Assembly (NCBI GenBank): GCA_044342325.1
Contig: JBIIPZ010000010.1
Location: forward strand, 1-64,000
Direction of reading: 5' to 3'
Origin: Terrimicrobiaceae bacterium
GTDB taxonomy: Bacteria; Verrucomicrobiota; Verrucomicrobiia; Chthoniobacterales; Terrimicrobiaceae
DNA length: 64,000 nucleotides
How positions within the stretch are numbered: the first letter of the stretch is position 1; every line of letters begins with the position of its first letter. The notes below the pieces were generated by a model. That model was given only the letters and a program-made list of their open reading frames with translations. It was not told where the DNA came from and did not search any database. Both the position numbers and the translations under genes were made by a program. This document shows positions 1 to 64,000 of the stretch, piece after piece.

Positions 1-83
1 TCCGCCGGTATTTCGGAATCGCGCCGAGCACCATGCGCAATTCCAAAACAACCCGCCCCGAAGATCCCGCTTCACCGAAATAG
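1..83 (+). CDS. 3' end of an AraC-family transcriptional regulator (partial)
   Basis: The frame from base 3 reads RRYFGIAPSTMRNSKTTRPEDPASPK*, matching the AraC C-terminal F(K/R)xxxGxxPxxxR signature. It is not in the ORF track. Confidence 0.65.
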   Translation, partial: RRYFGIAPSTMRNSKTTRPEDPASPK

Positions 84-88
84 CAGCG

Positions 89-1195
89 TTATGCTGCGGT
101 CGGCAACTCGGGAACGAAGGTGTAGCTCGGGTCCTCGCGTTGTTTCTTCAGCACCGGAATGATCTCGCGCCAGGTGGCCCAGAGCCCGTGCGAGGCGGGT
201 GGCAGGTCGTGCGCAATCGCTTTACGGAGCGAGGGCAGATTGTAGAACGGCACCGCTGGGAACATGTGGTGCTCTACATGATACTGCATGTTCCAATAGA
301 GGAAACCGACGAAGGGGCTGCAGGTGTAGGTGCGGCAGCAGAGCCTGAAATCTGGCGCGTCGGGCACCATTCCAATGTGCTGGGGAAGGCCTGTGAGATT
401 GCCGAGCCAACTTGCATAGCCGACGCAACTGATCAAGAGCACAAGAAACCAATGCCCCGTTGCAATAAAGACAGCAGCTAATGCCAGGTGCCCGAAAAGG
501 AGAATGCGCGCCCAGATGCGGTGTTTACGTCTCAAATCAGGCTTCGAATCGGGAAGAATGACCCCTGTCCACCATTCCCCTCCGCCATACATGCCCATGC
601 CCTTGAGGTCACCAAGTGCATATTTCAACCATGTCCGGACCCGCTGATACATAACAAACGGGTTCGGGAAGGGGAGAAGATTTGAAATCAGGAACCATGC
701 CATCTTTCCGTTCAGCTTCTCCGGCAGCACCACTTCATCATGCTCGGCCGGACTCCAGTCGAAATTCAGCGGCAGGATTACCTCCCCGTCATGGCCGTGA
801 TGCACGGTAACTTGGTGGTGTTTGACATGACTTACGCGGAAGCCGACCGGATCAAACCAGGAAAGAAAGGAAAAGATGTAAAGGAAGACATCGTTGAGCC
901 ACTGGGAGCGGAATGGAGTTTTGTGGCAGAGTTCGTGGCATGCCGTGCCACCCATATACACGGAAAAGGTTCCGTGAAGGAAAAGACAGGCAAGGAGCAA
1001 GGGTAGCGACCAGATTAGATTTTCCCGGTTGACCTGAAGAAAAACCAGATAAGCCGCAGTTGCCGTGGCTGCAAAAAGAAGCAAGTGCAGCAGGCAATGC
1101 GCCAAGGCCTTGCCATCGCTGCGCTTCATCAACCCGCTCATTAGCTGCTTGTCCACCTTGGTTCGATACCAGTTGATTTTGATTTGTTCGTTCAT
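89..1195 (-). CDS. Fatty-acid-desaturase-superfamily membrane di-iron protein, MocD-like
   Basis: Has three His boxes (HELCH, HVKHH, YHVEHH), hydrophobic segments, N-terminal WYRT..MKRSD and C-terminal FLYWNMQYHVEHHMFP. Confidence 0.85.
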   Translation of the reverse strand: MNEQIKINWYRTKVDKQLMSGLMKRSDGKALAHCLLHLLLFAATATAAYLVFLQVNRENLIWSLPLLLACLFLHGTFSVYMGGTACHELCHKTPFRSQWLNDVFLYIFSFLSWFDPVGFRVSHVKHHQVTVHHGHDGEVILPLNFDWSPAEHDEVVLPEKLNGKMAWFLISNLLPFPNPFVMYQRVRTWLKYALGDLKGMGMYGGGEWWTGVILPDSKPDLRRKHRIWARILLFGHLALAAVFIATGHWFLVLLISCVGYASWLGNLTGLPQHIGMVPDAPDFRLCCRTYTCSPFVGFLYWNMQYHVEHHMFPAVPFYNLPSLRKAIAHDLPPASHGLWATWREIIPVLKKQREDPSYTFVPELPTAA

Positions 1196-1298
1196 GGAAC
1201 CGTGAAACTAAACTCTCTACCCAAAATGCGTCCATATCCTCACTGATCTACTTCATATCTATGTTGCCTTTTTAAGACCGTGAGGCACTTTAGCCCAC

Positions 1299-2153
1299 AT
1301 GGCACCGCGTTCCTCAAAAGCAACCACCACCATTCCAAAATCGGCCGACCTCTTCCGCGCGGAGTCACGCGGGGACGATCTCCACATGTTCGGACGGGCT
1401 GTCTATCTGCCAGGCGGATGGTTTGGCCCTAGAAGTGAAGCCATTTATTTTCTCATCACAATTCTGGAGGGCAGTGTCGCGATCAACTGCGACGGTCGCC
1501 ACATCAACCTTGGAGTAGGGGAAGGAGTGATTCTTCCTCCCGGAAGCCTTGAGTTCTTTCGTTTTGATCAGAATGTGAAAAGCGTCCACCACTGGTGCCA
1601 GATTGCGTCGAGTCTCACAGACAGGCGTGAACGCAAACTCCTACGGGCGGCAGGCAATCCCTCACCCGTTCCGGCGTCAGTCAACATCCTCATCGAGGAG
1701 GGACTATCCATCCCCGTGAATGCAGGTCCCCACTTGAACCGCGCGATGCAGACGCTCGCAAAAGCCTGTCTGCTTCGCTTTGCGGCCCACGCCTCGGAAA
1801 ATATTCAAATAAAGCAACGCCGTCACCAGGCTGTGCAGCGGGCGCTCGAAGCAGTTTCCATGAATCCCGCGAAATTTCGCAGCGCCGAGGACCTCGCGCG
1901 CCACTGCGGAATTTCCTACTCGCGCCTTCGAAAACTTTTTCAGGACGACCAAGGCGAAAGCCCCACGGCGATGATCTGGCGCTTGAAGACCGATCAAGCT
2001 GTTCAATTGATCCGCGCCACCGGCCTAACCTTCGCCGAAGTCGCCGAACAGTGCGGTTTCTCCAACGCCTTCCACCTCTCACGCTGCGTCAAAGATCGCA
2101 TGGGAGTTGCGCCACGTGAACTCCGAAAAACCGAACAGGCAACTGGACGCTGA
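1299..2153 (+). CDS. AraC-family transcriptional regulator
   Basis: N-terminal cupin plus C-terminal double HTH (LARHCGISYSRLRKLF; VAEQCGFSNAFHLSRCVKDRMGVAP). Confidence 0.9.
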   Translation: MAPRSSKATTTIPKSADLFRAESRGDDLHMFGRAVYLPGGWFGPRSEAIYFLITILEGSVAINCDGRHINLGVGEGVILPPGSLEFFRFDQNVKSVHHWCQIASSLTDRRERKLLRAAGNPSPVPASVNILIEEGLSIPVNAGPHLNRAMQTLAKACLLRFAAHASENIQIKQRRHQAVQRALEAVSMNPAKFRSAEDLARHCGISYSRLRKLFQDDQGESPTAMIWRLKTDQAVQLIRATGLTFAEVAEQCGFSNAFHLSRCVKDRMGVAPRELRKTEQATGR

Positions 2154-2204
2154 TTCCCAGATCGCACGGTTGCCCCAGTGTTGGTATCCAGTATTATTCC
2201 ACAC

Positions 2205-3077
2205 ATGGCACTACCCCCCTCATTAAGAGCGAGCAAGCGTGTAGTCTTCATGCCACCACGGCTTGGGATTGATTCGCTCGCCATGTTTGGCCGCTACAAT
2301 TACGCAAACGCGGAGGACGGTCTCGATGAACACAGCCATCCGGGTGCCTTCGAGATATGCCACCTTCTCCGAGGGCGGCAGACCTACTGCATCGGCAAAC
2401 ACTCCTACCACCTTCGTGGAGGAGATGTCTTTTTGACCAGGCCGAATGAAAGGCACGGCACGGGTGGAAGCCCACAGGAAAAAGGCCTGCTCTACTGGAT
2501 GATCCTTTTGAACCCCTCCTCGACAGGCGGATCCCTTCTCGGCCTCGCGCAAAAGGAAAGCCTCGCCCTTTGGCGCGAACTCGGGAAAGCATCCCGCCGC
2601 CATTTTCCCGGCACGCCGGAAATGAAGTCTCAGCTCGATGCCATTCTCGCCTTGCTTCACGGCCGGGGAGAGCCGTTGAAAAAGACAGCCGTCCAGAACC
2701 GGATTGTTGCCTTCCTGCTCGAACTCCTGGCGGCCCGCGAGCGGGCATCGGCGGACCAGGGTGCCGAACGCTTCGCGCATGTCATCCGCCATATCGACTC
2801 CAACTTGAGCGAACCCGACAAGCTCACCATTGATGTCCTCTCCGCAATCGCCGGGCTCTCTCCATCGAGATTCAAGGCTCTTTTTAAGGAGAAGCTCGGA
2901 ATACCTCCGGCGGAATACGCCCTGCGCCACCGCATCGAGGAGGCCCGACGGCGCCTCGCGGCGGGAGATGCAACCGTGACGGGAGTCGCACTTGATTTGG
3001 GCTTCTCCTCCTCCCAGTATTTCGCCTCCTCGTTCAAGCGCCTGACCCGCATGACGCCTCGGGAAGCAATGAAATAA
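2205..3077 (+). CDS. AraC-family transcriptional regulator
   Basis: Cupin (HSHPGAFEI) and HTH (VALDLGFSSSQYFASSFKRLTRMTP). ATG 2205 is preferred over 2178 because it lies 7 nt after a TATTAT -10-like box. Confidence 0.9.
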   Translation: MALPPSLRASKRVVFMPPRLGIDSLAMFGRYNYANAEDGLDEHSHPGAFEICHLLRGRQTYCIGKHSYHLRGGDVFLTRPNERHGTGGSPQEKGLLYWMILLNPSSTGGSLLGLAQKESLALWRELGKASRRHFPGTPEMKSQLDAILALLHGRGEPLKKTAVQNRIVAFLLELLAARERASADQGAERFAHVIRHIDSNLSEPDKLTIDVLSAIAGLSPSRFKALFKEKLGIPPAEYALRHRIEEARRRLAAGDATVTGVALDLGFSSSQYFASSFKRLTRMTPREAMK

Positions 3078-3178
3078 TCCCGACAAAGGCGATAGCGGTT
3101 CCTACAGCAAATGTTCGAGATCATACTGCCGCTCGGGATCGAACGCATTTTTTCTACGCACTGAATAGAGTCTCCGGC

Positions 3179-4255
3179 ATGGAAAATCCCATCCTTCAAC
3201 AAGAACCTCCGCTCAAGGACTTCACCGAGAGCGTCCGCAAAAATGTGGCCATTACCTGGTATCGGACAAAGCTCCCGTCGGAGGCTGTGAAATCCCTTCA
3301 TGCGAAAAGCGACATCAAGGGCGCCATCCAGACGCTCGGCTACCTCGCTATCCTTGCTGGGACATGCGGTGCCGCCTGGTATTCGTTCCACCACTGGCCC
3401 TGGTGGGCGACGACATCCCTCGTCTTTATCTACGGAATGGTCGCCGCATTTCTGATCAATGCCGTCCACGAACTTGGGCACGGCACCGTGTTTCGCACGA
3501 AATGGCTGAACAGCTTTTTCTGTCATGTGTTCGCATTTTTCGGATGGATCAACCACGAGACCTTTCAATCCAGCCACATCCGCCACCACCGCTACACCCT
3601 GCACCCGCCAGATGATCTCGAGGTCGTCCTGCCGGTGAAACTGTTTTTCTGGCATGTGCTCAAGACCGGGATTTTCAACCCACAAGCCATCATTTGGAAT
3701 CTGAAATCAACCTTCCGGGTTGCGCTTGGAAAATTCGAAGGCGAATGGGAACTGACGCTCTATCCCGAGTCCGACCCAGAAAGCCGCAAGGTGCCGGTGC
3801 GCTGGGCGCGTTTCATGATCTTGGGGCACGCCTTGATTCTCGCCGCGTCGATCGCGAGCGGTCAGTGGATTCTGCCGATCATGCTGACATTCGGACACCA
3901 TTGCTACGGCAGTTGGCTATTCTTTCTGTGCAACAACACCCAGCATGTCGGCCTCAAGGACAATGTCAGCGACTTCCGCCTCTGTTGCCGCACCTTCACA
4001 CTCAACCCCGTGGTTCGGTTTCTCTATTGGCAAATGAACTACCACATCGAGCACCACATGTATGCCGCCGTGCCCTGCTACAATCTCGGCAAACTTCACA
4101 AAATGATCGAGCACGAGCTCCCGCCCACGCCCAGAGGCCTTGTCGGCGTCTGGCGCGAGATCAACGCCATTCTGAAAAAACAGGAGGCGGACCCGACTTA
4201 TCAGCATGAAGCCCCGCTCCCAGCCTTAACGCGCTTGCCGTCAGTCCCCGCCTGA
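3179..4255 (+). CDS. Fatty-acid-desaturase-superfamily membrane di-iron protein, MocD-like
   Basis: His boxes HELGH, HIRHH and YHIEHH. It is a paralogue of 89..1195 (shared DFRLCCRT, FLYW). Confidence 0.85.
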   Translation: MENPILQQEPPLKDFTESVRKNVAITWYRTKLPSEAVKSLHAKSDIKGAIQTLGYLAILAGTCGAAWYSFHHWPWWATTSLVFIYGMVAAFLINAVHELGHGTVFRTKWLNSFFCHVFAFFGWINHETFQSSHIRHHRYTLHPPDDLEVVLPVKLFFWHVLKTGIFNPQAIIWNLKSTFRVALGKFEGEWELTLYPESDPESRKVPVRWARFMILGHALILAASIASGQWILPIMLTFGHHCYGSWLFFLCNNTQHVGLKDNVSDFRLCCRTFTLNPVVRFLYWQMNYHIEHHMYAAVPCYNLGKLHKMIEHELPPTPRGLVGVWREINAILKKQEADPTYQHEAPLPALTRLPSVPA

Positions 4256-4438
4256 TCTGCGGCATGCCGACAAGTTGACCTGCGAAAGCCGATGCCGCCC
4301 CCGGCAGCCATTGATTCAGTTGGCCTACAGGGCGTGGACTGAGGTTGATGTCCCGGCATGTTGACCGTCGCCGAGGAAACTCTCCAGCAGATTGCTGCGC
4401 CGCCGAGGACATCCAGCGCATCTGCGACACCTTCCTAG

Positions 4439-4610
4439 GGTAGGGATGCCGCGCCGCCGGCGTCCCAAGATTCAGGAGCGCCAGCGGCGTTTCTTCTGGG
4501 TGCAAAGGCGGCTCCGCCGCGCAAATGGGTCAGCGACGGCGCGCCGACCCTACCTTGCATACAGGAGCGCGCTACCGCGCGGTTGCTGTGGCGGCGTCTC
4601 TATGAGCGCC
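4439..4610. repeat. REP/REPIN-like cluster between convergent genes
   Basis: GGTAGGGATGCCG..CGGCGTCCC ... GCGCCGACCCTACC (4439-4554) is homologous to 61887-62003. GCGGCGTCTCTATGAGCGCC at 4591-4610 recurs at 50176, 52765, 62119 and inverted at 63783. Confidence 0.8.
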
Positions 4611-6347
4611 TCCCCCCACAGGGCTGAAATGATTTGTGCCGGAAACAAGCGACACCAGTGATGCCCGCTTGGGGCCGAACAAATCGTTGCGGAAATCAAG
4701 ATTCGGCCAAGCTTCCTCCAAATGGCCCAGCAGGTCGTGGCAGGGATTGAAGATGGTTCCAGGATTGCGTTTGCACCAGGCTTCGGTGGCGGCGAGATTC
4801 TCCTGCTCATCGGCGGCGAGTTCGCGGATTCGCTCCGCATAGGCGTCGCCCTCCAGCCGCCGCTCCAAGCGGTCCAGCCGGGCCTGTCCCAGGCGCAGGT
4901 AATTCCAGATCGCCCGGTAGTGGCGATAGTGGACTTCAAACGTCTCCCGCTCCCGCCGGGCCGCCGCGCCGGAAACCGGAACGCCGTCTATTGTCAGAAA
5001 CGCCTCCCTCATTCCATTTTGAACAGCTTCCACCCGTGGCAGGATTACTGGCAAGGAGGAGGGCAGGATGAGATTGAAAGGGGCAAACCAGCTGAAACAA
5101 TGCTTGGTATCGAGAAAGCGGAAATCCTCCGGACGGAACGGCCCGAAAAGCACATTCCCAAGGCAAAGGCAGCGGCCGGAAAAGCTAGGAACGACCGGAT
5201 CATGATAGGCAATGGGAAATTGGATTTTCGCCTGGCGGAATTTCTCGTAGGCGGGAGTGGCGGCCTTTGCATGCTCTCCGAAAATGCCCTCCAACACCCG
5301 CTCCACCAACCGCTCTGGCGCTGCATCCGGGTCGGCGCTCCAGACCATGATGGCCTCGGCGATGGCGCCGGGCTCGATGGCGCCGCAATCGAAATCATAC
5401 CAACCCACCGCTCCCAATGCCCGCAGGGCATTCAACTTTTCCACAGCATACAGCGGATCGGGCGGCGGTGGTAACATCCAAGCCTCGTTGGGATGACTCC
5501 ACGCCGGCATGTCCACCAGGCGCAGCCCCAACCGGTCGGCTTTTTTCTTTTTTTCGAGGATGCCCGGACCGCAACCGCTGAAAATCGTTGTCATGTCCTC
5601 GACCTCCCCGGGCAGCGGGGATTGGCTGTGGCCTTGGGACGAACGCCCGATGATGAGTGCATCGGATCCGACGATGCCGGGCAACCGCTCAAGAAGCGCC
5701 GGCGGCAACCACCAGTCGTAGACGGCAATGCGGAACTTGGGCCGCGAGGCCTTGATTTGGGCGAAGGTCGCGTAGATGTCCTCCAGTTGTTGCGCCTGGG
5801 TCCGCCCGCCGCATTTCGGGCAGGTCTCGTCGCAGAAATTGGCCTCATTATCCACCACGCCGAGGTGCACACCGGCGATGCCGGGCAGCGCGGCAAACGC
5901 GTCGCGCGCCATCTGCTTCCAATAAGCAACGGCCTCCGGCTCGCTCCAGCAGAAGGAAGTGACATTCATGTGGCCCGCGTAGTAAAACCCGCCCCGGCCG
6001 CGCCAAGCGGCCGGCGTTTCGCCCCAGGCGTTGAACGGCAGGCGCGGCTCCCAGCAACAGAGGTGGGTTTCCAATCCATGCCTGGCGGCGCGCTGGCAGA
6101 CCTCGTTGATGTAATCCACATAGGCCTGACGCTCGGGACCATAGGCGATGTCATGGAGATAGATCAGGTGGAACTGCTTCTTGAAGGCCCCATGATTGCC
6201 CGTAAACTTGTCGAAGGGCGAATCCTGGAGATACAGCCCCTGGCAGCCGCACTTGACGAGAAACTCGAAGTAGGCGTCATCCAGATGCTCCAACTGGGGC
6301 TTGGGCGGGTGAGCGATGCGAATGGGAAGTGGAATGGTTTTTGTCAT
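4572..6347 (-). CDS. Hypothetical protein, possible TIM-barrel glycoside hydrolase
   Basis: 591-aa ORF with coding-like composition, AARHGLETHL and FCDETCPKC motifs, no signal peptide, in the glycan-cluster context. I cannot assign a family. Confidence 0.5.
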   Translation of the reverse strand: MTKTIPLPIRIAHPPKPQLEHLDDAYFEFLVKCGCQGLYLQDSPFDKFTGNHGAFKKQFHLIYLHDIAYGPERQAYVDYINEVCQRAARHGLETHLCCWEPRLPFNAWGETPAAWRGRGGFYYAGHMNVTSFCWSEPEAVAYWKQMARDAFAALPGIAGVHLGVVDNEANFCDETCPKCGGRTQAQQLEDIYATFAQIKASRPKFRIAVYDWWLPPALLERLPGIVGSDALIIGRSSQGHSQSPLPGEVEDMTTIFSGCGPGILEKKKKADRLGLRLVDMPAWSHPNEAWMLPPPPDPLYAVEKLNALRALGAVGWYDFDCGAIEPGAIAEAIMVWSADPDAAPERLVERVLEGIFGEHAKAATPAYEKFRQAKIQFPIAYHDPVVPSFSGRCLCLGNVLFGPFRPEDFRFLDTKHCFSWFAPFNLILPSSLPVILPRVEAVQNGMREAFLTIDGVPVSGAAARRERETFEVHYRHYRAIWNYLRLGQARLDRLERRLEGDAYAERIRELAADEQENLAATEAWCKRNPGTIFNPCHDLLGHLEEAWPNLDFRNDLFGPKRASLVSLVSGTNHFSPVGGGAHRDAATATAR

Positions 6348-6380
6348 GTGTCGATATTCTGATTTGAAATTTCCGGCTCC

Positions 6381-8324
6381 TTACTTCACCCGCAATTTAA
6401 CGATGCGCTGGTTGTTGACATCGGCGACGATGGCGCGCTCGCCGGACAGGGCGACGGATCCCGGGTGGTCGAACTGATTTGCGCCGGAGCCAGCCTGGTC
6501 AGTGGCGCCAAAAGCAGCCAGCGGCTTGAAGGATGCGGCGTCGAAGAGCAGGACCCGCTGCCGGTCGGTGTCGCTCACAAGAAGACGCTTGCCGTCGGCC
6601 GTGAGTCGCAGGGTCTGGCCGAACTTCTCCCCGGTCCCCTGCCCCCACTGCGTGAGGCGGGCCGTTTCCCGGAGGGCGTCTCCTGAGACTTCAAGCCGGA
6701 CGATACTTGGGCCGTCCACGACGATGAGCGAACCGTCGTCGAGCACCGCGATGTCGCCGGGGGCGGTGATGCTATTGGCTGCGAGTTCCTTCCATTCCTT
6801 GCGCGGCGCCCAGAGGCGGGGCTCCATGGTGGTGCGCCAGATTTTGTTGGTTTTCCCGTCGGTGGCGTAGGCAGGCGTCTTCGCCGGGTCGCCGGATTTG
6901 GCGACGGCGAATCCCTTGACCTGGGTGAAGGGAGTCGGCGCGTCGTGAGAGGGCTGCGCGCTCTCCCGTCCGAAGGCCGGACGCCCGACCACCGGGATCG
7001 TCCGCTCGCCCGTGGTCATGGCAGAGATCCATTCCCCGCGCCAGGCGCCGGGCGAGGTGGCGGCGGTATGGTTGGCAAAGCGCGGAGCGGCATTGGCCGC
7101 ATCGTCAAATCGCCACCACAAGCCGCCCGCATTCACCCAGCCATCGGGACTGAGGTGAATGTTCCCGAGTTCCGGAAGCGAGCCATAGCGTTTGTCGAGT
7201 TGCAGCACGCCGGCTTGGTCGTCCCAGTTTGCGAAATAGGCGTTGCCAGGAAGCGAGGTTGACAGAAGCAACGGATCCATGGCGACGGCCACCCCCTTGG
7301 GCGCCAGCAGGTCGAGGCTGCCGCGCACATCGACGATCTGGGTGACAGAGGGGATGCGGATGTCCCAACTGGCGACCTTGCCGGGGGCCGTCTTGCCGTT
7401 GCGGTCAAAGCGGGCCAGAAATCCATACCAGGCGGCGTCCCAGACTGCGTCGCCCGCGACCGAAACAACTCCGCGAAACTGCGTCGGCTCCGCAGGAGTC
7501 TCCAAGCAGACACGACGCCAGAGTTCCTTACCATCCCAAGTCAGCTTCACGATTTCACAGGCTCTTGGCTGATGGATATTCGCCCCGATGTATTTACCGA
7601 AGTAACCGCCGAGATAAAGCGCCTGACCGTCTGGGTCGATCGCCAAAGCGGACGGGTAGTCACCGGGAATCTCCATCAGGCGGATGCGCTCCTTAGTTTT
7701 GGAATCATACGCTCCGATGACGATGCGCTTCTCTTTTTCCTCGGCGTAGGCGTAGAGCAGTTTTCCGTTGTGTGGCGTCGGGCAGAGAATACCGGCCCGA
7801 TGGGAGGGATACTCCGGGAAGGAAGCAACAGCCTCGGCGGAAGGGGCTCCCCCGAGCGGCAGGGCAAACAACACGACATCGGAGCCGGTCTTGGGATCGG
7901 CTTTCGGCAGGTGTCCGAAGCCGTAAAGCACCCCGTCCAGAAGCGCGAATCCACTGGTGTCGATGCGGCTTCCCGAAGGCTGCAGAGGAAACCGCTTGAG
8001 CAGGCGGCCCTCGAGATCAAGGCAGTTGAAGGCTTCACCGCCGCTCAGCCAGACGCGAGCATCACGATCCAGGGCGACCCCCGATCTCAAGCCAGTGCTG
8101 TCCCGTCCCTTGAGTCCCGTGTTAACGCGCACCAACTCGGCCCCCTCGATGCCCGAGTTGCCGAGCACCCCGGCATACTCAAGACTTTCGGCCCGCAAGC
8201 CGCCTGCTGCGGAGATGAGGAGCGCAATGGCCATCCAATGCCGAAGACGCTCTTTCAGAATTATGGAGCAGTCGGCCAATGATCGGTTTTTCGTTTCAGC
8301 GTTCATGGTTTGATCGGGGTTCAT
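6381..8324 (-). CDS. Secreted NHL-repeat/beta-propeller protein
   Basis: Signal-peptide-like segment and NHL repeats (VSDTDRQRVLLFD; FDHPGSVALSGERAIVADVNNQRI). ATGA overlap with the upstream gene. Confidence 0.7.
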   Translation of the reverse strand: MNPDQTMNAETKNRSLADCSIILKERLRHWMAIALLISAAGGLRAESLEYAGVLGNSGIEGAELVRVNTGLKGRDSTGLRSGVALDRDARVWLSGGEAFNCLDLEGRLLKRFPLQPSGSRIDTSGFALLDGVLYGFGHLPKADPKTGSDVVLFALPLGGAPSAEAVASFPEYPSHRAGILCPTPHNGKLLYAYAEEKEKRIVIGAYDSKTKERIRLMEIPGDYPSALAIDPDGQALYLGGYFGKYIGANIHQPRACEIVKLTWDGKELWRRVCLETPAEPTQFRGVVSVAGDAVWDAAWYGFLARFDRNGKTAPGKVASWDIRIPSVTQIVDVRGSLDLLAPKGVAVAMDPLLLSTSLPGNAYFANWDDQAGVLQLDKRYGSLPELGNIHLSPDGWVNAGGLWWRFDDAANAAPRFANHTAATSPGAWRGEWISAMTTGERTIPVVGRPAFGRESAQPSHDAPTPFTQVKGFAVAKSGDPAKTPAYATDGKTNKIWRTTMEPRLWAPRKEWKELAANSITAPGDIAVLDDGSLIVVDGPSIVRLEVSGDALRETARLTQWGQGTGEKFGQTLRLTADGKRLLVSDTDRQRVLLFDAASFKPLAAFGATDQAGSGANQFDHPGSVALSGERAIVADVNNQRIVKLRVK

Positions 8325-11300
8325 GGTTTCACCTCCAGGGTTGTCCAGTTTGCGGGAGTCAGGCGCGCCTCGCTCGGCACATCCTCGACCACCATGGTGT
8401 CCTTGTTGGAGTAATAGGCACGGAGGATCGTCCGTCCACCGCCGTCGGTGCCGAAGAGCACACCGACATCGCCGCGTGTGGCCTGGCCGGGGGCGGGCTT
8501 GAATCCGATTTCAGCCAGCGGCACGGCCGCCTCGAGTTCGTAGCCCGTGGCGGTGCGCGTCACCGAGACCTTGGCGGAGTCCAGAACCTGCACCCGCTCG
8601 AAGACCTCCTCGCCCGTCGGGGAAGTGAAGGTCATCGGCGCCTTGGGTCCGATCGTCTTGGCCTGATAGATCACGCAAACCGGCTTGTCGTTTATCACGC
8701 CGAAGGAGAGGCGGGTATCGCCCGCCACCGGCTTGGTGCGCTTGGAATCCGCCGAGGGATCGGAAGCCAGCATGACATCGCAGAGATCGCCTCCCTTGAA
8801 GATCATGGCCGGGTCGGTGGAGGTGTTGGCCATGGGCGAGCGGTCGTCCACCTTGAAGGCAGCGTAGAGCGTTGTGTCATCGCAGGCCAGGGCCACCTTC
8901 GCCCCGCGTCCGGCACCGGCATCGAGGGCGACCGCCCAGTCGAACGCCCACTCCGCCGTTTTGCCATCGACCTCAATCCGGCCCGCCTTGCCAAGAATGA
9001 TCGGCGCGATGGAGGAGGCGGTCTTGGTTCGTCCGGCGATGGCCGATGCGGCGGCGAAATCCTGCTCCGTGATCATGAGCGGCGTCTCCGCCGTGCGGAT
9101 CGTTTCGAGGCCCGTGACCTCCCAGACGCGGGCGTCGATGTCGCCGCCGATGAGATAGACTTTCCCGTTTTTCGCATTGCGGTAAAAGATACCGGTCATG
9201 TTCTCGATGAAAACGGTGTCAGGGCCGGCACCGCCTCCGAGACGGTTGTCCTGGCAGAATTGATGGACCCAAAGGCCGTCGGTCGAGATCATGGAATAGT
9301 CGCCGTAATATCCGGGCATGACCAGAAGGCCGACCCCGTTATCCAGATCGGCCTGGCCGATGATTTTATTGACGGCGATGATGCGGCCGGGCTTGAAGAA
9401 CGGGGAGTCGGAGGCGAATCCCAGCCAGGTGTCGCGGTAAAGCCAGAGCAGCTTGCCGGTAAAATCGTAGCAGCTCACGCCGGCCCATTCGCCTCGCATG
9501 CGGCTGTCCCCCCCCTTGGCGTCGAAGCCATAGACCCGTTGACGCTTGGCATCCATCCAGATCGAGGCATCGGCCCCGCCCACCTTTGTGAATAGCGGCT
9601 TGAGTTCGGTGCGGGCGGGATAGATCGGCACGCCGGCAGCCGTGAATTCCTTCACGGGAAGCCGGTAGACGGATCTTCCGAGTCCCCAGAGCGTGAGGTC
9701 GTCCTCCACGCCGGTAAACGAGCACGAGCGTTGATCGGCCCATTCCCGGCGTTCGAGCGTGAGTTCCTCCGACTGCACGACGCCGTCGCCGTTGGCATCG
9801 GCCCAGGTATGCCAGATCTGATTCGGATGACAGAACGCATCCTTGGCAGGTTCACGAATAGCCTTCCACTGCTCCGGCGTGAGCCACTTTTCCGGATCGG
9901 GCACCATGCCATGGCTACGTTCCTCGTTGCCCCAGGGCATCACCGGCACGCAGGGAGTGTAGCCGAGCGAAGCGCAAGCCTGAAACCGGTCTCCTTTGCG
10001 AATAAGGATCACTCCCAGATTATCACCGTAGCCGTGGTCGAGGAACGCATACTCCCGTCCCTGCGCGTGCCGGATGAGCAACCGGGAAGCGCGACCGAAG
10101 TTCGCAACCGGGGTCCAACCATCCACATGGGGCCGCCAGAGGGTCGCAAGGCATTTGTATTTACCCGTCTCGTAATCGAGTTCGTATTCGACCATCTGGA
10201 CATTGATTCGCTCGGGATTCTCTGGGTCGATACCGCGGTCAGTCTGCGGCACGGAGGGACCATGGTAGTCCCCGATGTTTTTGCCCGATGTATCCCAGAC
10301 GCTCACGCGCCGTGGAAATTCGTCATTCTCGGCCACCCAGATCTTGCCGTCGGCATCGACTGTGATGCCGGAGGGCATCAGCAAGCCGCTCGGGTCGTAG
10401 GCACCGATCCAGGCCCTTCCTTCAGGCTTGCCCACTGTGCGGAGAAGTCTTCCATCCGGACTGAAAATCTTAACCTGCATGGCGGTGCCGCAGTCCGCGA
10501 CCACTGGGTTGCCGCTCTTGTCGAGTGCGAGCCCCCATGGGCGCGACAGTTGCCCGGAGGCAAGGGGCGTCGCCGCACCGGACCCGGAATCGATGCGCAG
10601 GAGGCCCTTGGCCGTGGCCGCAAGAAGCTTCCCGTCGGCCTCGACCGCGATGCCCGAAGGGGCCTCCGCAGGGAACTCGCCGGTTTTTTCGCCCGTCTTC
10701 CAATTGAGGGCGACGATCTTGTTATCGAGAAAGAGCGCGGCGTAGAGCATATCGCCCGAGACGGCGATACCGGTGAGGTTGGAAAGGAGTTGCTGCGGGC
10801 CTAAATCGCCCGTCTTGCGGCGCTCGAAGAGCGGTTTCCTTTTTTCGGTATCGCAGCGCGAAGCCTCCCATTGGGCAACAGGCAGGCTTGCCTTGCCGAA
10901 CGGGAATTTCAGCGCCTGGCCTGTCTTGGTGTCGTAAAGTGTGACGGCGGCGAAGCTATCGGTTTTGCCGGACTTGGCGCCGCCGTAGGGTTGCCCGTCC
11001 TGCGCGACAAAGAGGCGCGCGCCGTCGGTCGCCAAGGCGGTGAGCCCAAACCCGACATCACTGTGCATGGCGGGATGCGCGCCCCAGACCTTCTGGTAAA
11101 GCCCGTTGGAATCGAGTTCCTTTTTCACGCAAACCAACGCCGGCCCGGCCTCGCAGGCCCCCCAGCCGAGATAGACGAAATTCGCATCCGATGTGGCCGC
11201 CACGGGCGGCGCCCAGTCCCCGCCCCACTGGCCGAGACCGTCGTCGGTTTTCCACGGGGGATTTCCGGCGTTGTGGAGTGAGGCGATGAACTTCTGGCCG

Positions 11301-12406
11301 ATGCCCTGATGCGTGAGTTGCTTGAGCTGATAGGCGCCGGCGGGGATCGGCTTGCCATCGGCATCGAGACCATCCCAGTTCAGCTCGAAATCCGCCCCGA
11401 GCTGCGACTGGCGGCGCACCGTGACTGGCAGACTGCGGATCAATCCCTTTTCCTGGGAGAACAATCCCAGGCTGATGGTGGTGGCCTTGGGATCCTGGAG
11501 AGTGAGTTTAAGCTGGAGGGGATTGTCGGCTGGATTAGCCCCCGAGGCCAGATCCGGATTCGGACGCGGCTGCACTGCAGTCTCCTTGGCAAAGGTCGCA
11601 CGGCCCCAGTTTTTCGGGCCTCTGTCATCCGAGTCGGCAGAGACAACGAGATCCTGGTATGAGACCATCGGTGCGGTGCCCAAGGCATTTCCCCAAACGG
11701 GCTGGACGCTCAAGGCGATGACGGAGCCGGTCTGGAGGCCTCCGCCGCCGAACAGGCTTTTGAAGGCGTTCGAGGGAACATTCAGCAGATTCCAGGGAAT
11801 CAATGCCTCGACCGTGTAACCCTTGCCGTCGGCGTCCGCGGTAAAGACCGCCCCGGACTGCTTGCCTCGAAGCACGATCCGTTTTTCATGATTCAGCCCA
11901 TAATCGATGGTGAGTGCAGGTTCCCCCTTTGGCGAGGAACGCCAGAGGGTCACATGGCAGATGCGGTCGTTTCCCTCCTCGCCGCTATGGGGATAGGGTG
12001 CCGCCGGATCGCTGATGAGATGAAGTCGGAGCGCATCGCCATTCGCAGCATCCTGCGCGTTGGCTTCGGGGTCGGCCGCGTTGACCATCGGCGTGGGATC
12101 GACGAAATGCGCCGCTACATACAACCCCTTCTTATCGTGCATGAATCCGACACGCATGGAGAAGTTGGGATAGAGCGACGGGGAGTGGATTGTTTCAAGA
12201 AACGCATTGGCATTCCAATCCTTGAGGTCACCATCAATGGCCGCCTCTTTCGGAGCCGGAACGATGTCCACCGTGGAAAAGCGGGTTTGCTCAGCCACGG
12301 CAGCGCCTGGAATCAGCGCGCACAGGCAGGCCGCGATGGCGATTGCGGTTTTGAGAGAGGACTGTCGAATGGTTTCGTTCCGGATTTTCAGGAGGATTGT
12401 TTTCAT
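8321..12406 (-). CDS. Large secreted protein: CBM9/DOMON-like + FlgD-Ig + NHL beta-propeller + CBM9-like
   Basis: Signal peptide; IDGDLKDW...GYTVEALIPW; WDGLDADGKPIPAGAY; PSGITVDADGKIWVAE; VDGKTAEW...GYELEAAVP. Confidence 0.8.
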   Translation of the reverse strand: MKTILLKIRNETIRQSSLKTAIAIAACLCALIPGAAVAEQTRFSTVDIVPAPKEAAIDGDLKDWNANAFLETIHSPSLYPNFSMRVGFMHDKKGLYVAAHFVDPTPMVNAADPEANAQDAANGDALRLHLISDPAAPYPHSGEEGNDRICHVTLWRSSPKGEPALTIDYGLNHEKRIVLRGKQSGAVFTADADGKGYTVEALIPWNLLNVPSNAFKSLFGGGGLQTGSVIALSVQPVWGNALGTAPMVSYQDLVVSADSDDRGPKNWGRATFAKETAVQPRPNPDLASGANPADNPLQLKLTLQDPKATTISLGLFSQEKGLIRSLPVTVRRQSQLGADFELNWDGLDADGKPIPAGAYQLKQLTHQGIGQKFIASLHNAGNPPWKTDDGLGQWGGDWAPPVAATSDANFVYLGWGACEAGPALVCVKKELDSNGLYQKVWGAHPAMHSDVGFGLTALATDGARLFVAQDGQPYGGAKSGKTDSFAAVTLYDTKTGQALKFPFGKASLPVAQWEASRCDTEKRKPLFERRKTGDLGPQQLLSNLTGIAVSGDMLYAALFLDNKIVALNWKTGEKTGEFPAEAPSGIAVEADGKLLAATAKGLLRIDSGSGAATPLASGQLSRPWGLALDKSGNPVVADCGTAMQVKIFSPDGRLLRTVGKPEGRAWIGAYDPSGLLMPSGITVDADGKIWVAENDEFPRRVSVWDTSGKNIGDYHGPSVPQTDRGIDPENPERINVQMVEYELDYETGKYKCLATLWRPHVDGWTPVANFGRASRLLIRHAQGREYAFLDHGYGDNLGVILIRKGDRFQACASLGYTPCVPVMPWGNEERSHGMVPDPEKWLTPEQWKAIREPAKDAFCHPNQIWHTWADANGDGVVQSEELTLERREWADQRSCSFTGVEDDLTLWGLGRSVYRLPVKEFTAAGVPIYPARTELKPLFTKVGGADASIWMDAKRQRVYGFDAKGGDSRMRGEWAGVSCYDFTGKLLWLYRDTWLGFASDSPFFKPGRIIAVNKIIGQADLDNGVGLLVMPGYYGDYSMISTDGLWVHQFCQDNRLGGGAGPDTVFIENMTGIFYRNAKNGKVYLIGGDIDARVWEVTGLETIRTAETPLMITEQDFAAASAIAGRTKTASSIAPIILGKAGRIEVDGKTAEWAFDWAVALDAGAGRGAKVALACDDTTLYAAFKVDDRSPMANTSTDPAMIFKGGDLCDVMLASDPSADSKRTKPVAGDTRLSFGVINDKPVCVIYQAKTIGPKAPMTFTSPTGEEVFERVQVLDSAKVSVTRTATGYELEAAVPLAEIGFKPAPGQATRGDVGVLFGTDGGGRTILRAYYSNKDTMVVEDVPSEARLTPANWTTLEVKP

Positions 12407-12424
12407 AAATGTGGGGAGGCTTTT

Positions 12425-13336
12425 TTACAGATTGGGATTGGTAAAGATACGATCCGATAAATCGATGACCGCATGGGCATACATCGGGCGCTGGCGGTCG
12501 AGGTTGGGGAGGCCGTGAATGAGGGCGGGGACTTCGCCCATCGGCGTGATGATCATGCCGTGGCCGATGTGGTGGTGTTTCCTGCCGTCGAAGCCACACA
12601 GGTTCACCGCCGCCATGGCGCGGCGGCGTTCGATGCAGGTGCCGACAGATTTTCCCGGGAAGAACACCCGCTCCAGCCAGTGAAGATATTTGGCGCGGCC
12701 CGCCTCGGTTCTCAGCTCTTCCGTGGTCACGCGGTCTTTGCGCTCGCCGCCCGCGCCGACGGGCACCAGCAGCACTTCGACCCCCGCATGCTCGAGCAGG
12801 TCATCCAGGCCTGTGATCCCGCTGTCGGCGCAGATGGCTATGGCGCAGCGCACGCCTTTGACCTCGAAGAAGCTGAACTGCGGAACGCGCGGTTGCCCTG
12901 GATCGGCCGGATCGTCGGAGGGTCGCGCCGGATCGGGCGGGATCAACTCACCGGAGGAATTCAGCGGCAGCTCGGTCAACATCACGCGATGCTTTCGCTG
13001 AATGATAAACTGGCCGTCGGGATAAACGGCATAGTGCGCGAGATAGCGTTTGTCGCCGCACGCTTCCACAAACCCGGCGCTGACGACCACTCCGTTCTCT
13101 CGGGCCATCACAGCCAGCGCATGGAAAATCGCCCCCTCCCCCGACCGCTCAGCCGTCGCCAGCACCTCGGGATACGGCCCGTAGCCGGAGGCGCTCAACT
13201 CCGGCGTCAGCAGCAGATCCGCGCCATCGCGGCCCGCCTGCGCGGCGAATTCCGCGATCTGGCGCAGGTTGTCGGCAACCGCACCTGGTTGGCTGGTCGA
13301 GGAGCCGATGGCTATGTGTATTTGTTTCTTAATCAT
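12425..13336 (-). CDS. Carbon-nitrogen hydrolase (nitrilase superfamily)
   Basis: E-K-C triad motifs TPELS, QRKH and AICAD. Confidence 0.85.
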   Translation of the reverse strand: MIKKQIHIAIGSSTSQPGAVADNLRQIAEFAAQAGRDGADLLLTPELSASGYGPYPEVLATAERSGEGAIFHALAVMARENGVVVSAGFVEACGDKRYLAHYAVYPDGQFIIQRKHRVMLTELPLNSSGELIPPDPARPSDDPADPGQPRVPQFSFFEVKGVRCAIAICADSGITGLDDLLEHAGVEVLLVPVGAGGERKDRVTTEELRTEAGRAKYLHWLERVFFPGKSVGTCIERRRAMAAVNLCGFDGRKHHHIGHGMIITPMGEVPALIHGLPNLDRQRPMYAHAVIDLSDRIFTNPNL

Positions 13337-13480
13337 TTTATTTCCTGATTAACAAAACGAGCCGCCCCGTAATCAATCGATACTCGCAAGGGCATTTCAC
13401 AATGCAGTTTTCTTTCATCAATCAATCCAAGAAGAGTTCGTCAGTCGCAGAGTGAGTCGTTTCAGAGGAAGGCTTTCGGG

Positions 13481-14746
13481 TTAGCTTGATGCGGTTGAAG
13501 GCGCGATCATCTTCTTGCGGTAAATGAAAAACATGAGCAAACCAACTGCCATCAAGACAGCGCCAATGATGAAGAGCATATTGTAGTTGCGACCGGAAAG
13601 TTGGATGAACCATCCCGCAAAGAACAACAGGCATCCGTTGTAAAAGTTTCGAATAAACGAGAGGCTTGATGTGACGGAGCCCACCTCCTTGGGATCGGAT
13701 GTTTTATACACCATAATTTCCGCTGCGTTGTTCAGCGGATTGGAGATGGTCATAAAGGCCACATATAGAGCCAGGGTTGTGGCATCGTGAACCATGAGGA
13801 GCAGAACAAGGTTCAACAACATCATAAAAAAATACAGCAGCACCACCTTGAATCCCCCCACCTTGTCGATGAGCCAACCTGTCGGAAAAGCGATGAGGAT
13901 GTTGATGAGACTGGCCCAGGAGAGCGCTTCAAAAATATCCTTTCGCTCCAAGCCAAGTTTGGCCTTGGCGTAAATCCATGTCCAATTTTGGAAGACCGTT
14001 TCAAAGCTGGCGACCATGGCCACACCCAGCATCAGCCAGACTATCCGCCGATCGCGTAACCCGACTTTCAAGGCGCTCCAAGGTTTGAATGGCTCGGTCT
14101 GGGGATTGTGGATTTCGGGCTCCTTGATGAACCAGGCGGCCACTGTGCTGATAATCAGAACCACGGTGCCGAAGGCGTAGGGCACCCACTCGCCAAGCTC
14201 GATGAGATGCGGCGTGATGCGCATCGTGAAAAACATGATGATCCCCCCGGCAACCGTGAGTATACTCTGGGCACGGGCCAACATATCTCTCGCCACGCAG
14301 TCGATGTTCAATAACGGAAATGTCGAATTTTTAAGATTCGTGAACATCATTTGCAGAAGCATCAACCCCACCAGCGGAACGAGGGATTCAAAGACCGGGA
14401 AGAGGGCTGTGGATAGGATGATCGGACCCGCAGCTATAAATAGAAACGGCTTGCGGCGGCCGATTTTGGTCACGGTATGATCGCTCTTCCAGGAGAAATA
14501 CATGACGAGGAAGGAGAGGAGCCAGAGGTTGATGCTGCCCACAGTGCCGCTGTAGGCCTCGGTCCAGCCTTTTTCGAGAAGGCGAAGTCCCATGAGCGGC
14601 CCGGTCGCCCCCATGGCAACGCTCCAACCGATATTCGAGAAGCCAATAAAAAACAAATTCCTCCAGAGGAGGGGGCGATTCGCGTAATACGCGCGAAGTT
14701 CGGGTGTGTCGAGAAGGTTGCCTTTTTCTCCGATTTCTTTTGCCAT
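13481..14746 (-). CDS. MFS transporter (GPH/sugar-type)
   Basis: About 12 hydrophobic helices; SDHTVTKIGRRKPF and GWLIDKVG loop motifs. Confidence 0.9.
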   Translation of the reverse strand: MAKEIGEKGNLLDTPELRAYYANRPLLWRNLFFIGFSNIGWSVAMGATGPLMGLRLLEKGWTEAYSGTVGSINLWLLSFLVMYFSWKSDHTVTKIGRRKPFLFIAAGPIILSTALFPVFESLVPLVGLMLLQMMFTNLKNSTFPLLNIDCVARDMLARAQSILTVAGGIIMFFTMRITPHLIELGEWVPYAFGTVVLIISTVAAWFIKEPEIHNPQTEPFKPWSALKVGLRDRRIVWLMLGVAMVASFETVFQNWTWIYAKAKLGLERKDIFEALSWASLINILIAFPTGWLIDKVGGFKVVLLYFFMMLLNLVLLLMVHDATTLALYVAFMTISNPLNNAAEIMVYKTSDPKEVGSVTSSLSFIRNFYNGCLLFFAGWFIQLSGRNYNMLFIIGAVLMAVGLLMFFIYRKKMIAPSTASS

Positions 14747-14797
14747 AAGTTCTAATTTTTTATCCTGTTGAATATCATTGAGGGATCGTAAAATTTT

Positions 14798-14884
14798 TTA
14801 CAAAAAAAGACTCTCAATCGCGAGTCCATTATCGGCGTGATATCGCATCCAGATATCCTTCCATTCCGCGTAATCCTTCTCTGT
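14798..14884 (-). pseudogene. Orphan 3' tail of a homologue of the 17040..18578 gene
   Basis: Translates TEKDYAEWKDIWMRYHADNGLAIESLFL* versus TEQDYAEWKDIWTRYHAEHNLNISEK*. Bases 14835-14884 match 17071-17120 at 44/50 nt. Confidence 0.8.
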
Positions 14885-14940
14885 CCTGCTCGATGCGATG
14901 CAACCATTCCGGGATCTCTGTGGTTGATGGGGCATGAATG

Positions 14941-17043
14941 TTAGTTTGATGAGGCTATCAGAATCGCCACGCCTTCCTCCGCTGGGAGAGTCAGTTCCCC
15001 CAGGGTATCGAGCTCAATCTGCTGTCCGGTCCAGAAATCGTGCAGGGCCACGCCACGCCAACTTTCGCAAATCTGGAGGCGTAGGGGTTGCCCGATCCGA
15101 TCCTGCCGATCCGGCGCCAAAATGACTACCATCTCGCCTTGGGCAGTATTGACGGGCAACGCGATGGTTGCTGGATGTCCTGCCACGGGGCGCACCGGCA
15201 CAGTGATCTGTCCGGAAGCACGCCGCAGAAGGTATTCGATGCCCTGGCATTCGCCTTGGGCATGCACGAGAGACGGCCCCAGCACTCCGCGGCAGGCGAT
15301 GATCCGGCCTTTTCCAAATGGGCGCTCCAGCACGCAGGCTTCCCCATCGGCAAAGCGAAGGTCGTCCCATGCGGTCCACTCCGGGGAGAGTAGTTCCGGC
15401 ACCATCCTTGTGTGGATCATGCGCCCGGCCTGTCTCCCCCCGAGCGTCACCGCGTGACCGCCGGGAGAGGTTTGGAGGCCGGTGCCAAGCAGGCCGATGC
15501 GATCAGACCAACCGGCAGGCCAGGCGCGCTGTAATACCGCATCTCCGTTGAGGCGACCGCAGACGGCGTCGAACAAGAGCGTCGCCCCCGCTTCAACGCG
15601 GTCCAGCACGGCTCCGGCGAGTTGATCCGACCATGAGACCAGTTGGGAGACCACGATCAGGTCGTTCCCCTCCGCAAGCTGATCCCCGAGCCTTGCGATG
15701 CTTGTCGGAATCCCGAGCCTCTGAAGCTCCACGGCAAGGAGAGCCGCTCCCGATGCGCTGTCTCCGGCGAGCACGCCCGGCACCGGGCCGTAGGTCATGC
15801 GGGAGATCATCGTTTCGATGGCCTGCGAGTGGGGATCCATGAGCACCCAGGCGCGGGAACGGGCAGCGCTCCAGGAGCCGGTGACCTCCAGGGTTGCCGC
15901 TAGGCGGTCATGCACCCGTCGCACCATCCAGCTGCGCGGGCTCGGGCGGTCCAAGTCATTCAGCAAGGCCCAATCCCCCGCCTCGGCGTCTTGGCTGCGA
16001 GTGTTGAAGCACCAACCCGTAACCGATTCGGCCCCGGCCGCAAGAGCCGCCAGATGAAAGCGCGCGATCTCGCCGGGAGAACAATCGCAGGGGCGCATGG
16101 CGGACTGGGCTTGATTGCCCGTCTGCACCTCGGTGACCTCCACGCGCCGCACCGTGGGCACGGAGGCCTGATGCCGCACGCCGGCCGCAATGAGCGAGGG
16201 AAACTCATGACGCTGCGCGAAGAGAAAATGGAAGGGAGGGTGGAAACTTGCCCCCATCACCGACGTGATCGCCCCGAGCGCGTGCAGGTCGGTGCCGGCA
16301 TCGGCCTGGTTGGCCAAGTTGCCGGTCGGGTTGATGCAGGTCGGAGTGACGGGATCTGACTCGCGCACGAGATCGGATATCCACTGCAACTGCGCGGCCA
16401 GCCATGCCGCCCTGCACTGCCAGTCGTCCAGCCATGGACGGTAGCTCTGCCACTGATATCCTTTATGGATAGGCAGCGGGACGTCCTCGGGGAACGGAAT
16501 CACGGAAAAAGCATCGTAACGGGTGCGCCACCGCACGTTGAGTGCGGAGAGATCCCCGACGTAGCGTTGCTCCAGCCAGTTCCGCCAAAAGGTAAGCGCC
16601 GCCTCGCTGCGAATCCCGCTCTCGAACGGTTCGTTCCATAATACCCACTGACCGAGCGCCGGATGAGAAGCGTAGCGGCTGGCGCATTGGCGCACATAAA
16701 CCGCTGCGGCCTCTTTCTGCGCGGAGGTCAGAAAACCGGAGTGCGTGCTCAAGACGCTGGGAATCCCGATGTGGCTCGGCCCCGAGTTGGCCGTAAGGGT
16801 TGCCTTGATCTTGATCCCGTGCCGCGCGGCGGCATCGAAGGCGCTGTCGTAAAGACCAAAGTCCCATTGACCGGGCTCGGGCTCCATCCAGGGCCACATG
16901 ACGAAAAGGCGAACCCAACCGAAGCCGGTCTCTGCAGCTAGCCGAAAGAGATCATCCACGCGCGCCGGATCATCGTGCTGCTCGAGCCAGATCTGGGTGC
17001 CGAGCAGGGCGCGGGCTGGATGGGAAGGATTGGTAGTATTCAT
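14941..17043 (-). CDS. GH42-like (clan A) glycoside hydrolase / beta-galactosidase-like
   Basis: WPWMEPEPGQWDF, acid/base WNEP, nucleophile-like VTEVQ. Start moved to ATG 17043, which overlaps the upstream stop (ATGA). Confidence 0.7.
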   Translation of the reverse strand: MNTTNPSHPARALLGTQIWLEQHDDPARVDDLFRLAAETGFGWVRLFVMWPWMEPEPGQWDFGLYDSAFDAAARHGIKIKATLTANSGPSHIGIPSVLSTHSGFLTSAQKEAAAVYVRQCASRYASHPALGQWVLWNEPFESGIRSEAALTFWRNWLEQRYVGDLSALNVRWRTRYDAFSVIPFPEDVPLPIHKGYQWQSYRPWLDDWQCRAAWLAAQLQWISDLVRESDPVTPTCINPTGNLANQADAGTDLHALGAITSVMGASFHPPFHFLFAQRHEFPSLIAAGVRHQASVPTVRRVEVTEVQTGNQAQSAMRPCDCSPGEIARFHLAALAAGAESVTGWCFNTRSQDAEAGDWALLNDLDRPSPRSWMVRRVHDRLAATLEVTGSWSAARSRAWVLMDPHSQAIETMISRMTYGPVPGVLAGDSASGAALLAVELQRLGIPTSIARLGDQLAEGNDLIVVSQLVSWSDQLAGAVLDRVEAGATLLFDAVCGRLNGDAVLQRAWPAGWSDRIGLLGTGLQTSPGGHAVTLGGRQAGRMIHTRMVPELLSPEWTAWDDLRFADGEACVLERPFGKGRIIACRGVLGPSLVHAQGECQGIEYLLRRASGQITVPVRPVAGHPATIALPVNTAQGEMVVILAPDRQDRIGQPLRLQICESWRGVALHDFWTGQQIELDTLGELTLPAEEGVAILIASSN

Positions 17044-18578
17044 TTTTCTGAGATGTTGAGGTTGTGTTCTGCGTGATACCGCGTCCAGATGTCCTTCCAC
17101 TCCGCGTAATCCTGCTCGGTGAAGGCCTCGTAGCTCAGGCTCCCCTCGCCGAACACGCCGTGGGTAAACCAGCTGGCCGGGATGCCGGTTTCGGGCGCGG
17201 CCCGGAGCATTTTCCGCCACTCGCCGATGTCATACATGCACCAGCCGTCGGTGTTGATGAGCCAGTCGGAGGATGCCTTCGCGATTGATGCCCGGTAGCG
17301 CATCTGCTCGACGAGCGTCGGGTTCTTGAATGCGTAGTCGTTGAGTCGAAACACATCGACCACATCGGCAAAGTAAGGATGGCAGCAATGCGAAAGGATC
17401 ATGGCATCCGGCTTTGCCGCCTTGGCGGCCTCATGAATCAGGCGGACATACTCGTGGAGAAGCTCCATCCCCCATCTGCCGCCATCCGGACGGGTAGCGG
17501 CCCCGGCGGGCATTTCCGCCGTGAAATCCAGAAAGAAGCCGTCGAAGTCGTAGCCATCTGAGCTAATGAGCTGGGTCACATCCTCCTGGAGCTGTTTGCG
17601 AAAGGTCGGACTCTCGGGGTCGAGCGATAGGCGCTCCCCTTTGTCATTAAGGATGCACATGTGGGCCGGGGCTTGATCGTGCTTCCACATTCCGAGCCAG
17701 GCGACCACATGGCGTCCCGCCCGGTGGTGCCAATCCACATATCCCCGGAAGTCGGGAAACTTGGCGGGATCCGGAAGAAGGCGGTGGCGGCTGAGTTGCC
17801 ATTTGTCGCCCAGGCTGGCTACGCCGAGCGGAATCCCCTTTTCGTCGAGGCGTCCATACCAGCGCATCTCATTGGCCTGGGTGTCGTAGGACCCTATCTC
17901 GTCGGGAGTATTGTTCGCCATAACCCGGATACCACGCGCGTTGAGAAGATTACACTGCTCGCCCCACGCCTGTGAGAAAGGCCGCGTCCACCATGACGCC
18001 GGAGCGCGCTTGGGAGAGGGCGCCCATCCCTTTGCGCGCAGCCAGTTCGAGTAATCGGCAATCACCTCCTCGGGCTTGTCACGCGCCGCCTTGGGCACAA
18101 AGAGCGTGAAGAGATGCCCCTCCCCGTTCCACTGTCCCTCGTAGTAAATCTCCAGCGTGAATGCTCCCGGCGCGACGGGCCGGTAGGTCCAGCCCACATA
18201 CTGATTGCGTCCCGGTTCCGCACCGAGACCGATGCCTATCCATTTCCCTCCGCTGAGCATCGGAAAAATCAGGGGGGCCGGCGTGAAAAGCCATTGCTCG
18301 CCGAAGACCTGATCGCCGTGAGAGGAGCGTATTCCCTGGTGCGCCTGCAGCCAGCCGGGGATCCGGCGCAGATCGTTCATGTTGGGCGAGGCGGGGAAAA
18401 TCTCATCGACCGACGCAAAGCCATCCACCTGCACAACCACTTTGTTGAAGCGGTGCGCGACAGGCGTGCTGACCCGGATGCAAAGCGCCTCTGGATGTGT
18501 TTCGGTGAGAATTTCCAAGGCATGAGTTTGATCGGAAACCAGACCTGTGGCGGAGAATGCGAGGTTTTGTTTGTTCAT
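17040..18578 (-). CDS. Clan-D-like (GH36/GH27/GH31) alpha-glycosidase
   Basis: GDKWQ, PDPAKFPDFRGYVDWHHRAG..VVAW, GYDFDGFFLDF and FRLND motifs. Confidence 0.6.
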   Translation of the reverse strand: MNKQNLAFSATGLVSDQTHALEILTETHPEALCIRVSTPVAHRFNKVVVQVDGFASVDEIFPASPNMNDLRRIPGWLQAHQGIRSSHGDQVFGEQWLFTPAPLIFPMLSGGKWIGIGLGAEPGRNQYVGWTYRPVAPGAFTLEIYYEGQWNGEGHLFTLFVPKAARDKPEEVIADYSNWLRAKGWAPSPKRAPASWWTRPFSQAWGEQCNLLNARGIRVMANNTPDEIGSYDTQANEMRWYGRLDEKGIPLGVASLGDKWQLSRHRLLPDPAKFPDFRGYVDWHHRAGRHVVAWLGMWKHDQAPAHMCILNDKGERLSLDPESPTFRKQLQEDVTQLISSDGYDFDGFFLDFTAEMPAGAATRPDGGRWGMELLHEYVRLIHEAAKAAKPDAMILSHCCHPYFADVVDVFRLNDYAFKNPTLVEQMRYRASIAKASSDWLINTDGWCMYDIGEWRKMLRAAPETGIPASWFTHGVFGEGSLSYEAFTEQDYAEWKDIWTRYHAEHNLNISEK

Positions 18579-18661
18579 TGAAAGTTTCCTCCTTATCGCG
18601 GAAGGGAGCAGAGAGGAGTAAATTTATACATTATTATAAAAAAACGAAGGTATGGTTATTT

Positions 18662-20293
18662 TTAAAATTTGGCAATGAGTTTTCCAGAACGCGTCGCCCT
18701 CAGACTCTCGCGAAGAAAAATTTCCACCGGAGGTTTCTCCGGGAAAAGCCTCATCAAGCGGGCTGTGGTCTGCTCGATGCGCTCCAAGGAGGCATTGTAG
18801 AATTCGCGGCAATTGTGGAAGTGCGAAGAGTGACCGCCCAGATTGAGGTCGATGCCGAGGGGAATCACATTGCGGTAGGCCTGCGCATGGCCTTCCTCCG
18901 TTCCGGGAATACTGTGGTTTGCACCGGGCATTTGAAGGGAATCGGCCTCGCCGCGCGTCTGAATGGAGTCGCCCGAGAGAAGAACTCTACGCCCGTTCCA
19001 ATCCAGCCAGTAACCGGCGTGCACCAGGCAATGACCGGGCAGATGCACCGTGTGGATCACAGTTCCATGCCAGACCAGCGGGCTTTGGCGCGTCAATTTG
19101 AGATCTACCGGACACGCCTTCCAACCGACATCATACCATGGCAGGAGTGCGGGATAGGGATAGTCTTCCGGGTGCTCGATCACATCGGCGACAGGGCCCC
19201 AGGCTCCAAGTCGGCACTCCGGATAGCGCTGTTGCACCTCGGGCCAGAGATCGTAGTGGTCGCCGTGGAAATGAGTGACCAGCACAAGATCGATGGCTTT
19301 AAGGCCGGCTTCGGTCTCGAATTTTTCGAGGTCGGCGACAAAATCCTCCTTCCGCGAGGGGTTGCCGAAATCGCACGGGCCGGGATCGACCAGAAGCCCT
19401 AATCCCTCCGAATTGATGATGAGGATGGTGTTGCCGAAATTCGTGATCTGATAGACCGAGTCTCCATGGTCGTGGTAGCGGCCGAGTCGCGCAGGTTCCT
19501 TTTGCGGGAACGCTACCGGCGGAGCCTGGGTGAAGTTCAGAAAATCGCCGACGCGCACCGCCAGCGGGTTGAGCAGGAAAGCAGGGGCCTCCACGGGACC
19601 ACCGGTTGAAGGAAACATCCATGCGGGTTTGAGCGCCGCCGCCTCGCGCAGGGTGGAGGCGATGCGCTCCCAAGGCAGGCCGGCGTAGTTGGACTCGAAG
19701 CCGTGCGCATCGGGCAGGTAGCACGAGGCCTCGACGAGATCGCCGGAAAACAAGGCCATCGTCTCCTCTCCCCGCTCGAGGGCGAAGCCGACGGAGTAGA
19801 AATTCCTGACTGAGAAATCCAGCACGCGGAAGCGGAAGCCGCGCCACTCCAGGAAGTCTCCGGCTTTGAATGTCTGAAACCCCGAAAGCGGCCTGGAAAG
19901 AGGCTGCACGATGAGACTACCCGCGACCCCATAGGTCTCGCGGCCGAAGGTTACCATCCACTCCTCGGGATGTTCCCAAGTGGTGCGGGATTTTTTCCAA
20001 TAATCTTCGGAAACCTTGGCCACCTCGGCAAACGAGGCAGGCAGACGGATTAGGGATTCAAAGTCACTTCCCTCAGAGGCCAGCGCGTCATCCACCTGCG
20101 TGTGCCAGATTTCCTCCGGCACGGGATGCCCTGCGGCAAGGATCGCCGAAGGCTCAAGGCCCGTGATGCAGTTCACCAGCAGGCTGGCGCCCCCGGATAC
20201 AAGCAGATGGCAGGATTTGCCCCCGTTGGAAATAGTCACCACGGAGAGATCCGGAGCCACTGCGAGGGTGCTAGAGAAGATGGTTTCACTCAT
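18662..20293 (-). CDS. Tandem metallo-beta-lactamase-fold hydrolase
   Basis: C-terminal domain has THFHGDH, PGHC, SGDS and GGH. The N-terminal MBL domain is degenerate (HTQVDD, FSGDL). Confidence 0.75.
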   Translation of the reverse strand: MSETIFSSTLAVAPDLSVVTISNGGKSCHLLVSGGASLLVNCITGLEPSAILAAGHPVPEEIWHTQVDDALASEGSDFESLIRLPASFAEVAKVSEDYWKKSRTTWEHPEEWMVTFGRETYGVAGSLIVQPLSRPLSGFQTFKAGDFLEWRGFRFRVLDFSVRNFYSVGFALERGEETMALFSGDLVEASCYLPDAHGFESNYAGLPWERIASTLREAAALKPAWMFPSTGGPVEAPAFLLNPLAVRVGDFLNFTQAPPVAFPQKEPARLGRYHDHGDSVYQITNFGNTILIINSEGLGLLVDPGPCDFGNPSRKEDFVADLEKFETEAGLKAIDLVLVTHFHGDHYDLWPEVQQRYPECRLGAWGPVADVIEHPEDYPYPALLPWYDVGWKACPVDLKLTRQSPLVWHGTVIHTVHLPGHCLVHAGYWLDWNGRRVLLSGDSIQTRGEADSLQMPGANHSIPGTEEGHAQAYRNVIPLGIDLNLGGHSSHFHNCREFYNASLERIEQTTARLMRLFPEKPPVEIFLRESLRATRSGKLIAKF

Positions 20294-22391
20294 GAAGTCT
20301 CTCCTTGAGCCAGAGGATCGAAGTGACGCCCCTTGGATAGTATTTGCTGCCCTGAGCCCTGCCGCTCACGATCTGGTCGCTCCACGCCCAGTAGGTGTTC
20401 CTCGGATCGCGCAGCCAGGCTGCGTGGGTCCGGTCCGCCACGGCGCCGGCCTTGCCCGGGCGTTCCCCAAGGATTTCCGAGGCGATGAACTGGCAGAGAT
20501 AGACCTTGCTGAGCCACGAGTTGTTGCTGGTCGAGCTGATCTTCCAGCCCCCGTCGGGAAACAGGCAGATTCCCTGCTTGAGCACGCCGCGCAGGTGGCG
20601 GCGCAGGGCGGCGATGAGGTCGCCGAATTCGCCGGCAGGCGAGAGGGCTTTCTTGAGGCCGAGGGCATGGGGAATGACGAGTCCCTCGATCGCCGGAATG
20701 ATGCGGCTCTCCACATTCTCGTGAAGGACGGCCGGCAGCAGGCCGTTTTTGTCGGCGGAAGCGGTCACGGTTGCCGCCGCGCGGACGGCCTGTTCGCTGG
20801 CGATGGTGGAGCGTTTCTTGTCGCCGACAACGGCGAACAGGTCGGCCAATCCGACATAGCATCCCCAGCATTTCACGGCGAGGTAGAGGTTGTTTCGGGC
20901 CTGGCCGAGCGAGACATCGAGACTGTCGTAGGTCGTGATCTCGCTACCGCCGGCGCAGCGCGAGCTGTCGAGCGACATCACGCCGTCGCGTTGGGCGGGA
21001 TCGGGGTGGTCGCGGTTGAGCAGGCTGGTGAGGATTTTTTGGAATGTGGGGAGACTCTTTTTCCTCCAAGCCGTGTCGCCCGATTGCTTGGCATAGACGA
21101 GCGCGCAGACAAGCCAGTTCACCAACTCCTCGTGCGACATGTGGGAGAAGCAGCCGTGCAGGCCGCTCTTCTCGTAGACCGAGCGACCGGCGGGCGTGAA
21201 ATGGTTCGTATTGCCCATGTCGTGCGTGAAGGTGATGCCGCCCGGATATTCGGTGGCATCCCCCGGAAACCGCACGGTATCGGTGTAGGAGTAGCGCTGA
21301 AGGAACCAGTCGAGCTCGTTACGCACGGTCCAGGGGTTCATCTCCATCTCGAAGAAAAGCTGGTCGATCGTGAGGTCGAGCGTGTTGATCATCCGGTATT
21401 CGCCCTCGTTCACCACCCAGAGCGGCTTGCCTCCGCATTCCAAGAACTGCGTGCTGCCGTAGTAGCTGTGAACGGCCTGGGCGAGCATGAAGGAACGGGC
21501 CTCGCCGAGCCTGGCCTTGGCCACCTTCTTGTCGAATGCGTCACCGCGTTTCTTGAGCGCGGCGAAGTTTCCAAGCGCATAGGCCGCGACGGATTCGAGT
21601 CCGTCAAAGTGGCGCGTGTAGTGGTAGCGGGTATCGAGCCCGGTGGTGGCCTGCCCCGTGCGATAAAAGCAAACGGCAAAACGGAAGGTCTGCTTTCTGC
21701 CGGGCTTCACCGGGCAGACCATGAGCCCGACGCTACCGATCCCGAATCCTCGATTGAAAGGTTCGGTCTCCTCCAGAATGTGCTCGACGGTGAAGCCGAG
21801 GGCGGAGTGGACGCCGGGCGACTCGCTCGCGATGGCCAGCGTGTCGCCGCAGGCGAAGCCCACGATTTTTTCCGCGCCCTCGAGAAGGCGCATCCCGCGC
21901 ACCGGGTCGTTGCCCTGGAATCCGAAGATCGCCCTGCGCTCCGACTTTGAGCGTGTGTTGTCCACGGTCAGTTCAACGGTCAGCGCGGGCACATAGGCCA
22001 GGCGAAGATCATTTGCCACAGCCTTTCCAGGCTCGGGCGCCGACATCACCGGAGTGTGGATGGTGAAAGTCAAATCCCCCGCGCTCCAAGTGTCGGAACC
22101 CGCCGAGAAGTCGCGCCGGATTTCCTTTTCAGCCCACGGACGCGGAACCACGCGCTTTTGCACCGCCGCGGCCTCCACATCGAAGCGGGCGCTGTCATCC
22201 TCCGTGGTCTCCTGAAAAAACGGCAGGCAGGTGATGCTGTTTTCATCCGCAATGCCGATAAAGACATTCTGATCAGCCGGCTTGCCGAGTTCGAGGCCGA
22301 GTCCGCCCACGGCTCCCTTGGCCCCGAGGGTGAAGCTCGCAAATGAGCCAATCGGTGAATGCTGGGTGTTGAAGAAGATGTTTGTGTTCAT
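20286..22391 (-). CDS. GH52 beta-xylosidase
   Basis: FFNTQHSPIGSFASFTLG, VVNEGEYRMINTLDL, FTHDMG and EITTYDSLDVSLGQARNNLYLA are hallmark GH52 motifs, with both catalytic residues present. Confidence 0.92.
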   Translation of the reverse strand: MNTNIFFNTQHSPIGSFASFTLGAKGAVGGLGLELGKPADQNVFIGIADENSITCLPFFQETTEDDSARFDVEAAAVQKRVVPRPWAEKEIRRDFSAGSDTWSAGDLTFTIHTPVMSAPEPGKAVANDLRLAYVPALTVELTVDNTRSKSERRAIFGFQGNDPVRGMRLLEGAEKIVGFACGDTLAIASESPGVHSALGFTVEHILEETEPFNRGFGIGSVGLMVCPVKPGRKQTFRFAVCFYRTGQATTGLDTRYHYTRHFDGLESVAAYALGNFAALKKRGDAFDKKVAKARLGEARSFMLAQAVHSYYGSTQFLECGGKPLWVVNEGEYRMINTLDLTIDQLFFEMEMNPWTVRNELDWFLQRYSYTDTVRFPGDATEYPGGITFTHDMGNTNHFTPAGRSVYEKSGLHGCFSHMSHEELVNWLVCALVYAKQSGDTAWRKKSLPTFQKILTSLLNRDHPDPAQRDGVMSLDSSRCAGGSEITTYDSLDVSLGQARNNLYLAVKCWGCYVGLADLFAVVGDKKRSTIASEQAVRAAATVTASADKNGLLPAVLHENVESRIIPAIEGLVIPHALGLKKALSPAGEFGDLIAALRRHLRGVLKQGICLFPDGGWKISSTSNNSWLSKVYLCQFIASEILGERPGKAGAVADRTHAAWLRDPRNTYWAWSDQIVSGRAQGSKYYPRGVTSILWLKERLHE

Positions 22392-22431
22392 TTTATTTTT
22401 GGAAAACCGGAATGGTTGTCAGGAATGGAAT

Positions 22432-22593
22432 TTATTGGATATAGGCCGTCGGCTTGGCGCCGCATTCCCGGACCCCACTGTGAATCCAAAGCACAGCAGG
22501 CGAAGGACTTTGGTCCTGATCGAGCAGATAAAGATCCAGAACCTGCGTCGGGCTGCCACCGGCGGGATAAGGATTATCATCAATGGCTCTCAT
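22432..22593 (-). pseudogene. Degenerate N-terminal stub of an alpha/beta-hydrolase (carboxylesterase)
   Basis: MRAIDDNPYPAGGSPTQVLDLYL..PAVLWIHSGVRECGAK resembles D.PY....Q.LDLY.P...P.V.WIHGG.W..G.K. ATGA-coupled to the upstream gene and stops after about 53 aa. Confidence 0.6.
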
Positions 22594-23201
22594 GGCCTGG
22601 AAAAAAAACCGACACCGGCAACCTTCGAAGGAAGGTCGGACAACATCACATGCCGCCATTCGCCCCTACGGTGGAAGCCGCAGACAATGTGCGGTGATGT
22701 GGTCGAGATGACTGGGCTTGGTGCTCCCGGCGTGTAATCGTAGCGACCAAAGGAGAGCAGCCACTCGAGATGGTCGCCGGGAAAGAGACCCTTGAGCGGA
22801 ATCCTTGCCTCGACACTCCATCCCCCGAGAAGGATTGCTGTTTTGCTCGTGAAAAGCGGCTTGGCGACTGCGCGCTCCTCAAGGGTTTTCTTCACATCCG
22901 TTCCATCAAAATAAAGCTGGAGGATGCTGTTGGAGGGGGTCACATGGAGTTCGTAGTAGTCCTTAACGTCGGCGGGCCCGAGGAAAATCTCGAACGCGTC
23001 GCACTGCATGAAAGCCGGGAAATTGAGTGAAAAGACATCCTGCATCGGATGCGCATCGGTCAACTCCGCACGGATGAGGAGTTCGTTTCCCGAAAAGCCG
23101 AGTATGACCTGCCCCGGAGCGAAAGCGGGTTCGGGCTGCGGAAGCCAGGGCTGTGCGAAGGACCAGGCGTGTGTTCGGTTTTCCTTGGAGTCTTTTTTCA
23201 C
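22590..23201 (-). CDS. Carbohydrate-binding family 9-like protein
   Basis: DAFEIFL...YYELHVTPSN...WSVEARIP...FGRYDY...FH. Start GTG 23201 overlaps the upstream stop (GTGA). Confidence 0.7.
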   Translation of the reverse strand: MKKDSKENRTHAWSFAQPWLPQPEPAFAPGQVILGFSGNELLIRAELTDAHPMQDVFSLNFPAFMQCDAFEIFLGPADVKDYYELHVTPSNSILQLYFDGTDVKKTLEERAVAKPLFTSKTAILLGGWSVEARIPLKGLFPGDHLEWLLSFGRYDYTPGAPSPVISTTSPHIVCGFHRRGEWRHVMLSDLPSKVAGVGFFSRP

Positions 23202-23848
23202 AGGCCAGCCGTCTTTTCCAGCCAGCATTTGGCCATGAGGTGATGACCCGCGGCGGAGGGATGCACCCCGTCGGCGGCCCAGTATTCCGGTGGCGCGAGT
23301 TTGACGGCCTCGTCGAACATCGATTGGAACGGCACCAGCACCGCGCCGAATTCCTTGGCAAGTTTTGCGACCACCGCGCGGCGCTCATCGATCTCCTCGA
23401 CCCAGTCGTCGCGGACCACGCCGCAGCGGAGCACAAACGGCTCGCAAAGGACGAACTTCACATTGGGCAAAGCTTCGCGAACCTCGTTGAGCAGGTCGCG
23501 ATAGATGCGCTCATACTTCGGAATGGCAACGCCATTGCTCCAATCGGGATTCTTGCCGTGCCAAGTGTCGTTCACCCCGATGAGGATGCTGAGCAAATCG
23601 GGTTTGAGATTGAGTATGTCGCCCTGAATCCGGGCGTAGAGATCGACGACACGGTTACCGCTGATGCCACGGTTGAATACACGGAGGCTGTCTGCAGGCC
23701 TCGTGCTCAGGAGTTCCGCTGCGGCCATCATGGCGTATCCCTGGCCGAGTCCGCAGAGATCATTTACTTTTCCGGCTGCGTCGCGGTTGCGCCCGCAATC
23801 GGTTATGGAATCGCCTTGGAAGAGGATGGTGCTATTTTTTGGAATCAT
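23198..23848 (-). CDS. SGNH/GDSL esterase (acetylxylan esterase Axe2-like)
   Basis: Blocks FQGDSITD, NRGISGN, IGVND and DGVHP. Confidence 0.9.
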   Translation of the reverse strand: MIPKNSTILFQGDSITDCGRNRDAAGKVNDLCGLGQGYAMMAAAELLSTRPADSLRVFNRGISGNRVVDLYARIQGDILNLKPDLLSILIGVNDTWHGKNPDWSNGVAIPKYERIYRDLLNEVREALPNVKFVLCEPFVLRCGVVRDDWVEEIDERRAVVAKLAKEFGAVLVPFQSMFDEAVKLAPPEYWAADGVHPSAAGHHLMAKCWLEKTAGL

Positions 23849-24960
23849 GGTGTTGGTTTTTGAAAGAGTTCGCCTGGGTTGTCCTTGATCAACACGCCGG
23901 GGCCATGTCCTCCACGGTCGAGGATGAGTTCCTTGAGGGCGCCGGAGTCCATGACATTGTCTTTGATCACCACATTGCGCAGGCCCTCGGCAATGACCCC
24001 GTATTGGGGCGACCAGTTCTCCTCCCTACTGAAGCCGGTGCTGCCCTCGTTGTTCTCGTCATCGAGTCCGGCGACCATCGTGTTGCCGGTGACCGTCACA
24101 CCGCGAGCGCCCGCGAGCACGATGTGGGCGCTGCAGTCCTCGCCGGGGCGATTCCAGATAGGGCGACCGCTGCGGTAGATCATATTGCCAGTGATGCTCG
24201 TGTAGCCGACGCGGCCGACGATGCGGTTGGTCACGACCGGATTGCCAGGCGTGGCCGCGAAGAGGATGCCTGGGCCGCTGCGGTCGATGTAGTTTCCGGT
24301 GATGTTGTAGTGGGAACCGTTGAGGATGCGCAGGCCGCCGAGTTGGTTCCACTCGATCCGGTTGCCGGTGATGGTGACGGCGTTGTTCTCGCCGATGCTC
24401 GCGTAGCCGGCACCGCCATTGAGCGAGAGCCAGTTGTCGAGGACGAATCCGTCCCAACCGCGAACCGAAAGGCCGTGGCCCTTGTTTTCGGAAAACATGT
24501 TGCCACGGACCCGGAAGCACCAGATCCGGCTCAGGCGAACGCCGTCGCCGCTGAAACGCGAGACCTTGCATCCCTCGATGAGCGGGCTGTCCTCGGTGGT
24601 GCCGTAGTCGGGCTTGTCCACCAAGATGCCGTGCACGCCGTCGCCAAGATGCTGTCCATCGAGGCAGAGGCCATTGACCCGCGCGCCGATGGCGAGTGTG
24701 AGATCGAGCAGGCAATGGGCAGATGGGTCGATAAGCTTGAGCGTGGATCCTCCGTTTCCCTTCCATGCGTAGGCGGGCGAGCCGGTGATTGCGGTGTTGG
24801 GATGCACCTTCAGCCGTCCGACGCAATAGGTCCCCGGAGGAACCTCGACGGTCGCCTGACTCTCGGCGGCGAGATCAAGGAGCTTCTGGAAGACGGCTGT
24901 GTCGTCGGTCTTGCCGTCGCCCATGGCGCCGGCGGTTTTGACATTGAATCTGGTGGTCAT
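23845..24960 (-). CDS. Right-handed beta-helix protein (Pectate_lyase_3/GH28-like N-terminus)
   Basis: FNVKTAGAMGDGKTDDTAVFQ...VPPGTY followed by repeated ITGN rungs. Confidence 0.75.
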   Translation of the reverse strand: MTTRFNVKTAGAMGDGKTDDTAVFQKLLDLAAESQATVEVPPGTYCVGRLKVHPNTAITGSPAYAWKGNGGSTLKLIDPSAHCLLDLTLAIGARVNGLCLDGQHLGDGVHGILVDKPDYGTTEDSPLIEGCKVSRFSGDGVRLSRIWCFRVRGNMFSENKGHGLSVRGWDGFVLDNWLSLNGGAGYASIGENNAVTITGNRIEWNQLGGLRILNGSHYNITGNYIDRSGPGILFAATPGNPVVTNRIVGRVGYTSITGNMIYRSGRPIWNRPGEDCSAHIVLAGARGVTVTGNTMVAGLDDENNEGSTGFSREENWSPQYGVIAEGLRNVVIKDNVMDSGALKELILDRGGHGPGVLIKDNPGELFQKPTP

Positions 24961-24964
24961 GATT

Positions 24965-26236
24965 TCAGTGGACTATGTCCGAAGGGCAAGGGTCGTAGTG
25001 CGGATGAGGGGCGTTAGGGATGCGGAGTCCCCCGGTTTGGTAAACCACGGGGGCACCGTCGCATTCGATCTTCAGCGCAGGCCAGAGGCCGGTCTCGTCG
25101 GTTGCGGGCACATTCCCTATCTGAACGCGTGTGCCGCTCTGGGTAAAGGGCAGAGCCTCACCGTTGTCGAGGCGGCATACCGAAAGGACTTTGTTCTGCA
25201 GGCCGCCGAGGGTCGCTTTGTCGCCGGGTGAGCGACGCAGCAGCCAGAAGAGGGAATTACCCTTCACCGTCATCGGGCCGTGGAAATTCCAGTCGCCGCG
25301 ATGGTCGCCGCGTTCCTGCAGGTTGAAGGTGAAAAGTTCGGTGCCGTAGATGGCCTCGCCGTTTTTGCGAAGCCATTCGCCAACGCGGTGCAGCACGCGG
25401 GTGCAGGGCTCGGGCACGATGCCGTCCGGCGTGGGGCCGACATTGAACAGGAGGTTGCCGTTCCCTTGGGCGCAACGGGTGAGCATGTCGAGGACTTGCG
25501 ACTCGGTTTTCCATTCGTGGTCGCCGGCATGGAAACTCCAGCTCTCGTTCATCGTCACGCAGGCTTCCCACGGACGCCACGGATGCGGCGCGCTGAGATG
25601 CTGCTCCGGTGTGGCGAAATCGCCCGGCAGGCCGTTGCGGCCGTTGAAGAGGATGTGCGGTTGGATTTCCCGCACCATGGCGTTCATCTTCTCCGCCTGC
25701 CATCCCTCGGCGTTGAACGGCCACCAGCCGTCATACCAGAGGATGTCGATCGGGTTGTAGCGGGTCACCAACTCGCGGATACGCGCATGCGTGGCGGAGA
25801 TGAATTTTTCGTAGGAAGCAGAGTCCTCCAGCGCGGCGACCGAGTCGGGCTGGTCATACCAGTTGTTGAGACTGTGGTAGAGGCCGACCTTGAGCCCGTG
25901 CTTGCGGGCGGCGGCGATGATCTCGGCGACCAGATCGCGTCCGGCGGCCCCGCTATTGCCGATGTGGAAATCGGAGAGCTCCGTCGGATAGAGCCGGAAT
26001 CCCTCGTGGTGCATCGTCGTGAGCACCACATAGCGCATGCCGGCATCGACTGCCATGCGGCAGAGCTTGTCGGCGTCGAAATGTTTCGCCGTGAAGCGGG
26101 AGGCGAGTTGTTTGTATTCCTCCAGCGGAATCTCCTCACGGTTCCAGACCCACTCCGCGCGTTCGAGCAGGGAGTAGAGGCCATAGTGAATGAAGAGCCC
26201 GTAGCGAGATTCGGTGAACCAGTTGTTTGATGTCAT
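24965..26236 (-). CDS. GH29 alpha-L-fucosidase-family hydrolase
   Basis: GLFIHYGLYS, TTMHHEGF, ILWYDG (nucleophile), DFATPEQ, WEACVTMNESW and NLLFNVGP. Confidence 0.92.
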   Translation of the reverse strand: MTSNNWFTESRYGLFIHYGLYSLLERAEWVWNREEIPLEEYKQLASRFTAKHFDADKLCRMAVDAGMRYVVLTTMHHEGFRLYPTELSDFHIGNSGAAGRDLVAEIIAAARKHGLKVGLYHSLNNWYDQPDSVAALEDSASYEKFISATHARIRELVTRYNPIDILWYDGWWPFNAEGWQAEKMNAMVREIQPHILFNGRNGLPGDFATPEQHLSAPHPWRPWEACVTMNESWSFHAGDHEWKTESQVLDMLTRCAQGNGNLLFNVGPTPDGIVPEPCTRVLHRVGEWLRKNGEAIYGTELFTFNLQERGDHRGDWNFHGPMTVKGNSLFWLLRRSPGDKATLGGLQNKVLSVCRLDNGEALPFTQSGTRVQIGNVPATDETGLWPALKIECDGAPVVYQTGGLRIPNAPHPHYDPCPSDIVH

Positions 26237-26255
26237 GTTGTTCAGAAACGTCGGC

Positions 26256-27611
26256 CTATCGCCCTTGGTTGAGTTTGGGATCTGTCATCTCCCCTTCGAC
26301 AAAGGCGCCCTGTTCATGGAGAGCGTGGCGGATTTCGGCGGAGTCCAGCTCGCGCACATCGTGTTTTCCGAGTGTTGCCGTGAGCGCTGCTGCCACGCCT
26401 GCGGCCTGGCCAATGGCACAGAGCGGTGCCATGACGCGGTAGCTGGAATGGGCTTCGTGCGTGCCGCTGATGCAGCGCGATCCCAGGAGGAGGTTGCGGA
26501 AGCCTTTTGCCCGAATGCTGCGGTAAGGTATATGGTAATAACCCGGCGGGGGAATTATCTCCAGCTGGGTGCCACTGCCGGAGGGATTGTGGATATCGAT
26601 CATGTAAGCGCAGGCGGCAATCATGTCGTCGAACTTCGCCGGGCGCAGACAGTCCTCGGCGGTGAGAATGTAATCGCCGACCACCCGGCGGCCCTCGCGC
26701 ACGCCCATTTTGGTGGAAATGAAATCAACCGTCGCGTTGGCGAAGGCGGGGTGGCGTTTCAATGCAGCGATCAGTTGATTGACCTGCCGTTCCCCTTCGC
26801 GTTTGGCGTCTTCCACGGAGCCCGGTTTGGTGGGATCGACTCCGAGCACGCGCGTGTTGTTGAAGAGAAGGGATTTCCCGTCGGGATATGGCAGCCCAAA
26901 GACTTCGTTCTTGGGGATGTCCACCTCGCCGGCAGCCTTGGCCTCGCGATAAACAACGCTGACGGCGTTATTGAACGCGATCATCTCCGCCCAATTCGGC
27001 AAACGATCGGTGGGGTAATCCACTCCTGCCTTGGCGAAATCAATGTTCGTCAGGCCAAAGGTGAGCGTCGAGGGCTGGAGGGCGCCGTCGCCGTCGCGTC
27101 CGATTTGAAACTCCGCGCCCGCCAGCGCGGAGAGATTGCCGTCGGCGGTCGAGTCGATCCAGACACTCGCCGTCAACCAGCCGGACTCCCGGCCCTCCAT
27201 GCGGACGCGTTGAATTTGGCCGTCAACTGTTACCGCCTCGGCGACATGGGTTCCCGTCCAAACCGTCAGGTTCTCTTCCGCCGCAAGGATTCGTTGGTAG
27301 CGTTCCAACAACAGGCGGTGGTCATAAGTCTCGAGCGCCGGTCCACACCATGGCTCGGGAGCAGGTAAGAGAGCGGGCGAGTCATAGACCTCGGGAAAGA
27401 ACTCGCAATGCAAACCGGTATTGATCGGACGCAGATTGGAATCCCGGAAATTGCAAACGAGTCCGACCGGCGAATGAACTCCGGTGCCGCCGATGACTTC
27501 AGCGGCTTCGAGCAAAAGAACTTTCGCACCGGCACGCGCTGCCGCGACGGCGGCAGAAACTCCACCCACGCCAGCTCCGGCGACGATCACGTCATAATGT
27601 TGTTGTTTCAT
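26256..27611 (-). CDS. FAD-dependent oxidoreductase (FAD_oxidored family)
   Basis: DVIVAGAGVGG, IDSTADG, REGRR, YHIPYRS and RCISGTHEAHSSYRVM..GQAAG. Confidence 0.88.
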   Translation of the reverse strand: MKQQHYDVIVAGAGVGGVSAAVAAARAGAKVLLLEAAEVIGGTGVHSPVGLVCNFRDSNLRPINTGLHCEFFPEVYDSPALLPAPEPWCGPALETYDHRLLLERYQRILAAEENLTVWTGTHVAEAVTVDGQIQRVRMEGRESGWLTASVWIDSTADGNLSALAGAEFQIGRDGDGALQPSTLTFGLTNIDFAKAGVDYPTDRLPNWAEMIAFNNAVSVVYREAKAAGEVDIPKNEVFGLPYPDGKSLLFNNTRVLGVDPTKPGSVEDAKREGERQVNQLIAALKRHPAFANATVDFISTKMGVREGRRVVGDYILTAEDCLRPAKFDDMIAACAYMIDIHNPSGSGTQLEIIPPPGYYHIPYRSIRAKGFRNLLLGSRCISGTHEAHSSYRVMAPLCAIGQAAGVAAALTATLGKHDVRELDSAEIRHALHEQGAFVEGEMTDPKLNQGR

Positions 27612-27615
27612 GATT

Positions 27616-30600
27616 TTACCGGAGGGGTCTGGTTGCGTAATCGGGCTTTGAAATCAGGACCTTCCGTGGCGGCCCGCCGCGAAGTTCGATCCCTGTGGTG
27701 TTCTGCGAGTCATAACTCCATGGTCCCCTGCCCTCGAAGCGACTGCCGAAGGCCTCGATGAGTTCCCCGTCGGGCACGCAGGCCGTGACGGTGCCGTCGG
27801 CGGCGCGGCGGATCCAGCCGGCACGGCCCACGAAGCGGACTCCGTCGATCGACTCGTCCACCATGTCGTTATGCAGCCAGACATGGTCGGTGTATTCCGG
27901 GGTGACGACCTTCATGCCGCTGGCGCCGAATGACTCGATGCGGATCTCGCGACCTCGCTCGCGGGCGAAGAGCAGGGTGCGGTAGATGCCGTCGGTGTGG
28001 TTGTAGAGGCGGAAGTAGTGCTGCGCGTGCTTCGCCCGGGCCTCCTCGCCGCCGCAACCGGGATGGAGATTCGGGATCAACTCCCCCGTCTCCATCTCAA
28101 ATTGCACCGGATGCTGGACATGGGCGAGCAGGTCGAGGTCGAAACGCCCCTCGGCAGTGATTTTGGAGTCTTCCCGACGGATGTCGGTGCCGGTGAAATG
28201 GAGGTTGTATCGGTGGGGCACCTGACCATAGACCCGGTCGAAGAGAACTGTGTAGTCGGGTTTGACGAAAAGCAGTTGGCGCACTTTCCAGACCTTCGGC
28301 CCGACGGGGTTCTTGTCGCCGATGTAGAAGTAAGGCGTCTTGGTCCGGTCGATCTTGCCGTCCTTGTTCTCGACCTCGGCGAATGATCTCACTTTGCCCC
28401 AAAGGAGCTTGAGAGTAACCGGCACCTCACAACGCGTGTAATCAAGCGCCGGGGTAAAGAGGTGGTCGCCGAGGTAGCCGCGACGCAGGGGGTCCTCGTC
28501 GGGAATCTCTACCAGATTGTGGGCGCCCCCCACGCCGACATCGCCGGTGTAGGTGCCGTAGTCCATGCAGAGCGGCGTCCCCTTGGCATACCAGTTGAAG
28601 GCCGTCTCATCGGCTTCGTAGTGATCCTTGGCGAAGCCGATTTTCTGGAAGAGATAACTCTCCTCCGGTCGCCCTTGGTGGTCGCGCAGGGCGACGCCGA
28701 CCTCATCCATGCACTCGCTCTGTAAAGGATGAAGGATGAAGGATGAAGGATGAAGTGAAATCCCAAAAGGCGCCATGGCGGCCATGACGACAGGGTAATG
28801 CTCACCGGGGCGGGCATAAGAGTCGCCCATTTTCCAAAGCGCGAGGCAGGAGGCGCGCAAGGGATCATCCTCCGCCAACTCGGCCGCGAAGCAGAGCATC
28901 GTGTCGGCGCCAGTCTGCGGGAGCACCGCATTGCCGATCCCTGGCATGGTGTGCACGCCGAAGCGCTTGTCCACCGGCCCGACGAAGCGGCAGAGCCAGG
29001 AGACGAAGCGGCGCACCCGCTCGTCGTTGAAATAGTCAATGCCCCAGCGTTCCTTGACTACCTTGAAGGTGATGACGAAGTAAGAAAGCGTGTAGAGCGC
29101 GTAATTGATCGACTCCTGCCAGGCGCCGCTTTTCCCGCAGTAGGCATCCAGCTGGCGGTCGATCTCGTCGAGTCCGAAGCGCCGCCAGAAAGCGGCGTCC
29201 GGGTGATCCTTGAAGACCGCCGAGAGGTGTGCGAGCGCGCAGAGCGGATCGCTCTGGAAGTTGGGCAGGCTGTTGGTCCAGATGAGTCGGTCGGGCTTGT
29301 GCTCGCCGCCGTAAGTGTAGAAGTCGCGGCTCGATTCCGGGTGGTCCGGGTGCTTCCAGGTGCGGGAATGCGGCCAGCGTCCCTCGTCGAGGATACGGCG
29401 CGCGGCGAAGGCGAAGTAGGCGCCCAGTTTGCGGAACTCTTCTTCGCTCAGCGCCGCGTCCCTCCGCAACTGCTCGTAGGCGAGAAGCATGCCACGCAGG
29501 TAGCGGGAGAACCCGATGACATTCTTCATGTAATCCGGTTGGTTCGCGCGGTAGCCCTGGAACTGGCGCACCCAGCGCTCGAAGCGCTCGATCAGGAACC
29601 CGTAAAGCGCCTGGGCGTTCTCTGGGGTCGGCTCAAGGAGATACCGGTAGCTGGCCAGATGTATCGCACCGCTCTGCTTGAGCCAGTCGTCGGGATCGTC
29701 GAGCACGCCTTGCAGACACGGGTATTGCCCGAGGCGGTTGCGAGCTGCGGCGTGAAAATCGCCAGCAGCGAATACGCCGGGAAGAGCGGCGCACGAGGCG
29801 TCCAAGGCGGCATCGCCGGTGAGGTCAAGATGCTCGTCGAGACGCAGTGCGTTGAACTCGGCATGCAGCCGGTGGAAGACAAAGCGCCGCTCCGGCGTGA
29901 AAGTTGTCTCCACCGGGCCGGTGTAGAGCAGCCAGTGGCGCACCCCGCTCTCAAGCGCGGCGTTCCACTCGACGGTGCCGCCTTTGTCGAGCAACTCGGG
30001 CATGTTGGCCACCGGTTCCTCCCATTTCGCTCCATAGAGGCCGAGGATGCCGATCATGCCGCGCGACTCGTCGCGCTCGTCGCAGAAGGCGAACCAGCCC
30101 CGGTTGTTGGGAATGAAATACTCCGTCTGCACCGGCATCTGCAGGCGGCAGAGCAGATCGCGCGGATGCTCGACACCGAGCGGTTCGACCGTCGGCTGGG
30201 AGTCTCCCTCGAAGCTGTCGCGGCTGATGATGTGGGTGAGGTTTTTCTCCGGATTGATTGTCCAGACGAGCCCGGCCCCCATACGCAGGCTGAAACGCTC
30301 CTCGGCCTCGATGTAGGAATCCTCCTTGTAGCAGCGGAAGCGGAGGGTGTAGGCGCGGTTTTCGCCGTAGTCGTAAACCAGCCGATAGTCGGTGAACAAC
30401 GGCCCGTCGCACACACGGGCAAGCGAGGAGCGCAGCAGAGGATGATCGCAGCGAATCTGCGACTGCATCGGAAATCCCGCGAACCCGAGGAACGGGGAAG
30501 TGGACGAAACCAGAAGTCCCCTCCCCTCCGTGCCGATCATGACGGGAGCGTCAAAAGGAATCGCGCACGCCGTCAGGTCGGTGCCTGAAGCATCCGCTTC

Positions 30601-30825
30601 GGAGAAGACCAACTCGCGTGTCTCTCCCTTGGTGAAGCCGAGTTTGACAAGAATTTCAGAACCAGTTTCCGACGAGGTTCCTGTGTATTGGAATGGCAAG
30701 GAAACGCCATCCACCGCGAGTGCCAGTGGCGCTCCGGGTTCGACGCCGGCGAGGCGGAGGCGGATATACTGCGGGGACCAGCCCGTGAAGAGCGGGCTGG
30801 AGAGGTTCATGGTGATGTTGTTCAT
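27616..30825 (-). CDS. Large hypothetical protein, heparinase II/III-like polysaccharide lyase fold suspected
   Basis: Helical middle region (GAWQESINY) followed by HYEADE, DYGTY, AHNLV and RQLLFVKPDY.VLFD beta-sandwich motifs. Start set at ATG 30825. Confidence 0.5.
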   Translation of the reverse strand: MNNITMNLSSPLFTGWSPQYIRLRLAGVEPGAPLALAVDGVSLPFQYTGTSSETGSEILVKLGFTKGETRELVFSEADASGTDLTACAIPFDAPVMIGTEGRGLLVSSTSPFLGFAGFPMQSQIRCDHPLLRSSLARVCDGPLFTDYRLVYDYGENRAYTLRFRCYKEDSYIEAEERFSLRMGAGLVWTINPEKNLTHIISRDSFEGDSQPTVEPLGVEHPRDLLCRLQMPVQTEYFIPNNRGWFAFCDERDESRGMIGILGLYGAKWEEPVANMPELLDKGGTVEWNAALESGVRHWLLYTGPVETTFTPERRFVFHRLHAEFNALRLDEHLDLTGDAALDASCAALPGVFAAGDFHAAARNRLGQYPCLQGVLDDPDDWLKQSGAIHLASYRYLLEPTPENAQALYGFLIERFERWVRQFQGYRANQPDYMKNVIGFSRYLRGMLLAYEQLRRDAALSEEEFRKLGAYFAFAARRILDEGRWPHSRTWKHPDHPESSRDFYTYGGEHKPDRLIWTNSLPNFQSDPLCALAHLSAVFKDHPDAAFWRRFGLDEIDRQLDAYCGKSGAWQESINYALYTLSYFVITFKVVKERWGIDYFNDERVRRFVSWLCRFVGPVDKRFGVHTMPGIGNAVLPQTGADTMLCFAAELAEDDPLRASCLALWKMGDSYARPGEHYPVVMAAMAPFGISLHPSSFILHPLQSECMDEVGVALRDHQGRPEESYLFQKIGFAKDHYEADETAFNWYAKGTPLCMDYGTYTGDVGVGGAHNLVEIPDEDPLRRGYLGDHLFTPALDYTRCEVPVTLKLLWGKVRSFAEVENKDGKIDRTKTPYFYIGDKNPVGPKVWKVRQLLFVKPDYTVLFDRVYGQVPHRYNLHFTGTDIRREDSKITAEGRFDLDLLAHVQHPVQFEMETGELIPNLHPGCGGEEARAKHAQHYFRLYNHTDGIYRTLLFARERGREIRIESFGASGMKVVTPEYTDHVWLHNDMVDESIDGVRFVGRAGWIRRAADGTVTACVPDGELIEAFGSRFEGRGPWSYDSQNTTGIELRGGPPRKVLISKPDYATRPLR
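28725..28755. repeat. Heptamer tandem repeat (AAGGATG)x4 inside a CDS
   Basis: Read directly from the sequence; encodes LHPSSFILHP on the minus strand. Confidence 0.9.
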
Positions 30826-30848
30826 AGGTTCATGGTGATGTTGTTCAT
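30803..30848. repeat. Perfect 23-bp tandem duplication at a gene junction
   Basis: AGGTTCATGGTGATGTTGTTCAT occurs at 30803-30825 and 30826-30848. Confidence 0.95.
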
Positions 30849-32785
30849 GCATTAAATTCGCTGGGTTCCCAGACAAACAGGGCGGGAGAACCGGGGTTCG
30901 GCACGGCGAGACGCAAGGAAGTGTCCGTGGAGAAGGGACGGCCCGAGAACATCTCCACGCCCGTCCGGGGCCTGTCGAGCATGACCTCCGGCCCATCACC
31001 TTGAACGAGCAGCATCGAGGCATTTTCCCAGGCACACACGCCGTCGGAGGCGAAGAAGTGGACTCCGGCGGCCTCGGCGTATTTCCTCACCTCCTGCGGG
31101 CTGGGATAAAAACCGGGTTCCGCATTCCAATGGAAATGGACCGCCGGATGACTCTCCCGGTAGGCCGCGAGGCGCCGGATCGCGGCCGGATCGTGAATAC
31201 CGAAAGGGGCGACGATTTTCCAGGCAGGAAGGCTTTCCTCTAGTAAATCCTCCAGCAGCAGAACCTCGACCGCACAGCCCATCCGCATGAGCGGAGCCAT
31301 GGCGCGGTAGACTTTTTGCTCGAAGGCCTTGTGATCAAGTGTCTGGCGGGCCACGGAAAACTCGTCCAAAACAATGGCAATCTGCGCCTGATTGGAACGG
31401 TCCCGCGTGACAAGTTTCTCACCGAGTTGCTGGAGACGGTTGATTTCCTCCAGCACCTCCGGATGGTCGAAATTCGGGCGGTAGGCGTTGAGCCAACCGG
31501 TGAGTTCGGTGAGCCAAAGATGCTTGCCCCGGGCAAGCGCGAGGCCGAAGGCCCAACGGAGCATCACGACCGTCTCTTCCAAAGTCTCCGCCGCACCCAC
31601 ATCCAGCGCGACCAGGCGGGAGTCGCCGTTCGTTGGATTGATAAATGTGTAGTTATCGTTCTCATCGAGCCAAGCCTTGCCATGGCGGTGGCAGGTTCCG
31701 AGCGGACCGTGCTCGAACAGCATTCCATTTGCAGGACGCCTATTGGAATAGGCATACGGCGAGGCCAGAAAATCGAGATGCGGCGAGCGAACGACGCGTC
31801 CCGTGGCATGGTGCCCGCCGAGAAAGCCGCCGGCCCCGTAGAGTCCGGTAAACGGGGTCTGCTCCCGCGCGGTGAGCGTGTAGCCGTAGAAGGCGCCCAG
31901 GGTCAGATTGCCGCCGCTCTCCTCTTTGGCCGCCGAGCAGAGGGAAAGAAGCATGTCGACCGTCATTTCGGAGAGTGTCTGCTGGTGGTCGATGACATCC
32001 TGTTCTTCGGGTATCTGGCGGAGTCCCTCCCCGCCGCCCGCGCGCTCCCTGCGTTCGCGACCAGGGATCTCCGCCGCATCGATGCGGGACGGCCTGCCCC
32101 AGGCTTCCGAAAGCGCGGCGTCTGTGCCGTATTTTTTTCGGAGAAACTCCCTGAAATAACTCGCCGCATGCGGGCTGTGGTCGGGGAATCCGTCGGTCCC
32201 GAGGATCGACCATTCCCAGGTGATTCCATAACTGACGAGAAATGCGCCCACACGCCTGCTCCATCCCGAGCGGATCAGCCAGCGGACGAATTCCCTCATC
32301 GCCTGCACGCACTCCTCACGCCAGAGCGGCGAGGCAAGGCTGGGCAGACGACGCTCACCGGCCCGCTGCAACTCCCGCTCGGTCGTGTCGTCGGCATAAA
32401 CCTGGAGATGCCCGGGGTTGGCGTCCAACCACCATTCCGGCGCCCCGGCATAGACGCGCAGCAAAAGCAAGGCGTCGGGACACTCACCAAGCACGAGTTT
32501 GAAATAGCGGTCCATCGCCGAGCCATCAAAGCGTCCGGGCCCATGCCAGAAACGGAGTTCCGGATGGTAGATATCCTCCGAACAGGTCGCATCACACTGG
32601 AGAAAGCGGGCTCCGGCGCTTTCGAGCGTCCGGAACAAGGCCACATTGTCACCAAGGAACGGCCTCTCGCCTCCAAGGCCGAACCAAGGTTGACCATCAC
32701 GGTGCAGAGTCGGCACACCATGGTGGTTAAGGATGCGGATATCCGGCCAGTCGGTGGAAGGTGTAGGGCTGGGATTTGAGATCAT
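30845..32785 (-). CDS. GH42-like glycoside hydrolase
   Basis: APEWWLDANP, SLASPLWR, GITWEW, LSEAWG, DFLASPYAY and DEND motifs. Start ATG 32785 overlaps the upstream stop. Confidence 0.6.
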   Translation of the reverse strand: MISNPSPTPSTDWPDIRILNHHGVPTLHRDGQPWFGLGGERPFLGDNVALFRTLESAGARFLQCDATCSEDIYHPELRFWHGPGRFDGSAMDRYFKLVLGECPDALLLLRVYAGAPEWWLDANPGHLQVYADDTTERELQRAGERRLPSLASPLWREECVQAMREFVRWLIRSGWSRRVGAFLVSYGITWEWSILGTDGFPDHSPHAASYFREFLRKKYGTDAALSEAWGRPSRIDAAEIPGRERRERAGGGEGLRQIPEEQDVIDHQQTLSEMTVDMLLSLCSAAKEESGGNLTLGAFYGYTLTAREQTPFTGLYGAGGFLGGHHATGRVVRSPHLDFLASPYAYSNRRPANGMLFEHGPLGTCHRHGKAWLDENDNYTFINPTNGDSRLVALDVGAAETLEETVVMLRWAFGLALARGKHLWLTELTGWLNAYRPNFDHPEVLEEINRLQQLGEKLVTRDRSNQAQIAIVLDEFSVARQTLDHKAFEQKVYRAMAPLMRMGCAVEVLLLEDLLEESLPAWKIVAPFGIHDPAAIRRLAAYRESHPAVHFHWNAEPGFYPSPQEVRKYAEAAGVHFFASDGVCAWENASMLLVQGDGPEVMLDRPRTGVEMFSGRPFSTDTSLRLAVPNPGSPALFVWEPSEFNA

Positions 32786-33276
32786 AAAGTTGGGTGTCCA
32801 AGATTCGATATGCTTTCCAAATCTTTCACATCGACGCAGACCAGCGGCGGTCTGGCATCGGGTGTTTCCGTGGTGAAGCGCACATTCTCGAGCCTGATCT
32901 GCTCCGCGTGGCGGAGATAAAGTCCACTGGCCGGCATGGCAAACCATCCGCCCTGCGGATAGCCGTTAGCAGGCATACTCGGTTCGGTTTCAAATCCGCC
33001 GTCGGTGATGCCCTTAATCGGGAGTCCCGGCGTGCGCAGCATTTTCCATGTGTAGTCACCAGCGGGCAATGGCGCGCCGGATCGATCCAGACCGTCCCAG
33101 GCAAATTGATGCGAACCAGCCTGCATCGGCAAAGCCCGTGGCAACTCACGCACCATGCGACCGCCCTTGTCGTAAATGGGTGCCGAAACATTGCCAGGTT
33201 TGTCGAGGGTGAACGGGATGTCGGCGGCGTGGGTTATACCGGAGGTGAAAAGAAGGATTTTGAAGAGGAGTTTCAT
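32782..33276 (-). pseudogene. Chimeric ORF: signal peptide + FlgD-Ig domain fused to a GH28-like C-terminus
   Basis: The N-half closely matches the neighbouring gene's TLDKPGNVSA.IYD..GRMVREL..WDGLD. The C-half YPQGGWFAMPASGLYLRHAEQIRLENVRF...DARP..DV resembles GH28 C-termini. Confidence 0.6.
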
Positions 33277-33302
33277 GATGTGGAGGTCTAAGCGCGCTCA
33301 AA

Positions 33303-36300
33303 TCACGGCGGGCTCAGTGCTGCGGTCGGCACGTGCTCCACCGGCTGGCTGAGGCTTTCCCAATTCAGGTGAAACGATGGGTCAGGCTTGGGAGATTTGG
33401 GGTCCATGGGCACGGCGCGGTATTCGATGCGGATGGAGACCTTCTTGCCGGATTCCATCGGTATGGGGAGCGAGTGGCCTTTGCGAATCTCGCGCTCGCG
33501 CGGATAGTCCTGCTGGGCCCAGGTCACTTCCTTGCCGTCAACCCAGAGCTTGAACTCGCCTCGGGCGTAGATGCTCAGGCAGTAGTCCTCGGTGAAGCGT
33601 GGCTCGATGAAGCCGGTCCAGCGAATGCTGAAATCCTTGGCGGGGGTGTCCTTTGGCCACGGTTTGTCGATCCCGAACCACAGGCGCTCGTCGATGCGGG
33701 TGAGCGCGGGATCGCCAGCGAGATCGAGGTTGGAAAAGACCTCGGCTTTGAGGCCTGTGCCATTGTGCAGGGGAGCTGTGACGGGTTGCGCAAGGGTGAT
33801 TTCGCCTCGCTGGCGCACCCAGCCATCCCAGCCGGTGATGCGGTAGCAGGGGTTGTTGTTCGCGCCCTGGCCGAGGAAGACGACGCTGCCATCGGGGAGT
33901 TCGGCAACTTCGCCACCGGTGCGGGAATCGTCGGAGGCGATCGGAGATTGCTGATCATAGTTGTTTCTTCCGATCCGTTTTCCATTGATGCCGTGCCAGG
34001 TGTAGAGGCGATCCGGCTGGCTGCCAGGATTGCTCAGATCGCGGCCGTCATAGGGATCGCGGCCATCGAAGAGGCCTCCGACATAAAGGCCGTCGGTCGT
34101 CCAGAACTCACACGGCTGCTCCAACCAGTCGAACACCGGCACGCAGCCTTTGAGTTCGCGGCCGAGGTGCCACGCGCCGTGCAGTTGACCGCGCGGATGC
34201 GGCCAGCGAGCGACCTTCGACGAGCTCCGCCAGATGCGGTTGCCAGCGGCATCGAGCCGCAGCAGCGCCATGCCATCGGTCATCGTCGAGGGCCAGCCCC
34301 ATCCGTGAACGGCGGTGTCATAGGTGCTGGAACTCTTGGTGCCGTCACCATTGCCGCCGAGAAGGGCAAAAGCCCCTCCATCAGTGACAGGCAGGAGCGA
34401 CCGCGTCTCGCCACGGCGCTCGGTCTTGGGTCCGGCAGCCACACCTTGCAGCGGCCATACCGGCGCGCCGCAGGCCGTGATGCGCTCGGGTTTGTAGATG
34501 AGATACATGCCGTCCTTGTTGGTGCTACCGCTGCCGATCCAGGCATTCAACGCATCGTCGATCCGGAGGCAGAAGCCCCCATTGAGTCCCGTCGGTGAGC
34601 TGGCATCACGATGGGCTTCCCCGAGACGCAGTTCGTTGGCGTCGATGAGACCGTCGCCGTTCTCATCGGCCCAGGAATAACGGGCGTATTTGATCCGTGA
34701 CTTCGCATCTGCCGGATCGCCTCCTGCAAGGCGGATCGCCTCGGCCCAAGCGGGCGGGAGTTGCTCAACGGTCGCGGTGTTGTCAGCCGCCCAGAGATCC
34801 CGGTGCATGAGGCCGAGAGAGGCGCGCGGACGCAGGCGGTCGTTCTTTTCATCATGCACGAGCAGCAGCGGCAGCGCTGTAAACTCAAGCAGCAACTCCG
34901 GCTTGCCATCGCCATCGAGATCGCGACGCATCGTTCTCATGCGGTTGAAGCTTGGCACCCGACCGGAGAACCATGGCGCGTAACTTTGCCGCGTGGCATA
35001 GATCGCATCGCCGGTGCCGCCGCCCTTCGGATCAAACATCTCCGTCCAGCGATACGCGGCGACGGGCTGCCAGTCGCGTTTGGCATAGTCGAGCTTTGCC
35101 TGCACGATCGTTTCGTCGTCCTGGCGAATCCAGCCAAGCGAGGGATCGGACGGATCGAGCGCTGTCTGCGCGTAGAAATCCATGCCTCCGAACCATTCCT
35201 TCACCGGCTCGCCCTTCGCATCGAAGCGGGCCGTGCGGCGCGGCACGGTATTCTGCTCGATGACGACGAAACCGCCGTGCCCGTCGGCTGCAATGCCACG
35301 CAGGCTGGAAAAATCGTGCGGTTCGTAGCGACCGAGCTTGCGACCGCCCTCGCGACCATGCGTGGCGATCAATTTGCCTGCGGCGTCAAAGGCCTTCACC
35401 TGCTGAACCTCGCCCCCCTCGGCGACAAAGATCCCGCCGGTCTTCGCATCCACATCAAGAGCCACGGCATCCCGCAGGCCACGCAGAAGAGTGACGGGCT
35501 TTTTATCCTCCCGCGAGAAACGCACCACGCTGTCGCCGATGAGCGCGAAGACTTCGTGCTTCGGCCCGAGCGCGATGTCACGAACATCGGCGAGCGGCAT
35601 CGAATCGATCGTGCCGCCCGTGGCGGGATCGAGCCAAACCAAACGACCAGCTCCAAGGGATGCAAGCAGCAGCGTGGAATCATCGGCTGCGATGCGATCC
35701 GCCATCGCAATGACCTCGATCTTGCGCAGACCCCAATGCGCGGCCTTGGGCTTTGCACGCGGGCTCTCCGGGATGAACTTAAGGCTCAGCTTGCCGTTCT
35801 TCACGGGAACCGCGCGTGGCCCCCCGTAAATTTGCGGCAGAAAGATCGGCTTCGTTTTCGCGGCGGCGGCCGATGGCGGCAACTGCCACCACGCCATCTT
35901 GTCGGCGAGCGTGTAGTGGCCGGGATAAGCTGCCATGCCGTTGGGCTGAACCTCCACGAGAGTTGTTGCCTGGGCATCGTCACCGTAGTGATAGCGCAGC
36001 AGATAATCGCCATCGGGAAGCGGCGCTTCAAACACACGCGGCTCCAGCGCATCGCAGGTAGTGCCGCCGCTGCCTTGCTTCATGCCCTCGATCGAGTTCC
36101 ATCCGGTGGTCGTCACGGCATCGAGTGCCGCGAGCGGAACCGCTGTTTCCCCCGCTTCAGGCAGACCGTTGCCGAAGACGAAGGTCTTCACAGGAAGCTC
36201 TGCAGAGAGCGTCGTGCCATACTGCCCCTTTCCCACGGGCTTACAGGTGGCCAAGTCCAAAACATAGACCTTGCCACTGTCATCCAAGTAAAACGCCTTC

Positions 36301-36827
36301 CCTCCCCCCACCGCGAGGTCGCGGGGATTGCGCGCTGGCTCAAACTGTGTGCGCTCCCAGATGACCTTCCCGTCAAAGCCCACACGCGTCAGATAGGGCG
36401 GCCCCTCGGAATTCGCGGCGGCAATCAGCGAATCCTCCGTCACCACAAGGGCTATCGGTCCCGCATGGTTTCCCGGCCACCAACGCTCACCCACGCTGGT
36501 TCCCACGCTCATAAGATACTCACTGCGCAGCCCCTGAGTCTGCAGCGAGCGCCATTCATACTTGCCCGCCGGCGCCGGCTTGCCATCCATGTCGAGTCCG
36601 TCCCACTCGAGCGCTTGCTTGCCCGCCTGCATCGGCACCGCCCGCGCCAATTCGCGCACCATACGCCCCTGCGCATCGTAGATGGCGGCGGAAACATTGC
36701 CCGGCTTGTCAAGGGTCACGGTGATTTTGTCACCCGGCGCTTCGGGTTCTTTCGCCGTCGCCTGTTGTTTTAAAGAACCGGTGAAGAATGACAGGGAAAC
36801 GAGGAAGAGGAAGTGATGCAGTTTCAT
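33303..36827 (-). CDS. Large secreted protein: FlgD-Ig + beta-propeller + PA14 domain
   Basis: Signal peptide MKLHHFL; WDGLDMDGKPAPAGKY; WADENGDGLIDANE; C-terminal GTGLKAEVFSN..FSIRWTGFIEP..LNWES (PA14). Confidence 0.8.
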   Translation of the reverse strand: MKLHHFLFLVSLSFFTGSLKQQATAKEPEAPGDKITVTLDKPGNVSAAIYDAQGRMVRELARAVPMQAGKQALEWDGLDMDGKPAPAGKYEWRSLQTQGLRSEYLMSVGTSVGERWWPGNHAGPIALVVTEDSLIAAANSEGPPYLTRVGFDGKVIWERTQFEPARNPRDLAVGGGKAFYLDDSGKVYVLDLATCKPVGKGQYGTTLSAELPVKTFVFGNGLPEAGETAVPLAALDAVTTTGWNSIEGMKQGSGGTTCDALEPRVFEAPLPDGDYLLRYHYGDDAQATTLVEVQPNGMAAYPGHYTLADKMAWWQLPPSAAAAKTKPIFLPQIYGGPRAVPVKNGKLSLKFIPESPRAKPKAAHWGLRKIEVIAMADRIAADDSTLLLASLGAGRLVWLDPATGGTIDSMPLADVRDIALGPKHEVFALIGDSVVRFSREDKKPVTLLRGLRDAVALDVDAKTGGIFVAEGGEVQQVKAFDAAGKLIATHGREGGRKLGRYEPHDFSSLRGIAADGHGGFVVIEQNTVPRRTARFDAKGEPVKEWFGGMDFYAQTALDPSDPSLGWIRQDDETIVQAKLDYAKRDWQPVAAYRWTEMFDPKGGGTGDAIYATRQSYAPWFSGRVPSFNRMRTMRRDLDGDGKPELLLEFTALPLLLVHDEKNDRLRPRASLGLMHRDLWAADNTATVEQLPPAWAEAIRLAGGDPADAKSRIKYARYSWADENGDGLIDANELRLGEAHRDASSPTGLNGGFCLRIDDALNAWIGSGSTNKDGMYLIYKPERITACGAPVWPLQGVAAGPKTERRGETRSLLPVTDGGAFALLGGNGDGTKSSSTYDTAVHGWGWPSTMTDGMALLRLDAAGNRIWRSSSKVARWPHPRGQLHGAWHLGRELKGCVPVFDWLEQPCEFWTTDGLYVGGLFDGRDPYDGRDLSNPGSQPDRLYTWHGINGKRIGRNNYDQQSPIASDDSRTGGEVAELPDGSVVFLGQGANNNPCYRITGWDGWVRQRGEITLAQPVTAPLHNGTGLKAEVFSNLDLAGDPALTRIDERLWFGIDKPWPKDTPAKDFSIRWTGFIEPRFTEDYCLSIYARGEFKLWVDGKEVTWAQQDYPREREIRKGHSLPIPMESGKKVSIRIEYRAVPMDPKSPKPDPSFHLNWESLSQPVEHVPTAALSPP

Positions 36828-36925
36828 AAAGTTGTGCACGACTGGATGGCGATCCCGCTGATTTCAAAACTTCCTGCGCAATACGGCTGAAGGCCGCCTG
36901 ACTTAGGAACCAACGAGAAGGTGAG
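36820..36925. repeat. 106-bp direct repeat, copy 1 (copy 2 at 41481-41586)
   Basis: 101/106 identical by manual alignment. It covers the 3' end of the small gene and the MKL start of the next gene. Confidence 0.92.
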
Positions 36926-37375
36926 CAGTTCGGTGGGCATCTGGGGAGTCAACACCACGCGGTAAGTTTCCCAACTCTCCGTGATCGCAATGGGTGACCA
37001 TGGCTTGGCGCCCCCCCAGGAGCGCAGGACGCTCAGATACTTCGGGCCGGTGAGGCTGCGGGCTTTGAAATGAACCTCAAACGCCTCCTCCGGTTGAAAT
37101 GTGCGGGGCAGGGTGAAGATCGCCCCGGCGTGCTGGCTCCAGGCATCTTTGTGAAACGGCCCGGAGAGCGTGACGGCGAGGACATCGCCTTCAAATCCAT
37201 CCACCGCCGGATCCGCCTTACGCCAGCCAAGAAACTCGGGTGCGGGCAGCCATTCCGCGATCTTGTCTTCAAGGATAGACGGCTTCCGAGCGCTCCAGCA
37301 ATCCCTGTCCGCCGCGAGACCGGGAAAGCAGAACAATAAAAAGAAAACCAGGATGCGGATGGTTGATGGCAACAT
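36824..37375 (-). CDS. Small secreted hypothetical protein, possible galactose-binding/CBM4-like fold
   Basis: Signal-like N-terminus; FEVHFKARS..ITESWETYRV beta-sandwich pattern; ATGA-coupled to the downstream gene. Confidence 0.5.
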   Translation of the reverse strand: MLPSTIRILVFFLLFCFPGLAADRDCWSARKPSILEDKIAEWLPAPEFLGWRKADPAVDGFEGDVLAVTLSGPFHKDAWSQHAGAIFTLPRTFQPEEAFEVHFKARSLTGPKYLSVLRSWGGAKPWSPIAITESWETYRVVLTPQMPTELLTFSLVPKSGGLQPYCAGSFEISGIAIQSCTTL

Positions 37376-37386
37376 GGAAAGAATGG

Positions 37387-37656
37387 TCAATCGGCGATCT
37401 GGCATGTGGATGGCAGGTCGCGGAAGGAGGTGAATCGGGGCCCGCCAGGCGTGCGCGGTTGGTGAAGCACCCGCTCCAACGAGTTTTCGGCAATGAGGAA
37501 ATCATCCACGAAGAGCTGGAGCCCCAGATCGATCGGGATGACTGATGGCGGGCTCTCAAGGTATGGCGCCGGCATCGAAGCGTCCGACGCGGGCTCTATC
37601 CCGCGAGGCGGCCACTCCTCCGGCAGATGGATTCCATTGGGTAAGGTCGAGGCCAC
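37387..37656 (-). pseudogene. N-terminal stub of a GH32/GH43-like beta-propeller hydrolase
   Basis: TLPNGIHLPEEWPPR..MPAPYLESPPSVIPIDLGLQLFVDDFLI..LERVLHQP is the kind of N-terminus seen on much longer PVC-group proteins. Similarity ends abruptly after about 65 aa. Confidence 0.6.
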
Positions 37657-37681
37657 GGAGATCGTTAACCGTTTTTTGCAA

Positions 37682-40600
37682 TCACGGGTTCACCTGCACC
37701 TCATCCCACTCGGCGGGTTCGAGGCGGCTTTCGTTCGGGACATCCTTGAGGACATTGGACGAGAAGCTCCGGTTCTTGAGATAGGCACGGGCCATTGCCG
37801 AGGTGCCAACCTCGTTGCCGAAGATGTAGCCGAGATCCATGCGAACCGGCGTGCCGGCTTTGAGAGTCACACCAAGCAACTCGAGCGGAATGGTCGCGAC
37901 GGCGGTGAATCCAGACGGCGTCTTCGTGTATTTCAGTTCGACGCCCTGGACGATATTGATCTCGTCGAACGACTCCTTGCCAGTCGGCGAGGTGAGCACG
38001 ATCGATTCGCCGCTGAATCCTTTGACCTTCGGGCGGAAGAGAACGGCGTAGGTCGCAGGCTTCTTGCCATCGGCTCCGGGTTGGCGGGTCACGAGCAGGC
38101 GGACATCGCCTGCTGCGGGTGTCTTGCGGGCCGGGTCGGCGGAAGGGTCGGCGGCGATCTGGATGTCGAGGCAGTTGCCCGCCTTGAAGAGGAGCTTCGG
38201 CTCGGTGTTCGCATTGAGCAACTCGGCGGGCGAGGTCACCTCGTAGCTGACATAGAGGTTTTTTTCGTCATAAGCCGCGGCAGCCTTGAATCCCCTGGCG
38301 CCATCGACATCGCGCGGGATCAATGCCGCATTTTTCAGGGAATCCAGGCCCTTGGTGAGGACGAGCTTCTGCGACGAGGAGTTCTTGGCGTTGAAATCGG
38401 CGATCGCATCGGAAGCGATTTTGGCCTCCTCCTCGCCCAGAGTGAACTTCCACTCTGGCAGCGGCTGAATGGTATCAAGCCCGAGAACCTCGGTGACGCG
38501 GGAATCCTGGCCTCCGGCCAGAATGAAGGTGCGCGGCGCGGTGCCGGGCTTGGTCACCAAGCGGACCATGGAGCCGCCTTGCCCTTCGGGTTGGTGCATT
38601 TCCATATCGGAGTCGGCGGCGGTGCGACCGTCCTTGCCGATGGCGGCGGCATAAATGCCGTTGCGCAGGAAGAGGTGGCAGACGCCGAAGTAGGTCATGT
38701 TGCCGAAGACATCACCTGCCACACCGAGGGCGCCCGTGGTCCCCCAGAGGCGACCGGCCCGGACGGGCGGGAGGCCGAGGGATTTGTTCCACTGCTCCAC
38801 AAACGGGTAGCCCCATTCCATCTTGCCTTCGGGGCTCCACTTGGCAAGCGAGGGCGTCTTGCCGTTCGCGAGGGTGTAGATCGAGCCCTCCGGATCCAGC
38901 CAGAGGTAGCCGACTCCAGCCGCCGTGCCGGTAAGGAAGGTCGCCTCAAGTTTGGAGGCATCGTAAACCGGTTGGCCATTGGCCTGGATGCTGACCGGCT
39001 TGAGCTTGTGCCCCCCGTTGAGCCATATTGTCAGATCGGCGGAGATGTCCCTGATAGTTAGGCGGTTCTTCCACTTCTTATCCAAAGGCTGGAATTCCTC
39101 GGGTTGGATCCGTTGGTCCTCATTGAGGTCTTGCCAGAGATAGTTGCCGTCTGGGAGCTTGGTGGCATCGCCAAAATCTTTCCATTCAACCTCCTTGCGA
39201 TCGACCTTGTAGACGGCCAGGAACGGTTTGAAGAGATCGCCCTCGCGACGATAAAACGCCGAGGCGCGGCTGGGATCCACGAGGCCCCAGCCGTATTGGC
39301 GCTTCTCCTTGGTGGTGAACATCCTGAAGCCCTGCGGATAGGCATGGACATGCGGCTCGCCGACCATATCAGGCAGGGTTTTACGCCAGATCGTCGTGAT
39401 CGGGGTCGTGGTTTTCTTGTCCCAATCGATCTTCCAGAGCACATTGTGGGTGTAAATCTCGTCTGGAACCGCAGGGTCTATGGTGGCGTAGCCGAAGTAG
39501 CTGCTGCTTCCGAAGAATTCCTTCTCGAATGCTCCGGTGCCAGCATTCCACACGCTGATGCGCTTCGGTCCGTCGGCCTCCTCGGCCACCCAGAGGCGGC
39601 CCTGTGCATCGATGGCAATGCCGTCCGGCATGAACATTCCTTTGGCATCGAAGCGCCCCTTCGCAGGACGACCGCCCGACTTGCCGATACTGCGGAGGAA
39701 CTTGCCCGAGGCGTCATACACAGTCACATCGTTTCGGTTCCCCTGGTTGCTGACATAGATGAGTCCCTTGGCATCGACGGCGATGCCCGAGGGAGTATCA
39801 AGATTCTTGTCGCCCAGCGGCGTCGCCTTGCCATCCTTCACGGCCACGAGTTTTCCGTCACTGATACCGACGAGCGAGCCATCGGGGCGTGCGGCCAGGA
39901 CGCCGGGTTTCGGAATCTCCCACTGCGCCTCGGGCTTGCCGGTCGTGCTGTCAAAGACGCCGATCAGGTTGCGTGCCCCGTAGCTGACGAAGAGTTTACC
40001 GTTGGCACAGGCGATGCCGGTGACCTTGTTGCTTTCCTTGTCGCCGCCTTCGGGGGCTTTCACTTCCGACTCGCCACCGAAATCAAGCGGACGGCCATCG
40101 GCCAGGTCAAAAGCTTTGATGCCCTCCGAAGACTGGAAGCCTGCCGGCTCGAAGAGAAAAAAACGCTTGCCGTCATTGGCAATGTAAGTCGCGGTGTTTT
40201 TGATTCCCCATTGCTTGCGCCCCTCGGCATCGACCCGGATGACGCCCCAGCCATACTCGGCGCCTTCCCATGCGAGTAGCATCCCGCCGTCCACCGCCGA
40301 GCAACCCGTCGGCGGACCGTGATCCCCTCCCCAGCCGCCCTTGTTGTCGGCCGTCGGATACGGAGGCACTCCGGCGTTATGCACAGAGAACTGGAACTCT
40401 CCCTTGATCGGATCGTGGATGATCCCCTTCACCGTGTAGGTTCCGGGCAGGATAGGCTTAGCGTTGTCATCCATGCCATCCCACTCCTCGGTGTTCTGGC
40501 CCTTGCTGCGGGCGGCCTGCGCGACCATCGTGCGTCGAATCAGGTTCTGGTCATCAAAAAGCTGAATGGTCACCTCGCCGTCCCGTGGCAACTCGTAGGT

Positions 40601-41488
40601 GAACTTCAGCGGATTTGGCTTGGCCTGCGGCACGCCTGCTTCGACGAGTTCCTTGGCCACCTGGCCATTTTCCGAGAAAATGATTTTTCCCCAGACCCCG
40701 GTGTTTTGATAAACAAAGCCCGGCCCGCTCATCACATCATAGGCCCAGGCAGCGCCGCCGCCTGTCTTCAGCCCGTCTGGCCGTCCCCAGTTGAACTGCA
40801 CCGTTCCGGCCACGATGTTGCCGCCCTTGAGCGGAGCCTTGGCACCAAGTGTGCTCCAGGGAATGCGGTATTCGAAGGTGTATCCCTTCCCGTCCGCCAT
40901 CTTTGTATACTTGCCCTTGTAAAGGTCGTTCGGAATGACTCCAAACGGAGCCCATTCCGGACGCGGCGTGCGGTAGGTCATGCCTAGTTGCATGGCGATG
41001 CACGCCTCGTCGCGGTCGGTGTAGTGCCAGAGCGTAAGGTGGACGATATCGTCGCGCGTGTCCTGCTGCGTATTCTTGGGATCCTTGTATTGAAAGGTTG
41101 TTTGCTGGATGGGATACGGTTGGGCGGGATCCACCGTGAGACGGAACTGGCACGAATCGGCATCCCAGCCCCGGTTTCCGTTCGCTTTGGGGTCCTGACG
41201 ATTCATCATCGGCGAAGTGTCGCGCACCTCGGCGGCGAGGTAGAGCGCCTCACTGTCATACATGAGGGCAAATTTCGCACCCTGGGAATCCTTCCCGTCC
41301 GCCACCACGAACATGTCGATCTCGCCGGAGAGATCCCAATCGTCGAGCTTGCCATCAAGCTCGACCTTGCCGGGAGTAGGCACGGCATAAAGTTGCTTGT
41401 GGCGGCCCAGCCCGGTTTCCTGGGCGTGGAGCGTGACGAGGGATTGAACGGCGAGGAGGGCGGTTGTGAGGAGGTATCGGAGTTTCAT
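37682..41488 (-). CDS. Large secreted protein: CBM9-like + FlgD-Ig + NHL beta-propeller + CBM9-like
   Basis: Signal peptide; LDGKLDDW..GYTFEYRIPW; WDGMDDNAKPILPGTY; GGWGGDHG; PSGIAVDAKGLIYV. Paralogue of 8321..12406 and 43277..47005. Confidence 0.8.
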   Translation of the reverse strand: MKLRYLLTTALLAVQSLVTLHAQETGLGRHKQLYAVPTPGKVELDGKLDDWDLSGEIDMFVVADGKDSQGAKFALMYDSEALYLAAEVRDTSPMMNRQDPKANGNRGWDADSCQFRLTVDPAQPYPIQQTTFQYKDPKNTQQDTRDDIVHLTLWHYTDRDEACIAMQLGMTYRTPRPEWAPFGVIPNDLYKGKYTKMADGKGYTFEYRIPWSTLGAKAPLKGGNIVAGTVQFNWGRPDGLKTGGGAAWAYDVMSGPGFVYQNTGVWGKIIFSENGQVAKELVEAGVPQAKPNPLKFTYELPRDGEVTIQLFDDQNLIRRTMVAQAARSKGQNTEEWDGMDDNAKPILPGTYTVKGIIHDPIKGEFQFSVHNAGVPPYPTADNKGGWGGDHGPPTGCSAVDGGMLLAWEGAEYGWGVIRVDAEGRKQWGIKNTATYIANDGKRFFLFEPAGFQSSEGIKAFDLADGRPLDFGGESEVKAPEGGDKESNKVTGIACANGKLFVSYGARNLIGVFDSTTGKPEAQWEIPKPGVLAARPDGSLVGISDGKLVAVKDGKATPLGDKNLDTPSGIAVDAKGLIYVSNQGNRNDVTVYDASGKFLRSIGKSGGRPAKGRFDAKGMFMPDGIAIDAQGRLWVAEEADGPKRISVWNAGTGAFEKEFFGSSSYFGYATIDPAVPDEIYTHNVLWKIDWDKKTTTPITTIWRKTLPDMVGEPHVHAYPQGFRMFTTKEKRQYGWGLVDPSRASAFYRREGDLFKPFLAVYKVDRKEVEWKDFGDATKLPDGNYLWQDLNEDQRIQPEEFQPLDKKWKNRLTIRDISADLTIWLNGGHKLKPVSIQANGQPVYDASKLEATFLTGTAAGVGYLWLDPEGSIYTLANGKTPSLAKWSPEGKMEWGYPFVEQWNKSLGLPPVRAGRLWGTTGALGVAGDVFGNMTYFGVCHLFLRNGIYAAAIGKDGRTAADSDMEMHQPEGQGGSMVRLVTKPGTAPRTFILAGGQDSRVTEVLGLDTIQPLPEWKFTLGEEEAKIASDAIADFNAKNSSSQKLVLTKGLDSLKNAALIPRDVDGARGFKAAAAYDEKNLYVSYEVTSPAELLNANTEPKLLFKAGNCLDIQIAADPSADPARKTPAAGDVRLLVTRQPGADGKKPATYAVLFRPKVKGFSGESIVLTSPTGKESFDEINIVQGVELKYTKTPSGFTAVATIPLELLGVTLKAGTPVRMDLGYIFGNEVGTSAMARAYLKNRSFSSNVLKDVPNESRLEPAEWDEVQVNP

Positions 41489-41586
41489 AAGGTTGTGTAT
41501 GACTGGATGGCGAGCCCGCTGATTTCAAAACTTCCGGCGCAATACGGCTGAAGGCCGCCTGACTTAGGAACCAACGAGAAGGTGAG
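41481..41586. repeat. 106-bp direct repeat, copy 2: orphan 3' tail of the 36824..37375 gene
   Basis: Minus strand reads LTFSLVPKSGGLQPYCAGSFEISGLAIQSYTTL*, beginning 2 nt after the upstream stop. Confidence 0.92.
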
Positions 41587-41588
41587 TT

Positions 41589-43239
41589 TTATTTTACGGA
41601 TTCAGATTTCGTGGAGTAGCGGAGGTCGTCTAGGCTGTCGCCATCAATTCCAAGGAGGTTGGCGGCAAACTGCCATTGCCAGTTACAGTGGTTGGACTTG
41701 ATGACGAGGGTATTTTCCCCTTTTTTCAAAACGGCATCCACAACGACCTTGCGGTTTTCTTTGAGCTGGGGATCCTGCGTCAAATCCTTTTCATAAATCA
41801 GGTTACCATTGAGCCAGACGCCGAGATGAATACGGGCCGCAAGGCCTTTGGTGGTGAGTTCGAGCTTCACAGGGCGTTCGCGGTCACTGTGAATCCATCT
41901 CGCTGCATAGCCGCCTTCGAAGGTCACCCCATTCGAGATAGCAGCATAGTCGATGCTCCCCGGGTCTGCTCCACCGGTGAGATTCACGCTTGGGTAGAGC
42001 TTACGCCAGGTCAGGATGGTGTTTTTGCCGCAATCGATCGGGGCGGTGAAGTCACCTCCCTTTACAATAACTTCATCCACAGGTGAAACAGAAGCCTTGG
42101 AATCAAATTCCAGCGGAGACTGTTTCCATGGTTGAACTAATCCGGCGGCCACGAGCCATGGTGCGGAAATGGAAACCTCGCTTTGTCGAACCTCTTCTCC
42201 GCTGCGGCCTTCGAGTTTGAGGAGGTTCCTCAACTTGGTAGGCTTTCCCTTGACGATGAAGCTCCCGCTTGTGCCCTGACTTTGATCAGGCGTCGCGCTC
42301 CAACCTTCGGGAAGGGAGATTTTCACCGTCGGGCTTGACGCAGGCTGGCCCGGCTTTTTCGCCCACCAATAGCGGATCAGGTAGGAATCGGGTTCATCCA
42401 GCACCTGGACATCGTAGGAGAGCCCATTGGCTTTTTCGGTGGCCTTAAGAAGAGCGGGTTTGATGCGTTGTTCCAGAAGCACATTGGCAGCCTCCTCCTC
42501 GCCAAGACCGCGAAGCATTCCGACGGCCACGGCTTGGTTACCGATAGCGTCGGGATGAATGTAATCGCGCGTGATGTGATACTCGGGTGAGAGTTCACGC
42601 CCCATGGCCAACACCTCCCAGCAGGCTTGACTCGTCGGCGCCACCACCGCCCCCATCTCTTTGGCGAGTGCTTTCAAACGCTCATTCATCCGATGGATTT
42701 GCTGGTTTTTAAATGTCGAAGGATCCTCGGTGAACATCGTTACAGAGCCAAAAACAACGGCTTTGGGTTTCGCCCTTTCCATGAGTGATTCCACAAGTTT
42801 GCGATAACTTCCGATCCACTTGTCGAGATCCTCATCGGTGCCGCCGATATAGGGAGCAAGGACATCATTCATGCCAAGCATCACAACCAGCACATCCGCC
42901 GGTTGGTTCAGATTCGCCTGCACACCGACATTCTTGACATCCAGAAAAGCCTCGGCCGTGCGGCTTTTGTTTTCGCAAGCAATCCAATTTCCGACCCCCC
43001 ATGCCACTTCCTCCAAGCGCAACCAATTGGGGCGTAGCCTCCGGATACACCTGCTTCAGAGCCCACTCCATCTGAAAGCAATACCCAGCCCCAAGCCACC
43101 CCCCTCCTTGACCGGTGATGCTATCGCCGACAAACACCACCCGCCCGTTGCCGTTCTGCAGTATCGGTTTGAAATCTGCTCGGACGAGCGCGGTGAAAAG
43201 TAAAAAAAGAACTGCAAATAGTGAGATATTTTTTTTCAT
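41589..43239 (-). pseudogene. Secreted SGNH/GDSL esterase split by a +1 frameshift in a G6 run (42995-43000)
   Basis: Signal peptide and VFVGDSIT..GGSG lie in one frame, LGMND and DYIHP in another. Removing one G gives continuous GGSGMGVGNWI. Confidence 0.8.
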
Positions 43240-43276
43240 ATGCTTAGAAGCGTTCAATTTTGGGTGTTCAAGGCAT

Positions 43277-46200
43277 TCACTCCACCGCCGCCTCGCCCCA
43301 TTCCTTGGGTTCGAGACGCGCTTCGTTCGGGATGTCGTCGATGACATTTGCCGAGAAGCTATTATTGGAGAGGTAGGCGCGGCGCACCGCCTTGCCGACG
43401 CCCTGGGCGTTGCCGAAGATGTAACCGAGGTCCATCTTGAGCTTCTGGCCCGGCTCGAGCTTCAGCCGCAAGACCTCCAGTGGGATCGAGAGTTTCGCTT
43501 GGAAGCCTTTGTCCGTCTTCTCAATGGTGAGGGGGACATCCTCCAAGAAGCGGATTTCGTCGAAACTCTCCTTGCCGGTCGGCGAGTTGAAGACCATCGG
43601 CTCGCCCTTGAAGTCCTTCACCTTCGGGAAGTAGACGGTCGCGAGCGGCTTGCCCTGATGCTGCGTCACGAGCACCCTCACCGGCTCGCCAAGGTTGTTC
43701 TCCAGCTGGATATCGAGGCAGTTGCCGCCTTTGAAAAGCAGCTTCGGGTCCGGCACGGTGTTGAGCAGCGGCGTTGGTGAGGTGACATCGTATTCGATAA
43801 GCAGGTTCTTGTCGTCACGGGCCAACTTCGTCTTGAAGCCCCAGCCGTTTTCCAACTCCTTCTGCACAGTCTTGGCGGCCGCAAGGTCCTTGCCGATCAC
43901 GATCCGGTTGCCGGCTGCGATCGCCATCTTGTATTCCCGCTGCGCCTGCTCGGCCTTTGCGGCCAACTCCGGGGTGTGCACATAGGTGCCGCCGGGCAGA
44001 TCCTTGATCGTGTCCAGACCGATCACTTCCCACACGCGGGCATCCTGCCCTCCGCCGATTGCGAAGTAGCGCTCCTTGCCCTCGATATTGAGCTTGCCGA
44101 AATAGCCACCCTGCCCTTCCGGCTGCCCCTCATCCTGGCCGCGGTTGAGCATGAGGCGGCCATCTTTGAGCAGCGCCCCCACATACATGCCGTCGGTGCG
44201 GAAGATATGGTTGGGGCCGAAGTAGGTCTGGAAAACAAGGAAGTCGCCGCCCTTGCCCATGCACTTGGTCATGCCCCAGAGCCTGCCGGGTCCGGTGACA
44301 CCCAGGTTCAACGCACCATGCCACTGTTTGATGCCACTGTAGCCCCAGAGCGGATTGCCATCCTTGGCGAAGCGATTCAACCGACCCGCATCAATGTTGT
44401 AACTGACGATGCCGCCGTCTTCCATTGGAATGGCGCTATAACCGACAGGCATCGGGTATTTCTCCGCCTTGGCGAGATCGTATTTCGGGATGCCGTTCTC
44501 CACGCTCACCGGCTTGAGCAGGTAGCCATTGCTGAGCAGCACGGAAAGATCAGGGAAGACATTGGCGATATTGAACCGCTCGAGCTTCGTGCCCTTGAGC
44601 GGAACGACCTCCTCCGGCTGCACGCAGAAGTCGCCGTTCTGATCCTGCCAAAAATACTCGCCCTGCGGGTATTTCGCCCGGTCGTCATCCATGAACGGGA
44701 TACCGGCCGGTCCAATGTAGGCGTAGCCGACATGGATCATGCTCATGGTCGGCTTGAAAAGGTCACCGTCGCGGTAGAACAGCCCCGAAAAGTGAGCGTA
44801 TTTGTTGCCGTAGAGATATTGGCGGCCGTTGGCAGCGGTGAGGATCCGTGAGTTCCCATCATGGGCCCCGGCCCCCAATGCGGGCACCATGTCCGGCGAT
44901 GTCTTCCGCCAGATCGTGGTCTCGGGCGTGACCTTGTAGTTCTTCCAATCGATCTTCCAGAGCACATTGTGCACGAGCACCTCGTCAGGCTTCGCTGGGT
45001 CGATGCAGCCGTAGGCGAAATAGTCGCTGCCGCCAAAAAACTCCTTTTTGAAGGCTCCGGTCTTCGCGTCCCAAACGCTGATCCGCTTCGGGGAGTCGGT
45101 GGTTTCCGGCACCCAGAGCTGGCCAGTCTTGTCCACCGTGATTCCACCGGGCATATAGATGCCGAGTGGGTCATACTGGCCCTTCGCGGGCCGTCCGCTC
45201 TCCTTGCCGATGCTGCGGAGGTATTTTCCGGTCGCATCGAAGACCGACACATTCATGAGCTTCCCGGCATTGGCCACGAAGATCATGTTCTCAAACGCGG
45301 CGATGGCGGCGGGCTTGTCGAGGTTCTCCACAATCGTCAAAACCGGCTTGCCATCCTTCAACACGAGAACCTTTCCTTCACTGATCACGGCCAAAGAGCC
45401 GTCGGAGAGCACGGCGAGCCGCTCGGGCGAGGGTGCCGCCCAGGTCCCGAGCAGGCCTCCGGTCTTCGGATCAAAACGCCCGATCAGGTTGCGGGCCTTG
45501 TAGCTGGCGAAGAGCGTTTTGCCGTCGCAGGCGAGTCCGGTGACAATATTTGCTTTGTCGTCGCCGCCGGGGGGCGCTGCGATCTCATTCTTGCCTCCAA
45601 GCTGGATCGGTCGCGCCTCCTTGGCAGTCATCAGCTGGATGTTTAGACTCTTCGTAAATCCATGACCTCCAGCCGAGAATACCGTTATACCGTCCGTCGC
45701 CAAATAGGTGGCATCGAAGTTGCACCCCCACTGCTTCTTGCCGTCGAAATCGGTGCGGATCACGCCCCATCCGTATTCGCTGCTATCCCAGGCCAGGAGC
45801 ACGCCATCGTTGAAGGCAAAGGCGGCCCGAGGCATGCCGTGGTCGGCACCCCAGCCTCCTTTGCCGTCAACGGTCGGATACGCCGGCTGGCCGGAGTTGT
45901 GGACGCTGAAGCGATACTCAGCCTTCACCGGCTTGTGGTAGATGCCCCGCCAGGTATAGTTTCCTGCTGGGAGCAGATTGCCGTTGTCGTCGCAGCCGTC
46001 CCACCGCTCGGTATTCGTCCCACCGAGCCTCTCCTGCTGCGGCACGAGGATGCGGACGTTTTCGTTCTTCTCGTTGAAGAGTTGGATCGTGGTCTCACTG
46101 TCCTCGGGCAGCGTGTAAGTGAAGTCGAGCGGCAGTGGCCGGTCGGGCGGCACACCCTCCAGAACGAGCTTGCGATCTACCTGGCCCGCCGGAGAGAAGA

Positions 46201-47005
46201 CGAGCTTGCCCCAGCACTTCGTGCTCTGGAAAGGAAAACCAGCCTCGCGCAGGAGGTCATAGGCCCAAGCCGCTCCCCCGGCGGTCATCTGCCCGTCTGG
46301 CTGCGAGTAGTTGAACTGCACCGTGCTCGCCACCACATCCTCGGCTTTGAGCGGTGCCTTGGCATTGAGCGTCTTCCAGGGAATGCGGTATTCGAAGGAG
46401 TAGCCGGTGCCGTCGGGCCGTTTGAGATACTTGGCCTGGAATTGATCCTGCGGCACCAACCCGCGCGGGGCGTTAACTGGCTCGCGGTAGGTCATGCCGA
46501 GCTGCATGGCCATCTGCGGTTCGCCCGTGCCAGTGTAATTCCAAAGCGTGAGGTGGACGATGTCGTCGCGTTTCTCCGTCGGGTCGTTCGTCCCCTTGTA
46601 TTTGAAGGTGCTCTCGTCGAAAATCGGATAGCCGACTGCCGGATCGGTGGTGAGCCGGAACTGGCAGGAATCGGCGTTCCAGCCTTGTCGCGGATCGGTG
46701 CGCGGATCGCGCATGTTCATCATAGGACTCGGGTCATTGACATCCGCGCCAAGGTAGAGCGCTTCGGCGTCATACATGATGGCAAACTTCGCGTTCATTG
46801 TGCCGCGCGTCGCCTGAATGACGAACATCTCGATCTCGCCGGAGAGATCCCAGTCGTCGAGCTTGCCATCGATCGTCACCTTGCCAGGGGTCGGCACGGC
46901 GTAGAGCTGCTTGTGCCTTCCACGCCCGTTGTCTTGGGCGTGAAGCGGGACGCATGTCTGAGCAGCCAAAAGGCTGGTGGCTAAGAGGAGGTATCGGAGT
47001 TTCAT
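43277..47005 (-). CDS. Large secreted protein: CBM9-like + FlgD-Ig + NHL beta-propeller + CBM9-like
   Basis: Close paralogue of 37682..41488 (MKLRYLL, GRHKQLYAVPTPGKV, GGWGADHG, QPEGQGG, MDLGYIFGN). Confidence 0.8.
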   Translation of the reverse strand: MKLRYLLLATSLLAAQTCVPLHAQDNGRGRHKQLYAVPTPGKVTIDGKLDDWDLSGEIEMFVIQATRGTMNAKFAIMYDAEALYLGADVNDPSPMMNMRDPRTDPRQGWNADSCQFRLTTDPAVGYPIFDESTFKYKGTNDPTEKRDDIVHLTLWNYTGTGEPQMAMQLGMTYREPVNAPRGLVPQDQFQAKYLKRPDGTGYSFEYRIPWKTLNAKAPLKAEDVVASTVQFNYSQPDGQMTAGGAAWAYDLLREAGFPFQSTKCWGKLVFSPAGQVDRKLVLEGVPPDRPLPLDFTYTLPEDSETTIQLFNEKNENVRILVPQQERLGGTNTERWDGCDDNGNLLPAGNYTWRGIYHKPVKAEYRFSVHNSGQPAYPTVDGKGGWGADHGMPRAAFAFNDGVLLAWDSSEYGWGVIRTDFDGKKQWGCNFDATYLATDGITVFSAGGHGFTKSLNIQLMTAKEARPIQLGGKNEIAAPPGGDDKANIVTGLACDGKTLFASYKARNLIGRFDPKTGGLLGTWAAPSPERLAVLSDGSLAVISEGKVLVLKDGKPVLTIVENLDKPAAIAAFENMIFVANAGKLMNVSVFDATGKYLRSIGKESGRPAKGQYDPLGIYMPGGITVDKTGQLWVPETTDSPKRISVWDAKTGAFKKEFFGGSDYFAYGCIDPAKPDEVLVHNVLWKIDWKNYKVTPETTIWRKTSPDMVPALGAGAHDGNSRILTAANGRQYLYGNKYAHFSGLFYRDGDLFKPTMSMIHVGYAYIGPAGIPFMDDDRAKYPQGEYFWQDQNGDFCVQPEEVVPLKGTKLERFNIANVFPDLSVLLSNGYLLKPVSVENGIPKYDLAKAEKYPMPVGYSAIPMEDGGIVSYNIDAGRLNRFAKDGNPLWGYSGIKQWHGALNLGVTGPGRLWGMTKCMGKGGDFLVFQTYFGPNHIFRTDGMYVGALLKDGRLMLNRGQDEGQPEGQGGYFGKLNIEGKERYFAIGGGQDARVWEVIGLDTIKDLPGGTYVHTPELAAKAEQAQREYKMAIAAGNRIVIGKDLAAAKTVQKELENGWGFKTKLARDDKNLLIEYDVTSPTPLLNTVPDPKLLFKGGNCLDIQLENNLGEPVRVLVTQHQGKPLATVYFPKVKDFKGEPMVFNSPTGKESFDEIRFLEDVPLTIEKTDKGFQAKLSIPLEVLRLKLEPGQKLKMDLGYIFGNAQGVGKAVRRAYLSNNSFSANVIDDIPNEARLEPKEWGEAAVE

Positions 47006-47078
47006 CGGGTTTTTAAGGGTGAGTGTTTGTTGGATGTGATTGTGGGTTTGGACGCGTTGGGTGTTAAAAATTTGGAGT

Positions 47079-48989
47079 TCACGGAGTCTTCAGCAACGCC
47101 TGGATGGCCTTGGCAGCCGGTTTCATCCGGCCATGGAAGTCGAGGATGGAAGTGTTCGCGAGACACGGGAACGAATCATGGCCCATCCAGATGATGAATC
47201 CGCCGATGGCCGGGAAGCGGTTCCTGCAGGAGGTCAGCGCGCGGATGAGCGCCCTGGCCTGGTGCTCCTGGCTCCAGCCGACATAGTCCTCGATGGTTTG
47301 CGGTTTGCCGCCGTTTTCGGCCATATAGGTCTCTTGGTCCACCCACCAGAAAAAGCGCCGCCAATAGATGTTTTCAACACCCACCGGGAGCAGGTCGCAA
47401 TCCGGGTAGAATTCCTTAAGAATCTCCATGGAGCTGGCTCCGGGCGCGCCGGTTTCGCTTCGGAAGAGGGCATCGTCTTTTTTCCAGTAGCTTTCCGACT
47501 CGATGCGCCACGGCCCGTGGACATCCCAGTGGCAGCCTTTGCCGAAGTCCTTTTCCTCAGCGACAAAAATCGGACCCGAGGAGGAGCACGGCAGGAAACG
47601 GGTGGATGGATCCTCCGCCGCGCAAATTTCCGCAAAACGGGCGAGCATCGGATGCGCGGCGCTGAGCGGGAGGCCGATGCCGGGACCACCCCCAGGGGCG
47701 GTTTGCAGCTCATTGCCCCCGCACCAGATCAACAGCGAGGCATGGTGCCTGCGCCGCCGGATGTAGCTCCTTGCGACTTCGCCCCAAGCTTCGATGGTTT
47801 CGGGATCGGAGGGCGGCTCGTTGTCGGGCCCGGACGAGGAGAGCGGAAACTCCTGCCAGACCAGAAGTCCCATCTCATCGCAAAGACGGTAGAAAATTTC
47901 CTTCTCAAGAAAGGCGCCGCCCCAGACCCGCAGCACATTGAAACCGATTTCCTTGTAGGCCTGCAGGCGCAGGCGGTAGTCCGCCTCGGTCACATCCGCG
48001 TAATGCGCGCGGATCGGCGTCCAGTTTACCCCGACTAAAAAGACTTTCGCGCCGTTGAGTTCGCAAATCCAAGGATCCGCCGCAGAAGGCGCGCCGGCGC
48101 ACGGCACCCAGGCGACATGCTTGAATCCAACCGCCTCGTCACGACGATCCAACACCATGCCGCTGGCATCGCGCAGTTCCAGGCCGAGCCGATAGAGACG
48201 CGATTCCCCCCGCCCGTTGCACTGCCAAGGAGCGACCGGAAGGCCTGACACGGAAACGCCTCTGACCAGTTCACTGCCCGGAAAGGAACGGAGCGTCGCC
48301 CCGTCGAGCTGGACCTCCAATATCGTCCCCTCAGGAACATCCCCTTTGAGCGTCAGGATGCCGGTGTCGGCGGCAAGATCGAAATCGGCGCGGATGCCAA
48401 GTGTCTCCAGCACGGGCTCGCAATCGATCTCCAGGCGGATCTCATCCCATATGCCGATCTGCACATTGCGGGGCATCCAGTCCCAAGCATAGTTGAACCG
48501 GGCTTTGAGGTCGCGGATTCGCGAGGAAATATTGGGAGTCCCATTGAAGCGCGGCAGGTCGCTGAAGATGATTTCCAGGCGGTTGACCTCCTGCAAGGGC
48601 ACGGCGCTGAGATCGAAGGCATGCGGCACATAGCCATTGCGAAAGGTTCCCACGCGGGTGCGGTTGAGGAATACCTCGCCGTAGCCATCGAGGCCCAGGC
48701 AACGCAAAACCCGGCTCTTGCCCTCCAGTTCGCTCCGGGGAATCTCGACTGCAAAAATCCAGTCGCGGTGATCGACCCACTCGCACTTGTAGGAGTTGAG
48801 TTTCTTGTTCCAGTCGGGGATGACGCCCGCATGGAGCAATGCCTGGTGCACCGAGCCCGGCACCTTGGCGGGCACCGGCGCAATTTCGGGAATGCAGGGT
48901 ATGGCCTGCTCGAGCGTCCGCCCCATGGCCCAGGAAGTGGGTGAGTAACCGGCCAGCGACCACTCGCGTTGAGAGAGATTAAGAATCAT
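47079..48989 (-). CDS. GH2 beta-mannosidase-like glycoside hydrolase
   Basis: VPGSVH, GLDGYGEV, WDWMPR..IGIW, LRVWGG, VWQEF, WCGGNE and RSETG. Confidence 0.85.
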   Translation of the reverse strand: MILNLSQREWSLAGYSPTSWAMGRTLEQAIPCIPEIAPVPAKVPGSVHQALLHAGVIPDWNKKLNSYKCEWVDHRDWIFAVEIPRSELEGKSRVLRCLGLDGYGEVFLNRTRVGTFRNGYVPHAFDLSAVPLQEVNRLEIIFSDLPRFNGTPNISSRIRDLKARFNYAWDWMPRNVQIGIWDEIRLEIDCEPVLETLGIRADFDLAADTGILTLKGDVPEGTILEVQLDGATLRSFPGSELVRGVSVSGLPVAPWQCNGRGESRLYRLGLELRDASGMVLDRRDEAVGFKHVAWVPCAGAPSAADPWICELNGAKVFLVGVNWTPIRAHYADVTEADYRLRLQAYKEIGFNVLRVWGGAFLEKEIFYRLCDEMGLLVWQEFPLSSSGPDNEPPSDPETIEAWGEVARSYIRRRRHHASLLIWCGGNELQTAPGGGPGIGLPLSAAHPMLARFAEICAAEDPSTRFLPCSSSGPIFVAEEKDFGKGCHWDVHGPWRIESESYWKKDDALFRSETGAPGASSMEILKEFYPDCDLLPVGVENIYWRRFFWWVDQETYMAENGGKPQTIEDYVGWSQEHQARALIRALTSCRNRFPAIGGFIIWMGHDSFPCLANTSILDFHGRMKPAAKAIQALLKTP

Positions 48990-49026
48990 GAATGGGTTGG
49001 ATTAATCCTCGAGAGTTCGCGTTTGG

Positions 49027-50058
49027 TTATTCGAGGCCTTCAGGAATCTTGACCACTCTTCGGGTGCGGGCGGATTCCTCGGCCGCGAAGACCACCTGCA
49101 CGGCGCGGGCGCCGTCCTGGAGCGAGGGGTAACATTCGCCGCCTTGCCGGATGGCGCGGTGAAAATTCCTCAAGTTGCCGCAGAGATCTTCTTCTCCAAT
49201 GAGCGGCACGGACTCGAGAGGCTCTACACCATTGACTCCGGAGACTTTCTGAAGCTGCAAAGTGGTGCCCTCGCTGAAATACCGGTCGTTGCGGTAGAGG
49301 TTCGCCTTGGTGCCGTAGAGGCTGAGCGTGTGCCGGTAGGGCGTGACATGGTAGGCATTCAGCGTTCCGACCAGGCCGGAGGCGAATTGAAAGTGGCAAA
49401 TGGCGACATCCGCCGTGCCGGTCGTATGCACATCGTAGCGCATCAGCGCCGAGACCTCGGTGATCGGGCCGAAGTAATACATCAGCTCATGAAAACCATG
49501 GACGCCGCACTGGAAGAGCATTCCGCCGGGGTTCTTCGCCGCATCGCCTCGCCAGTCGCCGGGCTGGATTTTGAGGCCTCCCGAGTGGGCTGTGGTTTTT
49601 TCAAATGTCGCGATAGTTCCCAGCGCGCCGCTATCGATTAGGTCTTTTGTCGTGCGCGATGTGCGGCAGGTGGAGTGATCCGCGTGGCCCACAGCCACGA
49701 CGCGTCCTGTGCGGCGCTGTGTTTCCAACAAAAGCTCGACCTCCTCCGGAGTGGAGCAGAGCGGCTTCTCAACAAAAACATGCAGCCCTTTTTCCATCGC
49801 CCGCACCATGTGGTCCGCATGATCCTTTCCGCCGCTGCAAATGATGACGGCCTCGATGTCCGGAGTCTCCAAAAGCTCGTCATAACTGCCCACCGGCTGC
49901 GCCCCATCCTCTGCCACACAGGCCGCAAGCGCCGCGGGATTTAAATCATAGGCCGCCATCAAATCAAAGAGCCCACTTTCCCTCAGGCGCTCGCGCCGAT
50001 ACCCGCCGAAATTCGCAACGCCAACCTGTGCTACTTTGATTTTTTCAGAAGAGATCAT
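49027..50058 (-). CDS. Gfo/Idh/MocA-family oxidoreductase
   Basis: Rossmann N-terminus, GLHVFVEKPL and GGMLFQCGVH. Confidence 0.9.
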   Translation of the reverse strand: MISSEKIKVAQVGVANFGGYRRERLRESGLFDLMAAYDLNPAALAACVAEDGAQPVGSYDELLETPDIEAVIICSGGKDHADHMVRAMEKGLHVFVEKPLCSTPEEVELLLETQRRTGRVVAVGHADHSTCRTSRTTKDLIDSGALGTIATFEKTTAHSGGLKIQPGDWRGDAAKNPGGMLFQCGVHGFHELMYYFGPITEVSALMRYDVHTTGTADVAICHFQFASGLVGTLNAYHVTPYRHTLSLYGTKANLYRNDRYFSEGTTLQLQKVSGVNGVEPLESVPLIGEEDLCGNLRNFHRAIRQGGECYPSLQDGARAVQVVFAAEESARTRRVVKIPEGLE

Positions 50059-50170
50059 TGAAAATGGGAATATGCCAATTCTAAAACCAAGAGCAATTAC
50101 ATTGTTTTATTTTTTTATAATTAGTTTTAAAGCGGCGCAGGCGATAGGCGTGGTTTGGGCGAAGCGCATC

Positions 50171-50415
50171 CTGTAGCGGCGTCTCTATGAGCGCCGGGGA
50201 GGTGCTTCGCCCTCGCGAAACACATTTTTCAACCACGAATTGCTCGATTTTTCACGAATGGGGAGCGGCTTCGCCGGAGATTCTCCTTGCTGGTTTTATT
50301 CGTGTTCATTCGGGCTATTCGTGGTTTAGGGACAGCCGTGCAGGATGGGCGCAGGGCGGCGTTCGACCATCGAGGAGGTTCCGGCGCGGGTGTCTTTCGC
50401 GGTCGACGCTCCATT
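50171..50415. repeat. Mosaic repeat block: REP + 96-bp AACCACGAAT...ATTCGTGGTT element
   Basis: Near-identical to 51307-51478 and, inverted, to 63630-63806. Confidence 0.9.
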
Positions 50416-50473
50416 TTTTGCCCGTCGCACATTAAGAACCGCCTGGAAATTCACATCGACCTTGATGGGATGC

Positions 50474-50495
50474 CTACAATGTGATCACATTGTAG
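50474..50495. promoter_or_regulatory. Perfect 22-bp palindrome, probable MazE operator
   Basis: CTACAATGTGATCACATTGTAG ends 1 nt before the antitoxin ATG. Confidence 0.75.
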
Positions 50496-50496
50496 T

Positions 50497-50751
50497 ATGA
50501 CTACATCGCTTATCGCCATTGGAAACTCGCGTGGCATACGAATTCCGAAGCCACTTATTGAGCAATGCGGACTACTAAACGAGGTGGAGATGGAGGTGCG
50601 GGATGATGCGATTGTATTAAGGTCTCCCCGGTCGCCGCGTGCAGGATGGGACAAGGCTTTCGCTCAAATGGCCCGATTGGGAGACGATGCCCTGCTGCAC
50701 AGCGAGCCCCGTCCTTCGAAATGGGATGAGGAGGAGTGGGAGTGGAAATAA
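50497..50751 (+). CDS. mazE: AbrB/MazE-type antitoxin
   Basis: IGNSRGIRIPKPL AbrB motif, acidic C-terminus, overlaps the toxin gene. Confidence 0.9.
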   Translation: MTTSLIAIGNSRGIRIPKPLIEQCGLLNEVEMEVRDDAIVLRSPRSPRAGWDKAFAQMARLGDDALLHSEPRPSKWDEEEWEWK

Positions 50752-51065
50752 GGAGATTCGAGGTTTATCTCGTGACACTCGATCCGACCCGTGGACGGGA
50801 AATCTCAAAAACACGACCTTGCGTCGTTGTATCGCCGGATGAAATGAATCGCCATATCGGGACGGTAATCATTGCACCGCTGACAAGCCGAACTCGAAGC
50901 TACCCATCGAGGGTTGATTGCTCATTTCAAGGCAAACAAGGACAAGTGGTGCTCGATCAGATAAGAACCGTAGACAAGAGTCGCATGGTAAAGCGCCTCG
51001 GCAAGCTCTCCGCAGCAACAAGCGCAAAGGTGGCGGATGGTCTTATGGAGATGTTTCGCAAATAG
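50742..51065 (+). CDS. mazF: PemK/MazF endoribonuclease toxin
   Basis: LDPTRGREISKTRPCVVVSP..APLTS..DQIRTVDKSR. GTG 50742 follows GAGGAG. Confidence 0.92.
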   Translation: MEIRRFEVYLVTLDPTRGREISKTRPCVVVSPDEMNRHIGTVIIAPLTSRTRSYPSRVDCSFQGKQGQVVLDQIRTVDKSRMVKRLGKLSAATSAKVADGLMEMFRK

Positions 51066-51109
51066 GTCTCGGCGGCGCAGGCGAGAAGCTGGGTTCGGGC
51101 GGTTTTGGA

Positions 51110-51760
51110 GCAGAGAGGAGCATCGCTCTCGCATGCCCCATTTTTCAGCTGCGAAGCGGCGTCTCTGCTGGATGCGATGGCGGCCTTGCCGCGCAAATGG
51201 GTCAGCGGCGGCCTCCGGCTCGTAGCCTACGCCTCGGAGAGCGCGCCGACCCTACCCTAGATCTACGAGCGCGCTGCCGCGCGGGTCGTGCATCGTCCTC
51301 GCATGGCACATTTTTCAACCACGAATTGCACAATTTTTCACGAATGGGGAGCGGCTTCGCCGGAGATTCTCCTTGCTGGTTTTATTCGTGTTCATTCGGT
51401 CTATTCGTGGTTCAAGGACATCCGGGCAGCAGGGGCGCAGCGCGGCGTTCGACCATCGAGGAGGTTCCGGCGCGCGGCGTGATGGGAACGAGGCGGCGTG
51501 GTGGCGAGCCATTCAGTCTTGGGTCAAGCCGGAGGTTGACCCTCCAAGGGTTTGCGCGCGGCAGCGCGCTTCGTTATTCCGGGAGGGGCATCGTCCTCGC
51601 ATGACCCATTCTTCAGCCGCGCTTCCTGCTCGTAGCGCAGCGCGCGGAGAGAAGCGGCGTTTCTTCTGGATACAATGGCGGCCTTGCCGCGCAAATGGGT
51701 CAGCGGCGGCCTCCGGCTCGTAGCCTACGCCTCGGAGAGCGCGCCGACCCTACCTTGGAT
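51110..51760. repeat. Mosaic REP block with an 80-bp perfect direct repeat (51177-51256 = 51675-51754) and the 96-bp element (51317-51412)
   Basis: Direct comparison of the copies. Confidence 0.9.
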
Positions 51761-51800
51761 GAACGAGGGCTCTCCGCGCAGGACCGCCTGGCGGAAATCC

Positions 51801-52562
51801 TCACAGCGGCTTATGCGGCTCGGCAAGAGCTACTCCCTGAATCAGCAATTCATCGACCAGCATCTCGGCACTGAGGCCGGCGCGTGGTAAATAATATTCA
51901 TTAGGGTGCGCTCCGAGAAATACATTCAATGTTTCAGGAGCCACGCCGTCCACTTGCTCATCAATGAGAACATTTCCGTTATCGCTGATTTTCAAGTTAC
52001 TTCCATCTCCACCTGCATCGGTTTTTACCACCACGGCTATGTGATGCCATTGCTCGTCGAGAAGATCGCTGGCTACGGATTTAGTGAACCACTTGGAGGT
52101 TCCCAACTTGAACATCGAATTTAATTTTCCGGCTTGGTCCACTTGGAGCCCAATGCATAGCGCTTTCTCATCCTGCCCGCCCGGGTTTAAGATGCAACCG
52201 ATATGACCGGGCCCTGAAAGTTTGACCCAAAAGCTCACAGTGAATTCCGCCTCCGCCAACTTAATTCCAGAAGTGGATAAAGTATTCTCGGGTTTGAGGG
52301 AGAGTGCCTGCCCGAGATTGGAAGGGCCAGATGCAAAAACGGGCTCAGCAGGCGAACGATTGGACCCGCTCTCCGTGGGGGTTTCCAGAGCGTCAAGTTT
52401 AAGACGCCCGCTATCGCCTTCGAGACTTCCATCAAAACTCCAATAACTGAGCGTATCCCCATTCGGCGTATTGGCGCGCGGCCAGGAGAATTCGGCATGA
52501 GAGACGCTGAGAGAGAGAAGCGAGGCAGCCAGTGTATTGAACAGCAGTTTGGTGGATTTCAT
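51801..52562 (-). CDS. Secreted LamG/concanavalin A-like domain protein
   Basis: Signal peptide; YWSFDGS, FTVSFWVK, QWHHIAVV and VDELLI. Confidence 0.75.
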   Translation of the reverse strand: MKSTKLLFNTLAASLLSLSVSHAEFSWPRANTPNGDTLSYWSFDGSLEGDSGRLKLDALETPTESGSNRSPAEPVFASGPSNLGQALSLKPENTLSTSGIKLAEAEFTVSFWVKLSGPGHIGCILNPGGQDEKALCIGLQVDQAGKLNSMFKLGTSKWFTKSVASDLLDEQWHHIAVVVKTDAGGDGSNLKISDNGNVLIDEQVDGVAPETLNVFLGAHPNEYYLPRAGLSAEMLVDELLIQGVALAEPHKPL

Positions 52563-52699
52563 AGGGTTTTTTGAGGGTTGCAGATTTAAGATTTTGAATT
52601 CTGATCTGAGCGTGTCAATAAAAACTTAAGGTTCAAAATAAAAATCAATGTATTTTCAGTGGAGTCCGGCAAATGGGAATGCTCAGCTTGGGATGCTCG

Positions 52700-53025
52700 A
52701 CAAAATCATGGATGGCAGAATCATTTTTTTGATGGAGCGGGCGCGCTGCCGCGCGATTGCTGAAGCGGCGTCTCTATGAGCGCCGAGGGGGGACTCCGAT
52801 TCGGCAGTCATAGACAGCCGCTACAAACCCGCGCGGCAGAGCGCTATTCGTGTTCATTCGGGGTATTCGTGGTTCATGGACATCCGGGCAGGATGGGATT
52901 TGGGCGGCTTTTGAGCGGGGTGGTGTCCGGGAGTCATCCCGCGCCTTCCGTGGAGGAATTTGGGCCATGCCAACCGAAGCCACGGGCGTGGCGTAGGAAG
53001 CACATCGCAGATGGCCCGGAGGGCG
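52700..53025. repeat. Mosaic REP block
   Basis: Inverted REP pair 52765-52825, right half of the 96-bp element (about 52845-52875), and 52905-53025 homologous to 62150-62272. Confidence 0.85.
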
Positions 53026-53050
53026 AATTGGTTTCGAAAATAATCCACCT

Positions 53051-53089
53051 TTGACAACCGGGCTTCCATCGTAATACATTCGGTATGAC
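53051..53089 (+). promoter_or_regulatory. Sigma70-like promoter with overlapping inverted repeat, TA operon
   Basis: TTGACA-18-TACATT; GTAATAC-N5-GTATGAC imperfect palindrome abutting the ATG. Confidence 0.6.
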
Positions 53090-53314
53090 ATGAAGACCAT
53101 CACGGCAAAAATCCCTGATGCCCTGAACGAGAAACTCAGGAAATCCGCCGCTCTGAAGAAGGAGCATTTTTCCGAAATCATCCGGCGTGCGTTGACGCGG
53201 GAGCTTGATGGCGATGTGGACTTCGCTGCCATGGCCGCACCGTATTGCGGGATGTTCAGCGGTCCCTCGGACCTCTCCACGCGCGAGGGCTATGGAAGTC
53301 CGGACAATCGTTGA
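53090..53314 (+). CDS. Ribbon-helix-helix (CopG-like) antitoxin, VapB-type
   Basis: MKTITAKIPDAL..SEIIRRAL..GPSDLST; overlaps the PIN gene. Confidence 0.8.
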   Translation: MKTITAKIPDALNEKLRKSAALKKEHFSEIIRRALTRELDGDVDFAAMAAPYCGMFSGPSDLSTREGYGSPDNR

Positions 53315-53705
53315 TGCCGGTCCGTTGATCGGTTGGCTCAATTCCACCGACCAATGGCACAGGTGGAGTGTGTCTGTTCTTCAAAAAGTCAAAGGCCCGA
53401 TCCACACAAGCGAGGTTGTGCTTGGCGAAGCCTGTTGGAATCTGGGAGGTAACACCAAGCCCGTTCACGCCTTGCTCAGCTTGGTTGGCAAGGGATCCAT
53501 CCAGCTTTTGCGGCCTTGGCCCGAAAATCTCACCCGCACGCAGGAACTGATGCTCAAGTATCCCACGATGGACGCCGGCGATGCCTCGATCGTTGTTCTG
53601 TCCGAACAGAATCCCAAGGCGCAAATCATCACCACAGACCGCGCGGATTTTTCGATATACCGCCGCTTCCGCTCCCAAAAAATCCCCGCCATTTTTCCGA
53701 GGTAA
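53292..53705 (+). CDS. vapC: PIN-domain toxin
   Basis: IVDAGPLI, VLGEA, MDAGDASIV and TTDRADFSIYR acidic PIN residues. Start ATG 53292. Confidence 0.85.
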   Translation: MEVRTIVDAGPLIGWLNSTDQWHRWSVSVLQKVKGPIHTSEVVLGEACWNLGGNTKPVHALLSLVGKGSIQLLRPWPENLTRTQELMLKYPTMDAGDASIVVLSEQNPKAQIITTDRADFSIYRRFRSQKIPAIFPR

Positions 53706-53784
53706 CGAGAGTTTGCATTTGAGGGAATCAAGCCTGCCCTCACACGAAATATCTTTTACCGTAGTGCGGTCTCGTGCGGCACGA

Positions 53785-54275
53785 GGCCCATTTTTCAGCC
53801 GTGCTTCCGGCTCGTAGCGCAGCGCGCGGAGAGAAGCGGCGTAGATGCTGTAAGTGTCGTGGCATTCGCCTACGACACTTACACCAACCCCTCAAAAAAC
53901 AACGGGGTGCTCGACGCAACGCTTACGTAGAGCCTACGGGTCGGAGAGAAGCGGCGTGCCAGGGGAGCATGACCGTCTCGGTCGTGTAGGCGCAAGGCGG
54001 GGTTCGCCCATCGATGAGGTTGCGGCGCGAGTGCCTTTCACGCTCGAGACGAGCGTGCTCCCCTCTTTCGCGCTGCCGCGCGCTTCGTTACTTGGGAGGG
54101 TCGACCTCCGGCTTGACCCATTTTTCAGCCGCGCTTCCGGCTCGTAGCGCAGCGCGCGGAGAGAAGCGGCGTTTCTGCGGGAGTTGCTTTGCGCGTTTTG
54201 CGGGGTGGTGTCTGGGAGTCATTCAGCGCCTTCCGAGGAGGAATTTGGGTCAAGCCGGAGGTTGACCCTCCCGGG
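53785..54275. repeat. Mosaic REP block between convergent vapC and surface-protein genes
   Basis: Duplicated CATTTTTCAGCCG..GGAGAGAAGCGGCGT (about 53789 and 54119), GGAG-type REP pair 53964-54061, and inverted GGGAGGGTC(G/A)ACCTCCGGCTTGACC pair 54094-54272. Confidence 0.85.
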
Positions 54276-57200
54276 GTTTTCGATTGGCTCGGCGACGGAG
54301 GTATTGGACGGCGAGGCCTGCGAGGAGGGCGAGGGCGTAGAAGTAGGTTTCGGTTTCGGGGACGGCTATGATGAGGCTGCCATTACCTTCGAAGCCACTG
54401 ACTTCAAATCCGTTGCCGATGAATCCACTGCCACTGCCGCTGTAGAAGCTGATTTTTGCGAGGTCGGAAGCCACGAGGGAATTATCGGTAAAGACAAGGT
54501 TGCTGGGGGTTAGATAATTGTTGACTGGATCACCGTAGCGCGGCACTCCGCTCCAGTTCCAGATGGCCAGGTTGGCGCTGGGCGCCCAGGAGCCTACGCC
54601 GCTGAAGCGAAGCGTGCCGACGAAGCCGGCAAAGTCGATGATGGAATCCTTGCTCAGGGTGAGGAGTCCGACATTCTCGTTGAATGTTCCACTTACGGCC
54701 AGGGTGCCGCCATCGAGGTTGATATTTGTGCTGTCGCTGACGGCGTTTGCGGCGGTGACGAGGAAGGAGCCGCCGGTGACATTGACTACTGTGGTGTTGC
54801 CCATGGCTCCGGTTGCGGCGGCTTGGAGCGTGCCGCTGTTGACCGTGGTGCTGCCGGTGAAGCCACTGTTGTCGCCAGTGAGGACTTGGGTGCTGGCGCC
54901 GTCTTTCACGAGGGCGGAGTTGGAGGCGCCTGTGATGCGGCCGGCGTAGGTGGTGCTGCCGCTTGTCGCGTTGATTGTGAGGGTATTGGCGCCGAGGGTG
55001 ACATTTGAGCTGGCGGCGCCGGTGAGCGAGGCCACGGATTGGCTGGCGCCGAGGGCGAGTGTGGAGCTGCCGGTGCCGGTGGTGTCGATCGAGATGGCGG
55101 ATCGGCCGTTGGCTGTCGGCAGGGCGTTGGTGACATTGGCGTTCAGGGTGGCACCGTTGATGATGCTGGTTGGGCCGTTGTAGGTATTCGCGTTGGCGAG
55201 CGTGGTGGTGCCGCCGTCGATGACGAGGTCGGAGTTGGCAGAGGAGCCACTGATGACGCCGCTCACCGTGATGCCGTTGCTACCGCCTGCGAGGGTGAGT
55301 GTGGTGCCGTTTTTGCTGAGGGCGCCGGAGAGGGTGAGGAGGCCGGTGCCGCTGTTGCGGATGGTGCCGGTGCTGCCTGTGGCGCCGGTGATGGAGATGT
55401 CGCGGGTCAAGTTGCCTGCAGCGCCGTTGTAGATGAGTGCGGTGGCGTTGGCGAGGTTGACGCCGGAGGTGGAGCCGAGGGCTGAGACACTGCTGATCGA
55501 GAGGTTCCCGGCGCTGATGGTGGTGGCACCGCTGTAGGTGTTGCTGCCATTCAGGGTGAAGGTGCCACTGCCTGTTTTTATGAGGCCGTTGGTGCCGGCG
55601 AGGATTGCGCTGACCGTGCCGTTTTGCATGGCGTAGTTTCCACCGTTGTTGGTGATTGTGCCGTTGACCAGTGTGCCGCCGCTGATGCTGGTGATGGTGT
55701 TGGTGAGGCTCTTGCCGCCCATGTCCAGTGTGCCGCCGGTGAGGCTGATCGTGCTGGTGCCGAGCGTGCCGTTGCCGGAGAGGAGCAGCGTGCCATCCGC
55801 AACCACCGTGCTTCCGCTTAGGGTGTTATTTCTGGAAAGCGTGACGGTGCCACTGCCATTTTTGGTCAATGTGCCACTGCCGGCGAGGATGGTCGAGACA
55901 GAGCCGTTTTGGAGGATATAGCCGTCGGTTGCGGTGAGTGTTGACGTGAAAACTCCTCCAAGTTCAATGACATTTCCATTTGTAAGCGTGAGGAGAGAAA
56001 TAGCGTTATCCCTATTTTGCATATCCAATGTGCCCCCGTTTATCGTCACGTTATTGGAAGCCGAGATGACATTGCCCTCACCTAAACGCAATGTTCCTGC
56101 ATTGATCACGACGCCTCCCGTAAAGGAGTTTGACGCACTGTTAATTTGCATAGTCCCTGTGCCATTGAGCGTTATGCCACCGGATCCGCTAATGACTCCA
56201 CTGAAAGCGAGAGTGCTGCTGGAATTCCAGAGAAGTGTGCCATTATTGGCGATATTTCCGGCCCCATTGAGAGTTCCTGAACCAGCGATCTCCAGAATTC
56301 CGGCTGAAATGGTCGTGCCACCGCTGTAGGAATTGCTGCCGGTGAGCCGGAGGGTGCCGGCGCCTGCTTTGGTGAGGGAGGAGGAGGCGCCGGAGATGAC
56401 GCCGCCGACGGTGAGGTTGCCGCTGGTGAGGGTGATTGTGCGCGAGGCGGAGTTGCCGAGGGCGACTGTGCCGGTGCCGAGGTTGAGATCATTTGTGCCG
56501 GCGAAGGCGAAGTTGGCATTCCAGTTTTGGGTATTGTTGCTGGTAAGGGTGATACTGGTGCCGCTGGTGTTGTTGAGGGTGCCGCCGTTGATAGTGAGCG
56601 CGCCGGTGCCGATGGCGGTGGAGTTATTGAGCACCAGGGTGCCGCTGTTGAGCGTGGTGCCCCCGGAGTAGGTATTGGCGGAGGAGAGGGTGAGGTTGCC
56701 TGTGCCGCTCTGGGCCAGCGAACCACTGCCACCGATGGCTGTGGAGGTGAAATCCGTGCCTTGGGCGAGATTGTTCGAGCGGTTGAATGTGAGCACGCCG
56801 TTGTTTGTGATCGTGCTGCTGGTGGAGAGGGAGCCAGTGGTGCCTCCGTTGCCGATCTGGAGGCCGCCGGCGGTGATCGTGGTGGTGCCGGTGTAGGTGT
56901 TGCCGCCAGTGAGCGTGAGGGTGCCGGAGCCGGTTTTCACAAGCGCGCCACCTGCGCCGCCCATGCTGCCGCTGAATGTGGTGCTGGTGTTGTCGCCGCC
57001 GACCGTGAGGGTTTTGTTGCCGAGGGCGATGGAGGATCCGCTGGCACCGGCGATGGAGGCGATCGTCTCGCCGGAGGCGGTGATGGCACTGATATCGAAG
57101 CTCGTGCCGCTGGCTGCGAGGTTCATGGTTTCACTGTCGGCAAGAGCGCCGGAGCCGCTGAGGGCGATGCCGCCGGCTGAGATGGTGATGCCGCCCGTGT

Positions 57201-60200
57201 GGGTGTTATTCGCAGTGAGCGTGAGGGTGCCAGCGCCTGTCTTGCTGAGGGCTCCGGTGGAGGAGAGCACGCCGGAGAGGGTGGTGTTGTTGGAATTGGT
57301 ATCGAAGACGGTGGTGCCAGAGGAGAGGACGATGTTATTGGCCAGGGTGAGGCCGCTGGCGCCGCTGCGGAGGGTGGCTGTGTTGCCTGCGCCCGGATTG
57401 AGTTTGACCTCGCCGCTTGAGTTGCCGAGGGCGGTGCTGCTGCCGACGACGACGGTGCCGCTGCTGATGGTGGTGCCGCTAGCGTAAGAGTTGCTGCCGC
57501 CCAGGATGAGCGTGCCGTTGCCGGTTTTGGAGAGACCGGCGCCCGCTCCAGCAAGGTTGGCATTTATCGTAGTATTTCCTGTTGCAGAGACATTTATGGC
57601 AGAAGAGGAGGATGATGTCACATTAAGCGTATTGGAACCATTGATCGACACTTCGGAGGTGGTAATGGCGAGCGTATTGATGCTGTAGTTGGCGCCAAGG
57701 GTGGTAGTGAGGTTGCCGGCATTGGTGCCCGCGAAAATGACATCCGATTGATCGGTGAGGGAGCTTCCGGGGATTGAAGCGGTGCCGTTGATACTGGTGC
57801 TGAAGTTGGTATCCACCCAACTGCTGCCGTTCCCGCCGGTCCAGTAGGCCAGTGAGGAACTGGCCGCCGCCGTGAGCCAGAGGGAGGTGGTATTCGATGT
57901 GAGGCTGAAAGAATACCCTGTCTGAGGGGCGTAAGTGCCCAGGCTCCATGTGCCATTGAGACCACTGGTGGCAGTGAGGAGTGTCCAGTTTCCCCCGCTC
58001 GAAATGGAGTTGAGAAAGCTAAGGTTCACAATATTGGTGCCATTAAGAGTTGCTGCACCTCCAAAATTCAAGCGGTCCGACGCGCTGCTGCTCAGATCCA
58101 CATCGAACGAAAGCTTGGCTGTGCTGAGTGAGATACCGGAGCTGCCGAGTGTGATCGTGCGCGTGTCGCCATCGGCAAAGCTGAGCGTGGAGCCACCTGA
58201 GGCGCTGAGGCCAGTGATATTCGAAGAAAGAGCGCCAGCGCCGCTGAAGAGGAGCGTGCCTGCGGTGGCTTCGACCGCGCCGGAGTTGGTGTTTGTGCCA
58301 TTGAGGGTGGTGGTGCGTTCAGACGATTGCACGATATTGCCTGCGCCGCTGATGTTGTTTGAAATGGTTGCATCAGCGCTGCGGTTGAGTTGGAGTGCCG
58401 CTCCGGTGTTGACCGCTATGGCTCCCGCGACGGAGCCGGATGCGACGGAGAGCGTGAGCGTGCCGCCATTAATAGTGGTGCCTCCCGTGTAGGAATTTGC
58501 GGCAGAGAGCGTGAGTGTGCCGGTGCCGTTTTTGGTGAGGCCACCGGTATTCGAGCTATCCATCGCGCCGGCGAAGGTCGCCGATTGGCCGTTGGTATCG
58601 AGAATCATGGCGGAGGCGCTGTTTTTGATGCGGGCGCCGTAGTCGGCTCCCGAGCCGCCAGAGGCGAACTGCATGGTGCCGCCGGAGAAGGTGATGTTGC
58701 CAGTGGTGCCGAGGGCGGCGGTGGCGTTGATGCCGAGGATGCCGGCCGAGAGAGTCGTGCCGCCGGTGTAGGTGTTTGTGCCGGAGAGCGTCCATGTGCC
58801 GGTGCCGGCTTTGACGAGCGCGGTGGTAGCTGTATTTGCGGCAAAATCATTGATCACTCCCGACAGCTCACCGGTGCCGCTCGTGGAGCCCTGGAGAGTG
58901 AGGGTTTTGTTGCCATTGCCTGTGGCTACGACAGCACTCGTAAACCGCAGCGTGCTGTTGCCAGATTGATCGATCACGGCGCCGCCGGTCGTGCCCGAAA
59001 GGTTGATGGTGCGGTTGGTCGTCTGAGCCGCACCAGTGTAGAGAAGCGTGCCAGAGCTATCCCTCAATCCGATGTTGATGGCAGAGCCGCTGCCTACGGC
59101 ACTGTTTACGGTGCGGTTCCCGATCGAGGCCACGCTGAGCGTGCCGGCTGCGATGGTGGTGTTGCCACTGTAGCTGTTCGACCCATTGCCGAGCGTGAGC
59201 GTGTTGTTGCCGAGCTTGGTGAGCGCGCGTGTTGTGCTGAGGGTCGGATTGAGTGTAAAACTCCCAGCCGTGGTATCTACCGCCACGCCAGAGATATTAT
59301 TAAGACTAAACCAACCCGCAAAAGTGCCAGTTCCATTTGTGGTTGACGCATTGAAAAGCGTCGCGACATCGTTCTCACTGTAGTCGCCAGATGCCGCGCC
59401 CACACCGAGGCCTACGGTGACGCCTGCGGAAATAGTGACATTGCTGCTCGTGGGGCGCGCGGCAGTATTTCTGAAAACGAGCGTGCCACCGCCAACGATC
59501 GTGGCACCGGTGTAGGTATTGTTTCCAGAGAGCGTCCATATGCCAGTTCCGGACTTGGCGACCCAGGTGAGATTTGTTCCATTGTTACCGATCGAGCCCG
59601 CAATCTCGCCCATACCGGTGCCAGAGAGTGTGAAGACTTTTGATGATTCGAATCTGGATGTGACATTGCTTGTGAACCGCAGCGTGCCGCTGGAGTTGTC
59701 GGCAAAAATATTGGCCCCCGGTCCCCCGGCAACCGTGATGTTTTTATCCGTTGTCTCTCCTGTGCCGGTATATAAAAGAGTGCCAGGAGTGTGCGTAGAA
59801 CCAATAATTATGGAACCATTAGTGCCCAGATAGCTATTTGAGCCCGCATTTCCGATGCCGGCCACGCTCAAAGTGCCACTCTGGATCGTGACAGCTCCCG
59901 TGAAGCTGCTATTTGAGTTTCCGAGAACAAGAGTGCCGCCTGCGGCAGACATGCCGAAGAGTAAAGCATTCGTGCCATTTGCAGTTAATGCGCTATTGAT
60001 CGTAAAGGAATTGAGTGATGCCGCGGCCAGACGGTAAGTTTGGCCACTGCCAATCACAATGCGCGAGGACACATCGGTGGAGTTGTTTGTGAAAACCAAG
60101 CCACCGCCTGTCATATTAATGTTGCCACTATAACCCATGGCTCCCGCACTTGATAATTGAGCGTAAGGGCTAGTAACGCGCCACGATGAAGCGGAGTTGT

Positions 60201-61395
60201 TTCCTGAAAGTGTGAGAAACGGATGTGACGAACCCAAAGACACACTGCCATTGACGGCGAGATTTCCGGTTAGAGTTATTGATTTTGAGCTTGTTCCTTG
60301 CAAAGTCAAGGCCGAGGTTGCTCCAGCGAGGGATGAGATGTCGCCACTGAAGGTGGAGGAATTTGAGGAGAGAGAGATCGTCTGGCTCCCATTTCCGAGA
60401 AAGATTCTGTTTGATATGGTGGTTACATCTGACCGGTTGACGATAAGCGTGCCGGAATTGATCGTGATATTACTGCTGGCCGAGATGCTGCCCGTCGCGC
60501 CATTATTACCAAGTTGCAGCGTGCCGGCGTTGATGGTAGTGGCTCCGGTGTAGGTGCTGGCACCAGTGAGGATCAGGCTGTTGGATCCTGTCTTGGTGAG
60601 GCCCAGAGCGCCCTGTGCGGTGTTGCCGAGGTTCGCCGTGTAGGTGCGGCTTGCCGTGGTGGTATCAAAGCCGATTGCTGAATCGGCCGCAAAATTCGTC
60701 GTGCCGAGCATGGTGGTGATGTTTGCATCCGTTACGGCATTGTAAACGGCGAGAGAAGCCCCGCCGGCTACGGAGTATCCGCCATTTGTGCTCCACGAAG
60801 GCAGAGCGGAGGTGCTGGTAATGGAAAGCACACCCGCGCTAACCGTGGTGCCACCGCTATAGGTATTCGCGCCGGAGAGAACAAGCGTGCCGGTGCCTTC
60901 CTTAGTGAGACCGAAATTAGTGCCGGTGATGATGCCGCCGACCGTGAGGGCGTTTGTTGAGTTGTTGCTCCAAGTTTGGTTCGCAGCGAGAGCGAATATT
61001 GCGCTCCCTGTGCTTACCGCGCCAGCTCCGGCAGCAACCTCAATACCCATATTCACACCGCCAGTGGAAACACCGCTCAGCGTGATCGTATTTGAGCCGC
61101 TCCCAAAAGTGAGAGCCCCGCTGCTGGAACCAATGTATAGTTTTCCGAAAGCCGCATTGGCTGTAGCGCTAGGCGCATTTGTGTATGTGGCATTATTAAA
61201 ATTGCCGGTGAATGTGGCACTGGGTGTCGTGTTAGGGGTCCAGCTTGTATTTGTCCCAATTGCTGTTGAGCTATTGTTCCAATCGGCCGATGTCTGCGCC
61301 CGCGCATCAGGCACGAACGCCACGCCCGCCGCGAGTGCGAGCAACACCGCGATACGAATCCGGATGCGGGATGAGAGTGGTGAGTGTGTATTCAT
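54250..61395 (-). CDS. Giant surface protein with autotransporter-associated beta-strand repeats and a PEP-CTERM-like sorting signal
   Basis: About 18 LxKxGxGTLxLxxxNTYxGxTxxxxGxL repeats; signal peptide after ATG 61395; C-terminal AVPETETY + TM helix + RRRANRK; no beta-barrel. Confidence 0.88.
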   Translation of the reverse strand: MNTHSPLSSRIRIRIAVLLALAAGVAFVPDARAQTSADWNNSSTAIGTNTSWTPNTTPSATFTGNFNNATYTNAPSATANAAFGKLYIGSSSGALTFGSGSNTITLSGVSTGGVNMGIEVAAGAGAVSTGSAIFALAANQTWSNNSTNALTVGGIITGTNFGLTKEGTGTLVLSGANTYSGGTTVSAGVLSITSTSALPSWSTNGGYSVAGGASLAVYNAVTDANITTMLGTTNFAADSAIGFDTTTASRTYTANLGNTAQGALGLTKTGSNSLILTGASTYTGATTINAGTLQLGNNGATGSISASSNITINSGTLIVNRSDVTTISNRIFLGNGSQTISLSSNSSTFSGDISSLAGATSALTLQGTSSKSITLTGNLAVNGSVSLGSSHPFLTLSGNNSASSWRVTSPYAQLSSAGAMGYSGNINMTGGGLVFTNNSTDVSSRIVIGSGQTYRLAAASLNSFTINSALTANGTNALLFGMSAAGGTLVLGNSNSSFTGAVTIQSGTLSVAGIGNAGSNSYLGTNGSIIIGSTHTPGTLLYTGTGETTDKNITVAGGPGANIFADNSSGTLRFTSNVTSRFESSKVFTLSGTGMGEIAGSIGNNGTNLTWVAKSGTGIWTLSGNNTYTGATIVGGGTLVFRNTAARPTSSNVTISAGVTVGLGVGAASGDYSENDVATLFNASTTNGTGTFAGWFSLNNISGVAVDTTAGSFTLNPTLSTTRALTKLGNNTLTLGNGSNSYSGNTTIAAGTLSVASIGNRTVNSAVGSGSAINIGLRDSSGTLLYTGAAQTTNRTINLSGTTGGAVIDQSGNSTLRFTSAVVATGNGNKTLTLQGSTSGTGELSGVINDFAANTATTALVKAGTGTWTLSGTNTYTGGTTLSAGILGINATAALGTTGNITFSGGTMQFASGGSGADYGARIKNSASAMILDTNGQSATFAGAMDSSNTGGLTKNGTGTLTLSAANSYTGGTTINGGTLTLSVASGSVAGAIAVNTGAALQLNRSADATISNNISGAGNIVQSSERTTTLNGTNTNSGAVEATAGTLLFSGAGALSSNITGLSASGGSTLSFADGDTRTITLGSSGISLSTAKLSFDVDLSSSASDRLNFGGAATLNGTNIVNLSFLNSISSGGNWTLLTATSGLNGTWSLGTYAPQTGYSFSLTSNTTSLWLTAAASSSLAYWTGGNGSSWVDTNFSTSINGTASIPGSSLTDQSDVIFAGTNAGNLTTTLGANYSINTLAITTSEVSINGSNTLNVTSSSSSAINVSATGNTTINANLAGAGAGLSKTGNGTLILGGSNSYASGTTISSGTVVVGSSTALGNSSGEVKLNPGAGNTATLRSGASGLTLANNIVLSSGTTVFDTNSNNTTLSGVLSSTGALSKTGAGTLTLTANNTHTGGITISAGGIALSGSGALADSETMNLAASGTSFDISAITASGETIASIAGASGSSIALGNKTLTVGGDNTSTTFSGSMGGAGGALVKTGSGTLTLTGGNTYTGTTTITAGGLQIGNGGTTGSLSTSSTITNNGVLTFNRSNNLAQGTDFTSTAIGGSGSLAQSGTGNLTLSSANTYSGGTTLNSGTLVLNNSTAIGTGALTINGGTLNNTSGTSITLTSNNTQNWNANFAFAGTNDLNLGTGTVALGNSASRTITLTSGNLTVGGVISGASSSLTKAGAGTLRLTGSNSYSGGTTISAGILEIAGSGTLNGAGNIANNGTLLWNSSSTLAFSGVISGSGGITLNGTGTMQINSASNSFTGGVVINAGTLRLGEGNVISASNNVTINGGTLDMQNRDNAISLLTLTNGNVIELGGVFTSTLTATDGYILQNGSVSTILAGSGTLTKNGSGTVTLSRNNTLSGSTVVADGTLLLSGNGTLGTSTISLTGGTLDMGGKSLTNTITSISGGTLVNGTITNNGGNYAMQNGTVSAILAGTNGLIKTGSGTFTLNGSNTYSGATTISAGNLSISSVSALGSTSGVNLANATALIYNGAAGNLTRDISITGATGSTGTIRNSGTGLLTLSGALSKNGTTLTLAGGSNGITVSGVISGSSANSDLVIDGGTTTLANANTYNGPTSIINGATLNANVTNALPTANGRSAISIDTTGTGSSTLALGASQSVASLTGAASSNVTLGANTLTINATSGSTTYAGRITGASNSALVKDGASTQVLTGDNSGFTGSTTVNSGTLQAAATGAMGNTTVVNVTGGSFLVTAANAVSDSTNINLDGGTLAVSGTFNENVGLLTLSKDSIIDFAGFVGTLRFSGVGSWAPSANLAIWNWSGVPRYGDPVNNYLTPSNLVFTDNSLVASDLAKISFYSGSGSGFIGNGFEVSGFEGNGSLIIAVPETETYFYALALLAGLAVQYLRRRANRKPREGQPPA

Positions 61396-61799
61396 AGGGA
61401 GGCAGGAGCTGGTATGGGTGGGATGGGATTCGGAATGAAAGTCGGAAATCCACGGGACGAAAGCGCCAAGGCGGCCACGCTGGGAATCCCTACCCCGCCC
61501 GCAAAGCGGCTCAGCGAGGCCCGTGACGAGGCGATGGGTGTTTGTGGAAGGGAGAAATTTCATTGGGAGAAACTTTATTATTTATTTTTATAAACAAAGC
61601 AGAACATTTGATTGACCGCAACCGAAAGTCAAATTTTTTTTAAAGTTTTTCTTTCCAAACAGTCGATAGCCACAAAAATTTTTGCATAGTAATTTTTTTC
61701 AAGGACTTAAAAAAATCATTTCTCTTTATACAAAAAGGGTTATTCCGCCAGTAGAGAGCTACAGGATCGCTTAATCATGAAAAATCCGCGCCGCGAAGG

Positions 61800-62345
61800 T
61801 TCAACAGAATGATGGATGACAGAATCATTTTTTAGGGGTGTGGCGCGCTGCCGCGCGAGTCCTGTAGCGGCGTCTCTTAATCCCATGGTAGGGATGTCGC
61901 GCCGTCGACGTCCCAAGTTTCAGCTGCGAAGCAGCGTTTCTGCTGGAGATGCAATGGCGGCCTTGCCGCGCAAATGGGTCAGCGGCGGCGCGCCGACCCT
62001 ACCCTTTGATGCACGAGCGCACGGCGTGGCTTGACCATCGATGAGGTTGCGGCGCGAGTGTCTTACACGGTCGAGACGACCGTGCTCCTCTCTTTCGCGC
62101 TGCCGCGCGAGTCCTGTAGCGGCGTCTCTATGAGCGCCGGGTGCGGATAGGGCGGTTTTTGGGCGAGCAGGTGTCTGGGAGTCATTCAACGGCTTCCGTG
62201 GAGAAATTCTGGTCAAGCCAACCGAAGCCACGGGCGTGGCGTAGGAAGCACATCGCAGATGGCCCGGAGGGCGCAGCGAGCAGGGCGCGAGCAAGGCAAA
62301 GGTCGCCCTCCAAGGGCTTGAGCGCGACAGGGACCGGGCGGGCGC
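61800..62345. repeat. Mosaic REP block
   Basis: Modules shared with 4439-4610, 51140-51280, 52700-53025 and 54009-54085. Confidence 0.85.
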
Positions 62346-62408
62346 TCGCATTTTTCTGGTAATTTTTTAGAAAACGGAACAATGCTTTACCTCCTACTAA
62401 AGTAATTC

Positions 62409-63482
62409 GTGGAAAAAACATCCCGCAAAATAAGAAAGACGAGCAAGAAGCAGGCGCGCGTTATCGAGGCGATTCGCAAGAAAATCCTGAGTGGCGAATA
62501 TGCACCGGGAACGCAGATTCCGATCCAGACCGAGCTTGTGCAGAAGTTCAAACTCAGCAGCGTGACCGTGCAGCGGGCCGTGCATGAGTTGAAGCGGCAG
62601 GGGTTTTTGACGGCGAAGCGGCGGCTGGGCACATTCATCGCGGAGCAGCCTCCTCACTTGAAAAATTACGCACTGGTTTTTCCGGCGGATCCCGCAAAAT
62701 CCGTCGTGTGGGGGAATTTTTGGGAGAGCCTGCGGCTTGAAGCGGAAAAGATCAACAAGCGGAGCGAAAAAAGGATTGAGTTTTTCTTTGGGGCCGAGGA
62801 GTTCGAACACAGTAAGGATTATTTGCGCCTGGTGGAGTTGGTGCGCAACCACCAGCTGGCGGGCCTCATTTTTGCGGCTCCGCCGCACAATCTCATGGAC
62901 ACGCCATTGATGACCGTGCCCGACATGCCAAGGGTAGCGATCGCCAGTTTGACAAAATATAAAATTCCTGTGGTGAGCCATGCGGATCAAAGCGGACTTT
63001 TTACAGCAGCAAAGCGCCTCTCGGAGCGCGGCGTCAAGCGCATCGCCCTTTTCTGCACGGCAACGACGCAGGTGGAGGAATGGTTGCGCCGGCAATCGGA
63101 ACTCGTGGATCTAGGCATTCGCACACGCGAGCAATGGTGCTTCACCATTCCCGCGACCGTTCCAGGCACCGCCAAAGCCTGCACGCGCTTGCTCATGGAT
63201 CTGCCCGCCAAGGACCGACCAGACGGTATGATCGTAATGGATGACCACCTCACCGAAGCCGTGGAGCAGGGACTCATCGACGCTGGCGATGACGCCGCAA
63301 CGCAAGTCGGCGTGGTGGCATTGTGCAACTTCCCCGACCGCTTCGCCCACCGACTCCCAATCCAACGACTCGGCTGCAACGCCGTGGATTTTCTCAACCT
63401 CTGCATCGAAAGCATCGACGCCCAGCGCAACGGCGACAAGGTGCAGAAGCAAGTCTTTGTGAAAGCCTACTTCGAGGAGTAG
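62409..63482 (+). CDS. GntR wHTH + LacI-like sugar-binding domain regulator (AraR-type architecture)
   Basis: IRKKILSGEYAPGTQIP..SSVTVQRAVHELKRQGFL..GTFI; RPDGMIVMDD. Confidence 0.88.
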   Translation: MEKTSRKIRKTSKKQARVIEAIRKKILSGEYAPGTQIPIQTELVQKFKLSSVTVQRAVHELKRQGFLTAKRRLGTFIAEQPPHLKNYALVFPADPAKSVVWGNFWESLRLEAEKINKRSEKRIEFFFGAEEFEHSKDYLRLVELVRNHQLAGLIFAAPPHNLMDTPLMTVPDMPRVAIASLTKYKIPVVSHADQSGLFTAAKRLSERGVKRIALFCTATTQVEEWLRRQSELVDLGIRTREQWCFTIPATVPGTAKACTRLLMDLPAKDRPDGMIVMDDHLTEAVEQGLIDAGDDAATQVGVVALCNFPDRFAHRLPIQRLGCNAVDFLNLCIESIDAQRNGDKVQKQVFVKAYFEE

Positions 63483-63496
63483 GAATGAAGAATTAA

Positions 63497-63830
63497 GTTT
63501 TCAGTTTTCAGTCTTAAGTTCCAAGAGCTGCAAGAACCTCCCCGCCCGCTACACGACCCGCGCGGCAGCGCGACACACCCCAAAAAAATGATTTTGCTGT
63601 TCATGATTTTGCCAAACCCTGCCGTGTGCTCATCCTGCCCGGATATCTTTGAACCACGAATAGTCCGAATGAACACGAATAAAACCAGCAAGGAGAATCT
63701 GCGGCGAAGCCGCTTCCCATTCGTGAAAATTTGAGCAATTCGTGGTTGAATAATGTATTTCGCGAGGGCGAAGCACCTCCCCGGCGCTCATAGAGACGCC
63801 GCTACACGACCCGCGCGGCAGCGCGCCCGC
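63497..63830. repeat. Mosaic repeat block in inverted orientation
   Basis: Reverse complement of 50171-50345 and of 61810-61865; includes the 96-bp element at 63652-63747. Confidence 0.88.
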
Positions 63831-63833
63831 CGC

Positions 63834-64000
63834 TCAAGAACTCCATGGATTGAATGTGGCGGCATGCCGAAAATCATCAACATTTCTGGTCGCGACTATG
63901 GCTCCATGCCTGACTGCCATGGCATCAATCAAACTATCCCAAAGCGCTTGAGGTTGGCGTTTGACTTCAGGACTATGCCTCAACTTGGCCCAAACCAAGG
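63834..64000 (-). CDS. vapC: 3' end of a PIN-domain (VapC/FitB-like) toxin (partial)
   Basis: Minus frame from 63998 reads LVWAKLRHSPEVKRQPQALWDSLIDAMAVRHGAIVATRNVDDFRHAATFNPWSS*. It is not in the ORF track. Confidence 0.82.
   Translation of the reverse strand, partial: LVWAKLRHSPEVKRQPQALWDSLIDAMAVRHGAIVATRNVDDFRHAATFNPWSS

Follow-up and report, generated by a model that had tools for sequence, protein, structure and literature searches.

REPs, REPINs, and MITEs of at least 70 nt, which depend on a recognizable transposase, usually are regarded as the lower size limit of bacterial mobile DNA. The Y1 HUH enzymes of the IS200/IS605 family act by "peel-and-paste" on single-stranded DNA (ssDNA): hairpins lie near both ends of the element, insertion takes place 3' of a short target, no duplication is made, and excision is seamless. 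Smaller units reportedly occur in heterocyst-forming cyanobacteria, where Elhai et al. (2008, Genome Res 18:1484) are said to have described small dispersed repeats (SDRs) of ~21 to 27 nt that are nested in other repeats or hairpins and have filled and empty sites with no target duplication. We know of no mobilizing enzyme for the cyanobacterial SDRs, and to our knowledge the question of what moves such small repeats has been open since SDRs were described.

Hairpin repeats with some of these properties are known from other settings. Di Nocera et al. (2013, PMC3733652) describe REPs that are "inserted within" other palindromes, as well as variants of the REP loop that measure as much as 27 bp. 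The GC clusters of yeast mitochondria (GC42) are presented by Wu and Hao (2015, PMC4478555) as palindromic, gene-less elements of ~40 nt that are sporadic, are horizontally exchanged, and merge or nest into new elements by a mechanism that is unknown. For the Ssn nucleases, Chenal et al. (2025, PMC11893778) report SRM/NTS hairpin repeats of 20 to 50 nt in many phyla and a tiny enzyme that cuts beside the hairpin, on ssDNA only.

We analyzed a 64,000-nucleotide stretch of a Terrimicrobiaceae genome (G000), which we call the window. The motif CYTCCKGCTCGTAGC-N8-CGGAGAG has five matches in the window, all on the plus strand (51212-51241, 51622-51651, 51710-51739, 53804-53833, and 54134-54163), and no match in any of 100 dinucleotide-preserving shuffles. 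Reversed-pattern controls on whole genomes gave 0 to 1 matches. An earlier note on this DNA had listed the same five 30-mers as inserts into two unrelated contexts, and all five were recovered, as were their filled and empty sites. The context CAGCGGCGG/CGCGCCGACC is split at 51212 and 51710, is intact at 61988/61989, and recurs as a variant at 4539/4540. The context TTCAGC(C/T)G(C/T)G/AAGC(G/A)GCGT is split at 51622, 53804, and 54134 and is empty at 51153/51154 and 61928/61929. The features of the window are as follows.

51212..51241, plus strand: module, widespread 30-nt form (CCTCCGGCTCGTAGCCTACGCCTCGGAGAG), inside a GTAG-type REP, "B"
51710..51739, plus strand: module, 30-nt form, second copy, inside the second REP B
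51622..51651, plus strand: degenerate derivative (CTTCCTGCTCGTAGCGCAGCGCGCGGAGAG), in the triloop of host hairpin A
53804..53833, plus strand: degenerate derivative, in host hairpin A
54134..54163, plus strand: degenerate derivative, in host hairpin A, within a REPIN-like inverted pair (54094-54272)
53926..53948, plus strand: 5'-truncated module, positions 10-32 of the 32-mer (CGTAGAGCCTACGGGTCGGAGAG), then AAGCGGCGT of hairpin A
51195..51256, plus strand: filled REP B (AAATGGGTCAGCGGCGG/module/CGCGCCGACCCTACC), GTAG tag on the minus strand
51693..51754, plus strand: filled REP B, second copy
61972..62003, plus strand: empty REP B, junction 61988/61989
4523..4554, plus strand: empty REP B variant, junction 4539/4540
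51612..51660, plus strand: filled hairpin A (TTCAGCCGCG/module/AAGCGGCGT)
53794..53842, plus strand: filled hairpin A
54124..54172, plus strand: filled hairpin A
51144..51162, plus strand: empty hairpin A (GCGAAGC-type mini-hairpin), junction 51153/51154
61919..61937, plus strand: empty hairpin A, junction 61928/61929
54039..54057, plus strand: empty hairpin C (CACGCTCG-AGA-CGAGCGTG); filled copy at G000:C3:10822, nested copy at C19:45880-45975
62066..62084, plus strand: empty hairpin C
62244..62310, plus strand: empty repeat D (..AGCGAGCAGG/GCGCGAGCAAGG..), junction 62284/62285; filled copies elsewhere in the genome

Other parts of the earlier description needed revision. The degenerate copy placed at about 53922-53948 exists, but it is a 5'-truncated module at 53926-53948 that is followed directly by the right half of host hairpin A (53949-57). 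The two sister inserts are both present but are not of equal standing: the CCTCC..GCCTCGGAGAG form is widespread, whereas the CTTCC..GCGCAGCGCGCGGAGAG form is a decayed derivative found only in this genome. The length of 30 nt holds for the copies in the window, but the canonical element is 32 nt long, and the 30-mer is this element without AG.

The canonical module (32 nt; range, 30 to 33) reads CCTCCGG-CTC-GTA-GAG + CCTACGC-CTC-GGA-GAG. Two 16-nt units follow each other head to tail to make a dimer, and each folds into one mini-hairpin that closes on a GNA triloop. The stems are 5 bp and 3 bp, and a GTAG string lies internally, at positions 11-14 (loop and stem of hairpin 1). Among 45 distinct 32-mers, the two-mini-hairpin model gave 92.5% paired cells and compensatory change in 4 of 8 pairs; its covariation score was 0.297, compared with 0.157 for shuffled alignments, and was reached by none of 500 shuffles. 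The single 30-nt hairpin with TCCG/CGGA ends proposed in the earlier note did not survive this analysis. Pairing between its ends extends over 5 bp at most and shows no covariation, and the single long hairpin model had no compensatory pairs.

A G occupies position -1 of the left flank in 71 of 85 copies, the left flank consensus being only N-N-R-G; insertion is 3' of the G, with no target duplication beyond this one ambiguous G, and the edges agree to within 1 nt across all filled/empty pairs. When the two flanks were joined and folded, the mean energy was -3.83 kcal, compared with -2.77 kcal for permuted partners, and 31% of joined flanks reached -5 kcal or lower (16% for permuted partners). 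Landing in hairpin loops is an overall tendency only; the insertion site in the host repeat of genome G057 is at the foot of a hairpin, outside the loop. Orientation is mixed, with five copies on one contig (G060:C14) reading + - - + - and three copies within 17 kb of another (G060 C2) reading + + -. Relative to flanking long open reading frames (ORFs), from a crude ORF call, 10 copies were codirectional and 9 were opposite. No strand or orientation bias was visible in the G060 contigs or in this flanking-ORF comparison.

The earlier note had named, as part of its refuting condition, that genome-wide copies would be confined to the two contexts seen in the window. This condition fails: the module occurs in at least five unrelated host repeats of G000, four of which also are found empty. 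Hairpin A/A' has 17 empty, 11 full, and 4 partial copies. The GTAG-REP B, a canonical GTAG-REP (GGTAGGG plus stem), has 4 empty copies, 4 full copies, and 1 monomer. Hairpin C has 7 empty copies, 1 full copy, and 1 nested copy, and repeat D has 5 full and at least 8 empty copies; E is a further module-bearing context. PF04754 Rpn/YhgA-like genes adjoin many of the module-bearing repeats in G000.

Filled and empty forms also were found in other genomes. At one syntenic locus (alignment A2) shared by three species, with flanks ~96% and 87% identical, there are two sites 170 nt apart. Both are empty in G004, both carry a full 30/31-mer in G047, and both carry 16-nt monomers in G000, where the deletions at the two sites are in different registers. 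No genome in the genus provides an outgroup that shares the A2 repeat cluster, and thus precise loss in G004 is as possible as gain. A host repeat in G058, among 19 copies listed, was empty in 4, carried a single module in 5, carried nested modules in 8, and was cut by contig ends in 2. Among 13 copies listed of the G057 host repeat, 7 were empty, 1 carried the module, 4 carried a different small hairpin, and 1 had an unrelated left flank; two additional module-bearing copies lie beyond these 13. Nested copies occur in both orientations, and comparison of two loci (L183 and L173) revealed at least three levels of nesting.

For the window's own sites, a search of the 41 genus genomes with a 15.5-kb query returned no syntenic filled/empty pair, only scattered gene matches and shuffled repeats. 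DNA of the window is present in lake and freshwater metagenome runs. Logan contigs from four runs break at the repeats, and none spans a module site with exactly the 30 nt missing, so that they are uninformative on present-day polymorphism.

The distribution of the module is patchy. Near-identical multicopy sets occur in Verrucomicrobiota, Desulfobacterota, and Planctomycetota; different contexts and different phyla have unrelated flanks, and the core of 30 to 32 nt is identical or nearly so. The module is present in 22 of the 41 genus genomes, in 7 of 401 genomes of the phylum sample (6 of 184 genera), and in 11 of 151 genomes from the phylum of G057, 6 of which have at least 4 copies. All five distant genomes reached via individual loci (Desulfobacteraceae, Deltaproteobacteria, and Desulfobacterales MAGs and "Ca. 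Scalindua rubra") carry 16 to 42 copies each. Four of 12 matches in IMG/VR were true modules; no match was obtained among PLSDB plasmids and INPHARED phages. In a scan of genome contigs with a loose pattern, ~12 of the 120 stretches listed were true modules, the others being chance matches in GC-rich genes, and the list of taxa therefore is a sample, not a census. A full-text literature search returned no paper naming the module sequence or such an element in these phyla. A search of 12 of the 15 supplement files that accompany the G. bemidjiensis genome paper and of 4 supplement files of Di Nocera et al. (2013, PMC3733652) found no module strings.

No mobilizing enzyme was found among the families searched (PF01797, PF04754, and PF01541; 5 to 41 genomes each). 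The link to HUH/Y1 genes raised in the earlier note was not borne out. PF01797 Y1 genes are present in 38 of the 41 genus genomes regardless of how many modules these have, 4 of 5 relatives that lack the module have a Y1 homolog, and no module lies within ~1.5 kb of a Y1 gene at nine loci (three PF01797 loci in G000 and six loci in G057 to G061). At these loci and in these genomes, IS200-like Y1 genes thus show neither adjacency to nor co-occurrence with the module. Across the genus, 16 genomes have both a PF04754 gene and the module, 6 have modules only, 8 have the gene only, and 11 have neither; PF04754 Rpn-like genes were found in none of the five module-rich distant genomes, and the family was therefore rejected as a general mobilizer. 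Small GIY-YIG (Ssn-like) genes also were rejected, having modules within 1.5 kb at only 1 of 22 loci, whereas SRMs flank their ssnA gene, a small cd10448 GIY-YIG gene; the module also falls outside the published SRM consensus (PMC11893778). Pfam analysis of 60 ORFs beside 30 modules in the five distant genomes revealed ordinary housekeeping genes and no recurrent neighbor.

Among the described systems, the cyanobacterial SDRs, as they are reported, resemble the module in behavior. The module differs in its length of 32 nt, in its build from a 16-mer repeated in tandem to give two mini-hairpins with GNA triloops, and in spanning three phyla rather than one cyanobacterial family. The SDR sequence families, SDR1 to SDR8, reportedly are those of Nostocaceae. 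The module shares with GTAG-REPs (PMC3733652) and REPIN-RAYT systems (Bertels and Rainey 2011, PMC3116915) a hairpin-based, intergenic nature and the lack of target duplications. However, the module has stems of 5 and 3 bp and an internal GTAG, compared with stems of 6 to 13 bp and an unpaired terminal GTAG or CGTC tag in REPs. Host repeat B, unlike the module, has the palindrome and the terminal tag. The units of the module are arranged head to tail as a direct dimer and not as the inverted pair of a REPIN, and, unlike in RAYT systems, none of the Y1 genes at the nine loci is flanked by modules. GC42 likewise is a gene-less hairpin element that is sporadic and nests, but the GC clusters described by Wu and Hao (PMC4478555) are organellar, lie in an AT-rich background, have putative target-site duplications, and have no sequence relation to the module. 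The exact empty sites fit the seamless excision of IS200/IS605 elements, and the module has hairpins under structural constraint at both ends; its target is only a G (left flank N-N-R-G), where these elements insert 3' of four or five defined nucleotides. At the loci and in the genomes compared, a cognate transposase was found neither next to the module nor co-occurring with it. These elements have a strand bias linked to replication; none was seen in the contigs and flanking-ORF comparison above. The module as a whole is shorter than one end of IS608. MITEs have terminal inverted repeats of 15 to 30 bp, span 70 to 300 bp, and duplicate their target, whereas the module has 32 nt, ends that pair over at most 5 bp, and no duplication.

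The core of the earlier proposal, an ultrasmall nonautonomous unit inserted precisely into repeats without a conventional target duplication, is well supported by more than five host contexts with filled and empty copies, the orthologous empty/full/half series, the nesting, and the cross-phylum copies with unrelated flanks. The inserts belong to a family of ultrasmall, gene-less, GC-rich double-hairpin modules, which probably are selfish insertion elements mobilized in trans. The candidate mechanism would be a strand-specific cut-and-join reaction on ssDNA by a trans-acting enzyme, for which the two mini-hairpins may serve as recognition handles, as hairpins do for the HUH enzymes of IS200/IS605 or RAYT systems or for Ssn-type ssDNA nucleases. 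Preferred landing sites would be the exposed loops of other GC-rich hairpins, and after landing, copies would multiply mostly passively with the host repeat. Module variants in G000 cluster by host context, which is consistent with a single old insertion in each host family that then was amplified passively; growth in copy number here probably has come less from new insertions than from hitchhiking with the host repeat. Decay could follow two routes: slippage between the 16-nt halves, giving 16-nt monomers, and mutation, giving the CTTCC..GCGCAGCGCG form of the window. We also put forward, more tentatively, a broader version, in which the 32-nt double mini-hairpin would be the self-sufficient substrate of an unrecognized but widespread cut-and-join activity on ssDNA, which could belong to a housekeeping enzyme or to a transposase not yet described. 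It would cross phyla, land in REP loops and in its own copies, and be excised seamlessly.

A different explanation, which we consider unlikely, is that the module is a conserved structural or protein-binding cassette of BIME-type mosaic repeats that is not mobile and travels only within larger repeats, filled and empty alleles arising by recombination, gene conversion, or precise hairpin-mediated deletion. The covariation shows selection on the fold, and the clustering of G000 variants by host context and the failure to link an enzyme among the families tried point the same way. Slippage deletions do occur (monomers at C70:34409, C70:34578, and C50:671), additional small hairpins are located at or close to the insertion position in the G057 and G058 host repeats, and Di Nocera et al. 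(PMC3733652) describe GTAG-14 REPs with loop variants that reach 27 bp. Evidence against this explanation includes cores that are identical or nearly so between flanks that are unrelated across contexts and phyla. In every context the edges hold to within 1 nt, whereas slippage deletions vary in their end points; nesting in both orientations needs an insertion step; and the distribution (7 of 401 and 11 of 151 genomes) is patchy.

Enzyme-independent template switching during replication is less probable still. On departing from the target at a G, the nascent strand would copy a module that itself follows a G and then return on the terminal G of the module, using 1 nt of microhomology. A G at -1 in 71 of 85 copies and a module that ends in G are exactly the pattern expected. 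Hairpins of the d(GCGAAGC) type are stable mini-hairpins, and the C(GNA)G mini-hairpins of the module would be plausible pause sites; host-independent copying also would account for a cross-phylum distribution with no need for a dedicated gene. Nevertheless, 1-nt microhomology should leave ragged junctions, whereas the copies examined across phyla share their edges, and nothing in this scheme accounts for the same 32 nt always being copied. Finally, it is very improbable that the host repeats are transcribed and the double hairpin acts or spreads as RNA, with new copies made by reverse transcription: some stem positions have G-T pairs (GU 2 and 3, UG 2 and 3), which Di Nocera et al. (PMC3733652), for the stems of REPs, regard as hinting at a function of the RNA, and RNA-library contigs match parts of the region, but those contigs do so at only 90 to 95% identity and cannot reveal strand or transcription, there is no orientation bias relative to neighboring genes, and no Rfam family matches.

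The mobile-module reading rests on a 32-nt element defined by exact edges, a covariation-backed fold, an orthologous empty/full/half series, and multilevel nesting. If the broader version, with its unrecognized cut-and-join activity, is correct, the module would be one of the smallest bacterial mobile DNAs and one that crosses phyla (Verrucomicrobiota, Desulfobacterota, Planctomycetota, and contigs filed as viral). The module provides a concrete substrate with which to seek the activity behind very small mobile repeats. For annotation, it explains REP-loop length variants and makes intergenic regions that are otherwise orthologous look spuriously different. The patchy occurrence of the module across phyla marks a horizontal flow of DNA between lineages of lakes and sediments.

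The window corresponds to C78:1-64000 of the source genome (G000), an assembly of 2.93 Mb in 78 contigs with 56.5% GC, and lake and freshwater metagenome runs contain its DNA. All five 30-mers reported in the earlier note were found exactly, at 51212, 51622, 51710, 53804 and 54134 on the + strand, with 5 pattern matches in the window versus none in 100 shuffles. The flanks ascribed to them were correct, and both host contexts (the repeats that the module interrupts) also occur empty in the window. The supposed degenerate copy does hold module sequence, at 53926-53948, and proved to be a module truncated at its 5' end, after which comes the right half of the host hairpin.

Comparison of copies from G000 and other genomes gave a canonical length of 32 nt, the CCTCC form in the window lacking AG, and showed the element to be a dimer of two 16-nt units arranged head-to-tail:

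Unit 1: CCTCCGG-CTC-GTA-GAG
Unit 2: CCTACGC-CTC-GGA-GAG

The fold was tested on an alignment of 45 distinct 32-mers (A1). Two mini-hairpins, each with a GNA triloop (columns 6-10 pairing with 14-18, and 24-26 with 30-32), gave 92.5% paired cells, changes on both sides in 4 of 8 pairs and a covariation score of 0.297 versus 0.157 in shuffles (reached by 0 of 500), figures that overstate independence because the A1 sequences are related. T-A to C-G changes were found jointly in both mini-hairpins, e.g., CTC..GAG to CCC..GGG. The single hairpin with TCCG/CGGA ends proposed earlier was not borne out (81.4% paired cells, 0 compensatory pairs and a score of 0.124 versus 0.127). In the CTTCC..GCGCAGCGCGCGGAGAG form, hairpin 1 is gone, as is most of hairpin 2; its 3 copies all lie inside the window, and it was seen in no genome but G000. 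We read this form as a decayed derivative of the module.

Every filled/empty pair shows the element as CYTCC..GGAGRG, placed directly 3' of a G, and its edges can equally be read shifted by that one G. Beyond this ambiguous G nothing is duplicated, in agreement with the claim that there is no conventional target duplication. Loose scans of G000 found ~23 full-length copies across at least five unrelated contexts, and the genome-wide search for filled and empty sites that had been suggested showed contexts A, B, C and D each in both states:

Hairpin A/A': site TTCAGCCGCG / AAGCGGCGT, a GCGAAGC-type mini-hairpin; 17 empty, 11 full, 4 partial
GTAG-type REP B: site GGGTCAGCGGCGG / CGCGCCGACCCTACC; 4 empty, 4 full, 1 monomer (16-nt half module)
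Hairpin C: site CACGGTCG-AGA-CGACCGTG; 7 empty, 1 full, 1 nested
Repeat D: site ..AGCGAGCAGG / GCGCGAGCAAGG..; at least 8 empty, 5 full
Context E: C4:2859; 1 full

Empty C sites lie in the window at 54039-54057 and 62066-62084, and an empty D site at junction 62284/62285. The insertion point in hosts A, B and C is in or at the triloop; over all 85 copies, hairpin context is a tendency only. A nested copy was located at C19:45880-45975. Module variants in G000 group by host context, and amplification in this genome therefore was probably mostly passive, carried by the host repeat.

Other features were noted in the window. At 54094-54272, GGGAGGGTCGACCTCCGGCTTGACCCA pairs with its complement in a REPIN-like arrangement (27 nt at 96% complementarity), with 125 nt between them and a filled hairpin A inside; the loop of this REP, CCTCCGGC, equals the module's first 8 nt. 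Two small ORFs at 53090-53705, one DUF6290-like (74 aa) and one with a PIN domain (166 aa), resemble a VapBC-type toxin-antitoxin pair. Six other genomes of the genus carry the pair at 90 to 94% identity between different flanks, which suggests a mobile cassette bordered by the repeats. Segments of a 2437-aa ORF (54250-61563, - strand) match many places in G000 and related genomes at 66 to 80% DNA identity, which points to a large family of repetitive proteins.

Using 20 kb from contig C70 as a query, we identified a syntenic locus in two genomes of related species, with flanks ~96% identical in G047 and ~87% identical in G004. In alignment A2 of this locus, two sites, 170 nt apart, each occur in three states:

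REP B site: G004 empty; G047 full 30-mer; G000 16-nt monomer, 14 nt gone between CTCG repeats
Hairpin A' site: G004 empty; G047 full 31-mer; G000 16-nt monomer, 15 nt gone between CCTCCGG repeats

The G000 monomers differ in register, which points to separate slippage events. No outgroup with the repeat cluster of this locus was found in the genus, so that gain in the G000 and G047 lineage and precise loss in G004 are indistinguishable. A 2.5-kb stretch at G000:C70:35179-37670 (L332:1380-3871) is missing at the syntenic G047:C76 and has three copies, 92 to 96% identical, in a further genome, G048; this stretch probably represents an insertion sequence or another kind of mobile element.

The distribution of the module is patchy: it occurs in 22 of 41 genomes of the genus, in 7 of 401 in a phylum sample and in 11 of 151 from the phylum of G057, a distant module-rich genome (at least four copies in 6 of these). 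A species-genome scan with a loose pattern yielded ~12 true modules among 120 stretches listed; these came from MAGs labelled Desulfobacteraceae, Desulfobacterales, Desulfatiglandales, Deltaproteobacteria, Desulfobacterota and Verrucomicrobiae, from one Terrimicrobiaceae MAG and from "Ca. Scalindua rubra," where the modules at L170 and L106 directly follow short runs of a CGCAAAG-like heptamer. True modules made up 4 of 12 IMG/VR matches, and none were found in PLSDB plasmids or INPHARED phages. Five distant genomes from the species-genome scan carried 16 to 42 copies each (reversed-pattern control, 0), with flanks unrelated to those in the window. Of 19 copies listed of the host repeat in distant genome G058, 4 were empty, 5 had one module, 8 were nested, with a second CCC/GGG-type module interrupting the first triloop of a module, and 2 lay at contig ends. 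Nesting reaches at least three levels (L173 versus L183). The 13 listed copies of the G057 host repeat comprised 7 empty, 1 with a module, 4 in which another small hairpin sits close to the module's position and 1 with an unrelated left flank. Module host repeats of G057 (L292, L305, L306, L309) and G058 (L257, L270, L271, L273) either carry or lack a second small hairpin (~22 nt, ..CCTGTCCCGCATTGCGGGA..), which in G057 lies almost where the module does; the stem of this hairpin, TCCCGC..GCGGGA, is like the NTS/SRM hairpins found in Ssn systems.

The analysis shows that the module has exact edges, that its empty sites are seamless, that copies nest, that the fold is under selection and that copies decay by slippage. 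No strand or orientation bias was visible. As the mechanism we infer a strand-specific cut-and-join reaction on single-stranded DNA, supplied in trans, which would use the two mini-hairpins as handles. The predicted co-occurrence with IS200-like Y1 transposase genes (PF01797) failed to emerge: 38 of the 41 genus genomes carry them, as do module-free relatives, and no modules flank them at the 9 loci examined. PF04754 (Rpn/YhgA-like) genes adjoin many module-bearing repeats in G000, and the association within the genus is weak (both in 16 genomes, modules only in 6, gene only in 8, neither in 11). As a general mobilizer this family was rejected, being found in none of 5 distant module-rich genomes. 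Its multicopy 320-aa member (Transposase_31; E value, 1.3e-43) lies within ~300 nt of module-bearing hairpin A repeats at several loci:

G000:C40:109342-110304 (L315:1723-2685), + strand: 320-aa PF04754 gene
C46:35592, C50:94071, C3:75128 and C50:22: further loci of this gene

At the C40 locus the intergenic region is 151 nt in genomes G044 and G004 versus 1348 nt, with repeats and the PF04754 gene, in G000. A small GIY-YIG partner was discarded, adjoining modules at 1 of 22 loci; one such frame (88 aa; G000:C5:151-360, L358) apparently lies inside another ORF, whose halves continue on both sides. A recombining structural cassette instead of a mobile insert, microhomology template switching as the source of the copies and an RNA-level element are each possible, at lower odds. 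For the mobile-insert reading of the earlier note, mobility of the insert is largely supported, and no enzyme could be tied to the module.

Among known systems, we take the cyanobacterial small dispersed repeats to be behaviorally closest. Mitochondrial GC clusters (PMC4478555) also are behaviorally close. Host B is a GTAG-REP, and Di Nocera et al. (PMC3733652) already described REPs lying inside palindromes, as well as long variants of the loop. In the membership tests that could be run, the module failed as a REP/REPIN, a MITE or an Ssn/SRM repeat and, by the test of co-occurrence with a cognate transposase, as an IS200/605 derivative. It forms a new family and variant among the "very small mobile repeats," set apart by being a dimer of 16-nt units and by its spread across phyla.
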